In this document: piece after piece, positions 1 through 64,000 of the stretch | How the letters are laid out: each line of letters starts with the position of its first letter | How positions within the stretch are numbered: the stretch's first letter is position 1 | NCBI GenBank assembly: GCA_048886685.1 | Contig: JBHLKM010000020.1 | Coordinates: forward strand, 1-64,000 | From: Candidatus Hodarchaeota archaeon | GTDB lineage: Archaea > Asgardarchaeota > Lokiarchaeia > Sigyniarchaeales > SOKP01 | Direction of reading: 5' to 3' | DNA length: 64,000 bases | Program-made: the position numbers and the translations under genes | Notes under the pieces: model-generated | Seen by the model: only the letters and a program-made list of their open reading frames with translations | The model's database searches: none | What the model was told of the DNA's origin: nothing

Positions 1-287
1 AATATCGATACGAACCTTCTATGAGTTTTATAGGATCCGCTAAAATATCCTCCCCCGTGCAAGTATAGCATGACTCTTGATTTTAAGTCTTCCGAATTTA
101 AAGAGTATTTTTCTGCGGAAACATTTCCTATTTGAAGTTCTTCAAGAGTAATTCCTTTTATATGCTTCATTTTTAAAAACATTTTTTCCATTTCTTTTCT
201 ATACTCCTTTATATTCTCCATATCAAGGATATAATCATCTTGCACTTCCATTTTCTTCATGAACATGTTAGCCAATCTACTTACCAT
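1..287 (-). CDS. Alpha/beta hydrolase (HSL-family esterase/lipase), 5' part only; runs off the window edge
   Basis: Not in the ORF track. Manual translation from ATG at 287 gives MVSRLANMFMKK...VMLYLHGGGYFSGSYKTHRRFVSI, containing the HGGG oxyanion-hole motif. Confidence 0.85.
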   Translation of the reverse strand, partial: MVSRLANMFMKKMEVQDDYILDMENIKEYRKEMEKMFLKMKHIKGITLEELQIGNVSAEKYSLNSEDLKSRVMLYLHGGGYFSGSYKTHRRFVSI

Positions 288-440
288 TTTTATTTTTCAC
301 CTTTAATTTGATTTATCTTTTATATTAGGTTTTATTTATACATTAAGTTTACTTTTTAAACCTAATTTACAATATACATACAAAGTATTTAAAGACATAA
401 GTATATTGATTTCTACTAAGTGAAGTAAAATTCACTTACC

Positions 441-488
441 TTTCAAAGAAATTCTAGTGAAAATCAGACACTGAATTTACCTTTTCAT
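441..488 (+). repeat. Imperfect 48-bp intergenic direct repeat, copy 1 (copy 2 at 2706-2753)
   Basis: Manual ungapped alignment gives 38/48 identity; shared core TCAGACWCTGAATTTACCTTT. Confidence 0.65.
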
Positions 489-564
489 CCAATTTTCACA
501 GAAAATTGGGACAAAATTTAAAAAGGCTCGAACCTTGTGTCTCTTAAAACGGAGGAAAATACAA

Positions 565-810
565 ATGAGCGAAAAATCGAACCCAGACCAAAATAAATAC
601 ACCTATAAATATATCCAATTTACAGCCACACCATATGAAAAAAAGCAAATTAAACAATTTGCCGATAAAGAGAACTTCAAGACTACTTCCGAATTCGTGA
701 GAAGAATTGTATTTGACCATATTAGGAAAAAAGAGAGAAATTATACATACATTAAGAGAGAATTCTTTGCAAGACTTATTGAACAAAAATCTTATCGATC
801 ACAGTTTTGA
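565..810 (+). CDS. Small ribbon-helix-helix (CopG/MobC-like) DNA-binding protein
   Basis: GGAGG SD at 551-555 before ATG 565. IQFTATPYEKKQIKQFA...TTSEFVRRIV fits a strand-helix-helix RHH pattern. The 3' end overlaps the convergent TPR gene. Confidence 0.55.
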   Translation: MSEKSNPDQNKYTYKYIQFTATPYEKKQIKQFADKENFKTTSEFVRRIVFDHIRKKERNYTYIKREFFARLIEQKSYRSQF

Positions 811-2608
811 GTGCGGGAGGCTTATCGAGTTCTAGCATCTCACTGGTTTTGACTGACTTATTGAGGGCTTCCCAGATTTCTGGATTCTCTCTTATTGATT
901 CAGTAAAGCGCGATAACTTCTGCAACGCGGGATAGGATTGCCCCTTAATGACGTAGCATGCTAAAAACGGTTCAACTGGATTGATCAAGATTGTGTTTTC
1001 ACCGACTCGTATACGATCAATCGATTTTGAAAAGATCTCATCCATGAAGGTATTAAATGCAGACATAAAAGAACTAAAAAGATCGCTGTAATCCCAGTTT
1101 GCTATAAAGGAATGATTGAAGTAGGTTACACCGCTACTGTCCATAATAAGAAGCAAGATAGGTTCTTCATTTTCTAACTCAGGAGCTTCAATTACCCCCC
1201 TATCTTGCAAACGTTCAAGTACACCATCAATAGATGCCAATTTCAAACGTTCTGCCACTGATGCTTGGGTTTTTTTAAAGGATTCCCAGAGATTTAATTC
1301 TTCCAATAAATTGTCATGCTCTCTTGAGATATCGGTTGCTAATAGTTGGAGACCATGTTCATCTGCGATTTTTTGTGCTTCAGCTAACAACCTTCTGGCT
1401 TCTACTAAATTTATCTGAAGTAAAGCTAATTTTGCCTGGAAGAGTTTTCCGTTAGCTAATATCCAATATGAATTTGTTTTTCGGGCATTTTGTAATAAGA
1501 GATTGATAAGTGGATGTATATCATCCAATATTTCCATCTGATTGGTTAACTGAAATTCTTGGAAATATATTTCACATAAGTCAATTAAGGCCATACTAGT
1601 AAAAACAGGATCTCTACTTTTTTCTATAAGATTTTTTAAAATATTTTCTGCCTCGGTACGATCACGCATTCTACTACTTGATTTCAATATTTGAGCAGTT
1701 GTTAACTGAAATACAGCATTAATAATCAGCAACTCATGTCTATCGTTAAAAAGTTTAAATTCGTGGAAATACCTTCGCACTTCATCATTTTCTTTTTTGA
1801 GAAGAAAAATGACTATAATATTATAGTACGTCCAAGCCATCCAATGCCCTTCTTCAAATTTTTTATAAAGTTCAAGAGTACTTATCTGATATTCTAACGC
1901 ATGGTCCAAATCTCCTTTATATAGGTATAATCCTCCCATAAGACGGTAAACATCTGCTTTCCCAAAAAGAGGAGCGCGATATTTTGACTTAGGAATTAAA
2001 GATATGGCTTTTTCACAACATGCTAGTCCGATATTTATTTCTCCTTTACAGAAATAGTCCCAAGCCTTTACATCCAACATGAGAAGAATCATGAGTGAAA
2101 ATGGATCATTTTTTTCATAATATGCTATACATTTATCAGCATATTCTAAGCTCTGGTCAAGTTTTCTAAGTCCCCAGTCTCTCGCGGCATAAATAGCATC
2201 CATATCTGCTTCTATTTGTGGATAATTTAATAAATCTTCCTGATGAATTGATTTAAAAAGGCTAATACTCAGTTCAACATTCTTATGATATTCAATAACA
2301 TTTTTAACATATTTCAAACCAGTTGTAATAAAGACTAGGTGTTTGACAAAAAGCGCATAAAAGGAAAAGATAGCTTTATTAAATTGTTGACTAGTTTGGT
2401 AGAGGGTTTCAGCGGTCTGAAGGGCTATTTCGAATTTTCCAAGCCAATAAAAGAGATAACTTTTAATCCCTTGAATATTTAATCTCTCATCAAGTGTTAA
2501 ATTTTCTTTTTGTTCTAAATCATTTAAATATTCAAGAGCTTTTTCATATTCTCCATTATTAATTAAAGTTTTTGCTTTCATTAGTTTCTCAGAAGGTAGA
2601 AAAATCAT
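776..2608 (-). CDS. TPR-repeat protein with C-terminal longin-like domain
   Basis: Repeated TPR helices (GEYEKALEY, GDLDHALEY); C-terminal ILLLIMDSSGVTYF...LFSSFMSAFNTFMDEIF longin-type pattern. Confidence 0.8.
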   Translation of the reverse strand: MIFLPSEKLMKAKTLINNGEYEKALEYLNDLEQKENLTLDERLNIQGIKSYLFYWLGKFEIALQTAETLYQTSQQFNKAIFSFYALFVKHLVFITTGLKYVKNVIEYHKNVELSISLFKSIHQEDLLNYPQIEADMDAIYAARDWGLRKLDQSLEYADKCIAYYEKNDPFSLMILLMLDVKAWDYFCKGEINIGLACCEKAISLIPKSKYRAPLFGKADVYRLMGGLYLYKGDLDHALEYQISTLELYKKFEEGHWMAWTYYNIIVIFLLKKENDEVRRYFHEFKLFNDRHELLIINAVFQLTTAQILKSSSRMRDRTEAENILKNLIEKSRDPVFTSMALIDLCEIYFQEFQLTNQMEILDDIHPLINLLLQNARKTNSYWILANGKLFQAKLALLQINLVEARRLLAEAQKIADEHGLQLLATDISREHDNLLEELNLWESFKKTQASVAERLKLASIDGVLERLQDRGVIEAPELENEEPILLLIMDSSGVTYFNHSFIANWDYSDLFSSFMSAFNTFMDEIFSKSIDRIRVGENTILINPVEPFLACYVIKGQSYPALQKLSRFTESIRENPEIWEALNKSVKTSEMLELDKPPALKTVIDKIFVQ

Positions 2609-2705
2609 TGGTGTCGCAATTTATTTTCATTAAATCTTATAGACTAATATATGAATTGATTATAGTGGAATATTTAACATTTTTGAAAATTTATAGATGA
2701 ACTTT

Positions 2706-2753
2706 CTTCAAAGGAATTTTCATTGAACTCAGACTCTGAATTTACCTTTCCAT
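2706..2753 (+). repeat. Imperfect 48-bp intergenic direct repeat, copy 2
   Basis: Matches 441-488 at 38/48 positions. Confidence 0.65.
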
Positions 2754-2993
2754 TTCAATACTAATTTAAAGTCCTTGAATCAAAACTTAATTTTATAAAA
2801 CTGAAATTAGAAATTTCTAATTTTGTTAAATAGATCTAAATATGTTTTAGAAATCTCATTGGGTTAAAACAGAATAACTTCAGTAATGGTTTAAAGTTCA
2901 GTTCAAGTTCAAAATTTAAATCTATTTAGGGAATGGTTAGTAGAATATTTATAAGGATTAAAATAATGAAAAGTTAATTTATGGTTGAGAAAA

Positions 2994-4298
2994 ATGGAGT
3001 TTATACCGACTAAAAAGAATTTCCATCATTATTTGTATTTTCTTTTTGGGCAACAATTTTCAATGTTAGGCTCGTTAATTGTAGGCTTTGTAATAACTTG
3101 GTGGCTCACTATTGAAACAGGAAGCGCAGTTATTTTATCGATCTCAGTCTTTTTAATGTTCATACCCCAAATTGTAGTAACACCTTTTTCAGGAGTTCTA
3201 TCAGATAGATGGAATAAAAAAACTATAATAGCAATTTCCGATTCGATGCAAGCTGTAGTAACCTTTTTACTTTTTGCTTTCTTTCTTTTTGATTTAAAGA
3301 ATGTTTGGCTTGTTTTGGGGATAAACACATTTAGAGCAGGATTATTTGCATTTCAATACCCCACAGTTCAATCTCTTATCCCCATTATGGTACCAAAGGA
3401 TAATTTAAGTAGAATTAATGGATTTAATTTCCTATTCTCTGGATTAATTTATAGTATAGGTCCAATAATAGCAGCAACATTATTGGCTTTTTTTCCAGCT
3501 TCTCAAATTTTTCTGTTAGATATTATAACATTTGGGATTGCTCTAGTCCCGTTAATCCTTATAAAAGTTCCTACTGTAAATCATATAATAACAGAAGAAG
3601 CTACAGATAAGTCATTTGTAAAAGATTTCAAAACGGGTTTATTGACAATCAAAATGGTTCCTGGTCTCTTTGCAATGATAGCATTTGCGATGATTTGGAA
3701 CTTTATACATAGACCTTGGGCAGTACTAATGCCTTACTTTGTAAAGTATACTCATAATGGTTCTGCTTTTGATCTTGCTTTGCTTATGGCTATGGCTCAA
3801 GTGGGGAATATATTGGGCTCTTTAATAATGTCAATTAAGAAGACATGGAAACATAAAATAAAAATAAACATAATTGGAGCATCGATATTCTTTCTTTGTC
3901 AAATACCTGCTATCCTCGCACCAAAAGGTAATTTCATTCTTATGATACTAGTGCTTTTCCCTGCATGGGTTATTATGCCAATTACGGTCTCAACATATCT
4001 TGCAATCTTACAAATAGTCGTTTCTAAAGATAAAATTGGAAGAATAATGTCAATTGATCATATGATTTCTATGGCAATTGCACCTATAGGGGCGCTTATT
4101 GCGGGACCATTAGCAGAAATTATAGGAATAATTAACTTATTCCTAATCTTTGCTATTCTTGGGATAATCCATCCATTTTTCATTTGGTTCTTTACAAAAA
4201 TCAGACAACTTGAGATCATCGATCAAAAACTTATGAAAGAAGCTGTAGAAATTCCAGAAGTAGAAGAAGTAATGGAAATTGCTGAAGTTATAGAATAA
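2994..4298 (+). CDS. MFS transporter (DHA3/MefA-like efflux family)
   Basis: About 12 hydrophobic segments; GQQFSMLGS at the N-terminus; MFS motif A GVLSDRWNKK. Confidence 0.85.
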   Translation: MEFIPTKKNFHHYLYFLFGQQFSMLGSLIVGFVITWWLTIETGSAVILSISVFLMFIPQIVVTPFSGVLSDRWNKKTIIAISDSMQAVVTFLLFAFFLFDLKNVWLVLGINTFRAGLFAFQYPTVQSLIPIMVPKDNLSRINGFNFLFSGLIYSIGPIIAATLLAFFPASQIFLLDIITFGIALVPLILIKVPTVNHIITEEATDKSFVKDFKTGLLTIKMVPGLFAMIAFAMIWNFIHRPWAVLMPYFVKYTHNGSAFDLALLMAMAQVGNILGSLIMSIKKTWKHKIKINIIGASIFFLCQIPAILAPKGNFILMILVLFPAWVIMPITVSTYLAILQIVVSKDKIGRIMSIDHMISMAIAPIGALIAGPLAEIIGIINLFLIFAILGIIHPFFIWFFTKIRQLEIIDQKLMKEAVEIPEVEEVMEIAEVIE

Positions 4299-4318
4299 CT
4301 TTTTTTTGTTTTTTCTTT
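4299..4318 (+). terminator. Oligo-T archaeal terminator-like tract
   Basis: T-rich tract immediately after the MFS stop codon. Confidence 0.45.
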
Positions 4319-4334
4319 AAGATCTATTTTTAGA

Positions 4335-4422
4335 AGTTGTGAATTTATTTTCACTATAATCACCTTTAAATATACTACTTGATTTCATATATTAATAAGT
4401 TGTGAATTTTTTTTTCACAACT
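4335..4422 (+). promoter_or_regulatory. Two operator-like inverted repeats flanking a TATA-like box upstream of the thioredoxin and HTH genes
   Basis: Perfect AGTTGTGAA-N7-TTCACAACT at 4398-4422; partial AGTTGTGAA-N6-TTCAC at 4335-4354; TTTAAATA at about 4365-4372. Confidence 0.6.
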
Positions 4423-4449
4423 AAAACCAACAATAAAAGTGGTAAAGTA

Positions 4450-4854
4450 ATGCAAAAAGTTGATTCAGAGTTAGAAAAGTTGAGAATGAAAAGAGCCAAA
4501 ACTTTATTAAACAGTCAACAAATGCCAGAAAACATTATAGAAATACAATCTGCTGAGGAATTTGAAAAATTATTGAAAGATTATCCAAATAAAATAGTTA
4601 TAATTGATTTTTGGGCAGTTTGGTGTGGTCCCTGCATGTTTTTCGCGCCAGTTTTCAAAAAACTTCATGAAGAATATAAGAAAGATTTTATCTTTGTAAA
4701 AGTCAATGTGGATGAAAACAATGCTATTGCTATGAAATACAGTATTACCGGAATCCCAACTACGTTATTTATTAAGAATGGAGATGTTGTAAATAAAATT
4801 ATTGGCGCTTTGAATTATGAACAGATGAAACAAGTATTAGAAAAACTAAAATAA
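4450..4854 (+). CDS. trxA: Thioredoxin
   Basis: IDFWAVWCGPC active site and GIPT cis-Pro loop. ATG 4450 preferred over GTG 4402, which lies inside the inverted repeat. Confidence 0.93.
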   Translation: MQKVDSELEKLRMKRAKTLLNSQQMPENIIEIQSAEEFEKLLKDYPNKIVIIDFWAVWCGPCMFFAPVFKKLHEEYKKDFIFVKVNVDENNAIAMKYSITGIPTTLFIKNGDVVNKIIGALNYEQMKQVLEKLK

Positions 4855-4917
4855 GCATCAATTGAAAAATCTAATCTTTTTACTTATAATTTTTTAATAA
4901 AATCAAGCAGACTAATA

Positions 4918-5382
4918 ATGGAAGTATTTGAAAAACAGCTAAAAGAATTTGAAAGAATAGATGATTTATTAGATAAAAAAGAACTCTTTTCAAGCGAAAA
5001 ATTATTTAAATGTATATTAGGATTAAACAAAACTGGATCAAAGGTATTTGGATATATCCTTAAAAATAATGATGCAAGTACTTCTGAAATAGCATCTGAA
5101 TTAAATATGGAAAGAAGCTCAATTCAAAGAGCCATTCAAGATCTATCAAAATTACATCTCATTGACCGCAAGTCTATCTCAATGAAAGAATACAAAGACG
5201 ACGAGTCCAAATCTAGTTCTAAAAAGCAAGGATATTTATATGTCTACAATGCTAAAAATATAGAATCGATAAAAACACAATTTAAGGAATTATTAGATAA
5301 ATGGTATAATTCAATGGTCAAGTACATCGAAAATCTTGAAAATTTATGTGAATGCTGTGGTTTTAAATTTGAGCCCTGCTAA
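4918..5382 (+). CDS. Winged-HTH transcriptional regulator (TrmB/MarR-like) with Cys-rich C-terminus
   Basis: KCILGLNKTGSKVF...STSEIASELNMERSSIQRAIQDL HTH; GYLYVY wing; tail LCECCGFKFEPC. Confidence 0.8.
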   Translation: MEVFEKQLKEFERIDDLLDKKELFSSEKLFKCILGLNKTGSKVFGYILKNNDASTSEIASELNMERSSIQRAIQDLSKLHLIDRKSISMKEYKDDESKSSSKKQGYLYVYNAKNIESIKTQFKELLDKWYNSMVKYIENLENLCECCGFKFEPC

Positions 5383-5401
5383 TTTTTGAGAAAAAAAGTA
5401 T

Positions 5402-5767
5402 TTATTTTGCATTTTCATCTTCTTGCATAATACCAAGCTTATTCCCCTCAGTATCATTGAACATATAGAAGTAACCGACGCCTGGTACTGTAATTTTGGG
5501 AGATACTATTGTTCCACCAAATTTTTCTACTTTAGACTTAGCATCTTCTACTGAGGATACACTTATATAATTAAAGACTTGATCAGCTGACTCTTCTCTT
5601 TTTTGTAGACCCCCGTTTATTCCCTCTTCACCCTCCTTTCCAGCCTCAATTACCCAATATTCCCCACCTTCCCATTTTTCAATTTTCCAATCAAAAACTT
5701 GTTCATAAAAACTTTTTGCTCTTTCAATATCGTCAGCATTAATTTCAAAATGAACAATCTTTGGCAT
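5402..5767 (-). CDS. VOC/glyoxalase family protein
   Basis: VHFEINADDIERAKSFYEQVFDW and DTEGNKLGI motifs. Confidence 0.92.
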   Translation of the reverse strand: MPKIVHFEINADDIERAKSFYEQVFDWKIEKWEGGEYWVIEAGKEGEEGINGGLQKREESADQVFNYISVSSVEDAKSKVEKFGGTIVSPKITVPGVGYFYMFNDTEGNKLGIMQEDENAK

Positions 5768-5995
5768 ATTACCACCTCTATCTTGTAATTATTCAATAAT
5801 AATATGATTTCATATATAAAACAATACACTTTACATTCAATTATAAATTTTGCCAAGAAAAGACGAAAATATCTAAATATTATCTTGAGCACATCGTAGT
5901 ACATACTTTAAATCGTGAAAGTGTTCTTTCAAGAAGATCTTCTAAATACCTAAAAAAAGAATTGTATATATTAGACCTTAAATTATCTTTAAAAC

Positions 5996-7117
5996 ATGAT
6001 TAATCCTATGTATGAAAAACTTGCACATTTAGTGGTAAATTACTCATTGCACATTAAAAAAGGAGAAAGGGTTATTATTGATAGTCTTGCGATAGCTGAG
6101 GAGCTTATACGCGCTATATATGTTGAAGTTCTAAAAGTTGGAGCTCATCCGTATTTGGAAATAGAAATTGAAGGAATAAATGAGTTATTTTTTAAATATG
6201 CTTCTGAAGAACAATTATCATACTTTGATAATGCCTCCAAATTGATTTATAAAGAATTTGATTGTCTTATTTGGATCAGAGCAGACTATAATACAAAACG
6301 AATGAGCATAATAGATCCTAAGATCATTGCTAAGCATCGCGGTTCCGAAAAACGAAAGGAGTTCTTAAAAATGCTCCATGAAAGACAAATAAAGGGTGAA
6401 TTCAGGTGGGTTTCTTTCCCGTTTCCTTGCAACTCTTTTGCCCAGGATGCAAATATGGACTTGCTTTCTTATATCGATTTTGTAAGTAAGGCCATGTTTC
6501 TTGATAAAGAAGATCCTATTCAAGAATGGAAAAATTTGGAAAGAAGTCTACAAAAATATGTTGATTACATAAATAAATTCGATAAAATTCGTGTGTTGGG
6601 AGAAGATACAGATTTGGAGTTTTCCGTGAAGGGAAGAAAGTGGCTTAGTAGCTGCGGACACATCAATTTACCAGATGGAGAAATCTATACAGGACCAATA
6701 GAGGATTCTGTTAATGGGAGGATAAGGTTTTCTTATCCGGGGATCCATTTAGGGAAAGAGATTGAAAATATTTATTTAGAGTTTAAGGATGGGATCGTAG
6801 TGTCAGCATCAGCTCAAAAAGGTGAAGATCTTCTCAACGAAATACTTAAAATTGAGAATGCAAATAGAATGGGAGAATTTGCCATTGGGACCAATTATGG
6901 GATCACTCAATTTACCAAAAATATGATGTTTGATGAGAAAATAGGAGGTACTTTGCATTGCGCTCTGGGTGATGGTTTTAAAAACACTGGTTCAAAAAAT
7001 GAGAGTGCAATACACTGGGATCTTTTAAAGGATATGAAAGTACCAGGTTCAAGGATCCTAGCAGATGATGCAGTTGTTTATGAGGAAGGTAACTGGGTAC
7101 TTCCCAATAAAAATTAA
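5996..7117 (+). CDS. Aminopeptidase, M29 (AmpS/AmpT) family
   Basis: NLPDGEIYTGP, GEFAIGTN, FDEKIGGTLHCALG and SAIHWD motifs. Confidence 0.93.
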   Translation: MINPMYEKLAHLVVNYSLHIKKGERVIIDSLAIAEELIRAIYVEVLKVGAHPYLEIEIEGINELFFKYASEEQLSYFDNASKLIYKEFDCLIWIRADYNTKRMSIIDPKIIAKHRGSEKRKEFLKMLHERQIKGEFRWVSFPFPCNSFAQDANMDLLSYIDFVSKAMFLDKEDPIQEWKNLERSLQKYVDYINKFDKIRVLGEDTDLEFSVKGRKWLSSCGHINLPDGEIYTGPIEDSVNGRIRFSYPGIHLGKEIENIYLEFKDGIVVSASAQKGEDLLNEILKIENANRMGEFAIGTNYGITQFTKNMMFDEKIGGTLHCALGDGFKNTGSKNESAIHWDLLKDMKVPGSRILADDAVVYEEGNWVLPNKN

Positions 7118-7145
7118 TGCTTAGATTAGAATTCATTAATGAAAA

Positions 7146-7186
7146 TTAGACCTGGTTTTACCATAATGGTAAATACCAGGATCTAA
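7146..7186. repeat. Near-perfect ~40-bp palindrome/hairpin
   Basis: TTAGA-CCTGGT-T-TTTACCAT-A-ATGGTAAA-T-ACCAGG-A-TCTAA. Confidence 0.7.
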
Positions 7187-7226
7187 ATCAAAAAATCTTA
7201 AAATCCTCAAATACTCCTTTTTAATT

Positions 7227-8291
7227 ATGAATTATTTCACTAAAGAGAGACTAATCTCCACATTAAAGGATTATACAAAGTTCATAGAATTAAAAGCCAA
7301 TGAAAGTTCCATAATTATTTCAGAATACGGAGGAAGACCCTTAGGAATATTTCCCAAAGAAAATTGTTATAATTTATTATGGGTAAATCCTCATATTAGG
7401 GAAGCCATTAAAGCAAGAAGTCATGAAATTGGGGGAGATCGATATTGGATAAGTCCAGAAAGAGATTTCTTTTATAAACAGCCTGATACATTTACAGATT
7501 GGTTTTGCCCTAACGGACTAGATCCCGCAAGTTATGAAATCCTTATGGATTTAGAAAATTCCTGTACGGTTTCAAGTGGAGTTTTTGTTACAAACCAAAG
7601 AACTAAATTAGGATACCAAGGGGAAATAACTCGTCAATTCAAACTCATAAAAGAACCTTATTCTACGGGTATAAGTTATTGTGGAATCGAATTTGTAGAT
7701 GACTGTGTCTTTTATAGGCCGAATTTGAAAATTAATGGTTGGAGTTTGGCAACAGTAATAAGTGGTGGTACTGAATCTCCGGGTACAGTTCTAGTACCCA
7801 CAAAGGCAAACCCAAATCCACTTTCTTATTTTAGGATTATTCCTGAGGATAGATTGAAGATTGAGGATAATTATGTAACATTTAAAATTGATGTTGATGA
7901 TATTTATAAACTCGCGATTCGACCTGAAGATATTGATTACAAGAGAGCTGCTAAGATTGGCTACATGTTGAAAATTCCTCATTCTGATGAGTATGGTTTC
8001 ATCGTTAAATTATCTGATGACATTCCAAAAAGTCAGAACGAGTGTTTTGATGTTTCGAGAGACCATCCTGACTCAGAGATTGGTGTTATTCAATCTTATA
8101 ATGCTGAATCCCCCGATAAGTCATTGCTTAATTTTGGGGAAATAGAGCTACAATTAAATCCTTTTAGAACCATTGATAATGCTTCACATGGTAAAGCTAA
8201 ACATCAGCTTTTTGCATATATTGGTTTTAAAGAGGAGATATTAATAGCCGTAGAAAAATATCTAGGAATTGAAAATCCATTCTTATTCTAG
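7227..8291 (+). CDS. Conserved hypothetical protein (DUF6786-like, beta-rich)
   Basis: 354-aa ORF; YGGRPLG and GGDRYWISPE resemble DUF6786-type motifs (recalled, not searched). Confidence 0.5.
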   Translation: MNYFTKERLISTLKDYTKFIELKANESSIIISEYGGRPLGIFPKENCYNLLWVNPHIREAIKARSHEIGGDRYWISPERDFFYKQPDTFTDWFCPNGLDPASYEILMDLENSCTVSSGVFVTNQRTKLGYQGEITRQFKLIKEPYSTGISYCGIEFVDDCVFYRPNLKINGWSLATVISGGTESPGTVLVPTKANPNPLSYFRIIPEDRLKIEDNYVTFKIDVDDIYKLAIRPEDIDYKRAAKIGYMLKIPHSDEYGFIVKLSDDIPKSQNECFDVSRDHPDSEIGVIQSYNAESPDKSLLNFGEIELQLNPFRTIDNASHGKAKHQLFAYIGFKEEILIAVEKYLGIENPFLF

Positions 8292-8328
8292 ATAATAAAA
8301 TTAAGAGAAAAATTGAAAAAATTTAATA

Positions 8329-10281
8329 CTAAATCTTTAATTTACTTCTCCAAAAATTAATTTTTGCAATTAAATCTTGCCTTTCAGTAGGATTTAATAA
8401 ATCAGGATTAGACTTTAAAGGTGTTATGCTCATTCCTATTTGTCTAAGAACCCCACTAAAACCTTTTCTTTCAAGAATATCATCTTGGATATTTTGTAAT
8501 TGTGCTGAGATTTCTAATCCTGTCATATTTGGTAAATCGGTTAGTAGTTTATCAATTTGGCTTGAAAGATATGCATCTGTGGATCCTATAGCAGCCGTAG
8601 ACATAGTTAGTTCTGGTTTGATTGCTGGTGGTTCTACTGGAGGTTCAACTTTCGCAATGGGTTCAATTTTAACTGGTTCTTGCTGTATTTCAGATGGTCT
8701 TTCTACAACCGGAGGTGTTATTCTTTCTGGTTCGTCTTTTATAGGGGGAGATATTGAAGGTGTAGGTCTTTCTGTAGTAAAACTGGACACAGGAGCTCTT
8801 TGTAATTCTTTTAAAACTTCCACTTGATCTAGCTTTTTACTTTGGATCCATACATCCTCTAAGACAGCAGCAAATAATTTTACATGCTCCTCAAGAACTG
8901 AACCCATTCCAGCGATTTGTAATTCACCTCCTTCGGTTTGGGACACTACACAAACTACAACTTCTTCAAAATCCTTATTTATTGACCATAAATTTTCTCT
9001 TCCATAATGCCTTAATGTAAAATTTGGGAAATCAGCAACTTGTTTAAATCTCATTTGATCTTCTGGATTTGCTAGATCGAAATTTGTTGAAATTCTTATA
9101 TTAATATGTTTTTTGAGTCTTGTTAGTGCTATCAGATCAATATCCTCTAATTTTGGAGCAACTATATGAACCCTCATCTTCACACGAGTAAGCGATTCGT
9201 TAATTTGTGCCTTGATACCTTCAACACTTCTAACAAACCACACATCTTTAAAACTTAATAATGAAGCTTCTTTAGATCGCTGCCAAAATTCATTCATTGT
9301 CAATTCTGCGCTATCTAATTGATTAATGATATTATTTATAATATCGTTTTGAAGGGTTTCGAAAATTTCAGTTCTAAATAAATCTTTCAATTCATTTATG
9401 CCTGAAATAATATCATCGTAAACCCCTGAAACTCTATTTTCTAAATCTTCCAGAGTAGATTTCAATCCACCTTCTATATCTGAAAAAACCGTACCGAGAT
9501 CGCTGCTTATTTCACCCGCCGTGTCTGTGATACTACCTAATTGTTCTATCACTTGATCTAACATATTCTGTGTTGTCTGTACAAATTTATCGCGAAAAAA
9601 CACAGTTACCTCCTCAAATTGCTCTGAAATTACTCGAGAAACAATTTTTTCAGCCATGCTTTTCAGGGCACCAATCCTGAACTGCTTTTCAAACCTGCTT
9701 GATATCTCGGTTTTCATTGAATCTAGACGACTTTCCATCGCCCCAAATTCTTTAGTAATTTCTGCCGGTACAATTTGTTTTAGGTTAAGAATAAATCGTC
9801 TAACATCTCGGAATCTATTTACTTGTTCAAGTTCTTTTTCAAATCTGTCAAATTGAGTTTTAATTTGCGCGGGTAAGTTTGTCTTCATTATTTGAAGATA
9901 TGCACGGTAGTCATCAAGTTTTTTAAGCTTATCTGAATGGCTTTCTAATGAATTAAATCTTTCTTGGATATTTTGTGGAGTTACATTTTGAAATGTCTTT
10001 ATCATTTCTTTAAATTGATGAATTTGACCTAAAAGTGCGGCATACGGGGGCAACGCTTCATAAATTGGAGTTTTACCGGGTATTTGTTTGAGAAGTCCCT
10101 TTTGGAATAAGTTCGACGCTATTTCTGCTGCTCTTTCCTCAGCTACATTGGCTAATAGAGCAATTTCACCAATCATTACAGGACCTCTTCCTGTTATTTT
10201 ATAATAAGTATCAACCTCGTCACGGGCTAATCCAATTAGTTCTAATACCTGCATTGTTGCAGAATCTTCTTCTTTAGACAA
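8329..10281 (-). CDS. TrmB-like protein: N-terminal wHTH, long helical/coiled-coil region, PLD-like TrmB middle domain, Pro-rich linker
   Basis: LELIGLARDEVDTY...GKTPIYEALPP (TrmB N-terminus); DVWFVRSVEGIKAQINESLTRVKMRVHIVAP; AGGTGAG SD before a TTG start. Confidence 0.6.
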   Translation of the reverse strand: MSKEEDSATMQVLELIGLARDEVDTYYKITGRGPVMIGEIALLANVAEERAAEIASNLFQKGLLKQIPGKTPIYEALPPYAALLGQIHQFKEMIKTFQNVTPQNIQERFNSLESHSDKLKKLDDYRAYLQIMKTNLPAQIKTQFDRFEKELEQVNRFRDVRRFILNLKQIVPAEITKEFGAMESRLDSMKTEISSRFEKQFRIGALKSMAEKIVSRVISEQFEEVTVFFRDKFVQTTQNMLDQVIEQLGSITDTAGEISSDLGTVFSDIEGGLKSTLEDLENRVSGVYDDIISGINELKDLFRTEIFETLQNDIINNIINQLDSAELTMNEFWQRSKEASLLSFKDVWFVRSVEGIKAQINESLTRVKMRVHIVAPKLEDIDLIALTRLKKHINIRISTNFDLANPEDQMRFKQVADFPNFTLRHYGRENLWSINKDFEEVVVCVVSQTEGGELQIAGMGSVLEEHVKLFAAVLEDVWIQSKKLDQVEVLKELQRAPVSSFTTERPTPSISPPIKDEPERITPPVVERPSEIQQEPVKIEPIAKVEPPVEPPAIKPELTMSTAAIGSTDAYLSSQIDKLLTDLPNMTGLEISAQLQNIQDDILERKGFSGVLRQIGMSITPLKSNPDLLNPTERQDLIAKINFWRSKLKI

Positions 10282-10299
10282 CTTGAATTACTCACCTTA

Positions 10300-11427
10300 T
10301 TATTTTTTATACACTTGTTCAAGAAATTCTAAGTGCTTTATTGCTACATTCTTCTTCAATTTTCCTTCGATACTATCTTTACGAATTTTTTCTATTAAAT
10401 ATTCTGGATAAAATGTATGTGCTACTACATCTGTTAATAAAAATACCCATGCAGTATCTTTTTCATCTTTTATAATTTTTAATATTTGATCATCTTCCAT
10501 TGCCTTTAAGAAAGACCCTATTTGATTCATACTCTCTCCTGGACCTTTAGGAATCTTATTTAATGGATATGCTCTTTCCCTAAATAAAGTAATGTAATCA
10601 TAGTTATCTGGATTCATTATAGTGCGAGCAATTTTTAAATTATCCTCAAGATTAGGATTGTAATTTGTAAAAAATCCAGAAACTTCATCAAGATACTCAG
10701 TTGCGAGTTTTGGGGATGGCAAATTTTTCTTTGCATCCTCAATTAATTTTGCTGCTGGAGTTCTAAAAATAGCAAAATCAGTTAATAGAAATAGTGTTAT
10801 ATCAGTATCACCTTCTACCCAATCTTGCATTATTAATCCAGTTTTAATAAAAGGATCTAATATATATTCAAGATTTGGTATTATTTTTTGTAATTTCTCT
10901 TCTATGATCCCTTGTAATTCCCTTCTAGATAAAGCCTTTTCCTGCAAAGCCTCCAATATTGTCCTTGCTTTCTCACTCGAATAAATTTGTGCTAGGCGTT
11001 GTTCTTTCGATAAATTTTTTAATCGATCTAAAAGAATTAATGTATTCTTTAGATAAAGATTTATTTTCTTTACAATTTCATAACTTTCGGATACATTAGT
11101 ACTTATCTGTTTTAAATAATTTAATAAATCTCTATTTACTTCTTGCAGTACTGCCTCACCAAACATCTCTGGATCTTCTCCCAATTCTAACATTAAGTTT
11201 ATCATTACAGGCATATCTGATTCAATACCAGTAAAATAACTTGATACATTAGAACGTGCTTTTTCTAATCGTACTAAAACATTTCCTGCAGCACCTGCTC
11301 CTGTTATATGAGCATAAAAAATTCTCATCATATCATCCAAATCAATTTCAAGATTTTCTGGATAACTTAGTTTAACAATCAATCCTTGATCCTCTGTCCA
11401 TTCAGTTATAATAAAACCGTGTGCCAT
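10300..11427 (-). CDS. Longin/uDENN-like plus winged-helix-like protein; stand-alone homolog of the cytoplasmic tail of the giant surface proteins
   Basis: GFIITEWTEDQGLIVKLSYP N-terminus; collinear by-eye similarity to the last ~365 aa of 48751-56784. Confidence 0.65.
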   Translation of the reverse strand: MAHGFIITEWTEDQGLIVKLSYPENLEIDLDDMMRIFYAHITGAGAAGNVLVRLEKARSNVSSYFTGIESDMPVMINLMLELGEDPEMFGEAVLQEVNRDLLNYLKQISTNVSESYEIVKKINLYLKNTLILLDRLKNLSKEQRLAQIYSSEKARTILEALQEKALSRRELQGIIEEKLQKIIPNLEYILDPFIKTGLIMQDWVEGDTDITLFLLTDFAIFRTPAAKLIEDAKKNLPSPKLATEYLDEVSGFFTNYNPNLEDNLKIARTIMNPDNYDYITLFRERAYPLNKIPKGPGESMNQIGSFLKAMEDDQILKIIKDEKDTAWVFLLTDVVAHTFYPEYLIEKIRKDSIEGKLKKNVAIKHLEFLEQVYKK

Positions 11428-13665
11428 TTAAATTTCCTCCTCATTTTTAATTTTAGCTTTCTCAATTTTTTCAGCATCCTTTAGCTGGATGTATTCTAAA
11501 TCTAAATCTTTTATTTGGTTTTCTCTATTATCTTTAATTAACTGCTCTCGAGAGTTTACTAAGATCTGTTTAGTCTTTTTGGTTTTCCGAACTTTTTTCT
11601 TTAATTTTCTTATTTTTCTAACCAATGGGGGGTATTTAAAGTGCGTTTGATATAGAGTAAATATAAGAACTAAACCTAAGATTGCACCAATTAACAGATA
11701 TATTAACCAACCTAAATCAGGTTGAGTTCCAGGTACATAGGCTCCTACATTTAAAGTTATTTCAAAATCCTCAAATTCATAATCTTCACCTACAAATCCT
11801 GATACCGTTATTGTATAGAGACCTTCTGGCGGATTTTCTATTATTCCTTCATATACTCCATTGGTTTCAGTTAAAACCCTAGGAATAGGATCTCTATCCC
11901 AAGTGTATGTAACAATAGCTCCCTTTATTAATTCATCATTATCAGTATCATTTAATATAATCTCTAATTGAGCATTATCTCCCACATCAATATTAATGGT
12001 GGATTCTCCAGAGACAGTAGTGATCTCTGTATTTATTTTTCTTACCGTAATAGTTGGATTGATAAGTTTAGTTTGATAATTTGTTTTTGTAGCTTCAATA
12101 TTCAAATAATTATCTCCCATACTCAGTTGTTGAGTTACATTGATTGTAATTGAATAATTATCCTCAAATTCTTCCAAACTTTCTAGAATTCCCACTCCAG
12201 TTAATTGAATCACTGCTCCGGGTATATGAAAACCTGTTTGATTTGTATATTTTGCAGTTATAGTTAGATTTTGGCCAATAGGAACAGTAATAGAAGTCCT
12301 GTTTTCACCATTTAAAAATAATTGTAAAGCAGTTTGATAATCAGCAAATTCTATGGTATAAGAGATATTAAGATAAACTTCATCTATTGAAATTTTAATA
12401 GTACGATTTAATTTGAAATCATCAGCTATATATAATTGAATTGAAAGATTAATATTTTTATCTTCTTCTATTAAATATGTAATATCAAAACCTCCAGATT
12501 TAGCCTCTTGATAGAATGTATTGGCTTTTTCTAATAAATTAATGGATTCTGAGTGTTTAATACCATTAATAAAAATTTGTATTTCAGAATTTGGACTTAA
12601 ATTTGTCCAAGTATCATTAGTTTTATATTTAAAATTGAGAATTGCTTCATCTACAATGGTAATATTGCTAATTTCATTAATATCATTAGGTTTTGCTGTA
12701 TCCTGATTCCAAGAAATTGAAGTAAGTTGATCAATCTTTTTCTCATAAGTAAATGTTAGATTTATATAGTTGATCACTAGAGATTCCCAAAAATCATCAT
12801 CACTGTTCCAGTTATCTTCACACCAAATTCTTATTCCTAGTGTTACTGTGAAATTATAATTGTCATTATTTAAAACTGAAGTAAGAAAAAAAATTAGGCT
12901 TTCTTTTGGAACTATGAGCATGTCGGTATCATATAAATAGTCCATATCACCAGCCGAATCGTTTCCTAAACTAGTGGTTTGATAATAACCAATTTCATAT
13001 ATTTTATTCTTCTCTAAATCAGAAATCATGACGTAATATCTTACATAATCATAAGTTGCATATTGGGTTCCACCTTCCACATCATCATCAACAGCTTCTA
13101 CTCCTTCGGAAGCTCCATCATCTGCTTTTACCGTTCCATTAACTACAGCCCTTAAAGAAGCGGAAGTTATAATATAATCTGACATATTAACTGGCATTGT
13201 AATATTTTGATCCCAGTGAACACTTGGAGATTGATCAGCACCTTCACTCCAATGGTGATAAACTTCGCATCCTTTTTCATTGATTCCATATGTATCAGGA
13301 AAGAATGGAAAAGCTGGATTTTCAACATCAGTCCAATTTGCATCCAAGGGAGGATCTGCTACTAATGAAAATGTTTGTTTGTCTCCAAACACTTCAAAAT
13401 TTGCCTCACCTCCACTAATTTCTGCATCTACATCATCTGGATCTCCTAATTCTCCTTTATGTGATGTCCAATTCTCTGTAGATGAAAAGGAAGGATTTGC
13501 CATCCATGGCTTAAGATAAGATTCTTGTGCTGAGGTTTTAATTTGTTTTGAATTAATCAGATCTTTAGAATTATTTTCTAGGTTTAAGGAATAGAAACTT
13601 AAAAATCCAGAAAAAATAATACATATTAATATCATATAACTAGTTATCTTCTTATTTTTAATCAT
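11428..13665 (-). CDS. Single-pass cell-surface glycoprotein-like protein
   Basis: N-terminal hydrophobic signal, acidic beta-rich body with many N-x-S/T sequons, C-terminal TM (WLIYLLIGAILGLVLIFTLY) and basic tail. Confidence 0.75.
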   Translation of the reverse strand: MIKNKKITSYMILICIIFSGFLSFYSLNLENNSKDLINSKQIKTSAQESYLKPWMANPSFSSTENWTSHKGELGDPDDVDAEISGGEANFEVFGDKQTFSLVADPPLDANWTDVENPAFPFFPDTYGINEKGCEVYHHWSEGADQSPSVHWDQNITMPVNMSDYIITSASLRAVVNGTVKADDGASEGVEAVDDDVEGGTQYATYDYVRYYVMISDLEKNKIYEIGYYQTTSLGNDSAGDMDYLYDTDMLIVPKESLIFFLTSVLNNDNYNFTVTLGIRIWCEDNWNSDDDFWESLVINYINLTFTYEKKIDQLTSISWNQDTAKPNDINEISNITIVDEAILNFKYKTNDTWTNLSPNSEIQIFINGIKHSESINLLEKANTFYQEAKSGGFDITYLIEEDKNINLSIQLYIADDFKLNRTIKISIDEVYLNISYTIEFADYQTALQLFLNGENRTSITVPIGQNLTITAKYTNQTGFHIPGAVIQLTGVGILESLEEFEDNYSITINVTQQLSMGDNYLNIEATKTNYQTKLINPTITVRKINTEITTVSGESTINIDVGDNAQLEIILNDTDNDELIKGAIVTYTWDRDPIPRVLTETNGVYEGIIENPPEGLYTITVSGFVGEDYEFEDFEITLNVGAYVPGTQPDLGWLIYLLIGAILGLVLIFTLYQTHFKYPPLVRKIRKLKKKVRKTKKTKQILVNSREQLIKDNRENQIKDLDLEYIQLKDAEKIEKAKIKNEEEI

Positions 13666-13874
13666 TTTTAATCATCGACAGGATAAATTTAATCTAATAG
13701 ATTTCTGTGTATTTCTTATCACTTCTAAATAATTCAAATAAGAAATAAAACAGAGTTAGGATTATAATGAAAATATAATGTATAAAAATCTTTTTTTGTT
13801 TTTTATTGAGTATTTAAATTTTAATTAAATTGAAATTTTAAATATTTAAGTGATATCCCATGCAGATAACTGTG

Positions 13875-14678
13875 CTAGATGGGACTTTTTACAAATCCAC
13901 CATCAACTTGTATTACTGTTCCGGTGATATAACTAGCCTTAGCAGAAGCTAGAAAGACTACTACATTTGCTAACTCCTCAGGTTTTCCTAACCGACCTAA
14001 GGGTATTGTGTCTATCCAAGTTTTTTCTGCTTCATTAAAAGATTTTCCTGTGTCTTGCGCTGTTTTATTGATTAATTCTTTCATCCTGTCTGTAAGTGTT
14101 GGTCCAGGGCAAACCACATTCACTAATATATTATCTTTAGCATACACATTTGCGAGAGTCTTAGCAAAACCCACTACACCTAAACGAGTAGTATTTGATA
14201 AAACTAAATTATCTAATGGTTGTTTCACTGAAACTGAAGTAATTGCGATTATTTTTCCATAATGTTGCTGTCTCATAATTGGAACAACTAAATCAGTTAT
14301 TTTAATGAAAGAAAGTAGGTTCAAATCTATTGAGTTTGCCCAATCTTCTTTTTTTATTTTTTCTAGGGGGGCAGATGGTGGACCTCCAGCATTATGAATT
14401 AAGATATCTATTCTACCAAATTCATTTAAAGTCTTTTCTACTAGACTTTTTATCTGGTCTTCATGCATCAAATCGGTTACGATAGGTACAACCCTCGCTT
14501 TTTTGTTGATTGAATTAATATCTTCTATATTTTCCTTAGCCTTCTTTAAATTTGCAACAGAGCGACTGCAAATAACAATATTTGCTCCTTCTTCATAAAG
14601 CCCTTTAGCGCAAGCTAATCCTAAACCTTTACTCGACGCTAAGACTAATGCAACCTTGCCCTTTAAGCCCATATCCAT
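13875..14678 (-). CDS. Short-chain dehydrogenase/reductase (FabG-like)
   Basis: ASSKGLG, HNAGGPP, VNVVCPG, PLGRLGKPEE and YITGTVIQVDGG motifs. Confidence 0.9.
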   Translation of the reverse strand: MDMGLKGKVALVLASSKGLGLACAKGLYEEGANIVICSRSVANLKKAKENIEDINSINKKARVVPIVTDLMHEDQIKSLVEKTLNEFGRIDILIHNAGGPPSAPLEKIKKEDWANSIDLNLLSFIKITDLVVPIMRQQHYGKIIAITSVSVKQPLDNLVLSNTTRLGVVGFAKTLANVYAKDNILVNVVCPGPTLTDRMKELINKTAQDTGKSFNEAEKTWIDTIPLGRLGKPEELANVVVFLASAKASYITGTVIQVDGGFVKSPI

Positions 14679-14705
14679 TTTTTTTTCCCACACCATAAAT
14701 AATAA

Positions 14706-14873
14706 TTAAGAATGCGAATCAAAATCCATAAACCTGGAACATTTATGATAAAAAAGATTACATCTAGCACTAGTCTCGGAACTCTCACAATATTTTGAGT
14801 AAGGACACTTATTATCTTGGGGGTCCATTTTTATCATTAATCTATGTAATCTCTTTTCTATTTCCTTCCGCAT
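14706..14873 (-). CDS. Unannotated 55-aa Cys-rich small protein
   Basis: Manual translation MRKEIEKRLHRLMIKMDPQDNKCPYSKYCESSETSARCNLFYHKCSRFMDFDSHS; four Cys; co-oriented just upstream of the SDR gene. Confidence 0.55.
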   Translation of the reverse strand: MRKEIEKRLHRLMIKMDPQDNKCPYSKYCESSETSARCNLFYHKCSRFMDFDSHS

Positions 14874-15073
14874 TTTTTTTTTTCCATAAAAAATGTTTAA
14901 AATTCAATACGTAAATTCTAAAAATTACGCTTAAAAATATTTTTTCCTAAATTTCCTATGAAAGATATTAAAAAGATAATTTTATAAATTCAAATGATTA
15001 TAATAGTTTTAAAGATTGAATATTATTATATTAAATATCAAATTTCTAAAATTAATTAAAAAGGTGTATCGCA

Positions 15074-15529
15074 ATTAGTATTGACACCAAAAGCTTCGAT
15101 AATATTCTAAGTAAGATTATAAAAAGTGAAAGTGGTATTAAAAAAGTTATTTTAGTTGATAGAACTGGACTTACTATCGCAAGTGTTTCAAAATTTTCCT
15201 ATTTCCCTGCTGATGTTGATGGGATAGGTGCTATCGCTTCGGCGGTGTTCTGTGCTTCAGAAGAACAAGGTAAGAATCTTGAACTTGGAAACCTCGAAAT
15301 TGTAACTTCAGAATTTAGCGGAGGTAAGATTTTTGCCTCATCCTGTGGCCCTAAGGGTGTACTTACATTAATCTCAGATCCTGACATCAATATCGGTCTA
15401 ATCAGACTTATTCTAAAAAGATCTGGAGATGAATTAAAAGAGATACTTGATGAGTTCCTATCTGAGACCATGGAAGTTATGGATAGTGGCTTAGATTTAT
15501 CGGATCTTGATCAGCTTACACCTGATTAA
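15074..15529 (+). CDS. Roadblock/LC7 (MglB-like) domain protein, probable non-AUG start
   Basis: The frame is open from 15056 and encodes GIKKVILVDRTGLTIAS...GIGAIASAVF...DINIGLIRL. No in-frame ATG/GTG/TTG occurs before 15245. AAGGTG SD at 15061-15066. Confidence 0.8.
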   Translation: MSIDTKSFDNILSKIIKSESGIKKVILVDRTGLTIASVSKFSYFPADVDGIGAIASAVFCASEEQGKNLELGNLEIVTSEFSGGKIFASSCGPKGVLTLISDPDINIGLIRLILKRSGDELKEILDEFLSETMEVMDSGLDLSDLDQLTPD

Positions 15530-15669
15530 AAAAAGAAACCTTTATTATCCCTTTTTACTACCTTACACCCTTAATAATAGATAAAAGCAGATTTCTTAAG
15601 ATGTTTAGCCCTTTTATTATAATTAAAGCTAAAAAGAGAAAAAATTGAAAAAAAAGAAAATTATTTTAA

Positions 15670-17451
15670 TTAAGATTTTCGTTTTCTAACGAAGAAAGTT
15701 AAGGCTATTATTCCGATTAGTGCACTTTCTACAAGAACAATAATCAATAAAATAGTACTCAAATCCAATGCTAAACCACCTGGGGCAGAACATCTGTTAT
15801 TTACAAATAAATTACCAGCGCTTCCTGTTTCATTGTAGCAGTCGTCATTCCCTACGAATAAGTTATTCGTTATTATATTATTATTACTTGTATCTAAAAA
15901 TGTCCCGTTTTTATTATTATTCGCTGTATTAGATAAAATCGAATTAGCGTCGCTATTGAGTAAATGAATTCCATTCATTTCATTGTTGCTAGCAGTATTA
16001 TCCATTATTGTATTGCTATCACTCCCTTCAATTGCTATCCCATGTTCTAGATTAGACTTTGCGATATTATCCACTAATAAATTATAGTTACTTGACGAAA
16101 GTAAATGAATTCCGCTCAAATTATTAAATTGACCAATACTAGACCTTAGAATATTATTAGTGCTACTCGATAAAAACCTTATCCCATCTAATCCATTATG
16201 GTGAGCATTGTTGTCTTCAATAAGGCAATTAACTGAACTAAATAATCTAATTCCGTTTTCACGATTTTCATAAACAATATTATCGGTGCAGGAGATATTA
16301 TCTGCACTATTTATCCGTATACCATTCCCTGTGTTATTATAAGCCGTATTTTTGTGTACTATTGAATCTTGACATGATGTCAAAAAAATTCCCTCATCTC
16401 CATTATGATTCGCGCTGTTTTCAGAAACCTCGTTATTTGCAATACCTGTTAAATAGATGCCATCATCTTGATTATTATTAGCTGTATTTTTTGAAATTGT
16501 ATTAAATTCTGAGACTGACATGAGATGGATTCCAAAGTAGTTGTCATTTACCGTATTAGACCTAATTAGAGTATGAGTGCTTTGTTCTAATCTAATTCCA
16601 TCATTAATACTCTCAGTGATATCATTTCCAGAAATTTTACACCAATAACTCTGAGAAATCCGAATGCCATGATTATCAGAAGTAGAAATGGTATTACCTA
16701 ATATTTGTGTATTATTGGACATTTCATTGTTAATCCCTATATTAGTGCTATTGATGATCGTATTAGAACTGATTGTAACGGCATTACAATCATTAAGGTA
16801 TATCCCATCAGTAACGCTTACTATTACATCATTATCTTCAATAAGAACATCCTCAGAATTATCAAGGTTAATTCCATAAGCCAAATTGTCATTAATCATA
16901 TTTGAATCTACATGTATATTATCTGAATCAGCTAAATTTATACCAGTTACGCTTCCTGAACAATTATTGTCCCTTAGAGTTATATGACTACAGTTATCAA
17001 CAAGTATATTTATAAATATATTCCATGGCAATTGGTTCTCTTTAATTAAACCATTTGTAGTATTATAGAGTAAAATTCCAGCACTAAAACCTGTTATTAG
17101 GAAATCACAATTAAGAACTCGAAAATATTTTCTAGAGTTAGAAATATTCAAACAATATATACCACTGGTCGTATTGAATAAATGATTTCTTATAATATAA
17201 GGATCTCCAGAAGTCCCAGAACCTGTACAAATACCTGTAGCTTTCGCAGCAGCCCAATTTTTAGCAGGATTGGTCTCATCAATCTCTACCGTGCTGTTAT
17301 AAGTTGCTGATAGCTGTAAATCTTCTATACTCTTTGTTTGATTTGTCACTTTTGAAAATGGTAAATAAGAAAAAATTAATCCCGTATTTAATGTAAAAAG
17401 CACTATTATAACAGAAATTAATATTGCATTTCTCAAATTATTTGATTTCAT
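15670..17451 (-). CDS. Right-handed parallel beta-helix (NosD/PbH1 repeat) surface protein with C-terminal TM anchor
   Basis: Many GIxLxxSxxNxIxxN repeats; GSGTSGDPYII motif; N- and C-terminal hydrophobic segments. Confidence 0.88.
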   Translation of the reverse strand: MKSNNLRNAILISVIIVLFTLNTGLIFSYLPFSKVTNQTKSIEDLQLSATYNSTVEIDETNPAKNWAAAKATGICTGSGTSGDPYIIRNHLFNTTSGIYCLNISNSRKYFRVLNCDFLITGFSAGILLYNTTNGLIKENQLPWNIFINILVDNCSHITLRDNNCSGSVTGINLADSDNIHVDSNMINDNLAYGINLDNSEDVLIEDNDVIVSVTDGIYLNDCNAVTISSNTIINSTNIGINNEMSNNTQILGNTISTSDNHGIRISQSYWCKISGNDITESINDGIRLEQSTHTLIRSNTVNDNYFGIHLMSVSEFNTISKNTANNNQDDGIYLTGIANNEVSENSANHNGDEGIFLTSCQDSIVHKNTAYNNTGNGIRINSADNISCTDNIVYENRENGIRLFSSVNCLIEDNNAHHNGLDGIRFLSSSTNNILRSSIGQFNNLSGIHLLSSSNYNLLVDNIAKSNLEHGIAIEGSDSNTIMDNTASNNEMNGIHLLNSDANSILSNTANNNKNGTFLDTSNNNIITNNLFVGNDDCYNETGSAGNLFVNNRCSAPGGLALDLSTILLIIVLVESALIGIIALTFFVRKRKS

Positions 17452-17611
17452 TTTTTCACGATCTATTTTTTTGATAACAATTTTAAAAAATTGTATGTTA
17501 CTCAAGGCAATATGGTCATTTAAATATTATAGAGTGTTTGTTCCCAATTGTCAGAATTGAATGGTATGGTAATATGTTAAAAAATAAAATTAAATTCTTT
17601 ATTACCTGAGA

Positions 17612-18670
17612 TTAAAGGAGTTTATTCTTTTTCACAATTTCTTTATAATGGTCTCTTTCTCTTCTGAGTATTAATAATTCTTTCTTCATTTCAATAAATT
17701 CATCTTTCTTTGTTTCTTCGTCCATACTTTCATAGGAAATTTGTTGCCTAAGGTCGCTCATTTCTGATTTCAAATTAGTAATTGTATCTAAATGAGCCTC
17801 GTTTTCCCGATTTACTTTTAACACTTGAAATTTTAAATTTTTATTAGTCTCGTTTAACTTAGAGGTTTTTTGACTTAAATTTTGATTTTCAGATTTAATC
17901 TTTTTTATTTGTTCAAGTAATTTTTCAGCGCCCTCTTCAATTTCACTTTTATCATTTAAAATGGAGTTTAAGTCAGCAATTTGAGTATCTTTTTGTGTTA
18001 ATTGATTCTTCTGTTGAGTCGTTATTTTATTTAATTCTTTAATTTTTAAGGTTAAACTAGCATTATATTCATTTAATTCGGCCATTTGGGCAGACCAATT
18101 ATCCAATCTCGTGTATAGGCCATTAATTTCATCTTTCAGGGCTTCTACATTCCTTAGGTGATCAGATCTATCAGAAACCAATAAAGAAACTTTATGTGCT
18201 AAATCATCAATCCTTTCTTTTTTGGAAGTTAGATCTTGTGTTAATTCCAATATCTGTTGATAATATGGATCTAATTCCCCTTTTTTTAATAATTCAAAAT
18301 ATTTTACAAATTGTTCATAAAAATCTGGCTCTTGCCGTTTAGGTAATAATTCAAAAGCTATTCGCCTTACTTGGCCCTCAAAAGTATTAGGAAGAGTATC
18401 ATCATCAGAGAGGAAAATTGTTATAGAATGCTCCGGTTTCCCAAGGAAGCTTTTATTGCTATGACCTGTAAAAAAACTTGCCACACTAACATTTCTTTTG
18501 ATTTGCATTTCTAGATAATTAGGACCAGTTTTTACATTCTTATGTTGTTCAAATAGGCTTAGCAATCCTGATGTCGATATTTCCAGATCATCACATATAT
18601 TTTCTGGATACTGAATGTCAACAGTAGGTTCAGAACCTTCACTTAAATTAAGAATCACAATTCCTCTCAA
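17612..18670 (-). CDS. Longin/uDENN-like N-terminal domain plus long coiled coil
   Basis: GIVILNLSEGSEPTVDIQYP...VASFFTG resembles the N-terminus of 10300-11427; heptad-rich C-terminal half. Confidence 0.6.
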   Translation of the reverse strand: MRGIVILNLSEGSEPTVDIQYPENICDDLEISTSGLLSLFEQHKNVKTGPNYLEMQIKRNVSVASFFTGHSNKSFLGKPEHSITIFLSDDDTLPNTFEGQVRRIAFELLPKRQEPDFYEQFVKYFELLKKGELDPYYQQILELTQDLTSKKERIDDLAHKVSLLVSDRSDHLRNVEALKDEINGLYTRLDNWSAQMAELNEYNASLTLKIKELNKITTQQKNQLTQKDTQIADLNSILNDKSEIEEGAEKLLEQIKKIKSENQNLSQKTSKLNETNKNLKFQVLKVNRENEAHLDTITNLKSEMSDLRQQISYESMDEETKKDEFIEMKKELLILRRERDHYKEIVKKNKLL

Positions 18671-18777
18671 GTCATATCGCCTTAGGGAGAGAATTAATTG
18701 ACTATAATCTTTTTATATCTTTCTATATATTAAATATATTTTTATCAATTTAATAGTTCTGTTGGTAGAATAAGGAT

Positions 18778-20325
18778 TTAGGTATAAATATGTGCAAAAG
18801 TTTCTATTGATTTATTAATATCCATAGATAAGTAATTCTCTTTAAACACCGTAGCAAAAAATGCTCTATCGATAGGATCAAAATACTTATACCCAAACTT
18901 TTTCCATTCCATGTTTGATTGTAATGGTGCAAAAATAGAAATTTGGTCTTTTATTAGATCCATAAGCAAAATGTTTTTCTCTTGTTTTTTTGTATTTGAT
19001 AAAACGGTTAGTAGAACGTCATTTGTAAAAGTCGCCCAAGAATCCTTAAATTGTAAACACAACTTTTTTATATCAATTTTATTATCCACAATCGTTTTGG
19101 CAATAGTATCTATAGCGATTTTATATGTACTTTCTTTATTAGTTTTAAACATGGGATTAGAAATGGTTAAACTTGGTGGATTTTTTAAATCTTTTTGATT
19201 TTGAGGTATACTATATTCCGGTAAGACTTTTAACTGGTTTAATCCGAGGATATTTTTTACATCTTGTATGGTTCCACCAGTGTCGAAAAATTGTTTGTTT
19301 ATAATATACTTCATTAATTTCTGAGAATGAACATCACCAAAATAGGGGTAATCACTGGCATAAAGTAGATACTCGGACCATATTCGGTTATCCACTCTTT
19401 CCTTATTATTATTTTTAAACCATTTTCGGAAACTTTCGAAAAAATTACCCGCTCCAGCACCATGTAACATTGAGAGATCTCCATACGTATTTGGTTGAAC
19501 TATTGCATTGTAAACCTCGTAATCATCAATATTTCCTTGAGCAAAATGAGCTATAATTATTTTAAGATGAGGTAATAAATCAGGATATTGTGTTTTTAAC
19601 ACATTTCTTGTTTGTTCAATCAATTGCGCAATTTGTAATATTGAACCTCTACCTCGTGTGTCAAATATTACGGGCATAGAAAATGATGCTGCTTCTATTA
19701 AGACTTGAATTGCCTTTTGTGAATTAATTTTATCAATCCAACCTTCTGAACGTGGATGCAGTTTTAATCCTCGAAGTCCCAGTTCTTCCCTTGCATATCT
19801 CACTTCATTGACCGCCTTCTCTCCTTCCATAGGATCACAGCGACCATATCCAATCAATTTCATGGAAAAGGGGAATCTGGTAGTAAAACGCGAAACATTA
19901 ATATTGCTTGCTCGATATAGCGCTTCTGGACGCTTATCGCGAAACACATCTTGAAAAGGAAAGCAAACACCTTGGTCAATCATAGAATAAAATTTTGATT
20001 TCTCTTTTAAATCAGAGTGCTTCTTTCCAAGCTTTTCCAAGGCGCTATATAATTTATCTGTAAAGGGAAAAGGGGTAAAAGACCAGGAGATTTTAGTGTT
20101 TTTTCCATCCATGAAGGTGGAAAATGATTGTTCTCCAGTTTTTTCCCAATCTGCCTTAATCCGCCCTTGGAGATTCCCCCAGAAGTCAAAGGTACCTACT
20201 CCTGGAGCTAATGGGTTCATCATTGTTGCTCCGTCTACGTCTTGACCAAGATGTGAGTGAGCATCAATAATAAATATGTGTTCATCCCATTTTTTTCCAT
20301 TTTGCTCTATTGTAGCTGTTAACAT
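18778..20325 (-). CDS. Amidohydrolase family (TIM-barrel metallohydrolase) protein with C-terminal extension
   Basis: IIDAHSHLG, RGLKLHP, IIIAH and LLYASDYPY motifs. Confidence 0.85.
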   Translation of the reverse strand: MLTATIEQNGKKWDEHIFIIDAHSHLGQDVDGATMMNPLAPGVGTFDFWGNLQGRIKADWEKTGEQSFSTFMDGKNTKISWSFTPFPFTDKLYSALEKLGKKHSDLKEKSKFYSMIDQGVCFPFQDVFRDKRPEALYRASNINVSRFTTRFPFSMKLIGYGRCDPMEGEKAVNEVRYAREELGLRGLKLHPRSEGWIDKINSQKAIQVLIEAASFSMPVIFDTRGRGSILQIAQLIEQTRNVLKTQYPDLLPHLKIIIAHFAQGNIDDYEVYNAIVQPNTYGDLSMLHGAGAGNFFESFRKWFKNNNKERVDNRIWSEYLLYASDYPYFGDVHSQKLMKYIINKQFFDTGGTIQDVKNILGLNQLKVLPEYSIPQNQKDLKNPPSLTISNPMFKTNKESTYKIAIDTIAKTIVDNKIDIKKLCLQFKDSWATFTNDVLLTVLSNTKKQEKNILLMDLIKDQISIFAPLQSNMEWKKFGYKYFDPIDRAFFATVFKENYLSMDINKSIETFAHIYT

Positions 20326-20355
20326 AAATAATACCCATAATTTTATCTTGTCATT

Positions 20356-22029
20356 TTATTCTCTTATCTCTTTAGGAAGTGTTAAAACTCCTGTAAGAGG
20401 ATTATTTAGTGGGTCCTGACAATATTGAATTGTAAAATAAATTAGATCGTATAAAATACTTGGATCTTCCCCATTGTTTAATTTATATTGATAAAGACTT
20501 AATTGGTATTCTGCTTCTGTTATTGGCGGTTCGGCATAGCTTACACTCCCGAATACGGATTGGAGTATAGGCTTTAGAAAAGGGCTGTAGAGGAAGCCTA
20601 ATTCCTTCAACTCTTCTTTTAAATAAAAGAACATTCGCTGCACAGCTTGTGTCATATAACGCACAGGTTGACCCTTTGGTCCTAAGTATTGTTCAGCAAA
20701 TTCTGAATCGTATTGAGCTAGTTTATCATGAGTAAGATCTGCAGCAGGACGGAATAAAGAGATTAAACCACGTTCTATTGCTGCTTCACGATTTTGAGCA
20801 ATTGTCGTACTTCCTGCATCTGGAACCCATTTACCTTTTTGAAGTAATTTTTTTGCTTTGTAACAAAGAGTTTGAATCAGTAAAGCTATACCAATTCGAC
20901 GACAGATGGAAATTTGAGCGTCGCTTATCCTGACTTCGATAGTCCCCCAGTCAGTGAAAGGAAATACATCCTGAAAGCGTCCATCCTCTAAGCTTGCCTT
21001 TTGAACGACTTGAAGAAAATAGTTCTGTGAGTTTTGGTCTGTATTAGTAAGGTATGGGATAAAATGATTAGGATCATTATTACTCAGCATGGTAGTATTA
21101 CTCTTAAGCCGGAGAGAACGAGTGCAGTTAGGAGAGGTAATCCGTCCATTAATTACCTTTACCACATCGGTCGGTTTATTATTTAAAATTGGTGAATTAC
21201 AAGTTAGAGCAATAAGATGTGGAATAAAATTACGAATCATGCAGTAAGCCTGAACTTTTTCTAAATCTGATTCAAAAGTGCCTATATGAGAATGATCGGC
21301 CTGAGATACTCCTCGCATATACTCTCTAGATGCTGGATTTATGGCGGAAGCGATTATATGTAAATCTTTCGGCAAAGTTGCTTTTGCTAATAAAAATAAA
21401 GTACTTGCCCAATATGCTAATTCCTCAACATAAATGCATGGGGGCGTTACAAGCTCTAATATATAGGTGATCGCCGTAACATTTCCATCTCTAGCAAACG
21501 TATCAATATCCACATAAGATCCATTAGGCAATTGGTATCGTATATCCATAGCATAACCCTTTTCAAGGTCATCAACTCCCCAAGGTCTAGCAAGGACTTT
21601 TTGCCTAATATAATCTGGTATAGGGAGAAAATCGCTTCGACCTTCATAAAGAATCTCATCCATAATTTGAATAGCATCTTTGACTATTTCCTTCATCCGA
21701 AAAACCATTTCATCTCCAGGTGGATAATCTCCATTGTCATCTGCTATGATTAATTCCATTTCTATACCATGAGTGTAGGGTAGTGGAGTCCAATGCTCGA
21801 TGTCGTGTAACATTTCAGCCCAAGGTCTTTCTGGTATATGTACCTCTTTATATTCAGTTCCCAAAAACAGTTTATCTGCACTTCTATCAATAGATTGACC
21901 CAAAGTGACTCCTATGGATGCTGCTGCTTTTGATTTACTCTTCCCCTTTTGAGTCATTAATTGGGATAAAGTACTGTTTTCATGTTTTGTTTTCTTTTTC
22001 TTTTCTTTCTTTTTCTTATCCTTTGCCAT
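20356..22029 (-). CDS. Glutamate-cysteine ligase family 2 (GCS2)-like carboxylate-amine ligase
   Basis: THGIEMELII, LELVTPPC, HSHIG, IALTCNSP and GTIEVRISDAQ motifs. Confidence 0.8.
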   Translation of the reverse strand: MAKDKKKKEKKKKTKHENSTLSQLMTQKGKSKSKAAASIGVTLGQSIDRSADKLFLGTEYKEVHIPERPWAEMLHDIEHWTPLPYTHGIEMELIIADDNGDYPPGDEMVFRMKEIVKDAIQIMDEILYEGRSDFLPIPDYIRQKVLARPWGVDDLEKGYAMDIRYQLPNGSYVDIDTFARDGNVTAITYILELVTPPCIYVEELAYWASTLFLLAKATLPKDLHIIASAINPASREYMRGVSQADHSHIGTFESDLEKVQAYCMIRNFIPHLIALTCNSPILNNKPTDVVKVINGRITSPNCTRSLRLKSNTTMLSNNDPNHFIPYLTNTDQNSQNYFLQVVQKASLEDGRFQDVFPFTDWGTIEVRISDAQISICRRIGIALLIQTLCYKAKKLLQKGKWVPDAGSTTIAQNREAAIERGLISLFRPAADLTHDKLAQYDSEFAEQYLGPKGQPVRYMTQAVQRMFFYLKEELKELGFLYSPFLKPILQSVFGSVSYAEPPITEAEYQLSLYQYKLNNGEDPSILYDLIYFTIQYCQDPLNNPLTGVLTLPKEIRE

Positions 22030-22110
22030 TAAGGTTTCCCCTGTTTTTCCACATTAATAATATCTAAATAATAAAATGTTATTATATAATTTTGCTTGGT
22101 TACTAATTTT

Positions 22111-23883
22111 TTAGAATAAAGATTGTATAAATGCCATAAACGTGTTATAATCGTTTATGAATTCATAAGATAAAATTAAGTTAAATATCTCACATTTATT
22201 TGGTGGAATTATACTCTTTAGATTGTCATAAATCTTGCCACCCTTAAACATGGAATCATCAATAATCAAATTAACAGTATCTCCAAGTTTTTCTATTTTA
22301 TATTTTAAATTATTGTTTAATTGGGAATCAGATGATAAAATAATAGTTGGTTTTCCTAAATAGGGAATGAAATCTAGGTTAAAGATAAGTAGCTGGCTCG
22401 TGATATTAGTAAAATTGTTAAAAAATTGGCTTAATGTCTTCTGGAGTACTGCTATCTCATCATTCTGAAAATTTTTTGCAGAAGGGAATATATAATATCC
22501 AATTGATTTCTTATGATTAAATTTTAGGTCATTATATACACGATCAATAAATGGAAAAATACTAAAATCAAAACTAAATAGAGAGAGGAAAGCTAATTTA
22601 AAATTATAATCTCCTGAAAGAATATTATTGCTTACATTTCCACCAATACTACTAAAGCTTTTAATTTCACTATTTATATTTGAAACATACGTATTAAGTA
22701 GAAAATATTGAGAAAATACTAAATCAGATTCTATTTTTGTTCTTACCTCTTCCACAAGTTCATAGATTATGTCAAATAGATCTTTTTTTATTCTTTCCTT
22801 AAGCGGTGGGTTGCTTATTCCTTCAATAACAATATTAGCTGCTCCCGGATTTTCAACCTCAGCTATTCCATCTATCGCATCCTTAAGAGAAGAATAGATA
22901 AATTTTTGGTCTTTTTTCTCTTCACTATTGATTTCTGGTGATTTTAGGAGAACTTCAATAATCTTTTTAAGAATTGTAAGTAATTCAGATGAATTGTTGT
23001 TATTATATAATTCTTTTGCAATGTTGAATAATAATTTAACTTTTTCAGATAAGTTAGTAATACTTTCAGTCATATTGAATACTTGAATTGGATTGGAAAC
23101 TATCTGATCATAAATTACAGCTTTTAAAAGAGTTTGTTGGAGATTTAAATCATTCAAGTTTTTAATGACCTGAAATGTTTCTGTAATATTTTTCGTTGCA
23201 TACGCTCTTATTAGATTACCATAGAATTTGACCTTTTCATTAGGATCTTTTAATTCTAAGGCTAATCCTAAAGACATCTTTATATTATTATTTGAGAGGT
23301 ATCCTTTAGCCAATTCTTTTATAGTTTTATCAATTGCGTCAATTGAGACCCTTGTAAATGTTTTAGTACTGGTTGAATTTGAGGATAAAGTTGATTCATA
23401 ATTCTTTGTCATTAACGCTAATTGTTCTTCGACTTTCTGCAACTCGGATAATGTCATAGTAATGAGAAAATCATTTGGGTTTATCGTATCAATTTTTTCT
23501 GCACCTTTAAAACCATAGCGATCGAAAATCTTATGAATTTTACTTTTTGGTGTTACCTCTCTAACTTTTTGCACTTTAACTGTATATTGTATAATTTTTA
23601 GCCAATAAACGTTTATGATTAATTTTCCAAAACCACCTGCGGTTGGATTTAACCTTATATCAATATTTTTGGTTTCCTTTGGTGCAATTTCAATTTGATC
23701 TTTTAAATCTGCAGAGTTTAAATTAATATCTAGATTTTCTCCTTCAAAGACAAACTTAAAATTCTCCTTTTTATCTGAGTTATTGATTACTTGAAGCGAG
23801 ACATCATTTTCCATATCAGGAATTAAAAGGTTCTGTGGAAATTTTGTGATGGTTAATGAAATGATGTTAGAAGAATTTGACAT
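22111..23883 (-). CDS. Hypothetical protein (Ig-like N-terminus, helical-repeat middle region)
   Basis: 590-aa ORF; beta-sandwich-like N-terminus (VSLQVINNSDK...IAPKETKNIDIRL), helical centre. Confidence 0.5.
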   Translation of the reverse strand: MSNSSNIISLTITKFPQNLLIPDMENDVSLQVINNSDKKENFKFVFEGENLDINLNSADLKDQIEIAPKETKNIDIRLNPTAGGFGKLIINVYWLKIIQYTVKVQKVREVTPKSKIHKIFDRYGFKGAEKIDTINPNDFLITMTLSELQKVEEQLALMTKNYESTLSSNSTSTKTFTRVSIDAIDKTIKELAKGYLSNNNIKMSLGLALELKDPNEKVKFYGNLIRAYATKNITETFQVIKNLNDLNLQQTLLKAVIYDQIVSNPIQVFNMTESITNLSEKVKLLFNIAKELYNNNNSSELLTILKKIIEVLLKSPEINSEEKKDQKFIYSSLKDAIDGIAEVENPGAANIVIEGISNPPLKERIKKDLFDIIYELVEEVRTKIESDLVFSQYFLLNTYVSNINSEIKSFSSIGGNVSNNILSGDYNFKLAFLSLFSFDFSIFPFIDRVYNDLKFNHKKSIGYYIFPSAKNFQNDEIAVLQKTLSQFFNNFTNITSQLLIFNLDFIPYLGKPTIILSSDSQLNNNLKYKIEKLGDTVNLIIDDSMFKGGKIYDNLKSIIPPNKCEIFNLILSYEFINDYNTFMAFIQSLF

Positions 23884-23992
23884 ATTATAAAACTATATAA
23901 AGTCTCTTTTAATAATGAATGATCTTCATGATATTTATTTTTAGGTTTAAACTAAAATGAAAGGATTAAGATGAAAATGACCCCTTACTCAC

Positions 23993-24745
23993 TCATTTTC
24001 CCATACGTCTACTTCTTTTTGTATAATCAAATAAGTCCTGAATTACCATCTCTTTATTATAATCTGGCCATAATTCATTTCTAAATTTGAATTCAGCGTA
24101 AGAGGAATCCCAAAGTAAAAATCCTGAAATCCTAGCCCCATCATTCATTCCTGTTCTTATAACATAATCTAATGGAGGAAAATTCCTTGTATATAAATAA
24201 TTTTTTATTAATTTGGCATCGATTTTTTCAGGTTCAATTCCATCTTTGATTATTTTTTTTACAGCATCCACAATTTCTTCATGACCATCATACATAATAC
24301 AGAGATTTATAAAATTTTGGTCGTGATCCTTAGTAAAATCTATTAAATGCTGGATTTTCTCCTTCGCATTAGGAGGGAGCAAAGACAATCTCCCTACAAT
24401 ATCGAATCTCACCTTTTCATCTTTAACAATTGACTCATTTACTACAGTATCTACCGCCTTAATCATTAATTTATAGATGTAATCAAGCTCTTCAGGACTT
24501 CTCTTTCTCAAATTTTCATAAGATAAAATATATAGGCTTAAATAATGGATACCCGCCTCAAAGAAATCAAACAATCTTTTTTTAAGGTTTTCATATCCAA
24601 CTAAATGACCAAAATTGATATCAAGATTTCTATTTTTAGCCCATCGACGATTTCCATCGATTATTAAACCAACATGTTTAGGTAATTTATCTTTAACTGC
24701 TTCCTTTAACTCTTCTAGAGTAGAAACCATTTGACTAATTTGCAC
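23993..24745 (-). CDS. uppS: cis-prenyltransferase (undecaprenyl/dolichyl diphosphate synthase)
   Basis: PKHVGLIIDGNRRWA, LSYENLRKR, DYVIRTG..RISGFLLW and RRMGK C-terminal motifs. Confidence 0.93.
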   Translation of the reverse strand: MQISQMVSTLEELKEAVKDKLPKHVGLIIDGNRRWAKNRNLDINFGHLVGYENLKKRLFDFFEAGIHYLSLYILSYENLRKRSPEELDYIYKLMIKAVDTVVNESIVKDEKVRFDIVGRLSLLPPNAKEKIQHLIDFTKDHDQNFINLCIMYDGHEEIVDAVKKIIKDGIEPEKIDAKLIKNYLYTRNFPPLDYVIRTGMNDGARISGFLLWDSSYAEFKFRNELWPDYNKEMVIQDLFDYTKRSRRMGK

Positions 24746-24992
24746 AGTTTTTCAGTTTTAATATTAATATTAATCTTAAAAGTATTAAATCTATCGTAAT
24801 AGTTAAAATTTCACTTTTCACACTAATAAGAATTTGAATTGTTGAGAATATTGCTAATAGTCAAACGTTTAAATAGTCATTTTCCCTAAAACATTTAATT
24901 AAACAAAAAAAGATTTAATTGATCAAAAATTAGATAATAAATACCGACTGCTATTGTTAAATCTTATTCTAGATACTCGAGAGATACAAAAA

Positions 24993-26627
24993 ATGCTTTC
25001 TGACGATCATCTGTTTACTAATATTGGAATTGACTCGGTTGGCTTCTACGCACCGATACATTTCGTTAAACTAGAAGAACTTGCATTGGAAAGAGGTGTG
25101 GATCCTGCAAAATATTCTAAGGGTCTTTTATCTAAAGAAATGCGAATTGTTGATGTTGACGAAGATATAATCTCTTTAGGTCTCAAAGCAGGATATAATG
25201 CTCTACAAAGAGGAAACATCTCTCCTAAGAGTATAGATGCTTTATTCGTAGGAACAGAAACCGAGGTATATGCTGCTAAAAGCATTTCTAATATTTTTGC
25301 TGAAATGTTGAGAATATCACCCAATAGTCTGACAATGGATACATATAACGCCTGCGCTGGTGGTACGCTAGCAATTCTTAATGCAATCGCAATGATTGAA
25401 AAGGAAATTATAAATAAAGCTCTTATTATAAGTGCGGACATATCTCGATATCATTTAGGCTCCCCTGGTGAACCTACACAAGGTTCAGGTGCGATTGGAC
25501 TCATCATCTCGAAAAATCCTAGGATTGCAGCTTTTAGTCAGAAATTCGGAAAAATCTCTGGAAATGTAAATGATTTTTTTAGACCTGCGAATGAAATAAA
25601 TGCGAAAGCTTTTGGAACCTATTCTCAAGACGCTTATATTGACTTTCAGTTGAAAGCTTATGACGACTTAATTAACAATATTGGAGATTTTCATGCGGAT
25701 TTTTATGCTTTCCATGCCCCATTCTCCAAATTACCTATAAAAATTATGCAACAAATCATTCTAAAACGCTGGATCAAACATATTAGCGATTTACCTAAAT
25801 TTGAACGTAATCATTTTAGATCATCAATACTGAAAAAAATTGATTCTTTCTTACATGATGTTACTGTTTTACCAGAATATCTTTATTTAAAGCTTAATGA
25901 AAGAGGTTTTTCATCATCAACCTTAGAAAGACTTTCACAATGGGTGAATACCAATATAAAAGCAAGGGTGTTCCCTCAATTACGAGTACCTTCGCACTTT
26001 GGCAATATGTACAACGCTGCAGTTTGGGCGCAAATTATATATTTAATTGAGAATCATGCTCATGTTAATGATATAATTTATTTTGGATCATATGGTTCAG
26101 GAGCTACCTGTATTTCAGGATTGCTTAAAGTCCAAGAAAGATTCAAAGAAGTGGTTAAGCAAAGACCTCAAATTAATGATTTTATTCATTTAAAGAAAAA
26201 GAAAAGCGTTTTAGAATATGAATTAATCAAAAATGGTGATGTGAAGCCAATAATATTAGTGGGAAAAATTGTTGAACACCAATTAAATAATAAGAGGGGT
26301 TTTACTCTTCATTTTTGTGATGAAGGTTGTATAATTCCAAATATTAATGGTCTAAACCATTGTCCTAAGGGACATACAGGATTTCATAAACGTTTTTTTC
26401 CCTTATTTGCAAAATTAACATCTGAACCAGTTGCTCAAAATGAATTTGATGATCTAAGATACCTAAAAAAGGGATTAGTAAGGGTTGCAGGCAATGTAAG
26501 CAAAGGTAATGCTCTAGAATACGAGATAAGGAGAGTAGAAACTGAGAATGAACAAAATTTTAATGCTAGAGGCTTACTTAATTGGTCTCCTATTTATATA
26601 GCAATTCCTGAACATCACATTTATTGA
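24993..26627 (+). CDS. mvaS: HMG-CoA synthase (MvaS-like) with C-terminal DUF35-like Zn-ribbon/OB extension
   Basis: IGIDSVGFYAP, GTET, NAC (catalytic Cys), GEPTQGSGA, FHAPF, GNMY and SYGSG motifs; extra C-terminal CDEGC...CPKGH region. Confidence 0.88.
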   Translation: MLSDDHLFTNIGIDSVGFYAPIHFVKLEELALERGVDPAKYSKGLLSKEMRIVDVDEDIISLGLKAGYNALQRGNISPKSIDALFVGTETEVYAAKSISNIFAEMLRISPNSLTMDTYNACAGGTLAILNAIAMIEKEIINKALIISADISRYHLGSPGEPTQGSGAIGLIISKNPRIAAFSQKFGKISGNVNDFFRPANEINAKAFGTYSQDAYIDFQLKAYDDLINNIGDFHADFYAFHAPFSKLPIKIMQQIILKRWIKHISDLPKFERNHFRSSILKKIDSFLHDVTVLPEYLYLKLNERGFSSSTLERLSQWVNTNIKARVFPQLRVPSHFGNMYNAAVWAQIIYLIENHAHVNDIIYFGSYGSGATCISGLLKVQERFKEVVKQRPQINDFIHLKKKKSVLEYELIKNGDVKPIILVGKIVEHQLNNKRGFTLHFCDEGCIIPNINGLNHCPKGHTGFHKRFFPLFAKLTSEPVAQNEFDDLRYLKKGLVRVAGNVSKGNALEYEIRRVETENEQNFNARGLLNWSPIYIAIPEHHIY

Positions 26628-26787
26628 TTTTATTTTTAATACATTTTTGAAGACTCCAACTATCATTTAAATTATAGAATAATTCGAGATCTCCCTCAAT
26701 CTCACAGGTATGCTCAATCTTAAAGGATAAGACAAGTTTGAAAGGATTTAGAAAAGTTTATTAATTTTTTGACGTGAGAATTATATT

Positions 26788-28068
26788 ATGAAAGAAATAC
26801 GTTCGGATATCTCTGGTTTTTATAAATTATCATTTGAAGAACGTCAACAAAAAATCTCAAAAATGATTAACCTTTCAGAAGACGAAGTTAATATTTTAAA
26901 AAATTTAGGATATTTAACTCCTAGTCAAATTGATACGTTAATCGAAAATGTCATTGGAAGTTATCAATTACCATTTGGTTTAGCTTTCAATTTTAAAATA
27001 AACAATAAGGATTATATTATACCGATGGTTATTGAAGAACCTTCAGTTGTGGCAGCAGCTTCGAATGCAGCTAGATTTGCTAGAAAACATGGAGGGTTTT
27101 TCTCAGAAAATGTAAAACCAGTTATGATTTCACAGATCCAGATAACGCAAATGAAAGATATTGAGTATGCGAAAAATCAAATTTTCGAAAATAAAGACCA
27201 GATTTTAAAAATCGCAAATGAACAAGATCCTTTATTAAATGAATTAGGTGGTGGTGCACTTGATCTTGAAATCCGGGAATTAGATACCAGAAGGGGTAAG
27301 ATGCTCATAATACATTTATTAGTTAATGTTTTAGATGCTATGGGTGCCAATGTAGTTAACACAATGGCAGAAGCGGTAAGTCCTTATATTGAAGAAATAA
27401 CTGAAGGAAAAATCTATCTACGTATTTTATCGAATCTTGCTACTCATCGAATTGCTAAAAGTAAAGCTACTTTTGATAAAGATTTGCTAGGTGGCTCAGA
27501 AGTGGTTGAGGGGATATTAAATGCTTATGAATTTGCATTAGCTGATCCATATCGTGCGACCACCCATAATAAAGGAATAATGAATGGTATTGTCGCCTTA
27601 ACACTAGCAACTGGAAACGACACTCGGGCTATAGAATCAGGTGCTCACGCATTTGCCTCTCTAAGTGGTAAATATTCTCCATTGACTAAATTTGAATTAG
27701 ATTCAAATGGAAATCTGGTTGGCGAAATTAAAGTTCCTCTTGCATTAGGAATTATTGGGGGAATGACAAAAATACATCCTATGGCACGATTAGCTTTGAA
27801 GATCTTAAATGTTAAAAGTGCTAACGAATTGTCACAGGTAGGTGCCGCACTTGGTTTAGCTCAAAACGTTGCAGCATTAAAAGCATTAGCCTCGGAGGGT
27901 ATTCAAAGAGGTCATATGGCACTACATTCTCGAAACATTGCAAAAATCGCTGGTGTGCCCGATGAGTTAATAGAAAGAGTTGCAAAAAAAATGATAGAGG
28001 ACAAGAAAATAAGGGTTGATTTTGCAAAAGAAATTTTAAAAAAAATAAATGAAGGTGAAAACCTTTAG
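26788..28068 (+). CDS. mvaA: HMG-CoA reductase, class II
   Basis: ENVIG, EEPSVVAA, DAMGANVVN, HNKGIMNG and GIQRGHMALH motifs. Confidence 0.95.
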   Translation: MKEIRSDISGFYKLSFEERQQKISKMINLSEDEVNILKNLGYLTPSQIDTLIENVIGSYQLPFGLAFNFKINNKDYIIPMVIEEPSVVAAASNAARFARKHGGFFSENVKPVMISQIQITQMKDIEYAKNQIFENKDQILKIANEQDPLLNELGGGALDLEIRELDTRRGKMLIIHLLVNVLDAMGANVVNTMAEAVSPYIEEITEGKIYLRILSNLATHRIAKSKATFDKDLLGGSEVVEGILNAYEFALADPYRATTHNKGIMNGIVALTLATGNDTRAIESGAHAFASLSGKYSPLTKFELDSNGNLVGEIKVPLALGIIGGMTKIHPMARLALKILNVKSANELSQVGAALGLAQNVAALKALASEGIQRGHMALHSRNIAKIAGVPDELIERVAKKMIEDKKIRVDFAKEILKKINEGENL

Positions 28069-28149
28069 TTTTATAAAAAGTGGTTCTGTAACTCCTCTAA
28101 GAAAAATCACTATTGTTATTCATATTATCAAGATAAATATCTATGGAAG

Positions 28150-29460
28150 ATGATTTTTATGGAATTTAGAGAATATATAGGTAAAATTGATAAGGAAGGA
28201 ATACTCATGAAGGTAGATGTGGAAGTTTCTAAAAAATTAGAAATTTCTGGAATTCTAAAGGAGATTGAACCGAATCCTGTAATATTTAATAATGTCAAAG
28301 AATCAGAATATCGTGTTGTTGGGAATGTTTTCTGTACTAAAAATGTAATTGCTTCATATTTTGGCGTGACTCCCGCAGACCTTATACCAATGCTTTCAAA
28401 AGCAATTGCAGAACGATCTGAACCAGAAATTGTGTCTAATGCTCCATGTCAAGAAGTAATCGAATCAAGTGTAGATTTAGATAAAATCCCTATTTTATTT
28501 CACTGTGAAAAAGATGGTGGAAACTATATTAGTTCTGCTGTTGTTGTAACAAGAGATCCTGATTATGGACAAAATCTTGATTTTCATAGAGCAATGCAAT
28601 ATTCTAAAGATAAATTCGCCACCCGAATAGTCAAAGGACGTCATTTCTATAAATTTTTAGAAAAAAATGGCGAGGTAGAAGTAGCTTTTTGTGTAGGTAA
28701 TACTCCTAACATTTTAATTGCTGGAGCTACTTCTGTTGATATTGGTGTTGATGAATTAACGATTGCTAATGCACTAGAACCAATCAAACTCGTAAAAGCA
28801 AACTCAGTAGATCTTATAATTCCAGCAGAAGCAGAATTTGTATTAGAGGGACGAGTATATTTTGAAGAAAGACACGTTGAGGGACCTTTCGTTGATCTAA
28901 CTGAGACATACGATGTAATTAGAGAGGAACCTATATTTGAAGTTAAAAAAATTACTCATAGAAAAGATGCGATTTGGCAAGCCTTATTGCCAGGGGCGCT
29001 TGAACATAAAATATTAATGGGTATGCCTAGGGAACCCACCATTTTCAATAAAGTAAACGAAGCAGGAGTTAAGTGTTTGGATGTTAACATTAGTCCCGGA
29101 GGTTCTTCTTGGTTACATGCTATAGTCCAAATTGATAAAAAATCAGAAGAAGATGGAAGAAAGGCAATAGAAGGAACTTTCGCGGGGCATACAAGTTGTA
29201 AACATGCTTTTATTGTTGATAAAGATATTAATATTTATGATCCCCTATCTGTAGAGTGGGCAATGGCAACTCGTTTTCAAGGAGATACTAAAATGATTAT
29301 CAAGGATAAAGAACCAGGAAGCAGTCTAGACCCAAGCGCTGAACCTGGAACAAAGATGACAACAAAGATTGGATTTGATTTAACCAAACCATTGGTTCCG
29401 AAAGGTAAAAGTTTTGATATAGCAGAATTTCCTAAAGTAGATGTGAATAAATACTTTTAA
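28150..29460 (+). CDS. UbiD-family decarboxylase, probably anhydromevalonate phosphate decarboxylase
   Basis: AEFVLEG, EGPFVD and SSLDPS motifs; located in the mevalonate operon next to the AcnX subunits. Confidence 0.88.
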   Translation: MIFMEFREYIGKIDKEGILMKVDVEVSKKLEISGILKEIEPNPVIFNNVKESEYRVVGNVFCTKNVIASYFGVTPADLIPMLSKAIAERSEPEIVSNAPCQEVIESSVDLDKIPILFHCEKDGGNYISSAVVVTRDPDYGQNLDFHRAMQYSKDKFATRIVKGRHFYKFLEKNGEVEVAFCVGNTPNILIAGATSVDIGVDELTIANALEPIKLVKANSVDLIIPAEAEFVLEGRVYFEERHVEGPFVDLTETYDVIREEPIFEVKKITHRKDAIWQALLPGALEHKILMGMPREPTIFNKVNEAGVKCLDVNISPGGSSWLHAIVQIDKKSEEDGRKAIEGTFAGHTSCKHAFIVDKDINIYDPLSVEWAMATRFQGDTKMIIKDKEPGSSLDPSAEPGTKMTTKIGFDLTKPLVPKGKSFDIAEFPKVDVNKYF

Positions 29461-29477
29461 TATGGTGATGGATTGAA

Positions 29478-30671
29478 ATGAAACTGACATCAGAAGAACA
29501 AGATATGCTAAATGGTAAATATGGAAAAGCAGTCAAAAAATCTATGGAAATTTTAACTACATTGGGAGAAATCTTTGATGCTGAAAGCATGGTAGATGTT
29601 GTTGGTGTTCAAATAGCGGGAGTTTCCTACGATAATCTTGGTGAAGCAGGATTGGAGTTTTTAAGCGAGATGGCAGAAGATGGTAAGGTCAGAGTGTTAA
29701 CAACATTAAATCCTGCAGGAATGGATCGCGAAAACTGGCAAACGCTAGGAATAGATAAAGAATTTGCTAAAAATCAGAATCGTGCGATAGATGCATTTGC
29801 CAAGATGGGAATTATAACAACTTGTTCTTGTACTCCTTACTTAATTGGAAATACTCCTCATTTTGGACAACATCTTGCTTGGGCAGAGAGTAGTGCTGTA
29901 TGTTATGCTAATTCAGTTATAGGTGCTCGAACTAATCGTGAAGGTGGTCCAAGTGCTTTAACATCAGCCATTACAGGAAAAACTCCTAAATATGGGTATC
30001 ATTTAGAAAAAAATCGTCACGGAGAAGTTTTATTGAATGTTGAAGCCAACGTTAACGGCACTGATGAATTTGGAGTTTTAGGAAAAATTATTGGGGAGAA
30101 ATTAGTTGAATTAGGAAAGAAAATTCCTTACATAAGAGGGATTTCCGAAGCAACTGTTGAAGAACTCAAGTCATTTTGTGCTTCCGTTGCTACTTATGGT
30201 GGGACTGCCTTATTTCATATGGAAGGAATAACTCCAGAGTATAATAAGTATCCTAGACCAAGTGATATTACTGTTGAAATTAACCAAAAATCGCTTAATA
30301 AAACACGCAGTGAGCTTATCGATGATGATCTTGAAATAGATTTTGTAAGTATTGGCTGTCCTCATGCTTCAATTCACGAAATCGAAAGAATAGCGAATTT
30401 ATTGAAAGGAAAAAAAGTAAAAAAAGAATTTTGGATAACGACTGCTCGACCAACAAAAAGGATTGCTGATGAAGCAGGATATTCAAAAATAATTGAAGAA
30501 GCAGGAGCAAAATTTGCGGCAGATACTTGTTGTGTTGTAGCCCCTATTAAAGGACGTTTTAAGGGAATCATGGTAGATTCAGCAAAAGCATGCTATTATG
30601 GGCGTGCTAAGAATAAATTTAAAGTGAAAATAGGTACAATTGAAGATTGCATTGTGGAGGCAACAGGATGA
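29478..30671 (+). CDS. Aconitase X large subunit = phosphomevalonate dehydratase large subunit
   Basis: GVSYDNLG, TCSCTPY, ESSAVCYANSVIGARTNREG, GCPHAS and DTC motifs; operon context. Confidence 0.92.
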   Translation: MKLTSEEQDMLNGKYGKAVKKSMEILTTLGEIFDAESMVDVVGVQIAGVSYDNLGEAGLEFLSEMAEDGKVRVLTTLNPAGMDRENWQTLGIDKEFAKNQNRAIDAFAKMGIITTCSCTPYLIGNTPHFGQHLAWAESSAVCYANSVIGARTNREGGPSALTSAITGKTPKYGYHLEKNRHGEVLLNVEANVNGTDEFGVLGKIIGEKLVELGKKIPYIRGISEATVEELKSFCASVATYGGTALFHMEGITPEYNKYPRPSDITVEINQKSLNKTRSELIDDDLEIDFVSIGCPHASIHEIERIANLLKGKKVKKEFWITTARPTKRIADEAGYSKIIEEAGAKFAADTCCVVAPIKGRFKGIMVDSAKACYYGRAKNKFKVKIGTIEDCIVEATG

Positions 30672-31057
30672 AGTTATCGGGGAGAAAAATTTATAAAGGT
30701 ATTGCTGAAGCGGAAGCAATTGTTACCAAAGATGGAATCTCATTTTATGGAGGAGTAGATCCTGATACTGGCAAGGTGGTTGAGGTTGGGCATGAACTTG
30801 AAGGTCAATCTATAACAGGGAAAGTATTAGTTTTTCCAACTGGTAAAGGATCCACAGTAGGATCATATACAATGTATAGAATGAAGAAAAATAATACTGC
30901 TCCGGCTGCAATCGTTAATACACAAATTGATACGATCATAGCTGTTGGTTGCATTATTAGTGAGATTCCATGCGTTGATAGAATTGACATTAATACCATA
31001 AGTACTGGACAAATTGTCATAGTCAATGGTTCAGAAGGAACTGTGGAGGTAAAATAA
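30668..31057 (+). CDS. Aconitase X swivel (DUF126) subunit = phosphomevalonate dehydratase small subunit
   Basis: ISFYGGVDPDTG and GKGSTVGS motifs; ATGA start/stop overlap with the large subunit at 30668-30671. Confidence 0.92.
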   Translation: MKLSGRKIYKGIAEAEAIVTKDGISFYGGVDPDTGKVVEVGHELEGQSITGKVLVFPTGKGSTVGSYTMYRMKKNNTAPAAIVNTQIDTIIAVGCIISEIPCVDRIDINTISTGQIVIVNGSEGTVEVK

Positions 31058-31993
31058 ATGGGTATTGGGAAGGGATATGGAAAGACAATCTTATTCGGTG
31101 AACATTTCGTAGTATATGGACTACCAGCAATCGCTTCAGCATTAGGGTCATATACCACAGCAGACGTTAACGTTATTGAGGGGTCTGGATGGATGGTGGA
31201 TGATCAAAGGCTTGCTACTCCGGGTTATAAAAAACAAAAACATAGTGAAGCAATGAAATCAGTACAAAACGTTATTGATTATTTAAAAATAGATACGAAA
31301 AATCAAAAACTTGAGATAACATTTGGAGGTAATCTAATTGCTGCAAGTGGAGTTGGGGCTTCCGCTGCTCAATGCACATCTTTAGCTCGTGCACTTAATG
31401 ATACATTTAACCTTGCTTTAGACGATGAAAAAATAAACGAAGCAGCATATGAAGGAGAAAAAGCTTATCACGGAACCCCTTCTGGAATCGATAATACAGC
31501 TTCCACTTATGGAGGGTTAATATGGTTTAAAAAAAACATGAGTGGAGGTAAGAACACAATGGATCTTTTACAAACTCAAAAAAAAATGTTTTTAGTAATC
31601 GCAAATTCTGGAATTACAGCATCAACAGCAGAAGTAGTTGCTGATGTTCGACTTTTAAAAGAAAAAAATCCGGTAAAATTCGAAAAAATTTTTAATCAAT
31701 ATGAAAATTTAGCAAAAGATGCTAAAAATGCTTTGATTAATGGAGATACTACTACAATTGGAGATCTAATGAATAAAAATCACAAACTTCTACAAGAAAT
31801 TACGGTTTCAGGAGAAGTGAACGATAAATTAGTTGAAATAGCGTTACAGAATGGAGCTATTGGTGCTAAAATGACAGGGACTGGTCGAGGGGGGTTGGTT
31901 ATTGCTTTGGTAAAAAATCAAGAAATACAAGGAAAAATTGCTAATGTTATTGAAAGTGAAGGTTATGATGCCTGGAAAACTATGATTGGTTAA
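31058..31993 (+). CDS. mvk: Mevalonate kinase
   Basis: GKTILFGEHFVVYG, ASGVGASAA, HGTPSGID and GAKMTGTGRGG GHMP motifs. Confidence 0.95.
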   Translation: MGIGKGYGKTILFGEHFVVYGLPAIASALGSYTTADVNVIEGSGWMVDDQRLATPGYKKQKHSEAMKSVQNVIDYLKIDTKNQKLEITFGGNLIAASGVGASAAQCTSLARALNDTFNLALDDEKINEAAYEGEKAYHGTPSGIDNTASTYGGLIWFKKNMSGGKNTMDLLQTQKKMFLVIANSGITASTAEVVADVRLLKEKNPVKFEKIFNQYENLAKDAKNALINGDTTTIGDLMNKNHKLLQEITVSGEVNDKLVEIALQNGAIGAKMTGTGRGGLVIALVKNQEIQGKIANVIESEGYDAWKTMIG

Positions 31994-32822
31994 GAGAGAA
32001 TTAAAATTGAAAAGAAAGAAAGAAATCTTAATATTGAAGTTAGGTGGAAGTTTACTAACTGATAAAAATAAACCTTTTTTTATCAGAGAGGAGGTTGCTA
32101 AAAGCACAATTCAACAAATTATTAATGCTAATGAAAAAGTGATATTAATTCATGGAGGTGGCTCGTTTGGGCACCCTCTAGCAAAAAAATATAATATTTC
32201 GCGAGGTCTAGATAAATCTATACCAAATCAAATTTTTGGCTTAACTGAAACACATCAGGCGATGATTAAATTTAATTCTTATTTAATTAACCTATTTTTA
32301 GAACAAAACTATCCAGTTTTATCCATTCAACCCTCAAGTATTTTTATGACAGATGCTGAAAATATTACAACTAAGTCCATTGACATTATTGAAACAGCCT
32401 TAGATCTTAATATCTTACCAGTTTTGTATGGAGATATAATTCTTGATAAATTAGGGTCATTTTCGATAATTTCAGGTGATCAGATCATTTTTGAATTATG
32501 TAGGAACCTACAGAAATATTCTGTATCTAAAGTTATCTTTGCAATTGAAGCTGATGGGATTTTCATTAAAGATAGAAATTCCAAGGATAAAGATGTAAGA
32601 CTAGCATCTAAAATATATTCAAGTGAATTAAATGACTTAGACTTAGCAGACTTGGGAAAAAAAATAGATGTTACCGGCGGCATCGAGGGAAAAATCGATT
32701 TTATTAAGCAGATATGTAAATTCAATGTTCCTGTCCAATTGATAAATGGATTGAAAGAAAATTATATATATAATTCTTTAAAAAATGAAAAAATAATTAG
32801 TACAAATATATTAACTAATTAA
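31986..32822 (+). CDS. ipk: Isopentenyl phosphate kinase
   Basis: LKLGGSLLTDK, HGGGSFGH, ISGD and DVTGGI motifs. Confidence 0.94.
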   Translation: MVKRELKLKRKKEILILKLGGSLLTDKNKPFFIREEVAKSTIQQIINANEKVILIHGGGSFGHPLAKKYNISRGLDKSIPNQIFGLTETHQAMIKFNSYLINLFLEQNYPVLSIQPSSIFMTDAENITTKSIDIIETALDLNILPVLYGDIILDKLGSFSIISGDQIIFELCRNLQKYSVSKVIFAIEADGIFIKDRNSKDKDVRLASKIYSSELNDLDLADLGKKIDVTGGIEGKIDFIKQICKFNVPVQLINGLKENYIYNSLKNEKIISTNILTN

Positions 32823-32840
32823 AAATAATGTAAATGAGAA

Positions 32841-33959
32841 ATGACTCAAATAGAGAGGAAAAATATGCCAAAGGAGAATGACTCTAAAGAGATAATGGAT
32901 AGAAAAATAGAACATCTCAAAATACCTTTAGATCATGACGTACAACATTCTAAAAACTATTTTAATGATATAAAATTGATACATCATCCAATTCCAGATG
33001 TTGATGTTGACGAAGTTGATCTTTCAGTGAAGTTTTTTAATAAAAAAATATCCGCACCAATTTGTATTTCAGCAATTACTGGGGGTCATCCTATCTCAAA
33101 AGAAATAAATGAAATTTTAGCTAAAGCAGCAGAAGAAGAAAATATTATAATGAGCGTAGGAAGTCAAAGAGCAGGGCTAGAAAATCATACCTTATTAGAT
33201 TCATTTAAAATTACCCGTGACGTTGCCCCTACTATTCCTATTATCGGAAATATTGGTATTGGGCAGGTTAGTAATCTTAATTTTGAATTAGAGGATTTTA
33301 ATAAATGTATAGAGATGATAAATGCTGACGTGATGGCAATTCATTTAAATATTTTACATGAATTAGTTCAAGATAAAGGAGATCTTTCATATAAACTTTT
33401 CAGTAAAAATTTTCAGAAAATTCGGGAAAAATACAACATTCCAATAATTGCAAAAGAAGTTGGAACAGGCTTTAACCAATCATTAGCTATGATTCTCGAC
33501 AAGCTTGGTTTTGACGGATTTGATGTCGGAGGTGCTGGAGGCACTAGTTTTGCAGCAATTGAATCAAAACGTGAAAACCTTAATAATTTAAGGTACACGC
33601 GAGATCCTTCTGTAGTATTTAGGGAATGGGGGATTCCCACACCTGTAAGCATAACTTATGTTAGAAAGGTGTCTCAAAAACTGATTATTGCAACCGGAGG
33701 TTTAAGAACAGGAATTGATATAGCAAAGTCTCTTGCATTAGGTGCTGACATAGGAGGTTTTGCTTATAACTTTCTCCAATCTGCATGGAAAGATAGAAAA
33801 GATAATTCTATTTCTCATACTATTAAAGAAATAAAAACCTTAAAAAATGAATTACGTTCATGTCTATGGTTAATGAATATAGATGAAATATCTAAATTAA
33901 AAGGAAAAAAAGATAAATATGTTATTCTTGGTGAATTATATAGATGGTTACACCAATAA
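32841..33959 (+). CDS. fni: Type 2 isopentenyl-diphosphate isomerase (FMN-dependent)
   Basis: RKIEHL, AITGG, GSQR, KEVGTG, GGAGGTSFAAIE, WGIPT and ATGGLR motifs. Confidence 0.95.
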   Translation: MTQIERKNMPKENDSKEIMDRKIEHLKIPLDHDVQHSKNYFNDIKLIHHPIPDVDVDEVDLSVKFFNKKISAPICISAITGGHPISKEINEILAKAAEEENIIMSVGSQRAGLENHTLLDSFKITRDVAPTIPIIGNIGIGQVSNLNFELEDFNKCIEMINADVMAIHLNILHELVQDKGDLSYKLFSKNFQKIREKYNIPIIAKEVGTGFNQSLAMILDKLGFDGFDVGGAGGTSFAAIESKRENLNNLRYTRDPSVVFREWGIPTPVSITYVRKVSQKLIIATGGLRTGIDIAKSLALGADIGGFAYNFLQSAWKDRKDNSISHTIKEIKTLKNELRSCLWLMNIDEISKLKGKKDKYVILGELYRWLHQ

Positions 33960-33966
33960 TATCCTT

Positions 33967-34191
33967 TTAATTTAGTGCATCAAAAACCTTGTTGACTAGA
34001 TGACAACCCCTATTATTTTCATCAGAAAAAATACATCTATGCCTAATATCATTCTTTTTAATTGAATATTTCATACATCCCCAGCATTGTGCTTTCGCAA
34101 AACTAATTTTTTTTTCACGATTTTGTTCTCTTATCTCTTCACATATCTGTAATGCAATTTCTTCTGGAATAGATTTCTTATTTTCCTTCAT
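33967..34191 (-). CDS. Small Cys-rich hypothetical protein
   Basis: MKENKKSIP...IC...QCWGC...HRC...RGC; last gene of a co-oriented minus-strand run. Confidence 0.55.
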   Translation of the reverse strand: MKENKKSIPEEIALQICEEIREQNREKKISFAKAQCWGCMKYSIKKNDIRHRCIFSDENNRGCHLVNKVFDALN

Positions 34192-34314
34192 TTCACATTT
34201 CAATTTTAAAATCTGATTAATCTTATTAAGATAACAACATTTTTATTTGTATTAAAAAGTTCAGTAGACCAATCCTTATTCTTGAACTCACTTAAAATTA
34301 ATATTTAGAAGATT

Positions 34315-34722
34315 TTAGAGAAGTTCATCTTCTAATTGTTGGGGAATATCTTCCAAAGAATCCTCAATAATCTCTTCAAACTCAGTAAACGCTCCAATCT
34401 GACCTTTATAATCCTTCAATTTTTCAGAATAAAGTTTTAAGAATTTGTTTGATATTTTTTCTAATTCACGATTAATCTTTTTCTGATTGAATCTTTTTGA
34501 CGAATTAGCAATGAATGTAATGTCACGTTTCTTAATTATCGTAAATCTTTTATTATCTAACTCAAAATTGGATAACCCACCATCCACTAATTGCTCGGCA
34601 AAAGTGTTTAACGCACTCATCATTGCACCAAATGCTTGAGGAGATACAAATTCATTGAACACCCTATGAAACATTACTATTCCAGATTCATTCAAAATCC
34701 AAATATCTTGGAGACTTTTCAA
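34315..34722 (-). CDS. Stand-alone longin-like domain protein
   Basis: DIWILNESGIVMFHR...FGAMMSALNTFAEQL...FLKLY...FTEFEEII pattern. Confidence 0.75.
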   Translation of the reverse strand: MKSLQDIWILNESGIVMFHRVFNEFVSPQAFGAMMSALNTFAEQLVDGGLSNFELDNKRFTIIKKRDITFIANSSKRFNQKKINRELEKISNKFLKLYSEKLKDYKGQIGAFTEFEEIIEDSLEDIPQQLEDELL

Positions 34723-34780
34723 TTTAATTCCCCTCTATTTTAGCTATTTAAGTCTTAAACTCTACAAAATTTAATTCTTT

Positions 34781-35329
34781 TTAAATTGTTCCCCATCTTT
34801 TTATATTACTTTCTATCCCAATTTGGTCTAATATTCTTCCAATGGTGTATTCAATAAGTTCTTCTACGCTTTTTGGTTTTATGTAGTATGAAGGGATTGG
34901 GGGGCAAATAATTACACCCAATCTTGCTAATTTAAGCATATTTTCAAGGTGTATTGCACTGAATGGTGTTTCTCTTACGACTAATAATAATTTCCTTTTT
35001 TCTTTTATCATTACATCCGCTGCTCTTGAAATTAAATTATTTGCATAACCATTTGCTATTGCTGATAAGGTTTTCATTGAACAAGGAATTATTACCATAC
35101 AATCTATCTTGTAGGACCCGCTTGATGGTGGAGATAATAGATTATCTACGTCATAGTTTTTATCTGCTAATTTGCGAATATCAGAAACCTTATGTTCTGT
35201 TTCAATATTTATTATTTTTTCAGCAATTTTAGAGATGATAAGTTCAATTTCAATCTTTTTCTCTCTCAAAGTTTTTAGAAATTTAACTGCTAAATCAACT
35301 CCTGTGGCTCCAGTAATAGCTACTAACAT
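34781..35329 (-). CDS. ubiX: Flavin prenyltransferase
   Basis: AITGATG, SSGS, PCSMKTLSAIANG, RAADV and RETP motifs. Confidence 0.95.
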   Translation of the reverse strand: MLVAITGATGVDLAVKFLKTLREKKIEIELIISKIAEKIINIETEHKVSDIRKLADKNYDVDNLLSPPSSGSYKIDCMVIIPCSMKTLSAIANGYANNLISRAADVMIKEKRKLLLVVRETPFSAIHLENMLKLARLGVIICPPIPSYYIKPKSVEELIEYTIGRILDQIGIESNIKRWGTI

Positions 35330-35441
35330 CTAACTTTATCTCACTAATTTTGATAAATAAAAATTTATAATATTGAACTTAATAATTCTTCTTTGAATTT
35401 TAGTTCTTATCTTTTTCTATATTAGAATAAGATTATATTTT

Positions 35442-36509
35442 TTAGAATTTTCTCTCTATTACAAAATTTAATAGACTTTCAAAAAATTCAACTTCGGATT
35501 TATTAATGAAAGGTTTTAATTTATCTAAAGATGACTTTGCCTTTTGAAAGTATATGTATGCTAATTCTTTGCATAAATTAACTACATCTGCTTTAATAAA
35601 CAAATCTTTAACTTCCTGAACATCACTTTGAGTCATAGAAGGATTTTCAAGTAATTCAACGAGCCTTTTTTTATTCAAGCCATCTAAATTGTCTAAAGCA
35701 GTTAATTTTAAAGCAGTCAATTTATTTTCTCGGATATCACCATCAGTTGGTTTTCCCGTTACTTTTTCATCACCAAATGTTCCTAAAATATCGTCAATTA
35801 TCTGAAAAACAATACCAAGATTTATACCATATATGGAAAGATCAGTAAAACAATTATTAGGGGCCTGAGCATAATTTGCACCTATTAAAATTGACTTCTC
35901 AATCAAAGCTCCAGTTTTGAGTGAAATCATTTCAATATAATCAGAAAGGGTGAGATCTGTTTGGTTAACCATATTAGTTTCAATTAGAACACCATTAGCA
36001 ATTTCTATAAAAGCTTGCTGATAATATTTTACCGCCTGTAAGTTCAAATCCCTATCAAAATCATTAAAAAAATATGCTTCTAAACCTAAAAAGAAAGCTG
36101 AGTCTCCACCAATGATTCCTATAGAATTCCCGAAATCTGACGCAATCATCCGTTTTAATTCATATTTTTCATGGTAATTACGGAATCTAAAGTGAAATGC
36201 GGGTTTTCCTCGTCTAAAATCATCCTTATCAATTATATCATCATGTATCAAAGACGCATTATGGAGAAATTCAATACCAACACTTGGAAAAACAATTGTT
36301 TCATCCTTTTTTTTATTAAAAGCATTATACGTAGCGATACACAGCAATGGACGGAGTCTTTTTCCTCCAGCTAGAAAATAATCTTTTAGTTCTGAATAGT
36401 AATCTACTAAAAATCTATTTTTTATATTTTTTAATTTCATGTCATAAATAGATTTAATTGCATCATTGATCTTGGCTTTATACTCTTTTAAATACTCATC
36501 AAGTTTCAT
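35442..36509 (-). CDS. idsA: trans-prenyltransferase (geranylgeranyl diphosphate synthase)
   Basis: GGKRLRP, FARM SLIHDDIID..RRG, KTG and SARM FQIIDD motifs. Confidence 0.92.
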   Translation of the reverse strand: MKLDEYLKEYKAKINDAIKSIYDMKLKNIKNRFLVDYYSELKDYFLAGGKRLRPLLCIATYNAFNKKKDETIVFPSVGIEFLHNASLIHDDIIDKDDFRRGKPAFHFRFRNYHEKYELKRMIASDFGNSIGIIGGDSAFFLGLEAYFFNDFDRDLNLQAVKYYQQAFIEIANGVLIETNMVNQTDLTLSDYIEMISLKTGALIEKSILIGANYAQAPNNCFTDLSIYGINLGIVFQIIDDILGTFGDEKVTGKPTDGDIRENKLTALKLTALDNLDGLNKKRLVELLENPSMTQSDVQEVKDLFIKADVVNLCKELAYIYFQKAKSSLDKLKPFINKSEVEFFESLLNFVIERKF

Positions 36510-36692
36510 TAGGTATTACCATTGGTCTTGATTAATAATGATGTTCCTTCTAAATTATAAAACAAAAATTTTACTAGAATATAAGTAATTTCAAATTATC
36601 AATATTCTTAATTACTAGAAAAGATCAAACTTTTTAGTAATAAAATAAGTTTTAAAAATTTTTCATAATTAATTATAACCTTAAAAAAAAGA

Positions 36693-38393
36693 TTGAAGAG
36701 AGATTTGGTAACCTTAAAAAATTTAAGATCTGATAAGAGAAAACTAAGCTTATTAATCAGTATTTCAATAGTATTTATAGGCGTAATCCCCTTACTTATT
36801 TTAACCTTTATTCCCGAATTGAAGAATCCATACACGATTGAACCATTAGCACTCGAGTCAGAGGATGGTGTATATATTAGTGCTTTTAAATACACACCAA
36901 AAGGAGCAAAAAGTCATGGTGGAATAGTGGTTGGACATGGCTTTTTTGGTAGTAAACTCAATATGCAACCTTTAAGCATAGAACTTGCCAAACGAGGATT
37001 TACCGTCATAAACATTGATTTTCGCGGACATGGGGCTTCTGGAGGATACTTTCGTCGCGGTAAATTAATATTAGATCTAATGGCAGCAATTGATTACCTG
37101 GAGTATAATTTACCTTATATTACAGAAATTGGGCTTGTTGGGCATTCATTAGGCGCTTATGAGGTACTAGATTTGTCAGAATCTTATCCTGATAGAATTA
37201 ATGCAACTGTAGCAATTGGAGCAGTATCTGACAACATTATGAATGTATCTAATTTTCTTTTAGCGGCTGGTGTATACGATTCTGGGTTAACTGAAGATAA
37301 GATCCTTAAAGTTTTAAAGTTGTATACAGGAACGGAAGATGTAAAAGTTGGAGAATTGTATTATGGAGACTTTAATAACGGAAATAACACTAAAGCTTAT
37401 ATTAGCCCATTTTCAGGACATTTAACTGAAGTAGTAGATTCTGCTATTATCTATCAAACAATTCAATGGTTTGAACAAGCTTTTCACGGAGAAAAAGGGA
37501 GAAATATTTTCATAACTGCTACAGCCTTATTAATTTTTTCTTATGTCTCCTTTGCAGGGATTATTGTCCTTAATTCAATATTGGTTGTTTATATTAGCGA
37601 TTATTTTTTTAAAAAAAAAGTAATTTTAACTGAGAAACATATAATAGAAAATTTGGAGAAAGCTTCGATAAAAAAATTAATATTATACTACACTGTTCCC
37701 GTAGAACTAATTCAAATTTCATTTTTTTTATTTCTTTCACGTATTTCCACTGAAGCTGTCGCCTTTTCTACAACAAGCATAACTTTGTTACTTATTATTG
37801 GAGCCACAATTGGATCATTCATCATATATACTTTTCTTCTATTGAACTGGGAGGAAAGGTTCCACTTCAGAGATCCGTTTATTATGATTAAAAGAATGTG
37901 CTCCGTAAAACCTGCTCGTTCCTTATTGTTTGGATTTATAATTGCTTTATTATCATTATTATCAATGGCAGCAATTTGGCATTGGTCTGTGCAAAATACC
38001 TTACCAACTATAAGAGGTGTTGGTAGAATGGTATTATTAACTCTCCTATCATTCCCCTTTTTTCTAATTAGAGAATTCTATTTTAGGAGTGTTCAAGGAC
38101 AATTGAAAAATTTAAATCCATATGAAGAATACACTGTGATGTTAGGTATTGGAATTTTCATGGATAATTTACTTATTGTTTTAATCTTTATTATTGGGAA
38201 AATTAATTTGGCATATTTCCCACCATATGCACTTTATTTATTAGCATGGGTTATTTTTTCGATTATACAAAACAGCACAGTTACCTGGGTTTATATAAAC
38301 TCCGGGCGGAATATACTAGGATCGACGATCTTCATAAGTATTCTCTATTCATGGATGATTGTTGTCTTTTTCCCTTCTTATGGATTTCTATAA
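36693..38393 (+). CDS. Membrane-anchored alpha/beta hydrolase with multi-TM C-terminal domain
   Basis: HGF, DFRGHG and GHSLG nucleophile motifs; many C-terminal hydrophobic helices. Confidence 0.8.
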   Translation: MKRDLVTLKNLRSDKRKLSLLISISIVFIGVIPLLILTFIPELKNPYTIEPLALESEDGVYISAFKYTPKGAKSHGGIVVGHGFFGSKLNMQPLSIELAKRGFTVINIDFRGHGASGGYFRRGKLILDLMAAIDYLEYNLPYITEIGLVGHSLGAYEVLDLSESYPDRINATVAIGAVSDNIMNVSNFLLAAGVYDSGLTEDKILKVLKLYTGTEDVKVGELYYGDFNNGNNTKAYISPFSGHLTEVVDSAIIYQTIQWFEQAFHGEKGRNIFITATALLIFSYVSFAGIIVLNSILVVYISDYFFKKKVILTEKHIIENLEKASIKKLILYYTVPVELIQISFFLFLSRISTEAVAFSTTSITLLLIIGATIGSFIIYTFLLLNWEERFHFRDPFIMIKRMCSVKPARSLLFGFIIALLSLLSMAAIWHWSVQNTLPTIRGVGRMVLLTLLSFPFFLIREFYFRSVQGQLKNLNPYEEYTVMLGIGIFMDNLLIVLIFIIGKINLAYFPPYALYLLAWVIFSIIQNSTVTWVYINSGRNILGSTIFISILYSWMIVVFFPSYGFL

Positions 38394-38435
38394 AATAGAC
38401 TTTTACGGTATTAATAGTTTTAAATCGGTCTAGAA

Positions 38436-41258
38436 TCACTCCATAAATTCATATTTAATCTTTAAAGTAACTATGACATGAGGTTTTAATTCTATTTCAA
38501 GATTGTTCCGAGTTAAATTAGTTATTTCTGCTTTAATATTATTCTTAGGTTTCTCTTCAAGAAAATTAACTATTTCGGCATTTTCAATCAAGATTTTCTC
38601 ATAAAAAGCTAATCTTGCATTTTGAGATTTAGATGAAATATTATAAATTCTAATAATAATAAAATTTCCTTCCTCTGCTTTTTTCAGGGCACTTAATAAA
38701 ATACATTTATTATCTATTTCAAGAAACCGTAAGAAGGGAGGAAGATAAGACTCAATTTGGCTTGTTTTAGATCTACCAAAGTAGGAAACCATACCTGTTG
38801 GGTTTAACATAACTTTATTAGAAGTTCTAATAGCGCTTTGAGCCATTGCGGGAAACATTGGTTTTAATGTATTTATAAATTCTTTTGCTCTTAGATGAAT
38901 ATTTGAATCTAACCAGCTTGATTTAGATTCTGTAGTAACCGATATTTCAAAAGTATGGGTACCCAAACATTGTGCTCCTGGAGTTTTATAACCAGGACCT
39001 GCATGAGACTTTCTTGTACTGAAATCATCACGAGACAACCATTCAATACAGCGCAGAAGAGTTATAGCAAAAGTTATTGTTTTATCCTCATTAACGATTG
39101 CTTCATATTCTGGCAATCCAATATTTAATATAGCAAATGTTCTTAAATTGTCGCTGATTGACACAAAATCTTTTTGATGATTAGTAGGTAAAGGATTTTG
39201 AACCCAATTATCTGCTTTAGGTAATTCAACATTTCTGGGTACAACATAAAAATGACCATCAGCATGAACTACATCAGCTTTTATCTTAGTTGGGAATAAT
39301 ACACGAATTCTGTGATCTCGACTGTTATTTTCAATTATAATTTTAAAATCTATTCTCTTGATAGTTTTATATAGTGATATATAAACAGTTATTCTATTGT
39401 CAACCAACCAATCTTCTCTATTATATCGATCCTCTGTAAGAGAATGAGGAAGCTTTAGGTTTAACCTCAATTTGAAGGTTTTTTGAGATGGACCATCTAT
39501 ATACACAGATTTCTCAAAGAGAGCAGCGTCTTCAGTTGAGAATCTTAAATCTGTCTGATTCTCTTTTGGACCAGAAAAATCGTATTCATCCCCCCAATCT
39601 CCCACATCTTCGAATTCACATATTTTTTCATATATAATTCCCGTTTCCTTATCTTTAACGTTAATTAGACCATCTGATTTAATTTCAACAAGATAAAATT
39701 CATTTTCTAAGAATTCTTTACTAATTCTAAATTCTTCAGTCTTGGGATTAAAAGAGCTCTCAGACACTGTAGGAACCAGATAATAAACCCTATAACCTAA
39801 TGCGGGAACATCAGCTAGAAATGAGATTTTATGGCTAACTCCTAGCTTTCGTGTAAATCTTGGTTGTTCTTCAACAAGCCAATATTGAAATTCAATTTCT
39901 TCTTCATTAAAGTCAATTAATTTAATATTAAAGGGTAATTTTTCACCTTTTGTTCTTTTGGAGATGAAAGTAAACTCTACTCTATCTTGTCTTTTCCATG
40001 GAAGTGGATTAAAAACAATTAAAACATTACGATCTTCATAATTGGAATTAAGATTAACAAGTTCAGTTAAGTATAAAAATGAGTTTTTAAATACTTCTTC
40101 ACCTATTTGTTCTGCCCAATCAAAACGAGTTTTCATCTCATCATGAACCTCATCTATACTACAACCGCAAATACTATCATGTGGTGAATTTTTTTGCAAC
40201 CATTTTAGACCAGTTAAAATATAATTCTTTGGATATCTGAAATTTCCATATTTATCGAGTACCAAACTCATAGTTGATATTGGTTCAGTATATTTCTCAT
40301 ATAAATACTCTATTGCGGTATTTCTTTGTTTTATCCACATCCGTGCTGAAAGTACGCCAGACAAGAGAGGTGAGTATCTTCCTCCTCTCAATTCGCCTTG
40401 ATATTCTTTCAACTCGGCATTTGATTCCAGTACTTTATTAATATAATATTCAAAGTCTGCTTGCTCTAAATGAGTGTCAGGATATAATTTATTCCATTGA
40501 TCGATTATCATTGGAATTTCTGGGGTAACTTCTTCATGATCTACTCCATTATTTAATAGAACGTTAGGTGTTGCGACGTATTTCTCAAAATTTAATACAA
40601 GATTTTTTATTCTTCTCATTGCTGGTTTGAATTCTCCTTTTACAGTTTTTGTATTCAAATATGCTAGATTATGATAAGTTAAAATTAGATGTATTCCTAA
40701 TACAGATGCCGCATTACCAGGAGCATTCCATATAAATTCCATGTTTAAATTATTTTCTTCAAATTCATTACCAAATCCTCGCATAAATAATATTGAGGGA
40801 ATTTCACATCCACTTATTATCTGAGGTAATTGTGCAATGTGTCCAAAAGGATCCGGTATATATCCTGCTTTCATAACCTTACCGAATTTCCTGCTAATTT
40901 GATGTCCAATCATAATATTCCTAATTAAAGATTCACCACTAACAAGAAATTCATCAGGTAGTACATACATAGGACCAATTGAAAGCCTTCCTTCTTTAAC
41001 ATATTTTTTAATTTCCTCTTCTCGCTCTGGTCTTACTTCTAAATAGTCTTCGAGTATAATAGTTTGTCCATCGAATGTGAAGCTTTTATAATCCGGATTG
41101 GTTTTTAGGATCTTTAATAATTTATCCATCATAATCACAAGCCTAGCTCTAAATTCTTGAAATGGGAGGTACCAATCATGCTTTACATGTCAATCGTATA
41201 AAGTTTCACGGTCCCAATGTGTTTCTGGCACAATTATGATGTTCTTAGACGTAACCAT
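38436..41258 (-). CDS. GH38 alpha-mannosidase (mannosylglycerate hydrolase-like); predicted spliced CDS join(41205-41258, 38436-41174), 930 aa
   Basis: ATG 41258 gives MVTSKNIIIVPETHWDRE. After removing 41175-41204 the frame continues WYLPFQEFRARLV...DGQ...PDEFLVSGES...PDPFGH...NGVDH...HDSICGCS. The ORF-track call starting at 41138 lacks the Zn-binding HWD motif. Confidence 0.9.
41175..41204 (-). other. Candidate 30-nt bulge-helix-bulge (BHB) intron in a protein-coding gene
   Basis: mRNA fold: GAC-CGUG-AA^A-CUUUAUA-(CGAUUGACA)-UGUAAAG-CAUG-AU^U-GG. Cutting after nt 2 of each 3-nt bulge removes exactly 30 nt, including the in-frame UGA, and restores GAA-UGG (E-W). Confidence 0.82.
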
Positions 41259-41436
41259 AATATTATCAAAACTATTTATTATCTAAAATTGTTTAATTAT
41301 TCAATTGTAATTCTTGTTAGTTTAAATTATTTCTTCTCAGTGCTTATTATTGACAAGATTTAAATCTCTTAATCGGTAATCTAATAATTCTTCTCTCTAT
41401 TATGATTTATTTAAGTATATATTCTAATGATAAATA

Positions 41437-42615
41437 ATGGGCACAAAATACACTACTTTACAACTAATAAACGATCTTGAGAAAGGATTAGGTGGATTAT
41501 CTCAAGCCAGTACGTTATTGGGATTTGGTTCAACTTATTTATCTGATTTAAAGCAAAGAATAACAAATTCAAATGTTAAAGGTTATAATCCAAAATATAA
41601 GTTCTCACTAAGTAATTTAAATGTTTTTAAAGAAAACTTAGAAAGAAATATTGGAGAAAAAGGTGATTTTTGCTTATTTATGATAAATAAATATAGTAAA
41701 TGTAATAATGACTTAAAGCATTATTCAAGACAACAATATAGATCTACTCTCAATCCTAATTATTTTAAGAGAATTGATACTCTCGAAAAGGCTTATTGGT
41801 TAGGATTTTTATATGCAGATGGTGAAATAAGAAATAAGTATAAAGAAAAATACTGGTATAGAATTTCTGTAGAACTCTCAGTCAAAGATAGAGATCATCT
41901 TGAAAATTTTTGTAGAGCCATTGGTCTAATCCCTGCTGAATTAATAAAGGAAAGAGAAAGATATAAAAAATATAATAATAAAATAAAGAAATATCGAATG
42001 GCATATGTACGATTCAGATGTAAACCAATGGTTAAGGATTTATTGAATATTGGCTTTTCAAGTTCAAAAACATTAAAGAAATCAATCCCCAAAATATTTA
42101 AAAAAAGTAATGATTCAACTTTTGGTAGGAAATTATCATTAGCATGGCTCCTTGGCTATTATGATGGTGATGGGAATTCGAATAGTACAAGAATTACTTC
42201 ATCTAGTAAAAATCTTCTAAATGAAATTAAGTCTGAATTTAATATTAAATTCGATGTTAAACAACAGTATGATAAAGGTGAAAAATCTCGTCTTGATGGT
42301 GTAATATCCACAAAACCTCATTGGAGATTAACATTGGGAGCATCTTTATTTAATGAGATGATTCAAAATTATCAAGATAGTATGAAAAGAAAGAGAAGAA
42401 TATTTAAAGAGAAAGATATGGTATCATATAACCGCTTGAAAAAGAAAGTGTTAAATAAAGAAAATTTACAATATTTAGTTGGTACATATAAGATTATTTC
42501 ATTAATAAAGAGATTTGATGTCTCTACAACTACTTTTTATCGCTTATGCAAAGAATGGAATATAAATACACCAAAAATGCGGAATCTAACTAAAAAAAAA
42601 ATAGAACTTTGCTAG
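41437..42615 (+). CDS. Free-standing LAGLIDADG homing-endonuclease-like protein (two motifs) with C-terminal HTH
   Basis: KAYWLGFLYADG and AWLLGYYDGDG motifs; very basic composition; C-terminal LIKRFDVSTTTFYRLCKEWNI HTH. Confidence 0.85.
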   Translation: MGTKYTTLQLINDLEKGLGGLSQASTLLGFGSTYLSDLKQRITNSNVKGYNPKYKFSLSNLNVFKENLERNIGEKGDFCLFMINKYSKCNNDLKHYSRQQYRSTLNPNYFKRIDTLEKAYWLGFLYADGEIRNKYKEKYWYRISVELSVKDRDHLENFCRAIGLIPAELIKERERYKKYNNKIKKYRMAYVRFRCKPMVKDLLNIGFSSSKTLKKSIPKIFKKSNDSTFGRKLSLAWLLGYYDGDGNSNSTRITSSSKNLLNEIKSEFNIKFDVKQQYDKGEKSRLDGVISTKPHWRLTLGASLFNEMIQNYQDSMKRKRRIFKEKDMVSYNRLKKKVLNKENLQYLVGTYKIISLIKRFDVSTTTFYRLCKEWNINTPKMRNLTKKKIELC

Positions 42616-42780
42616 TTCCTTCTCGATCTCAATGAGTTTCAGGAACAAGGATAATGTTATTCGCTTTCATAATATAGAGTTTTTAATTGAAAATCCTAAT
42701 TGAGATTATAAAAGAATACTTTAATAAAAATCAATTGGATCCTCTGCAAAACTGAAAAGAATAAAGTAATTATTTTTATT

Positions 42781-44301
42781 TTAAGAATTCAATATAGATT
42801 TTCCTATTACACTTGAATGCGGTTTCTTTCCTAATAAGCCTAATAAGGTGGGAACAATATCTGTAGTTTTACAATAATCTAATTCCAATTTAGGAATGTC
42901 TAGAGATCCTCCTATAATCAGTGGCACAAGCATTGAATTTCTGCTGGCAATATCATGCGAATAAGGAGAAACACCTTTTGTTTTTCCATGTTCATAATTA
43001 AAGTTAAATTCGCCCTCAGTAGAGACCATTATATCACATGAACGGGGATTTTTAAAATGACGGGGGAGTTGATCAATAATATTTATAAAATTCGTTTGAA
43101 AAGTTGTTCTTACCCACTCATCAATAGAATGAAATTTATTGTCCAGAAGAGCAGAAGATTTTTCATTTTTTACATAACCAAATAAATCTTCATCATCAAA
43201 CACATATTTGGTCATTTGATCTTTTCCTATCCCATAATATTCAATTCTCCCTTTCAGAATTTTATTATTTTTAATATATCTTCGTCCTAAATGTATAAGC
43301 CCTTTTTCAGCGGTACTAGCATCATCCTTATAATACATCAATTTCACTCCTGGAATGTCCCACAATATTTTAAATAAATCCAATTTAGATGTTCCTTCTC
43401 CACTTGTTTTGTAGTTCTTCATTTGATTAAGTGTGGGATGATGATACCATGTATCTCCCTTAAAGTTGAAAAATCCTATACCCCCAAGATTTGCATCAAA
43501 ATCACCCTCTCCTTTGATAGGATTATAGGGTTTTAGTCCCTTTTGATGAAAGAATGGTTCAAGATCAAAAATATTTGGAGCTTTATAATTACCGTGATCA
43601 GAAGTAATAGCAATTGCGGTATCTTCATAGCATCCTACGTTCTTAAGTGTTTTAATTAAAGATCCTATAAATTTATCACATCTTAATACTAAATTAATGT
43701 AGTCAGGATGATCAAATCCTTTTTCATGCATAAATTCATCAGTATGTGGAATATAACCTACAGAAACTTTTGGAAGTTCCATATTTGGGAAAACTTCTTT
43801 AGGATTTTTGTAAATATCTTCTATTCTTTTTAAGATCAATTCCGGTTTAAATTCTTTTGAAACAGTGAAAGTAGAACCTCTATATAAGAAGCTTGTTACG
43901 CTTAAAAAATTCCCCTCACCTGCTTGTTCAAATATTGTTTTAACATGTTTGCCAATGTCTTTATTTATTTTTAATACGTCTCGTCGCTCACTGTAATTAC
44001 GAATGAAAGGTGGCTTCTTTTTTTCTGAGGGAGGAACTGTACGATCAATCCAATGATAATTGGGGACCCCACTTCCCTCTCTGGGAAAAAATCCAGAATT
44101 TGAACCCGTTATTATATCTGCATAACAAGGTAAAGTAACACTGGGAAATGACGTAACGGTATTTTGACATGAAACACCATTAATAGCGAGTTGAGAAACG
44201 TTTGGAAGATTTCCCTTGTCCATCCATTTGAATAAATGTTCTGCTCGCACATCGTCAAGAATAATCAATATAACTTGGTTAACTTTCGCACTTCGGCTCA
44301 T
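42781..44301 (-). CDS. Alkaline-phosphatase-superfamily nucleotide pyrophosphatase/phosphodiesterase
   Basis: LIILDD, SFPSVTLP (Thr nucleophile), DEFMHEKG, TSDHG and DIVPTLL motifs. Confidence 0.88.
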   Translation of the reverse strand: MSRSAKVNQVILIILDDVRAEHLFKWMDKGNLPNVSQLAINGVSCQNTVTSFPSVTLPCYADIITGSNSGFFPREGSGVPNYHWIDRTVPPSEKKKPPFIRNYSERRDVLKINKDIGKHVKTIFEQAGEGNFLSVTSFLYRGSTFTVSKEFKPELILKRIEDIYKNPKEVFPNMELPKVSVGYIPHTDEFMHEKGFDHPDYINLVLRCDKFIGSLIKTLKNVGCYEDTAIAITSDHGNYKAPNIFDLEPFFHQKGLKPYNPIKGEGDFDANLGGIGFFNFKGDTWYHHPTLNQMKNYKTSGEGTSKLDLFKILWDIPGVKLMYYKDDASTAEKGLIHLGRRYIKNNKILKGRIEYYGIGKDQMTKYVFDDEDLFGYVKNEKSSALLDNKFHSIDEWVRTTFQTNFINIIDQLPRHFKNPRSCDIMVSTEGEFNFNYEHGKTKGVSPYSHDIASRNSMLVPLIIGGSLDIPKLELDYCKTTDIVPTLLGLLGKKPHSSVIGKSILNS

Positions 44302-44423
44302 TATTATCTAATATTTGATAAATATTTATATAAATTTTTAATAACATATTGATGTAAAGTATTTGAATTTTAATTAAAAAAACTCTAACATTAAATTAGG
44401 ATTTTGAAATTTGGAAACTGACC

Positions 44424-45518
44424 ATGGAAACTATTCACAAGGTACACTTCAAAAATTCATCTGATATGCATGAACTTAAGTCCAATTCGATTGATTTAAT
44501 GATTACTTCACCACCTTATCCCATGATTGAGATGTGGGATTTATTATTTTCTTCCTTAAATGACAAAATTAAAGAGGCTCTCGAAGAAGGGAGTAGTAAA
44601 AGAGCATTCAATTTGATGCATAAGGAACTCGATAAAGTATGGAGAGAAGTAGCACGGGTACTAAAACCTGGGGGAATAGCTTGTATAAACATAGGAGATG
44701 CAACTAGAACTATTGGAAAAAATTTCCAATTATTCCCAAATCACGTCAAAATAACTAATTCTTTTCTTAATTTTGAATTTATTGAATTACCTTCAATTTT
44801 ATGGAGAAAACCAACAAATAGTCCAAATAAATTCATGGGTTCAGGGATGTTACCCCCAAATGCTTATGCTACCCTTGAGCACGAATATATTTTGATATTT
44901 AGAAAAGGTAAAAGGAGGAGGACAATACCCCCAAAATCAGAAAATCGCTATAATAGTGCTTTTTTTTGGGAAGAGAGGAATACATGGTTTTCTGATGTAT
45001 GGGATGATATAAGAGGGATTAGCCAACAAATAAATCAAAATAATAATAATCAAAATTATTTAAGAAATCGTTCAGCAGCTTTTCCCTTTGAAATTCCATA
45101 TCGTTTAATTAATATGTTTTCAATCTATGAAGATATAGTGTTAGATCCGTTCTGGGGTACAGGTACTACTTCATTAGCTGCAATTGTGTCAACCAGAAAT
45201 TCAATAGGTTATGAATTAAAACCTAATTTCATGGATGTGTTTAAAAAAAGTATCTCTAAAATTAAACAATTAAATTCTGAAATTAACAATTACAGGTTAA
45301 ACCACCATGTTGAATTTATTGATAGATACAAAAAACAAAACAAAGAGATTAAATATAAATCAAAATATTATGAATTTCCTGTTATTACAAAACAAGAAAC
45401 AAATATCTTATTTTATTCAGTAAAAAAATATGCCGAAATCCAAAATAAATTTATAATTAATCATGAAAAGTATCTATTAAAGAGTAATATAGATACTTTT
45501 CAATATCCAAATAATTAA
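44424..45518 (+). CDS. Site-specific DNA methyltransferase (N4-C/N6-A, beta class), apparently orphan
   Basis: Motif IV TSPPY precedes motif I DPFWGTGTT; also LKPGG and HEYILIFRK. Confidence 0.92.
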   Translation: METIHKVHFKNSSDMHELKSNSIDLMITSPPYPMIEMWDLLFSSLNDKIKEALEEGSSKRAFNLMHKELDKVWREVARVLKPGGIACINIGDATRTIGKNFQLFPNHVKITNSFLNFEFIELPSILWRKPTNSPNKFMGSGMLPPNAYATLEHEYILIFRKGKRRRTIPPKSENRYNSAFFWEERNTWFSDVWDDIRGISQQINQNNNNQNYLRNRSAAFPFEIPYRLINMFSIYEDIVLDPFWGTGTTSLAAIVSTRNSIGYELKPNFMDVFKKSISKIKQLNSEINNYRLNHHVEFIDRYKKQNKEIKYKSKYYEFPVITKQETNILFYSVKKYAEIQNKFIINHEKYLLKSNIDTFQYPNN

Positions 45519-45610
45519 AAAAAAGTGCTAATATATTTTTTTTATTTAATATTTACTAATAATTTTAAACATATAGAATAAGTTTAAATTAGATAAGCAC
45601 TCTTGAAAAA

Positions 45611-46351
45611 TTACTTTTTTTTCCGTGTTTTACCTAATTTTTCATATAATTCTTTAATTCTCTGATCTTTCATATTTAATTGTACTTCTAACACTTCAAC
45701 TTTGTTTTTCATATTTTCTAAATTACTTTTTAAATCATCTATTTCTTTATTTTTAGACTCAATTATTTTCCCCTGATCATCAATTTGAGTCTGTAATAAA
45801 TAAGCCATTCTCCGTTCTATTGCTTCCTCTTTCTCTTTTATTTTTGTGTCAAATTCAGCTACATCAATATGTTGTCGTTTTAAATTTTCTATCATAGTTT
45901 TCTGTTTGTTTACCTTGTCTTGTAAATCTTTTACTAAAGTTTCTAATGGTGGCTTAGATCTAATATCCTCCGTTCGAATTACATTAGATTCCACGCGTTC
46001 TCTTTTCAACCTTTCAAGTTCCTGCTGGAGTTGAACTTTCTCTTTCCTTAAGAAACCCATTCTATTTTTTAAATCTCGTATTTCTATATCTCTATCTTTT
46101 AAATCTAATGCTAATTTGGAATCTAATACTTTTTGGTCTTTACTTTTTGTATCGCTATCCTCCTCTGGGATTAATGATTCTAATTTCATTATAACATCCT
46201 CTAAGTGTTCTATAGTCTCTAAGTGAGTGTAATTTTCATGTTCTTTTTTATCCAACTCTATTTCTAACATGCTGATTCGATTCTTTAAAGTATTAATTTC
46301 ATCATTTAATTCTTCGATTTTATCCGTTAAATTATCTTCTAACATTTTCAA
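45611..46351 (-). CDS. Coiled-coil protein
   Basis: Heptad-rich E/K/L composition throughout. Confidence 0.65.
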   Translation of the reverse strand: MKMLEDNLTDKIEELNDEINTLKNRISMLEIELDKKEHENYTHLETIEHLEDVIMKLESLIPEEDSDTKSKDQKVLDSKLALDLKDRDIEIRDLKNRMGFLRKEKVQLQQELERLKRERVESNVIRTEDIRSKPPLETLVKDLQDKVNKQKTMIENLKRQHIDVAEFDTKIKEKEEAIERRMAYLLQTQIDDQGKIIESKNKEIDDLKSNLENMKNKVEVLEVQLNMKDQRIKELYEKLGKTRKKK

Positions 46352-46443
46352 GAGAAAGTTAATGAAATTATGACTTAAAATAATAATGTAAACTCATTTA
46401 TTAAAATTTAATTACAGCATTATTAAATTAAAACGTGTTCTTT

Positions 46444-48468
46444 TTAAGCAGCAGATTCTAGAAATCTGTAAGCTATATATAAAAACGAATCGTTAACATT
46501 CTCCCCTGTTTTTGCAGAGGTGAGTATGTAAAAAAAATTATTCATGTTTGCAACATTTTTAATTTCATTTTCAGTAATAACTATTTCATCGACTAAATCT
46601 GATTTGTTTCCGACTAATATAATATTAAGATCTTTATCTACAAATTTCGTTAATTCATTATGCCATTTTTCAACAGATTTAAGGCTCTCTTTCCTGGTCC
46701 TATCTATCACAATAAATGCAGAATTAGCTCCTCCATAAAATCTCTTTCTATATGGTGTCATTTGGGTTATTTGACCTCCGATATCCCATATTGCAAAATT
46801 TATTTTCGTGTTTTTAGCTAATTCTATAGTTTTCTTTGATATTTCTAATCCAACTGTACTATGATAACCCTCTTTGAAAAGATTTTGTACAAAGCGTCTT
46901 ATTAATGAAGTCTTACCTACCTCGTAATCTCCTGTTAATACTAATTTTAATGAATAATCACCTGTAGGGATTTTCCCATCTTTAGTTTTAGATAAAATTT
47001 TTATTATTTGAGGTATTTGAAGTGAAACATTTTCATTGCCTTCTAATATCATTTCAATTTTACTTGCTACATGTTCGGAATAGACTCTTAATTCAGTATC
47101 TGAAATTGATAGATCTGAAATAGTTAATAATATTGATTTTAATCCCATCGAACAATATGCAAATTTTTTATTACTAATTGTTGTGATATTAAAGAAGGTC
47201 GTTTCGTCCTTAAATTCCTTCTTAATTCTCTCAATATAACTGTCAACTGATGCTGCTATCGCTCCAATCACATATTCATCTTCAAGATCTCCCTTACTCT
47301 CTGAAGTTATAATTAACCCCTCACGATCGCAGATGGTTATAGCAAATATATTCTCTACATCATCCATAAAATTCTTCAATAAAATTTTTAAACGCCTTTC
47401 TAAGAATGAAAGTCTTTTAATTGATGTTTCCTTCTCCAAGGGTTTTATTTCAGAATCTATTTGAGGAACCTCTTTACCCAACTCATCTTTAATTTTTAAT
47501 TGCATTCTATAAAAGGGCTCTACACTATCTCCCAGTTGTGAAGAGATTTTAATGATTTTCTCAAAAAGGTCATCAATATTTTCAAACTTGTCATTTTTTA
47601 ATGATTCTTCAAGTTCATGGATTAGGTTTTCTCGTTCAAAAAGAAGGTCTATAATTGGTAAAATATGGCGCTTCATTTCAAGCATTTCTGCAATGATTTG
47701 AATAAATCTTTCTCTATTATTGGGATCAATTGCACTCGTCGGAAACGTGTTCAATCCTAAAATTTCCCTTATTCTCGACTCGTTCAAGGCATTTTCCAAA
47801 TCTTGTTTATTTCCAATTCCTGCAGTATAAGCATAAGGAACTTCTTCTTCAATTTTGCTTAAAAAAAATTTTGAATTTATTACATTCTCTTCAGTTGAAT
47901 CCGTGATTAAGAGGATAGCATCGCTCCCTCTAATGAAATTATTCCACAGAAATCCAACATTTTCATCACCAGTAAAATCCCGTAGAAGGAAGGAAATTTT
48001 CCCAACTTTTAAAGTCGCAACATCCCCCGAGATACTAGGTTGATTTTCTACAGAGAACTCCTTTGTTCTTAGGAGGTTTACAATAGTGGACTTTCCCACT
48101 CCAGAATACCCTACTAATGAGATTATTGGAGGCATTCTGTTTTGAATTGGATAAATATATTGATCGATTTTCTCAAGATCCTTTTCATCATCTAAATCCA
48201 GAGTGGTATTTTCAACTAAGTTGAGAAATCCTTCTCTACACCTGTTTAACTCCTTCTTAATTTTGTTAAAAGGATCATTTACACTATTAATAAATAAGAA
48301 CAAGTAGTTTTTTTCTTTATAGTATGAGATTTTAAATTTGTAATAATCTTTATAATTAATAATATCTGTAGTTTTTGAAAAAGATTCCTCCAGAATGGGG
48401 GTAATTAATCTCTCAAATACAGTATCTTCTAACACTACACCGAATTGTTTAGTGTAAATATGTTTCAT
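46444..48468 (-). CDS. Multidomain small GTPase: longin-like + Arf-like GTPase + helical linker + roadblock + Rab-like GTPase
   Basis: GTPase 1: GYSGVGKS, DFTG, GNKQD, SAI. Roadblock: AITICDREGLIITS. GTPase 2: GDYEVGKT, STVG, WDIGGQ, GNKSD, TSAKTG. Confidence 0.88.
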   Translation of the reverse strand: MKHIYTKQFGVVLEDTVFERLITPILEESFSKTTDIINYKDYYKFKISYYKEKNYLFLFINSVNDPFNKIKKELNRCREGFLNLVENTTLDLDDEKDLEKIDQYIYPIQNRMPPIISLVGYSGVGKSTIVNLLRTKEFSVENQPSISGDVATLKVGKISFLLRDFTGDENVGFLWNNFIRGSDAILLITDSTEENVINSKFFLSKIEEEVPYAYTAGIGNKQDLENALNESRIREILGLNTFPTSAIDPNNRERFIQIIAEMLEMKRHILPIIDLLFERENLIHELEESLKNDKFENIDDLFEKIIKISSQLGDSVEPFYRMQLKIKDELGKEVPQIDSEIKPLEKETSIKRLSFLERRLKILLKNFMDDVENIFAITICDREGLIITSESKGDLEDEYVIGAIAASVDSYIERIKKEFKDETTFFNITTISNKKFAYCSMGLKSILLTISDLSISDTELRVYSEHVASKIEMILEGNENVSLQIPQIIKILSKTKDGKIPTGDYSLKLVLTGDYEVGKTSLIRRFVQNLFKEGYHSTVGLEISKKTIELAKNTKINFAIWDIGGQITQMTPYRKRFYGGANSAFIVIDRTRKESLKSVEKWHNELTKFVDKDLNIILVGNKSDLVDEIVITENEIKNVANMNNFFYILTSAKTGENVNDSFLYIAYRFLESAA

Positions 48469-48750
48469 ATCCTTATAAATTGAGATTTGTCGTAAAATTA
48501 CGCAACACCGGAAAATTTCTTTTTCATTTTATGATTATTATTTCTATATAATTAATTGATTATGAATAATTTATCTTTTAGTATTTTCCTTTATGAAATA
48601 TTTAGTTTTATTTACATAAATTGAATATTTAAAACTAAACTCCTTTAATTCCAATTTTTACCTCTAAATATATATATATGATATATCTATGTTTTTATTA
48701 AATTTAATTAACAAAACTATATCGTTTTTACAATAGAGTAAATTTTAACA

Positions 48751-51700
48751 ATGAAAATCTATAGAAAAAACTTAAAATCTAAAATTGACATTCTTGGAAT
48801 TCTTTTATTCTGTTTAATTATTCCTCTTTTTCTAAATATTCCATTGCTAGGACTTAAAACAAATTACATTAATCAAGAATCTGATGAAAAAAATGTTAAT
48901 TATGATAAAATAAAAACAAATGCCCCTCCTAATGCCATTAGTTTTCAATATTACAAGACTATTACGATCGATCATAATAAAGTAGCCGGATCTGGTTCTT
49001 ATAGCAATTTTCCTGTATTAATTAATATTACAGACTCCGATTTAAGATTGGATGTTCAATCAGATGGAGATGATATTGCGTTTTCATTTGAGAATAATTG
49101 GTTAGATCATGAAATAGAATTATTTGATCAAACATTCAGTTCAACCCATGCTCACTTGGTTGCATGGGTTCGAGTACCCGATTTATCTGGGGTTATTGAT
49201 ACAGTTATCAGAATGTATTACGGCAATTCTAGCATGAGCTCTCGAGAAAATCCAACGGGGGTATGGGAAAGTGGTTATCGAGGTGTATGGCATTTAAATG
49301 AAGAGAGTCTTGCGAATCCAGCCATAGATTCAACCTCAAATTCTAATGACGGTACATACACTAATAGTCCAGTTTTGGGTCAAAATGGCCAAATTCACAA
49401 CTCTGTTGGATTTACCGATTCATTAGGTCAAAGGATTGAAGTTTCTGATGATGCCAGTTTGGATATATCTAATGAACTTACCGTAGAAGCTTGGATTAAT
49501 CCAAACCTTTTACCCGTTGGCATTGGTTCTAAATGGATGACCATAGTAAGTAAAATGGATGGATCTTGGGATGGGGGCAGCGTCTCTGATTTTGATATTT
49601 ACGTGGCAATTAATGATTATAATAATTATGACATTGGGCTTTCAAATCCTTCTAACTCTTATGACGAATGGAGTTCATCGGTATCTGTTTTAAATGCAAC
49701 TTGGCAGCATTTTGTCTTTACTTATCAAAGCTCAACTTCAATAGGAAGAATATTTTTAAACGGCCTGTATATGGCAGAACATAATTTTGGGATTGGTACG
49801 TTAGGCACGAATAGTAATCCCTTTTTTATAGGATTTAATATAGCCTGGACAGGAGAGGTATTTGATGGATTAATAGATGAAGTTCGTATCTCCAGCAGAC
49901 CTCGCTCATCAGGATGGATCTATACAGAATATCAAAATCAAAATGATCCAGATTCATTTTATTTAATTGGATCTGAACAGATCGTAACAACGGAACCTCC
50001 TGATGTAGGTTACTTCACATATTATAAAATTATTACTATTGATGCAGCTAAAATCGCTGGAACAGGGAGTCATTTCAATTTTCCAGTATTAATTTCAATT
50101 GTTGATGAGGATTTAAAATATCATTGTCAACCTGATGGTGATGATATTGCTTTTTCTACGGGAGGGGATTGGATAAATCATGAATTTGAATTATTCAATC
50201 AATCATATAGTACTACTGAAGCTCAATTAATAGTTTGGGTTAGAATTCCCATTTTGTCTACGAGTTTAAACACAACCCTCATTATGTATTATGGTAATGC
50301 AACAATGACTTCTCAAGAGAATCCAAGTGGTGTGTGGAATAATTATGTTGGTGTTTGGCATTTAAACGAAAGTCCAGCTGGAATTGTATATGATAGTACA
50401 GCTTACAGTAATGATGGTACAACTCTGGGCTCTATGAGCTCATCTGACTTAGTTTCTTGTCAAATAAGCACAGGTTTTGAATTAGATGGATTTGATGATA
50501 TGATTAGTATACCTGAAAGTACGAGCTTAGATTCGGTATCTGATGAAGCAACTTTATCATTATGGATAAATTGGGTTAATTCTTCTGATGGAGGATATCA
50601 AAGAGTGATGACCACTAGTAATCGTTTCACAGCAAATCCGACCCCGCCCCCAACACTCTTCCAAACTGATGGTTTTGAATGGGCGGTTCAACCTGATGGT
50701 GACCACTTCTTTTATCCGTATGGTGGCGTCAGTACTAATTATAATCTTGTTACCGATCCTTTTACAAATAATATTTGGCATTATCTCGTATTAACCTTAA
50801 ATTATGCTACAAAAAGTGTAAAAATATATTTAGATGGAACATCATTAAGTTTTACCATAGAAAATGTACCCTCGCAATGGATTCAATTAGCTAATCTCGA
50901 TGATTGGTTATGGGGAGGAAATTTGGTCGCAAGTGCGAGTCAAATTCTTGGTAAATTTGATGAAATACGAGTTTCTAATGTAGAACGATCTTCGGGTTGG
51001 ATCCTAACAGAGTATAATAACCAATATAATCCAAATTCATTTTATTCCGTAGGTAATGAACAACTAGTAAATGTTCAGCCAGTAAATGCGGATTACTTTA
51101 ATTATTATAAAGTTTTAACTATTGATCACACAAAGGTTAATGGAACAGGAAGTCATGTTAATTTTCCTCTTCTTATTTCAATATTTGATAAGGATTTACG
51201 ATATGATGTTCAAAATGATGGTGATGATATTGCATTTTCTATAGATGGTCAATGGTTAGACCATCAAATAGAACTCTTTAATCAAACTTACAGTGGAACC
51301 CACGCTCGTTTAGCTGCATGGATCCGTATTCCATTTTTATCAACTGCTTTTGATACTAACGTTTCGATGTATTACGGTAATTCTACGATGACCTCACGAC
51401 AGAATCCATCTCAAGTATGGAATTCGGGTTATGTGGCTGTTTGGCATTTGAATGAAGACCCCTCTGGCACACCTCCTCAGATAAAGGATAGTACTATTCC
51501 TGGGAGTGATGGTATCTCTTATGGTACAATGAGTTCTTCAGACCAAGTCTCCGGAATGATCGGAGGTGCGTTAGATTTTGATGGGATTAATGATTATATT
51601 GATCTTGGAAATCCTGGAGAATTGCATATTACAGGTGAATTTACTGTTCAAGCTTGGTTTAAGGTTAATTTTGTTGGTAATGATTATTTAGTCGTTAAGA

Positions 51701-54700
51701 GTGGGGGCACCGGCTTTAGAGGTTGGGATATCAGTTTTGATGATGATCCAGTGATCGCTCCTGACGGTTGGATTATGTTTCGTTACTCACCAGATGGAAC
51801 TAATACGATTTACACTGGTTGGGAACGAGTAAGGGTAAATCAATGGTATCATGTTGTCGGAGTATTCAAACCAAGTGAATATTCTAAGTTATTTTTCAAT
51901 GGAACTGAAGTAGGAATAAGAACGATTGGTGTTCCGCCATCTATGAATGATCCTTCTCTCCCTGTACGTATAGCTAGAAGATCTGATGCTGGTACGTCAT
52001 ATGTTAATGGTACTATTGATGAAGTTCGTATTTCTAACGTGGCTCGTTCAAATGATTGGATTGCCACCGAATACAATAATCAATATGATCCTTCCTCCTT
52101 CTATTCAATTGGTACGGAAATTCCACTGAAAGCTAAAATAGATTTAGAGGCTCAAATTGTAGCAATTGATCTCTATGGAAATCAATTACCAAATATAACT
52201 ATTTCAATGTATCAAAATACTCAATTAATAGATCGCGACATTACTGATGATGTTGGTTCTGTTTTATTTACTGAAATCATCGAAGGAGAATATAATTTTA
52301 CGGCAACGATAAGCTCAACTATCGCTAATGTAACTGAGCTTGTGAACATTACGTCTCAAGCAATTTTGCTTGATAAAGCATTTCAAACTATTACTTTAAT
52401 TTGCAACATAACTTCTCATTTCTTCGAAATTATTGATCTAGATAGCAGTCCTGTTGAATCTGGATGGATCATGGTTGGAAATGACACCCATATACTTCAA
52501 AAGTGCGTAATAGATCTTACAGGGCATACCACCTTTCGATGGGTGGAGGCCCCTCCTTCGGAGTATAATTATACGATCTATTATCGTGATATTATATATA
52601 ATCCCTCTACTCTTGAACTTGCCTCAGGAGATATTACTACAGAGAATGCTACTATACAAGTTCAAGTGGATCTCACAACCATAGAGTTTACAGTGCTAAC
52701 CCTTGATTCTCCGATAACTCCTGTGAGTGGGGCTAAGCTCAAGTTAACTGTGGGTGATCCTTTCGGAGCGAGTATAGTAAATTTAACAACGAATCTTGAC
52801 GGGAAAGCCACCTTGCGGTGGCTGGATTCCTCAGGAATAGGTGATGATTATTGTTTACAGATTGAATTTTTTGGAGAAAATCGATTATTCAATGATACTC
52901 TATTTTTAGATCACTTTGTAAATAACATAAGTTTTCCAGTTGTAAATAAGGATTCTATGGAATTAAGAATTTCAATTAATCTGAATTTGTTCCAAACAGA
53001 ATTAATCTCCTTAAATCCCACAGATTATATAGATGTTGAATGGGGCTCATTATTGAAGTTGCGAGCCTTATTTAATGTAAGTAGAGTTGAAACGGGCTAT
53101 GAACACCTTTTAGGACCTACTTATGCGGATTCCATGGTATATGAAATGTTCTTAGGAGGAAATACTATTCTTTCTGGTTCATTTTTAGAAGAGGCGGGGA
53201 ATGAGGGTAAGCATTATATAGAAATAGATACAAAAAATATTGAAAAGGACGAAAGCTATTTACTAATTATCTCAGCTCAAAAATCGGGATATACAATTCC
53301 ATCAGATTTAATTCTTCAATTAAATATTCTAGAGATTGATGTGGAATTAAATCAGTCGGATAATAATGATTCTAGCTCATTCGCATATTGGTTAGATGGC
53401 GTTAATATGACATTGAAATCCTACGGTCAAAATTCTGAAACTCTTACAATAGAGAATGCTCTTTTTCAAAGTGTTGACCATGAGTTTAATTTTGTGATTT
53501 CTGATGTTCACCAACAATGGAATTTATCCAAAATTGAGTTTAATATTTATGGTATTTCATGGAACACCGATATCCCAAATATTAATATTACCATCGAAGA
53601 TCCTTATGGCACTTTTTCCTATACATTTTATAATTATACTCATAGTGGATGGGATTACACTCAAGGCACATGGACAGGAATCACCCTTGAATTAAACCAA
53701 GCGAGTAGAACAAATGATAATAATTTCGAGTTTAAAATTAGTGGTACTTTTGATGGTGTTGTTGATATTATCGCTGATGCTTATTTTATAAGAGATGCTC
53801 TCAATGTGCAATACTCCAAATTTAATGTTAGTAGCGAACTCTCTCTTTTAACTGAAACAGAAGGATGGGCAATTAATAACGTGACCTTCGAGATCTCGAA
53901 CTGTTATTATACCTCTAACTGGAGTAAGGTAGACTTATCAACCCTCACAAATTTAAATATTACAACAAACGAAGGTTTTAAATACTCATTAGATTACGGC
54001 TATTCAGACGGCACGGGTATTCTAACTATAGATGATAAAGTCATTTATCCTTTTGGAAATCAATTCCTTTTTATAATCGAAAGCTTTCCTGATGTAATTT
54101 TTGATGCGCTTATAAAAGTTAACTATATTCAGGAATTTTACAAAACCCAAATTCTGGAAACCTATAATCTTACAAAAACAGAGCAAGGAGTTAACAACGG
54201 AGGAATTTTTCAAGTAAGTGCAGTAGAGTCAAGTTGGGCTGAGCATGAAGCATTTTTATGGGTCAAGGCTATTAGAAGTGGTTTAAATTACTTCTTTCCA
54301 TCAGATGTAAATATGAATATTACAATTGGAAGCCAAACATACAGTATTGAAGATCATGGAACAGGAACTGGACGTTTTTCATTGACAGGTTTTACTAAAA
54401 ATCAAATATTTCAAGCAGTCATTGACACATCTTCCACTGTAAATTTTAGTTTGGTGCTTTCAGTCAAATATTTACGAACTATATCTTATGAAATTGTAGG
54501 TGCGTTATCTTACACTGTTATTGGAGCTCCTTCCGTATATGGAACAGTTCAATACGATTCAAACTTAGGATATTATTTAAAAACAATCGATACTTCTTCA
54601 CTTGATGCTGATGATTATACAGTAAGATTCACTATGAATAAAGATCATTATCAACTCGCTAAAAAGGATCTTAAATTAACGGTTTTAAATCGTCCTACAT

Positions 54701-56784
54701 TGCTCAATGGTTCTTCTGAATTCTTTAGAAAAATTGCAAAAATTTATGTAAAGGATGCAGTGAATTTTAGTTTAATATTTACTGATGAGATAAGTGGTAC
54801 TAAAATAACTAATCTTGATAACCAATATTTTATCTGGGAAAGCTATGATCAGAGTGGTAATGTTAATGAAACTGGTCTTGGTAATGTATTTAGTGCTATC
54901 GATAACACTTATATATTAGATTTTAACACAAGAGCAAGAGCTGTTGGAGAATATCTACTCATCATTGTTCTAGAGAAGGATAATTATGATTACAAAAATG
55001 GGATGATCCTTCTTACAATCATAAAAAGAGATATTGATTATGTTTTAAGTAAAAATCTTCAAGATGGGCAAACTAATGTAGTTCAAGGCAAGAAAGTAAT
55101 AATAGGAATAAGTCTTACAGATCCTACAAAAAGAGATTCTTGGTTAATTAATGCGACTATAAAACTAACAGTTGGAAGTAAAACCTATGAATTCGTACAA
55201 CTTGCCAACGGTACTTACTCTCTTGAGTTTTCTACAAATAATATAAATGCATTCTTCACCTCAAAAACACTTCGAGGTACTATTACAATTTCTAAAGTTG
55301 ATTATAATCCCGTTGAAATAAAAATTACGATTGTTGTAGAGATGGAAGAAATATTACCAGGGATACCCACTTTTTATTTTCTGTTAATTGTATCAGCTAT
55401 AATTGCACTTGTTGGTAGTTTAGTTGGATATCGAGTCATTCAAAATGCAAGAATACCCTCCTTTGTAAAAAAAGTAAGAGAAATGAAGAAATCTATAAAA
55501 GGAGATAAATCAATTGCAGAATCACTTATATATCGTGAAAAAGAAGTATTCGTTGGAGAAATATTAAATAGCGATTGGAATGAAATTGGATTATCTTTAG
55601 AAGAAATATTTGGGATAACTATTGAAAAGGATAAGAAGAAAAAAACTTCACAAAGAAAGACTTTTGAAACTCCTATTGAACATGAAAATAAACCAATTGG
55701 ATTGGTTTTAATGAAATGGGATGAGAGAATTGGCACTGAAATCAAGGTAAAATATCCCTCAGAGATTAATATTTCAGAAAAATCTTTAATGCAAATATAT
55801 AGCACTCATGAATATAGTGGAGAAAAAGGGATCATAACTTTAACCGCAGAAGCTACTAATATCCTATCCTATTATTCAGGGCCAGAGGAAGGGTATTATT
55901 TGCTTTTACTCTTAAATTTGGATGATGATCCTGATCTTTATGAAGGGGGAATTGCTGATGTATTAACTATTCTTTTAGAATATATTGAAGATGATACTTA
56001 TCTACAAATGCTACCTACCCTATTCCAGCGTTTAGCGTTATATCCATCGCTCAGTTATGAACAAATTCTAGCACTCACTTACCAAAACAAGATAAAACGT
56101 TCAATTCTGAATCTGTTAATAGACGAAGGTTTAGCAGTTAAATCAGAATTAATAATTTGGCTTAAAGATAAACAAACAAAAGGTTTCTTTGATTTAGACG
56201 CGATCTTTAGCGAAATGATTAAATCAGAGATTTTAAAAGTTAGTTCTATTAAAGATATACCCTCCGAACTTATTTTTCTTACTAAAGATATCTTCATGGC
56301 AAGAATTCCTCCTCTTAAATTACTTGAAAAACCCACTAGTTTTGGTTTACCATCTCAATTTGCGAAAGAATATCCTAACGATGTAAAAAAATTCTTCCAG
56401 ACATATCATCCTACAGAAGAAGATAATATAAAGATTGCTGAGATATTAGTTAATCCTCAAGTTTATGAGACGTTAAGACTCTTAAGAAATGCAATTGTTA
56501 CTAGAGACGACCTTCAGAAACTCAGTAGTAGGGGAGTTGATGATATTTATAGTGTTCTAAAAATACTCTGGGATAATAAGATCATAAAAGTTTTTCACGA
56601 TAATCAAAACATTGAATATTATGCTCTTATTTCTGATTTTTATATCGATTATATTTTTCCAAAGTATTTATTGAAATCTATTAAAGATGCTTATGAGCAA
56701 AAATCAAAAGTTAAAAAAGCCTTGATTGAATACCTTAATATCCTTGAAGATACTTATTACAAACTAAAATCAGAAGAAAAATAA
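48751..56784 (+). CDS. Giant single-pass surface protein: 3x (DUF2341 + LamG/ConA-like), beta-rich stalk, TM helix, cytoplasmic longin/winged-helix-like domain
   Basis: Three YYKxITID...NFP...DGDDIAF...MYYGN...VWHLNE...DEVRIS repeats; TM at about 55363-55431; cytoplasmic domain at about 55693-56784. Confidence 0.85.
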   Translation: MKIYRKNLKSKIDILGILLFCLIIPLFLNIPLLGLKTNYINQESDEKNVNYDKIKTNAPPNAISFQYYKTITIDHNKVAGSGSYSNFPVLINITDSDLRLDVQSDGDDIAFSFENNWLDHEIELFDQTFSSTHAHLVAWVRVPDLSGVIDTVIRMYYGNSSMSSRENPTGVWESGYRGVWHLNEESLANPAIDSTSNSNDGTYTNSPVLGQNGQIHNSVGFTDSLGQRIEVSDDASLDISNELTVEAWINPNLLPVGIGSKWMTIVSKMDGSWDGGSVSDFDIYVAINDYNNYDIGLSNPSNSYDEWSSSVSVLNATWQHFVFTYQSSTSIGRIFLNGLYMAEHNFGIGTLGTNSNPFFIGFNIAWTGEVFDGLIDEVRISSRPRSSGWIYTEYQNQNDPDSFYLIGSEQIVTTEPPDVGYFTYYKIITIDAAKIAGTGSHFNFPVLISIVDEDLKYHCQPDGDDIAFSTGGDWINHEFELFNQSYSTTEAQLIVWVRIPILSTSLNTTLIMYYGNATMTSQENPSGVWNNYVGVWHLNESPAGIVYDSTAYSNDGTTLGSMSSSDLVSCQISTGFELDGFDDMISIPESTSLDSVSDEATLSLWINWVNSSDGGYQRVMTTSNRFTANPTPPPTLFQTDGFEWAVQPDGDHFFYPYGGVSTNYNLVTDPFTNNIWHYLVLTLNYATKSVKIYLDGTSLSFTIENVPSQWIQLANLDDWLWGGNLVASASQILGKFDEIRVSNVERSSGWILTEYNNQYNPNSFYSVGNEQLVNVQPVNADYFNYYKVLTIDHTKVNGTGSHVNFPLLISIFDKDLRYDVQNDGDDIAFSIDGQWLDHQIELFNQTYSGTHARLAAWIRIPFLSTAFDTNVSMYYGNSTMTSRQNPSQVWNSGYVAVWHLNEDPSGTPPQIKDSTIPGSDGISYGTMSSSDQVSGMIGGALDFDGINDYIDLGNPGELHITGEFTVQAWFKVNFVGNDYLVVKSGGTGFRGWDISFDDDPVIAPDGWIMFRYSPDGTNTIYTGWERVRVNQWYHVVGVFKPSEYSKLFFNGTEVGIRTIGVPPSMNDPSLPVRIARRSDAGTSYVNGTIDEVRISNVARSNDWIATEYNNQYDPSSFYSIGTEIPLKAKIDLEAQIVAIDLYGNQLPNITISMYQNTQLIDRDITDDVGSVLFTEIIEGEYNFTATISSTIANVTELVNITSQAILLDKAFQTITLICNITSHFFEIIDLDSSPVESGWIMVGNDTHILQKCVIDLTGHTTFRWVEAPPSEYNYTIYYRDIIYNPSTLELASGDITTENATIQVQVDLTTIEFTVLTLDSPITPVSGAKLKLTVGDPFGASIVNLTTNLDGKATLRWLDSSGIGDDYCLQIEFFGENRLFNDTLFLDHFVNNISFPVVNKDSMELRISINLNLFQTELISLNPTDYIDVEWGSLLKLRALFNVSRVETGYEHLLGPTYADSMVYEMFLGGNTILSGSFLEEAGNEGKHYIEIDTKNIEKDESYLLIISAQKSGYTIPSDLILQLNILEIDVELNQSDNNDSSSFAYWLDGVNMTLKSYGQNSETLTIENALFQSVDHEFNFVISDVHQQWNLSKIEFNIYGISWNTDIPNINITIEDPYGTFSYTFYNYTHSGWDYTQGTWTGITLELNQASRTNDNNFEFKISGTFDGVVDIIADAYFIRDALNVQYSKFNVSSELSLLTETEGWAINNVTFEISNCYYTSNWSKVDLSTLTNLNITTNEGFKYSLDYGYSDGTGILTIDDKVIYPFGNQFLFIIESFPDVIFDALIKVNYIQEFYKTQILETYNLTKTEQGVNNGGIFQVSAVESSWAEHEAFLWVKAIRSGLNYFFPSDVNMNITIGSQTYSIEDHGTGTGRFSLTGFTKNQIFQAVIDTSSTVNFSLVLSVKYLRTISYEIVGALSYTVIGAPSVYGTVQYDSNLGYYLKTIDTSSLDADDYTVRFTMNKDHYQLAKKDLKLTVLNRPTLLNGSSEFFRKIAKIYVKDAVNFSLIFTDEISGTKITNLDNQYFIWESYDQSGNVNETGLGNVFSAIDNTYILDFNTRARAVGEYLLIIVLEKDNYDYKNGMILLTIIKRDIDYVLSKNLQDGQTNVVQGKKVIIGISLTDPTKRDSWLINATIKLTVGSKTYEFVQLANGTYSLEFSTNNINAFFTSKTLRGTITISKVDYNPVEIKITIVVEMEEILPGIPTFYFLLIVSAIIALVGSLVGYRVIQNARIPSFVKKVREMKKSIKGDKSIAESLIYREKEVFVGEILNSDWNEIGLSLEEIFGITIEKDKKKKTSQRKTFETPIEHENKPIGLVLMKWDERIGTEIKVKYPSEINISEKSLMQIYSTHEYSGEKGIITLTAEATNILSYYSGPEEGYYLLLLLNLDDDPDLYEGGIADVLTILLEYIEDDTYLQMLPTLFQRLALYPSLSYEQILALTYQNKIKRSILNLLIDEGLAVKSELIIWLKDKQTKGFFDLDAIFSEMIKSEILKVSSIKDIPSELIFLTKDIFMARIPPLKLLEKPTSFGLPSQFAKEYPNDVKKFFQTYHPTEEDNIKIAEILVNPQVYETLRLLRNAIVTRDDLQKLSSRGVDDIYSVLKILWDNKIIKVFHDNQNIEYYALISDFYIDYIFPKYLLKSIKDAYEQKSKVKKALIEYLNILEDTYYKLKSEEK
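52408..52899 (+). repeat. 492-bp exact repeat, copy 1 (copy 2 at 60549-61040)
   Basis: Line-by-line comparison shows identity at an offset of 8141 bp. Confidence 0.9.
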
Positions 56785-56945
56785 TAAAATAAAAGCTTTT
56801 ATTTTTTTTACAATTTTATCCTAAAGAAACTAAATTAAGATACTCTATAAATACTCTAAATATAAATATCTGAATTTACTCTTATCTTGTAAATACATGT
56901 TTTACATTTTACATGAACTTATTTTAAACAAGAATTTGATCAGAA

Positions 56946-59900
56946 ATGAAAACAAGTAGAAATCAACTTATAACTATTAAAAAGAGAATTACAGTTTTAA
57001 GTCTTTTATTGTTCGTATTAATAATTCCTCTGATTCTAAGTTCACCATTATTTTCAAATTTATACAGGACTAATTTTGCAGAGGATAATGATGACAAGGT
57101 TAATGATAAAACTGAGTTGACACCAAAATTAAGTGCTCCTTTTAATGCACATTATTTTAAATACTATAAACTTATAACAATAGATCATAATCAAGTATCG
57201 GGAACATCTGGTCTTACTAATTTTCCTTTTCTGTTATCAATTTATGATGCAGATCTACGTTCTGATGTTCAATCTGATGGAGATGATATTGCATTCTCAT
57301 TAACTAATGTCTGGTTAGATCACGAAATTGAGGTGTTTAATCAAACGTACAATGGAACACATGCTAAACTAGTTGTTTGGGTGAGAATTCCCGTATTATC
57401 TGTTATTATCGATAGTATTATCCGAATGTACTATGGTAATAATACAATGAGCTCACGGCAAAATCCAAAAGGAGTATGGGATAATAATTATAAAGCTGTT
57501 TATCATATGAATCAAAATCCTAGTTCTTCATCTGTTCTAGATAGTACTTCTAATAACTATGATTTTACACCCGGATCTGGTTTTGTTTCCGGAGATCTTG
57601 TCGATGGTATTATCGGGAAGGCAATAGAATTCGGTGGAGTGAATACTCAATACCTTGAATTAACATCAGGTTTTTCAAATCCAACCACCTCTCTTTCCCT
57701 TGAAATGTGGTTTCGACCTCAATTATTTAATACGTATCAACGATATTTTACAGCCAGGTGGAGTTATCCTGATTTACGATTATTAGCTGATAACAGCATT
57801 TCAACCAGAATTCGCAATAATTTAGGTAATATCAGTTCTACACAAAGTACAATTCTCTGGCTTGACCAATATTACCATTTTGTCATGACCTGGCAAGGTG
57901 GATCAGTTGGACGTCAAAAACATTATCTTAATGGCACTCTAATTACGGATGATTACGATGCAGAAGCCTTAGGGACTTCTTCTAGTTGGACAGGATATAA
58001 TCTTGGTTCAGATACTGATCATACAGATCCTATAGGAGCATTCATAGAGGAATTCAGGATATCTTCAAATGTTCGTTCAGCTGATTGGTATGAAACCGAA
58101 TTCAATAATCAATATAATCCTAATAGTTTTTACACAATTGGTGCAGAACAAGAAGTAGTTTGGGAACCTCCAAATGCTCATTATTTCACATATTATAAAT
58201 TAATCACCATAGATCAAAATGAAGTAAGTGGAACTGGCATCCATACTAATTTCCCATATTTATTTTCATTTATTGACTATGATTTAAGATATCATGCTCA
58301 ACCAGATGGGGATGATATAGCTTTTGCTGTCGATGGAGATTGGCTGGATCACGATATAATACTCTTCAACCAAACATATAATAAAACTCATGCAGAACTA
58401 AGGGTGTGGGTCCAAATTCCCTCCCTATATACCACAAAAGATACTATAATTACTATGTTTTATGGAAATTCAACAATGAGCTCTCGAGAAAACCCCGAGG
58501 GTGTTTGGGACAGTGGGTATGCAGCAGTATATCACTTAGATGATGATTTTTTAGATTCTACCACTAACAATAGGGATGGAACAAATTCCGGTTCAGTAGA
58601 TGTTATTGGTAAGATAGGTGATGGTCAAGATTTTGAACATGATGATGGAAGTGATAACATCGATATCGGAACATGGAGCATCTCTGGGTACCAAATAACG
58701 ATTCAAGCATGGGTAAAATATGAATCCTTTGATTCAATTTGGTCGGGATATAGTGATGCCCGTATTTTATCTAAAAATTCAGGTTCAAGTGATGGTTCAG
58801 AATATCATGTGTGGATGTTGGGAACATATAATGAATCAGTAAACGAAAATGGGCCATATAATTTAAGAGGAAGAATAAAAACAGGAATGGATGATGCTAC
58901 TGGTACTAGTACAGTGGAAGCTACAGATCCATCCGGGCGTCTTTCAATTGATGAGTGGTATTTAATTTCAATAAAATATGATGGTACTAATATATATCTT
59001 GTTTTAGATGGAAATACAGTTCTTACACAAAGTAAAACAGGACCATTGCGTGAAAATAGTTGGCCGATATTTATTGGAAATAGTCCTACAGGAAATAGAC
59101 CTATAGATGCGATCATTGATGAGGTAAGAATTTCATCAGTGATTAGATCTGATGATTGGTTAAAAACGGAATATGATAATCAAAATGATCCTACCTCATT
59201 CGGTACGGTAGGAGAAGAAAATGTATTAAATGAAGATCCCCCAAATGCGCTTTACTTTGATTATCATAAAGTTATAACAATTGATCACACTAAAGTTAAT
59301 GGCACTGGTAGTCATGTGAATTTTCCTTTTCTAATATCCATTCTTGATGAAGATTTAAGGTATGATGTACAGAGTGATGGTGATGATATTGCTTTTTCCT
59401 TAGATGGTCAATGGTTAGATCACCAAATTGAACTCTTTAATCAAAGTTATAGTAGTTCTCAAGCAAAATTAATCACATGGGTTCGTATTCCATTTTTATC
59501 AACAGTTCTTAATACAAGCATTATAATGCACTATGGGAATGATAGTATGAGCTCTCTTCAGAATCCAGAAGGTGTATGGGTGGCATATAAGGCAGTATGG
59601 CATCTTAATGAACAATCTGGATCTGGTTATTATATCAAAGATTCAACTTCTAATAGTTACGACGGATCACCGTTTGGTACTCAATTTATAGATTCAGGGC
59701 AAATAGACGGATCTAGGTCTTTCTCAGGTATAGGAGACAACAGGATAATTATTGATAGAGGTTCGGAATTCTTTGATGGGGATAATATGTTTACATTTTC
59801 TTTTTGGATTTATCCGAATTATGAAGATGATTTAGAATGGCAATCAATGACAGATCGTTGGGTTTTTTCTAAAACATCTTCTGTTAGAATGTCCCGACTT

Positions 59901-62900
59901 TGGCGTCAAAGTTTTTTACCTGCAGGACAGGGAAGATTTCAAGCTGATATTCAATTTGAGACTTTTGGCACAACATATCTAAATGTATTGGTTTATCGGC
60001 AACAGTGGGCATATATTACATATTCATATGATGGTACTTATTTAAGGGCATATACGGATGGTGAGTTAGGAAGTAGTCAATATATTGGAGGTTTTCCTTT
60101 AATCACAGATACAAGCTCCTTTTATTTAGGTAGGTTTGATAGCTTCAAGGGATTTTTAGATGAATTTCGCGTTTCAAGTGTGTCGAGATCTGATGGATGG
60201 ATTGCCGCGGAATACAATAATCAATATAGCCCTAATACTTTTTACAATGTAGGCGATGAGGAGTATTCAAAACCAATAGCATTTGTTGATGCTCAAATTA
60301 ACGCTGTGGATTTATATGGTAATTTTCTACCAAATGTAACCATTTCTATGTACCAAAATATCGATTTAATAGAGTCAGATATTACTAATGGCAATGGTGC
60401 TGTTAGTTTTACAAACATTATTAAAGGAGAATATAATTTTACGGCAACGATAAGCTCAATTATCGCTAATGTAACTGAGCCTGTGAACGTCACACCCCAA
60501 GCAATTTTACTTGATGAAGCATTTCAAACTATTACTTTAATTTGCAATATAACTTCTCATTTCTTCGAAATTATTGATCTAGATAGCAGTCCTGTTGAAT
60601 CTGGATGGATCATGGTTGGAAATGACACCCATATACTTCAAAAGTGCGTAATAGATCTTACAGGGCATACCACCTTTCGATGGGTGGAGGCCCCTCCTTC
60701 GGAGTATAATTATACGATCTATTATCGTGATATTATATATAATCCCTCTACTCTTGAACTTGCCTCAGGAGATATTACTACAGAGAATGCTACTATACAA
60801 GTTCAAGTGGATCTCACAACCATAGAGTTTACAGTGCTAACCCTTGATTCTCCGATAACTCCTGTGAGTGGGGCTAAGCTCAAGTTAACTGTGGGTGATC
60901 CTTTCGGAGCGAGTATAGTAAATTTAACAACGAATCTTGACGGGAAAGCCACCTTGCGGTGGCTGGATTCCTCAGGAATAGGTGATGATTATTGTTTACA
61001 GATTGAATTTTTTGGAGAAAATCGATTATTCAATGATACTATAACTTTAACCAGTTTTGCAAATAACCTAAGTTTTACAGTCGTAAACAAGGATTCTATG
61101 GAGTTAAGAATTTCAATTAATCTGAATTTGTTCCAAACAGAATTAATATCCCTAAATCCCACAGATTATATAGACGTTGAATGGGGCTCATTATTGAAGT
61201 TACGAGCCTTATTTAATGTAAGTAGAGTTGAAACGGGCTATAAACACCTTTTAGGCCCTTCTTATGCAGATTCCATGATATATGAAGTGTTGTTAGGAGG
61301 AGATAATGTTCTTTCTGGATCATTTTTAAAAGAGGTTGAGAATGATGGAAGATATTTTGTGAATTTAGATACAAGCCAAATATCTAGCAATGAAAAATAT
61401 ATAATCATTGTTTCAGCATATAAATCTGGATATTCACTTCCTTCAGATTTAATATTCCAACTAGAAATTTCAGAAAAGCAAATTCAATTGAATCAGTCGG
61501 ATAATGATGATTCCGGTTCATCAGCATATTGGTTAGAGAGCGTCAATATGACACTGAACTCTTACGGTCAAAACTCTGAAACACTTACCATAGAAAATGC
61601 TCTTTTTCAAAGTGTTGACCACGAATTTAATTTTATGATTTCTGATGTTCACCAACAATGGAATTTATCCAAAATTGTGTTTAATATTTATGATATTTCA
61701 TGGAACACTGATATCTCAAATATTAATATTACTATTGAAGATGCTTATGGCTCTTTTTCCTATACATTTGATAACTCTACTCATAGTGGGTGGGATTACA
61801 CTCAAGGTACATGGACAGGAATCACTCTTACTTTAAACCAAGCGAGTGGAACAAATGATAATACTTTTGAGTTTATAATCAGTGGTACGTTTGATGGGAC
61901 TGTTGATATTATCGCTGATGCTTATTTTATAAGAGATGCGCTCAACGTGCAATATTCCAAATTTAATGTCAGTAATGAGCTTTTTCTCTTAACTGAAATA
62001 GAAGGGTGGGCAATTAAAAATATGACTTTCGAGATCTCGAACTGTTATTATACCTCTAACTGGAGTAAGGTGGATTTATCAACCCTTACTAATTTAAATA
62101 TCACTACAAACGAAAATTTTAAATATTCATTGGATTACGGCTATTTAGATGGAACAGGAATTTTAACCATAGATGACAGAATTATTTATCCTTTAGGAAA
62201 TCAATTCCTATTTACAGTTGAAAGCTTCCCAGATGTAATATTTGATGCGATTATAAAAGTTGATTATATTCAGGAATTTTATAAAACTCATACGTTGGAA
62301 ACCTATAATCTTACCAAGACAGAGCAAGGAGTTAGTAATGGTGGATTATTTCAAATAGATTTAAGTCAAAATAGTTGGACTAACCAAGAAGCAATATTAT
62401 GGATCACAAATATTAAAGATGGTTCAAATTATTACTTTCCATCAGAGGTAGGTATGAATATCACAATTGGAAGCCAGACTTATAGCATTTCAGATTTCGC
62501 AAGAGGAACCGGAAAGATTTCATTAAAGGGTTTTAATATTAATCAAATATTTCAAGCAGTCATTGACACATCTCCCTATGTTAATTTTAGCTTGGTGCTT
62601 TCAGTTAAATATGTACGATCTGTATCGTATGAAGTCGTCGGTTCTTTGTCTTACACTATATTGGAAGCACCTTCCGCGTTTGGAACAGTTCAATATGATT
62701 CAAACTTAGGATATTATCTAAAAACAATCGAAACTTCTCTACTTGATGCCGATGATTATACTGTAAGATTCACCATCAATAAAGATCATTATCAGCTCAA
62801 AATAAAAGATCTCAAATTAAAAATTTCAAATCGTCCTACTTTGCTAAATAGTTCTTCCGAATTCTTCAGAAAAATAGAATCAATTTATGTGAACGATTTG

Positions 62901-64000
62901 GTAAATTTTACTTTTGTATATATTGATGATCTAAAGGGTACAAAAATTACTGATTTAAGTTCTCAATTCTATATTTGGGAAAGCTATGATCAAGCGGGAA
63001 ATGTAATTGACACAGGACAGGGAAATCTTATCTCTACTTTAGATAATACATATATTTTGGATTTTGATACTCAAAATCGAGCAGTTGGAGAGTATCTATT
63101 AGTTCTTACAGTTGACAAAAATAATTATGATCGAAAGAATGGGATGCTCCTTCTTACTATTAATAAACGGATACTTAATTATTCTCTAAGTGAGAACTTT
63201 AAGGATTTTAAATCTAGTGTCGTCCAAGGTAAAACAGTCCCTATAGAATTAACTTTGACAGATCCTACACAAGGAGATATATGGGTAAATAATGCGACAG
63301 TGGAGTTGATAATTGGGAGTACTACGTTTGAGTTAGTACCAATTGGAAATGGAACTTATACTTATGAATTTTCCACTAAGGATATAAACGCTTTTTTCAC
63401 ATCCAAAACTATTACAGGAAAGATAAACATTACAAGAGAGAATTATGTTTCTGAAGAATTTTCTGTTATAATTGTTGTTAAAATGGAGGAAATATTCCCT
63501 GGAATACCAACTTTTTATTTCTTATTGGTATCTTCTGCGGTTCTAGTCTTGGTAGGCAGCATTGTTGGATATAAAGTTTATCAGAATGCAAAAATCCCAT
63601 CATTCGTGAAGAAAGTAAGGACAATGAAAAAATCAATAAAAGGGAATAAAGATATACCTGAATCTGTTTTATACCGGAATAAAGAAGTTTTTATTGCAGA
63701 AAGAGTAAGTAATAAATGGGAAAAACTTGGATTCTCTTTAGGTGAAATATTAGAAATAGAGGGCAAAATTGAAAAAGCTACAAAGGAAAAGAGATTAAGC
63801 GAAATTGTAAAAGTGCATGAGATAAAACCGATTGGATTAATCTTCATGAGATGGGATGAAAGGATTGGAACAGAAATTATGGCTAAATATCCACAAGAAA
63901 TTGTAATTTCTGAAAAAACCCTTATGCAAGTATACAGTACACATGAATATAGCGGTGAAAAAGGAGTTATAACTCTCACTGCAGGCTCGATGAATATCAT
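56946..64000 (+). CDS. Second giant surface protein, tandem paralog of 48751-56784; 3' end beyond the window
   Basis: Not in the ORF track because there is no stop. ATG 56946 (MKTSRNQLITIKK...) is in frame with the window end (...GVITLTAGSMNI). Same three repeats, stalk, TM (about 63503-63570) and PIGLIFMRWDERIG cytoplasmic domain. Confidence 0.88.
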   Translation, partial: MKTSRNQLITIKKRITVLSLLLFVLIIPLILSSPLFSNLYRTNFAEDNDDKVNDKTELTPKLSAPFNAHYFKYYKLITIDHNQVSGTSGLTNFPFLLSIYDADLRSDVQSDGDDIAFSLTNVWLDHEIEVFNQTYNGTHAKLVVWVRIPVLSVIIDSIIRMYYGNNTMSSRQNPKGVWDNNYKAVYHMNQNPSSSSVLDSTSNNYDFTPGSGFVSGDLVDGIIGKAIEFGGVNTQYLELTSGFSNPTTSLSLEMWFRPQLFNTYQRYFTARWSYPDLRLLADNSISTRIRNNLGNISSTQSTILWLDQYYHFVMTWQGGSVGRQKHYLNGTLITDDYDAEALGTSSSWTGYNLGSDTDHTDPIGAFIEEFRISSNVRSADWYETEFNNQYNPNSFYTIGAEQEVVWEPPNAHYFTYYKLITIDQNEVSGTGIHTNFPYLFSFIDYDLRYHAQPDGDDIAFAVDGDWLDHDIILFNQTYNKTHAELRVWVQIPSLYTTKDTIITMFYGNSTMSSRENPEGVWDSGYAAVYHLDDDFLDSTTNNRDGTNSGSVDVIGKIGDGQDFEHDDGSDNIDIGTWSISGYQITIQAWVKYESFDSIWSGYSDARILSKNSGSSDGSEYHVWMLGTYNESVNENGPYNLRGRIKTGMDDATGTSTVEATDPSGRLSIDEWYLISIKYDGTNIYLVLDGNTVLTQSKTGPLRENSWPIFIGNSPTGNRPIDAIIDEVRISSVIRSDDWLKTEYDNQNDPTSFGTVGEENVLNEDPPNALYFDYHKVITIDHTKVNGTGSHVNFPFLISILDEDLRYDVQSDGDDIAFSLDGQWLDHQIELFNQSYSSSQAKLITWVRIPFLSTVLNTSIIMHYGNDSMSSLQNPEGVWVAYKAVWHLNEQSGSGYYIKDSTSNSYDGSPFGTQFIDSGQIDGSRSFSGIGDNRIIIDRGSEFFDGDNMFTFSFWIYPNYEDDLEWQSMTDRWVFSKTSSVRMSRLWRQSFLPAGQGRFQADIQFETFGTTYLNVLVYRQQWAYITYSYDGTYLRAYTDGELGSSQYIGGFPLITDTSSFYLGRFDSFKGFLDEFRVSSVSRSDGWIAAEYNNQYSPNTFYNVGDEEYSKPIAFVDAQINAVDLYGNFLPNVTISMYQNIDLIESDITNGNGAVSFTNIIKGEYNFTATISSIIANVTEPVNVTPQAILLDEAFQTITLICNITSHFFEIIDLDSSPVESGWIMVGNDTHILQKCVIDLTGHTTFRWVEAPPSEYNYTIYYRDIIYNPSTLELASGDITTENATIQVQVDLTTIEFTVLTLDSPITPVSGAKLKLTVGDPFGASIVNLTTNLDGKATLRWLDSSGIGDDYCLQIEFFGENRLFNDTITLTSFANNLSFTVVNKDSMELRISINLNLFQTELISLNPTDYIDVEWGSLLKLRALFNVSRVETGYKHLLGPSYADSMIYEVLLGGDNVLSGSFLKEVENDGRYFVNLDTSQISSNEKYIIIVSAYKSGYSLPSDLIFQLEISEKQIQLNQSDNDDSGSSAYWLESVNMTLNSYGQNSETLTIENALFQSVDHEFNFMISDVHQQWNLSKIVFNIYDISWNTDISNINITIEDAYGSFSYTFDNSTHSGWDYTQGTWTGITLTLNQASGTNDNTFEFIISGTFDGTVDIIADAYFIRDALNVQYSKFNVSNELFLLTEIEGWAIKNMTFEISNCYYTSNWSKVDLSTLTNLNITTNENFKYSLDYGYLDGTGILTIDDRIIYPLGNQFLFTVESFPDVIFDAIIKVDYIQEFYKTHTLETYNLTKTEQGVSNGGLFQIDLSQNSWTNQEAILWITNIKDGSNYYFPSEVGMNITIGSQTYSISDFARGTGKISLKGFNINQIFQAVIDTSPYVNFSLVLSVKYVRSVSYEVVGSLSYTILEAPSAFGTVQYDSNLGYYLKTIETSLLDADDYTVRFTINKDHYQLKIKDLKLKISNRPTLLNSSSEFFRKIESIYVNDLVNFTFVYIDDLKGTKITDLSSQFYIWESYDQAGNVIDTGQGNLISTLDNTYILDFDTQNRAVGEYLLVLTVDKNNYDRKNGMLLLTINKRILNYSLSENFKDFKSSVVQGKTVPIELTLTDPTQGDIWVNNATVELIIGSTTFELVPIGNGTYTYEFSTKDINAFFTSKTITGKINITRENYVSEEFSVIIVVKMEEIFPGIPTFYFLLVSSAVLVLVGSIVGYKVYQNAKIPSFVKKVRTMKKSIKGNKDIPESVLYRNKEVFIAERVSNKWEKLGFSLGEILEIEGKIEKATKEKRLSEIVKVHEIKPIGLIFMRWDERIGTEIMAKYPQEIVISEKTLMQVYSTHEYSGEKGVITLTAGSMNI
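60549..61040 (+). repeat. 492-bp exact repeat, copy 2
   Basis: Identical to 52408-52899. Confidence 0.9.

Follow-up and report, generated by a model that had tools for sequence, protein, structure and literature searches.

How can a GH38 gene of an Asgard archaeon tolerate a stop codon inside its metal-binding motif, and how did the interrupting sequence get there? To answer this, we analysed a 64,000-nt stretch of contig JBHLKM010000020.1 (the window) and the rest of its genome (G000). The relatives carrying alleles of this GH38 family are Promethearchaeota, and judged by these relatives the host belongs to Lokiarchaeia. On the minus strand, the gene starts at ATG 41258 with 18 codons ending in HWDRE, followed by 10 codons that include a TGA and then by WYLPF. 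A 30-nt insert at 41175–41204 with an in-frame TGA divides the HWDRE/WY motif. After the insert, the frame stays open to 38436. This part, exon 2 (38436–41174, minus strand; 912 codons plus stop), is host-lineage sequence with 90% nucleotide identity to the intron-free sister allele G227, and it encodes an α-mannosidase/mannosylglycerate-hydrolase-like protein. The Pfam GH38N, mid, C and C2 domains are all present, the closest solved structures are the bacterial GH38 enzymes 3LVT and 2WYH, and in a profile search the score was below the mannosylglycerate hydrolase cut-off. These searches used the separate exons and intron-free orthologs rather than the joined (spliced) protein. The gene is the sole GH38 gene in the whole assembly. 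Zinc ligands and nucleophile are present, HWD in exon 1 and the nucleophile motif DPFG in exon 2. We take HWD, following established GH38 chemistry, to provide the His and Asp zinc ligands. Because exon 1 carries them, the product called from GTG 41138 should be inactive, as judged from its sequence. A stop-containing 30-nt insert within HWDRE-WY, an intact enzyme downstream and concealment by a later called start had been proposed in a sequence-only reading of this DNA. All three were borne out: most orthologs lack exactly those 30 nt, the downstream GH38 domains are complete, and gene callers truncate such interrupted genes, so that the zinc ligands are lost from view.

We then compared the site among relatives with a search pattern that fixed exon codons only. 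It retrieved 96 junctions in 92 of 133 family genomes; 80 were uninterrupted, and 16, from four genera, carried an insert. All 16 inserts were 30 nt long, a multiple of three, occupied the identical site and contained an in-frame stop of variable identity and position (TGA, TAA or TAG at codons 3–8, some doubled). The constant stop possibly reflects selection against translating unspliced mRNA, and possibly just AT richness. Seven metagenome contigs, at least one of them identical to a genome already counted, also contained the insert; the pattern used for them fixed part of the intron, and they were left out of the pair statistics. The only circumstance favouring an assembly or sequencing artefact is that the genome is metagenome-assembled. 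Recurrence, with sequence variation, in 16 independent assemblies of four genera and in metagenome contigs makes an artefact vanishingly unlikely.

Another explanation is that the insert is a protective spacer that inactivates GH38, leaving recent pseudogenes or an N-truncated protein from GTG 41138. If homing was recent, decay would have had little time to accumulate, and the dN/dS pairs include intron-free history. No decay of the downstream gene was seen, however: the frames after the insert were full-length in 16/16 alleles (908–915 codons), and dN/dS of the intron-bearing genes was 0.12–0.19, like that of intron-free pairs, and 0.125–0.138 for intron–intron pairs, values that point to purifying selection on exon 2. 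In addition, the diverged introns of G259, G264 and G232 retain the bulge-helix-bulge (BHB) fold described below, and a truncated product would lack two zinc ligands in what is the sole GH38 gene. Inactivation is therefore improbable.

To examine how the insert could be removed, we analysed the pairing around it in the 16 alleles. The BHB spans 41173–41211 on the minus strand. Its 4-bp central helix is formed by CGUG (41210–41207) and CAUG (41180–41177), and bulges of 3 nt each lie on opposite strands (41206–41204 and 41176–41174). On the intron side, 41203–41197 pairs with 41187–41181 in a 7-bp stem; on the exon side, this allele has one C-G closing pair (41211/41173). Cutting after the second nucleotide of each bulge excises exactly 41175–41204, and the resulting junction equals the intron-free ortholog sequence in all intron alleles. 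The geometry and the effect of the EndA cut rule are thus as first described. The fold by itself is unremarkable. Its folding energy relative to shuffled sequences was at chance level (z = −0.5 to +1.2) and was set aside as evidence; for this allele, the minimum-energy fold is a different one, about 3 kcal/mol below the BHB, a competing exon pairing being more stable. BHB shape alone was also set aside, being common by chance: in AT-rich DNA of this kind, every 4 kb holds several loose BHB shapes, and a strict scan of this genome gave 274 matches. Therefore, the case rests on comparative data.

The comparison showed that the pairing is kept across orthologs, with compensatory changes. The central helix was paired in 64/64 cells (16 alleles), with G-U/G-C and U-A/U-G exchanges. 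For the intron stem, 91% of cells were paired, compared with 21–51% for slid-register controls, and both partners have changed in five of its pairs. Cells with changes on both sides numbered 14 versus 3.4 in shuffles; the relatedness of the alleles inflates the shuffle test, and the slid-register control is for this reason the fairer one. Across alleles, the flanking helix on the intron side has 7–8 bp with covariation, and that on the exon side has one invariant C-G pair followed by mismatches. The structure thus reads as a relaxed form of the BHB intron boundary. A nearby exon-side UGGGA/UCCCA helix had also been proposed. It is complete, with all four pairs, in 15/16 intron alleles and in 29/71 intron-free ones, but the helix is largely dictated by codons. 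The D-R-E codons, which build the helix and bulge, are GAC CGT GAA in 16/16 intron alleles; among intron-free alleles, all six Arg codons occur, and only 11/71 have CGT. Part of this codon fixation could stem from co-conversion instead of selection on the helix. No Rfam match was found in 41000–42900, and the 30-nt insert has no group I or group II ribozyme core. A search of this genome at up to 3 mismatches found no second copy of the intron, and copying from elsewhere in the genome was rejected on this basis.

The host has the machinery that such an intron would require. Its genome encodes an intact RtcB and two EndA paralogs that score above the TIGR00324 cut-off. One EndA has the Tyr-His-Lys triad; the second lacks the His, and from knowledge of the family we take it to be the structural subunit. 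Spliced transcripts were sought indirectly, through transcript-derived proteins in protein databases, and only intron-free DNA alleles were found. The best candidate, P0039, was rejected because its D-R codons differ and mark it as an intron-free allele; three further candidates were not attributable to any intron allele. Because no transcript was found, we infer splicing from the exact site, the covariation, the intact exon 2 and the presence of EndA and RtcB. Together these support the initial proposal of an EndA-spliced mRNA intron in an Asgard metabolic gene, and they indicate that the 30-nt insert is very likely an EndA/RtcB-spliced BHB intron. It could instead be supposed that the 30 nt stay in the mRNA and that the ribosome skips them, by bypassing of the gene 60 type, or reads through the stop. 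The insert length is divisible by three, and bypassing operates in T4 MobA/gene 60, the closest analogue in architecture. Against this, take-off and landing codons do not match, since GAA immediately precedes the Trp codon in only 1/16 alleles; the stops, variable and sometimes doubled, are not adjacent to a take-off codon; and the conserved pairing spans the exon–intron border in exact EndA geometry. We consider retention in the mRNA highly improbable. Selenocysteine or tryptophan readthrough of TGA was rejected, since other alleles have TAA or TAG.

The first reading recognized the intron correctly but missed its surroundings, an endonuclease cassette and a replacement exon. The intron (41175–41204, minus strand) is the right end of a 1,445-nt cassette (41175–42619) that consists of an endonuclease gene, intergenic DNA, replacement exon 1 and the intron. 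Replacement exon 1 (41205–41258, minus strand), which has 18 codons and includes the zinc ligands of HWD, is cassette-borne: it is 98% identical to the replacement exon of G004, although the GH38 bodies are about 60% identical, and 73% identical to exon 1 of its own sister G227. The divergent intergenic region (41259–41436) lies within a tract shared by G000 and G004 with 82.5% identity over about 2 kb. Promoters of the replacement exon and the endonuclease presumably lie here; a sigma-70 promoter scan gave chance-level results.

The endonuclease gene (41437–42615, plus strand) is antisense to GH38, stands head to head with it and encodes a free-standing double-motif LAGLIDADG protein of 392 aa (Pfam LAGLIDADG_3). 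The motifs are at residues 121 and 237, and the acidic residues D128 and D245 are present; the protein also has an N-terminal helical region and a C-terminal HTH-like region. Sequence searches against PDB and NCBIfam gave no match. A single-sequence structure prediction was discarded (pLDDT 40). An alignment-based model (pLDDT 88) matched I-AniI, I-SceI, I-DmoI and I-Tsp061I, and in Foldseek its best 50 matches were all LAGLIDADG proteins (E-values from 1e-5 to 9e-4; target-normalized TM scores of at most 0.62). Among cassette copies, the endonuclease dN/dS was 0.18–0.25, indicating purifying selection.

At the left end of the cassette lies the displaced native exon 1 (42620–42670, minus strand), in which a TGG has become TGA. 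It lies four bases past the endonuclease stop, terminates exactly at the E/W junction and shares 93% identity with the exon 1 of G227, the intron-free sister. The same stranded exon is found in G004, where it has decayed, and in G243, L057 and L058, where it is intact; those of G243 and L058 are 98–100% identical to their intron-free sisters. In G000 and G004, the replacement exon remains coding while the displaced exon decays. Because the stranded exon matches the intron-free sister and the working exon matches that of the distant G004, the sequences indicate that a 1,445-nt unit has been inserted at the intron site. One large intron reaching from the displaced exon to the 3' splice site was rejected, as the displaced exon contains a stop and the central helix cannot be built from its end. 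Outside the cassette, an alkaline-phosphatase-family gene (42781–44301, minus strand) is the native upstream neighbour of GH38; in many intron-free relatives it lies directly upstream. Three intron-free GH38 alleles, G247, G269 and G272a (L116, L109, L110), have an exon 1 of the cassette type and the Asp and Arg codons of intron alleles. They represent either the cassette source lineage or products of precise intron loss.

To determine whether the intron and the endonuclease spread together, we compared their distributions and phylogenies. Endonuclease matches with at least 55% identity numbered only six in the 133 family genomes, all directly upstream of an intron-bearing GH38 gene. This subfamily was found beside intron-free GH38 at 0/71 loci, and 10/16 intron alleles have no endonuclease. 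In the tree of GH38 bodies, most intron alleles have an intron-free sister, intron presence requires 15 state changes for 16 tips, and a single intron clade was rejected (p-AU 8e-6). As reconstructed from the sequences, the endonuclease and host GH38 trees disagree. L057 and G243 have GH38 genes that are 93% identical and endonucleases that are 57% identical; L057 and G004 have endonucleases that are 86% identical and GH38 genes in distant clades. The foreign sequence stops just inside exon 2, and in five distinct alleles the intron site marks both ends of the cassette. The intron–endonuclease association gave a sign-test p of 0.03–0.06 with only 12 independent pairs; the shared cassette boundary is a stronger argument than this borderline association. 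The intron site is the most conserved 7-codon window of the GH38 gene (rank 1/922), and high conservation of the site is typical of homing targets.

The loci form a series: an empty allele, a complete cassette with stranded exon, an eroded cassette and intron only. Degenerate endonucleases include that of G004, which contains stops, and those of G232, G244 and G264, which are truncated and lack the displaced-exon scar. In G242, an intron-only allele, exon 1 equals that of its sister G252 except near the junction (last codons).

An intron that is real and spliced could also have spread without this endonuclease, which would then be a separate, chance neighbouring insertion; the intron may in that case be an ancient gain followed by many precise losses, or have moved by ordinary recombination. 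The endonuclease-free majority of intron alleles fits this, as do the intron-free alleles that retain the same D-R-E codons, which would be expected from precise loss, and some endonuclease relatives adjoin uninterrupted genes. Loss alone, however, needs many independent precise deletions, given the 71 intron-free alleles sampled and the 15 changes. The far boundary of the cassette falls exactly at the intron site in five alleles, the stranded exons match intron-free sisters, and the endonuclease subfamily never occurs beside intron-free GH38. We consider spread without the endonuclease unlikely. Instead, the host-spliced BHB intron is probably the self-protection module of a homing cassette, and the cassette would therefore explain how the intron arrived in GH38.

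We propose the following mechanism. The pre-mRNA would start at the cassette's own promoter and fold into the BHB. The two-subunit EndA would cut after the second nucleotide of each bulge, and ligation of the 18-codon exon and exon 2 by RtcB would re-create the zinc-binding motif HWDREWY. The LAGLIDADG enzyme would cut intron-free GH38 alleles at or beside the E/W junction, and repair would proceed from a cassette-bearing donor with exon 2 as the right arm. The outcome would depend on where the left arm paired in the donor: pairing at or beyond the displaced exon would copy all 1,445 nt of the unit and strand the recipient exon 1, whereas pairing at the replacement exon would transfer no more than the intron and a few bases beside it. 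Judged by this geometry, the intron would interrupt the regenerated target and thus prevent self-cutting. Splicing by host EndA/RtcB would keep the enzyme functional and make the intron nearly cost-free, and the endonuclease and the scar would erode afterwards.

Previous studies have described the components of this arrangement separately. The cbf5 pre-mRNA of Desulfurococcales and Sulfolobales contains a BHB intron (Watanabe, 2002; Yokobori, 2009, PMC2738675), which is 16–44 nt long, ORF-less, cut between bulge nucleotides 2 and 3 and found in hosts with two-subunit EndA; according to the authors, it is too short to encode an endonuclease and its origin is unclear (PMC2738675). The GH38 intron is similarly a short, ORF-less intron with BHB-like boundaries at a catalytically critical codon region, in a host with two-subunit EndA. 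It differs in lying in a sugar-catabolic gene of an Asgard host, where splicing is predicted from sequence, and in being patchy, repeatedly and recently gained and tied to a homing endonuclease, whereas the cbf5 intron is largely inherited. The BHB intron in the 5' UTR of Haloferax HVO_1309 is processed by EndA in an mRNA (PMC7714728); unlike that intron, which is outside the coding sequence and has no endonuclease described, the GH38 intron lies within the coding sequence and is accompanied by one. Splicing within an archaeal coding sequence was found described only for cbf5 (PMC2738675, PMC7714728). In the literature covered, which largely excludes subscription journals, neither Asgard coding-sequence BHB introns nor such an archaeal cassette was reported.

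The T4 MobA/gene 60 element, as described in a preprint that cites the primary T4 work, is of ~1.1–1.4 kb, like the GH38 cassette, and has a free-standing endonuclease and an insert that blocks self-cleavage (bioRxiv 10.1101/2022.08.31.505936). The GH38 cassette shares the element-encoded replacement of host coding sequence, a short insert (presumably protective here), repeated independent insertions at one conserved site and an insert that outlives endonuclease decay. MobA is an HNH enzyme of a phage, whereas the GH38 cassette has a LAGLIDADG enzyme on a cellular archaeal chromosome; gene 60 is split into two proteins and uses ribosomal bypassing, whereas the GH38 insert is probably spliced and the gene restored whole. 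In phage collaborative homing, free-standing endonucleases act with ORF-less group I introns, e.g. in cyanophage psbA (PMC3984707). Here too, one conserved site is shared by a free-standing endonuclease and an ORF-less intron, but the intron is a 30-nt, probably protein-spliced BHB intron rather than a ribozyme, and exon duplication and displacement are involved.

Archaeal rRNA BHB introns encode LAGLIDADG enzymes such as I-DmoI and I-Tsp061I. The GH38 locus likewise combines a BHB intron with a double-motif LAGLIDADG fold, as predicted by modelling. Unlike those enzymes, the GH38-locus enzyme is encoded outside the intron and antisense to it, presumably targets an mRNA gene and has ~12–17% sequence identity to them. 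An October 2026 preprint on Asgard tRNA introns finds no general arrival route, calls this the "central open problem" and leaves homing unmentioned (10.64898/2026.10.13.758758). The GH38 cassette offers a concrete, testable route for tiny introns into archaeal protein genes. The locus provides an intact enzyme and a defined candidate target of ~20 bp, so that splicing and spread can be tested with purified components. It would also mean that, among prokaryotes, the nearest relatives of eukaryotes are able to harbour introns in ordinary metabolic mRNAs and to spread them.

We also examined the genes next to members of the wider endonuclease family. A neighbouring gene was broken by a short insert at 20/67 alignable loci, compared with 1 doubtful case in 55 controls; about five of the 20 appear to duplicate a locus already in the set, and the controls all came from one neighbourhood. 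BHBs were found for only some of the 20. The broken genes include those for the P-loops of EF-1α and aIF2-γ, an aldolase and a RuBisCO-like protein. We lean slightly towards the view that this free-standing LAGLIDADG family generally drives the gain of introns by Asgard protein genes. If so, each subfamily would target one gene's conserved motif and travel with a protecting host-spliced mini-intron; the intron would outlast the decayed enzyme, which would account for many ORF-less archaeal introns.

Several individual loci were recorded. In L067, L068, L070 and L089, an EF-1α gene directly downstream of an endonuclease relative carries a 32–33-nt BHB-shaped insert in the GHIDHGK P-loop; in L070 a duplicated 39-nt stretch flanks the endonuclease gene. 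EF-1α of G000 is uninterrupted. Short inserts, mostly of 29–33 nt, were also seen beside family members in L069, L078, L160 and L175 (aIF2-γ), L080/L166 (aldolase-like), L075/L165 (RNA polymerase A'), L084 and L181 (small GTPase, several inserts), L090/L187 (insert and duplicated 3' end), and L169, L174 and L209. No tRNA genes were called beside the best 30 endonuclease relatives. A second family member in G000 (contig C16, 73459–74634; L238) lies just downstream of two tRNA genes, Ser-TGA and Lys-CTT, that ARAGORN miscalls or misses; on visual inspection both tRNA genes seem to contain introns, that of Lys-CTT being in the T loop.

A scan of G000 for other coding sequences interrupted by BHB-flanked inserts, suggested in the first reading, produced unvalidated candidates: strict BHBs whose removal joins two frames (C43:1121–1149, C4:173543–173564 and C6:106078–106119, all minus strand). 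G000 also has a second 30-nt insert, in a phosphofructokinase-like gene (contig C16, ~51416–51445, minus strand; L236). This insert contains stops and lies in the GGDDT motif; its exon helix is 4 bp and its intron stem 9 bp long, and the central helix is weak. It is absent in L202 and L206 and is also present in L203.

Follow-up and report, generated by a model that had tools for sequence, protein, structure and literature searches.

A probable composite homing element, consisting of a LAGLIDADG endonuclease gene, a replacement exon and a BHB mini-intron, in the GH38 alpha-mannosidase gene of a Lokiarchaeon

Asgard archaea, Lokiarchaeia among them, are the closest archaeal relatives of eukaryotes. 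The genome analyzed here is that of a Lokiarchaeon (G000; estimated contamination of the assembly, 8.4%). Positions 41175–42619 of the window, i.e. the whole 64,000-nt stretch of DNA that was analyzed, probably represent a composite homing element located at HWDRE/WY of the GH38 alpha-mannosidase (the slash marks the point of interruption), which would work by steps of cutting, repair, immunity and splicing. Judged by alignment with intron-less alleles, these positions are a single insertion comprised of an antisense endonuclease gene, a spacer, a replacement exon 1 and a mini-intron (Table 1).

Table 1. Positions of features in the mannosidase region of the window
Feature	Position	Strand	Basis or remark
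GH38 alpha-mannosidase exon 2 (WYLPFQEFRARL... to the stop codon)	38436–41174	-	Pfam Glyco_hydro_38N/C/mid matches; frame open
Whole insertion relative to intron-less alleles, 1445 nt	41175–42619		BLASTN against the G003 empty site
30-nt BHB mini-intron, ACUUUAUACGAUUGACAUGUAAAGCAUGAU; in-frame UGA in the loop	41175–41204	-	Splits HWDRE/WY; excision restores the frame
Cassette-borne replacement exon 1 of the mannosidase (MVTSKNIIIVPETHWDRE)	41205–41258	-	Comparison with intron-bearing and intron-less alleles
Divergent spacer, 178 nt	41259–41436		Belongs to the cassette; no homology to the upstream region of the native mannosidase
Free-standing double-motif LAGLIDADG homing endonuclease gene, 392 aa	41437–42615	+	Pfam, motifs, fold model
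Relic of the original exon 1 (MKANNIILVPETH-stop-DRE; TGG mutated to TGA)	42620–42670	-	Ends at the intron insertion site
Native mannosidase upstream region, now cut off, with the phosphodiesterase gene on one side and the relic exon on the other	42671–42780	-	Aligns with G003 and G017

The mannosidase starts at position 41258 of the minus strand with MVTSKNIIIVPETHWDRE, continues with 30 nt (translated TLYD-stop-HVKHD) and then with WYLPF.... Deletion of exactly positions 41175–41204 gives back HWDREWY. A sequence-only reading of this DNA had placed a mini-intron in the most conserved codons of the mannosidase and a two-motif LAGLIDADG open reading frame divergently next to the gene. Both observations are confirmed: the 30-nt insert splits HWDRE/WY, the open reading frame begins 178 nt from the mannosidase start, and 232 nt separate the intron from the endonuclease ATG. 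That reading had also regarded the endonuclease as a neighbor of the intron. The adjacency is correct, but the gene is not a mere neighbor, as all parts belong to one insertion that is flanked by the relic exon 1.

The limits of the insertion come from alleles that have an empty site. In a BLASTN comparison with G003, window positions 38001–41177 and 42620–45000 match sequences that meet at the adjacent G003 positions 8151 and 8153, and the window is collinear with G003 apart from 41178–42619. Because the intron insertion site is precisely where homology to intron-less relatives ends, the 1445 nt are considered one insertion. The near-isogenic pair G119 (filled site) and G130 (empty site) has flanks that are 90–95% identical and displays a 1515-nt insertion at GAA(T)/TGG, which puts the junction at the same point within one base. 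In four lineages, the left boundary of the insertion and the intron insertion site lie within one base of each other. In both pairs, G000/G003 and G119/G130, one allele carries the element and the other lacks it, at the same point of a conserved gene; co-conversion of the flanks is indicated by the block of raised identity described below.

The relic exon 1 is found only 4 nt past the endonuclease stop codon. Homology to native alleles ends at ...GAA, i.e. at the intron insertion site, and on the other side of the relic, positions 42671–42780 align with the interval from the phosphodiesterase stop codon to the mannosidase ATG in G003 and G017. Relic exon 1 and native upstream sequence lie directly past the endonuclease stop in G000, G004, G119 and L084. 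The relic is intact in G119, where 45 of 45 nt are identical to exon 1 of G130; in G000 it is interrupted by a stop codon, in G004 its His and Thr codons are altered, and in L084 it is heavily decayed. In G120, G108 and G140 the endonuclease gene is truncated at its C-terminal end and the relic is deleted; a relic exon 1 was not found in L085. The state of the relics bears on an alternative model, where the relic is the true first exon and the entire 1.45 kb is a large BHB intron that contains the endonuclease gene. Retention of the native upstream region by the relic and its intactness in G119 would fit such a model; however the relics decay or are deleted in the other alleles listed above, the 5′ half of a BHB motif is absent after the relic, and it is the cassette exon 1 that is conserved and intact in 18 of 18 intron-bearing alleles. 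The model was rejected on account of the relic decay and is considered highly improbable. The 178-nt spacer of the insertion presumably carries the promoters of both the mannosidase and the endonuclease. In alignments, the spacer-side upstream regions of G000, G004, L084 and L085 cluster together and separate from native upstream regions.

The mini-intron has an identical position and an identical length of 30 nt in 18 alleles, and GACCGTGAA is present in all 18 intron-bearing alleles. The central helix of its BHB motif is of 4 bp (CGUG/CAUG or CACG, 98.6% paired), and the CGUG strand is provided by the Arg codon CGT of exon 1; intron-less alleles have GAT/GAC AGR GAA or GAT CGC GAA at the corresponding codons. 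Two 3-nt bulges, AA/A and AU/U (the slash marks the cut), are on opposite strands, and cuts after the second bulge base excise exactly 30 nt. Over the BHB alignment, 94% of the paired cells form pairs, there are compensatory changes at five pairs, and none of 500 shuffles is as good. The 8-bp intron-side helix shows 5 pairs with compensatory changes. The outer, exon-exon helix is weak, at most 1–2 bp, and the motif is thus of the relaxed BHB type. Covariation counts were used for this motif instead of minimum-energy folding, which gave a result no better than shuffles for the intron region (z = 0.24), the motif being too small for such a test. On the covariation, the 30-nt insert is a real structured RNA.

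With a length of 30 nt the intron is too short for a ribozyme, and it does not belong with self-splicing group I introns. Relaxed BHB motifs are processed by (alpha-beta)2 EndA enzymes (PMC5829648), and G000 encodes two EndA paralogues (C18:52942–53166 and C5:74654–74902) as well as RtcB. A strict scan of the G000 genome (4.4 Mb) shows the mannosidase intron to be the sole 30-nt intron with such geometry. Relaxed criteria gave 14 additional matches that look spurious; the reversed-genome control, which is without open reading frames, was uninformative for these.

The endonuclease open reading frame has no internal stop and displays two LAGLIDADG motifs, WLGFLYADG (D128) and LLGYYDGDG (D245). 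D128, D243 and D245, which include both catalytic Asp residues (D128 and D245), are invariant among 28 homologues. The match to Pfam LAGLIDADG_3 (PF14528) is above the cut-off. The AlphaFold (AF2) model has a pLDDT of 88.5, and Foldseek matches it with probability 1.00 to I-AniI, I-OnuI, I-SceI and I-DmoI, with the bI3 maturase among the best matches; a profile search of PDB sequences found I-HjeMI and I-AniI. The protein has extra domains, i.e. an N-terminal helical domain and a C-terminal domain that is helix-turn-helix-like. The dN/dS ratio among orthologues is 0.13–0.28, about 0.2. With its catalytic Asp residues kept, a predicted LAGLIDADG fold and a dN/dS of about 0.2, the enzyme looks functional.

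The orthologues of this gene follow the intron. Eight could be placed (in G000, G004, G108, G119, G120 and G140, and in the two metagenome contigs L084 and L085; the G004 copy is a pseudogene), and all eight are beside an intron-bearing mannosidase. Among 61 alleles, an orthologue is present with 7 of 17 that bear the intron and with none of the 44 that do not (hypergeometric p about 4.5e-5, by our own arithmetic), and the endonuclease-bearing alleles occupy seven separate places on the tree. Co-occurrence at this locus, the check that had been proposed from the sequence, is thus borne out. The caveats that accompanied the proposal do not hold: the adjacency is not a matter of chance, and stand-alone LAGLIDADG genes are not frequent in G000, which has only two that are free-standing, plus inteins. 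By chance, such an adjacency within 250 nt would be met in about 2 of 10,000 cases, again by our own arithmetic. A search with an exon-based pattern found the intron in 16 genomes. The introns that adjoin endonuclease genes of genus g28 are divergent.

A fortuitous adjacency, or a broken mannosidase gene with a random 30-nt insertion, might be suggested by the AT-richness of the genome and by the non-significant minimum-energy folding of the region. This explanation is already contradicted by the comparative data, i.e. the 18 alleles in which the insert keeps its position and length, shows compensatory changes and leaves the host frame intact, the association in eight of eight cases, and a total of just two free-standing gene copies in 4.4 Mb; it deserves hardly any credence.

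The intron persists without the endonuclease gene in 10 of 18 intron-bearing alleles, which are spread over four genera and have an intact mannosidase frame. Because the gene is a pseudogene in G004 and is absent from these 10 frame-intact alleles, the endonuclease is not needed for splicing or expression. These data also bear on the possibility that the LAGLIDADG protein is domesticated and is no longer a homing enzyme, having become a DNA-binding regulator of the mannosidase or a maturase-like helper in splicing of the mini-intron. The dN/dS of about 0.2 indicates selection on the protein, and both the extra helix-turn-helix-like domains and the structural match to the bI3 maturase would be compatible with such a role; however both catalytic Asp residues are invariant, the gene is dispensable in the alleles just described, and its presence and absence switch between near-identical host alleles, which is the behavior of a mobile element. 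Domestication is therefore regarded as very unlikely.

Sequence identity between G000 and G004 is 78–92% from about position 42600 to about 40900 and 47–72% outside of this block (78% in one window); within exon 2, it is 76–91% as far as about 40900 and 51–72% beyond that point, apart from the one window of 78%. The endonuclease proteins of the two genomes are 79% identical and the mannosidase proteins 59%. The first ~300 nt of exon 2 (about 40880–41174) form a co-conversion tract that is common to other cassette-bearing alleles. Over the first 60 aa, the G000 mannosidase is nearest to those of G004 and G017, and further in it is nearest to that of G003. Joint spread by co-conversion, as the earlier reading had put forward, agrees with this block of raised identity, which moves endonuclease and intron together, including the tract in exon 2. 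A single clade of intron-bearing alleles had been expected in the first 240 nt of exon 2 but was ruled out by 14 changes; we take these to mean that gains or losses occurred many times over, with short conversion tracts, and that no single block was inherited.

Co-conversion also allows for a different role of the intron. The endonuclease may be mobile but cut elsewhere, e.g. in upstream intergenic DNA, with the mini-intron an older resident that is dragged along and confers no immunity. The 10 alleles in four genera that have the intron without the gene are in line with this, and a passenger at a distance of 232 nt could be within reach of conversion tracts that extend about 300 nt into exon 2. 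Against this explanation are the agreement, to one base in four lineages, between the left boundary of the insertion and the intron site, and the recurrence of the design at a second host gene, CobA (see below); also, a passenger model predicts some orthologues beside intron-less alleles, and 0 of 44 were seen. This explanation is judged unlikely. The 10 alleles that have lost or lack the gene show the pattern that a trans-mobilized, immunizing intron would give.

The composite homing element would work as follows. The enzyme would cut alleles without the intron, either at the exon 1/exon 2 junction or close beside it; we infer the target site solely from the position of the insertion. The cassette-bearing allele would then serve as repair template for the break, and the filled sites are the visible outcome. 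Pairing of the exon 1 end with the relic exon 1 would lead to copying of the entire cassette, and pairing with the cassette exon 1 to copying of the 30-nt intron alone, which would give an intron-only allele. Intron-only alleles might otherwise originate by deletion between the two exon 1 repeats. That the insertion point is the intron insertion site suggests that the intron may interrupt the recognition site and protect its allele; with the mini-intron between them, the replacement exon 1 and exon 2 would no longer restore the DNA target, which would give immunity. EndA (tRNA-splicing endonuclease) and the RtcB ligase would excise the mini-intron from the mRNA, and the host enzyme would still be made. 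Later the endonuclease gene decays or is lost and the intron remains, a stage that is seen among present alleles.

The same architecture is found at other genes. Some paralogous endonuclease genes have a relic exon 1 of the CobA/BtuR gene on one side and a replacement exon 1 on the other; the P-loop of this gene holds a 30-nt intron with geometry the same as that of the mannosidase mini-intron. Other paralogous endonuclease genes adjoin EF-1alpha-like genes that are broken at GHIDHG/K and carry mini-introns similar to that of the mannosidase. The second G000 copy, on contig C16, has no recognizable interrupted neighbor. It seems reasonably likely that Lokiarchaeia carry a family of composite homing cassettes (LAGLIDADG gene, replacement exon and BHB mini-intron) that give rise to protein-spliced introns, and spread them, in the most highly conserved codons of protein-coding genes. 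Proposed hosts are the GH38 mannosidase, the CobA P-loop, the P-loops of EF-1alpha- and aIF2gamma-like GTPases, and an AMP-binding enzyme. An acetyl-CoA-synthetase-like (AMP-binding) case was not counted, since the endonuclease is ~1.1 kb from the intron and lies on one side of the gene in one genome but on the other side in a second.

Several known systems are related to this locus. In collaborative homing of F-CphI and the psbA intron, the intron reportedly occupies the target of the enzyme and both spread by gene conversion. The free-standing F-CphI gene adjoins an ORF-less psbA group I intron in cyanophage S-PM2 (PMC6083498). The mannosidase locus likewise has a free-standing endonuclease gene adjoining an ORF-less intron, here too within a conserved gene; the presumed target of the enzyme is at the position of the intron, and both could spread by gene conversion. 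As in a collaborative homing unit, the endonuclease gene is outside of the intron but adjoins it, and the two are transferred jointly. Unlike the phage system, the intron is a 30-nt BHB intron, presumably protein-spliced, instead of a group I ribozyme that splices itself; the enzyme is of the LAGLIDADG and not the Endo VII-like type, the host is an Asgard archaeon, and the cassette brings along a new first exon, with the old one persisting as a relic. Phage T4 mobE, which provides trans homing of the defunct I-TevIII and the nrdB intron (PMC2790892), is similar in having a neighboring free-standing endonuclease, an intron unable to move alone and flanking co-conversion; it differs in its HNH enzyme, group I intron and phage host, and has neither exon duplication nor BHB splicing.

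Some BHB introns of archaeal rRNA and tRNA genes encode LAGLIDADG enzymes internally, e.g. I-PorI. These introns (e.g. that of I-DmoI) share with the mannosidase cassette the enzyme family, the presumed splicing machinery (EndA and ligase), and homing into conserved sites. However their open reading frame is inside the intron of a stable RNA gene; in the cassette the frame is external to the intron, runs antisense and has a spacer of its own, and the intron interrupts an mRNA. To our knowledge, published BHB introns in protein-coding genes are essentially only those of cbf5 in Crenarchaeota, with no mechanism of spread described. The cbf5 pre-mRNA intron is short and has a patchy distribution that reflects gain and loss (PMC2738675), and in these respects resembles the mannosidase intron; it differs in phylum and host gene, and no endonuclease gene or mobility mechanism is described for it. 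A published report of a cassette of the present type was not found.

The mannosidase locus suggests a mechanism by which tiny introns spread into protein genes, i.e. an endonuclease inserts a block that replaces the first exon. A 30-nt spliceable spacer would keep the gene working while the target of the enzyme is destroyed, and intron-only alleles would be the leftovers once the enzyme gene is lost. This would extend collaborative homing, so far a matter of phage group I introns, to archaeal protein-spliced introns, and the enzymes are candidate site-specific nucleases for very conserved coding motifs. If true, endonucleases would drive the gain of introns in mRNAs of those archaea that are most closely related to eukaryotes.

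BLASTN comparison of the window with G003, a genome of the same order whose mannosidase allele is intron-less, gives two collinear segments, 38001-41177 and 42620-45000, which abut in G003. Thus positions 41175-42619 represent one insertion of 1445 nt. The host gene is a GH38 mannosidase. Read along its coding strand, the insertion comprises, in order, the endonuclease gene in antisense orientation, a spacer that bears no relation to the native upstream region, a further exon 1 whose type (MV.SK.) is specific to the cassette, and a 30-nt mini-intron of the bulge-helix-bulge (BHB) type. The spacer presumably holds promoters. The decayed original exon 1, or relic, lies beyond the endonuclease gene; sequence upstream of it aligns with the native phosphodiesterase-to-mannosidase-start region of G003 and G017, and homology to native alleles runs as far as the GAA codon, where the intron is inserted.

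Features of the mannosidase locus and of similar loci (plain coordinates refer to the window; G, genome of the order; C, contig within a genome; L, locus or metagenome contig)
Feature	Position	Strand	Description
GH38 alpha-mannosidase	start 41258	-	reads MVTSKNIIIVPETHWDRE, insert, WYLPFQEFRARL, then ~900 more residues matching GH38 Pfam domains
Insert in mannosidase	41175-41204	-	ten extra codons with in-frame TGA, between MVTSKNIIIVPETHWDRE and WYLPFQEFRARL
LAGLIDADG ORF	41437-42615	divergent from mannosidase	392 aa, intact, two LAGLIDADG motifs
Relic exon 1	42620-42670	mannosidase strand	reads MKANNIILVPETH*DRE, just past endonuclease stop
CobA/BtuR insert	L019 (G003:C115) 926-955	-	30 nt, BHB-like, between GK/GK of P-loop
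CobA/BtuR insert	L014 (G035:C22) 2953-2982	+	30 nt, BHB-like, between GK/GK of P-loop
AMP-binding (acetoacetyl-CoA-synthetase-like) gene insert	L034 (G010:C53) 257-286	-	30-nt hairpin, inside SWM/MWNW
AMP-binding (acetoacetyl-CoA-synthetase-like) gene insert	L035 (G023:C57) 3474-3503	-	30-nt hairpin, inside SWM/MWNW

The relic is also found in G004 (MKPNNIIIVPEAQWDRE), G119 (intact) and the locus L084 (decayed). It is missing in G120, G108 and G140, where the endonuclease gene is without its C-terminal domain, and in L085. G119 and G130 display near-isogenic filled and empty sites with flanks 90-95% identical. Up to GAAT, the G119 relic and the working exon 1 of G130 agree at each of 45 nt; the relic is followed by 1515 nt of cassette and then by exon 2 from TGGTATCTCCC. 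At the level of sequence, these alignments establish the anatomy of the cassette and its exact insertion site.

A two-motif LAGLIDADG gene divergent from the mannosidase and beside the insert had been described in the sequence-only reading, and the measured distances agree (178 nt to the mannosidase start, 232 nt to the insert). Its worry that stand-alone LAGLIDADG genes are frequent in such genomes does not hold for the source genome G000 (4.4 Mb, 47 contigs), where only two free-standing genes were found in addition to copies that are probably intein-borne. Names attached to homologous proteins put the organism in Lokiarchaeota/Promethearchaeota. The catalytic residues D128 and D245 are both invariant in 28 homologues, and the AlphaFold model (pLDDT 88.5) matches I-AniI, bI3 maturase, I-OnuI, I-SceI and I-DmoI. 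The dN/dS values are 0.13-0.28, thus the endonuclease protein has been under selection. The enzyme would be expected to cut the intron-less junction.

The second free-standing gene (C16:73828-74616; L086 5628-6638) has 39% identity, is without the N-terminal domain and has an open frame with no ATG close to where it begins; the copy is perhaps decaying. LAGLIDADG_3 domains inside very long open frames (G000:C1:320652-322529 and G000:C15:64024-64281; 1771 and 1190 aa) are probably inteins, two in a single C1 host protein and one on C15. Near the cassette, an N6/N4 DNA methyltransferase gene (44424-45518) adjoins the phosphodiesterase gene, an arrangement that all relatives conserve; the stretch read shows no restriction partner for it.

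Of 152 genomes in the order, 16, from four genera, have the mini-intron at the identical codon and with identical length, as do two metagenome contigs. One design fits all 18 copies. The 4-bp central helix is formed by CGUG of the exon and CAUG or CACG of the intron, the cut sites sit in two 3-nt bulges (AA/A and AU/U), and the intron forms an 8-bp hairpin with a 7-nt loop. Pairing holds in 94% of alignment cells with compensatory changes at five pairs, and none of 500 shuffles is as good. Judged by this covariation, the mini-intron is a real, conserved, structured element. Every intron-bearing allele has GAC CGT GAA; intron-less alleles have GAT/GAC AGR GAA or GAT CGC GAA, with which the central helix is impossible. 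The intron would protect its own allele. The outer exon-exon helix is weak, hence the motif is a relaxed BHB. G000 codes for RtcB ligase and two paralogues of the tRNA-splicing endonuclease EndA, the latter consistent with a broad-specificity heteromeric enzyme (PMC5829648); EndA and RtcB would splice the mannosidase mRNA. In about 15 of the 18 copies the reading frame meets a stop codon within the intron, for the most part at nt 13-15 in the loop of the hairpin (window 41187-41192 and the equivalent loop position of the other 17 alleles; alignment A2), which suggests selection against translation of unspliced mRNA. A strict scan of G000 for further 30-nt introns gives the mannosidase intron only.

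Endonuclease orthologues that can be placed (54-82% identity) occur at eight loci: G000, G004 (a pseudogene with three stop codons), G108, G119, G120, G140 and the metagenome contigs L084 and L085. The proposed association of the two elements across related genomes is confirmed, as all eight are divergent from and adjoin an intron-bearing mannosidase, in L085 although the far-side gene differs. The junction was read through in 61 alleles: 7 of the 17 with the intron carry the endonuclease gene, and none of the 44 intron-less ones does (hypergeometric p ~4.5e-5 by our arithmetic, a test weakened by relatedness of alleles). The seven carriers fall in seven separate places of the tree.

The region from ~42600 to ~40900 has been transferred as a block. 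Between G000 and G004 it shows 78-92% nt identity. Outside it, identity drops to 47-69% towards the relic and, for the most part, to 51-72% further into the mannosidase. The endonuclease proteins are 79% identical, the mannosidases 59% and neighboring gene products 55-75%. For mannosidase residues 1-60 the nearest alleles to that of G000 are those of G004 and G017, and beyond about residue 90 the nearest is that of G003. From this pattern of relatedness, this first part of the G000 mannosidase is a co-conversion tract. In genus g28, the four cassette-bearing alleles pair with intron-less sisters that differ from case to case (G119-G130, G120-G123, G140-G139, G108-G127/G131). The endonuclease genes they carry are old lineages all the same, with mutual dS of 0.95 or more.

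Ten intron-bearing alleles are without the endonuclease gene. One, G017, has a single exon 1, to which the relic and the cassette exon 1 of G000 can each be aligned. The upstream region and the 5′ part of this exon are of native type, whereas the 3′ end (GACCGTGAA) and the intron are of cassette type. Such a mosaic could arise if, during repair, the broken end of exon 1 paired with the copy of exon 1 that the cassette brings, or if a deletion took place between the two copies of exon 1. Both routes would imply that the intron was mobilized in trans by a gene outside it, in agreement with the original suggestion. In a separate pair, cassette-bearing L085 and intron-only L089 (G064), both flanks are 95-97% identical; between them L085 has 1.39 kb with the endonuclease gene and spacer (4001-5387), and G064 has an unrelated 2.16 kb (L089 4990-7149).

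Paralogues also neighbor other genes with short inserts. In G003 and G035, endonuclease paralogues (36-38% identity) have on either side an 82-nt repeat, the first exon of a CobA/BtuR adenosyltransferase gene. The paralogue is divergent from and adjoins the insert-bearing gene, and a relic exon 1 that stops 7-9 nt from the insert site lies beyond it. The working copy has the geometry of the mannosidase intron: one bulge base, 8-nt stem strand, 7-nt loop, 8-nt stem strand, 4-nt central-helix strand and two bulge bases. As far as sequence can tell, this is the mannosidase cassette architecture. EF-1alpha-like genes (L024, L029, L097, L098, L100) are broken at GHIDHG/K, and an aIF2gamma-like gene (L099) just after GH(I/V)DHG; the inserts are 32-33 nt long and have AUGG/CCAU as the central helix. 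About 200 nt upstream of each of these genes, on the same strand, lies a LAGLIDADG paralogue. The C16 copy of G000 has no evident mini-intron or interrupted gene among its neighbors (JAB/MPN protein, response-regulator-like genes). In the AMP-binding cases a paralogue lies ~1.1 kb away, on opposite gene sides in the two genomes.

The mannosidase cassette shares a common logic with phage collaborative homing of F-CphI/psbA (PMC6083498) and trans homing of mobE/I-TevIII (PMC2790892). Unlike these, its intron is a BHB intron predicted to be spliced by proteins, its enzyme is a LAGLIDADG protein, its host is an Asgard archaeon, and it carries in a replacement exon while the old one stays behind as a relic. 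The nearest archaeal cases are LAGLIDADG genes within rRNA BHB introns and the ORF-less cbf5 mRNA intron (PMC2738675). A full-text literature search found no paper combining a free-standing LAGLIDADG gene, a BHB mRNA intron and a replacement exon or relic in Asgard archaea, and a 2026 preprint on Asgard tRNA introns makes no mention of LAGLIDADG, homing or mRNA. The decayed state of the endonuclease gene in G004 and its loss in other alleles are in line with the usual invasion-fixation-decay cycle.
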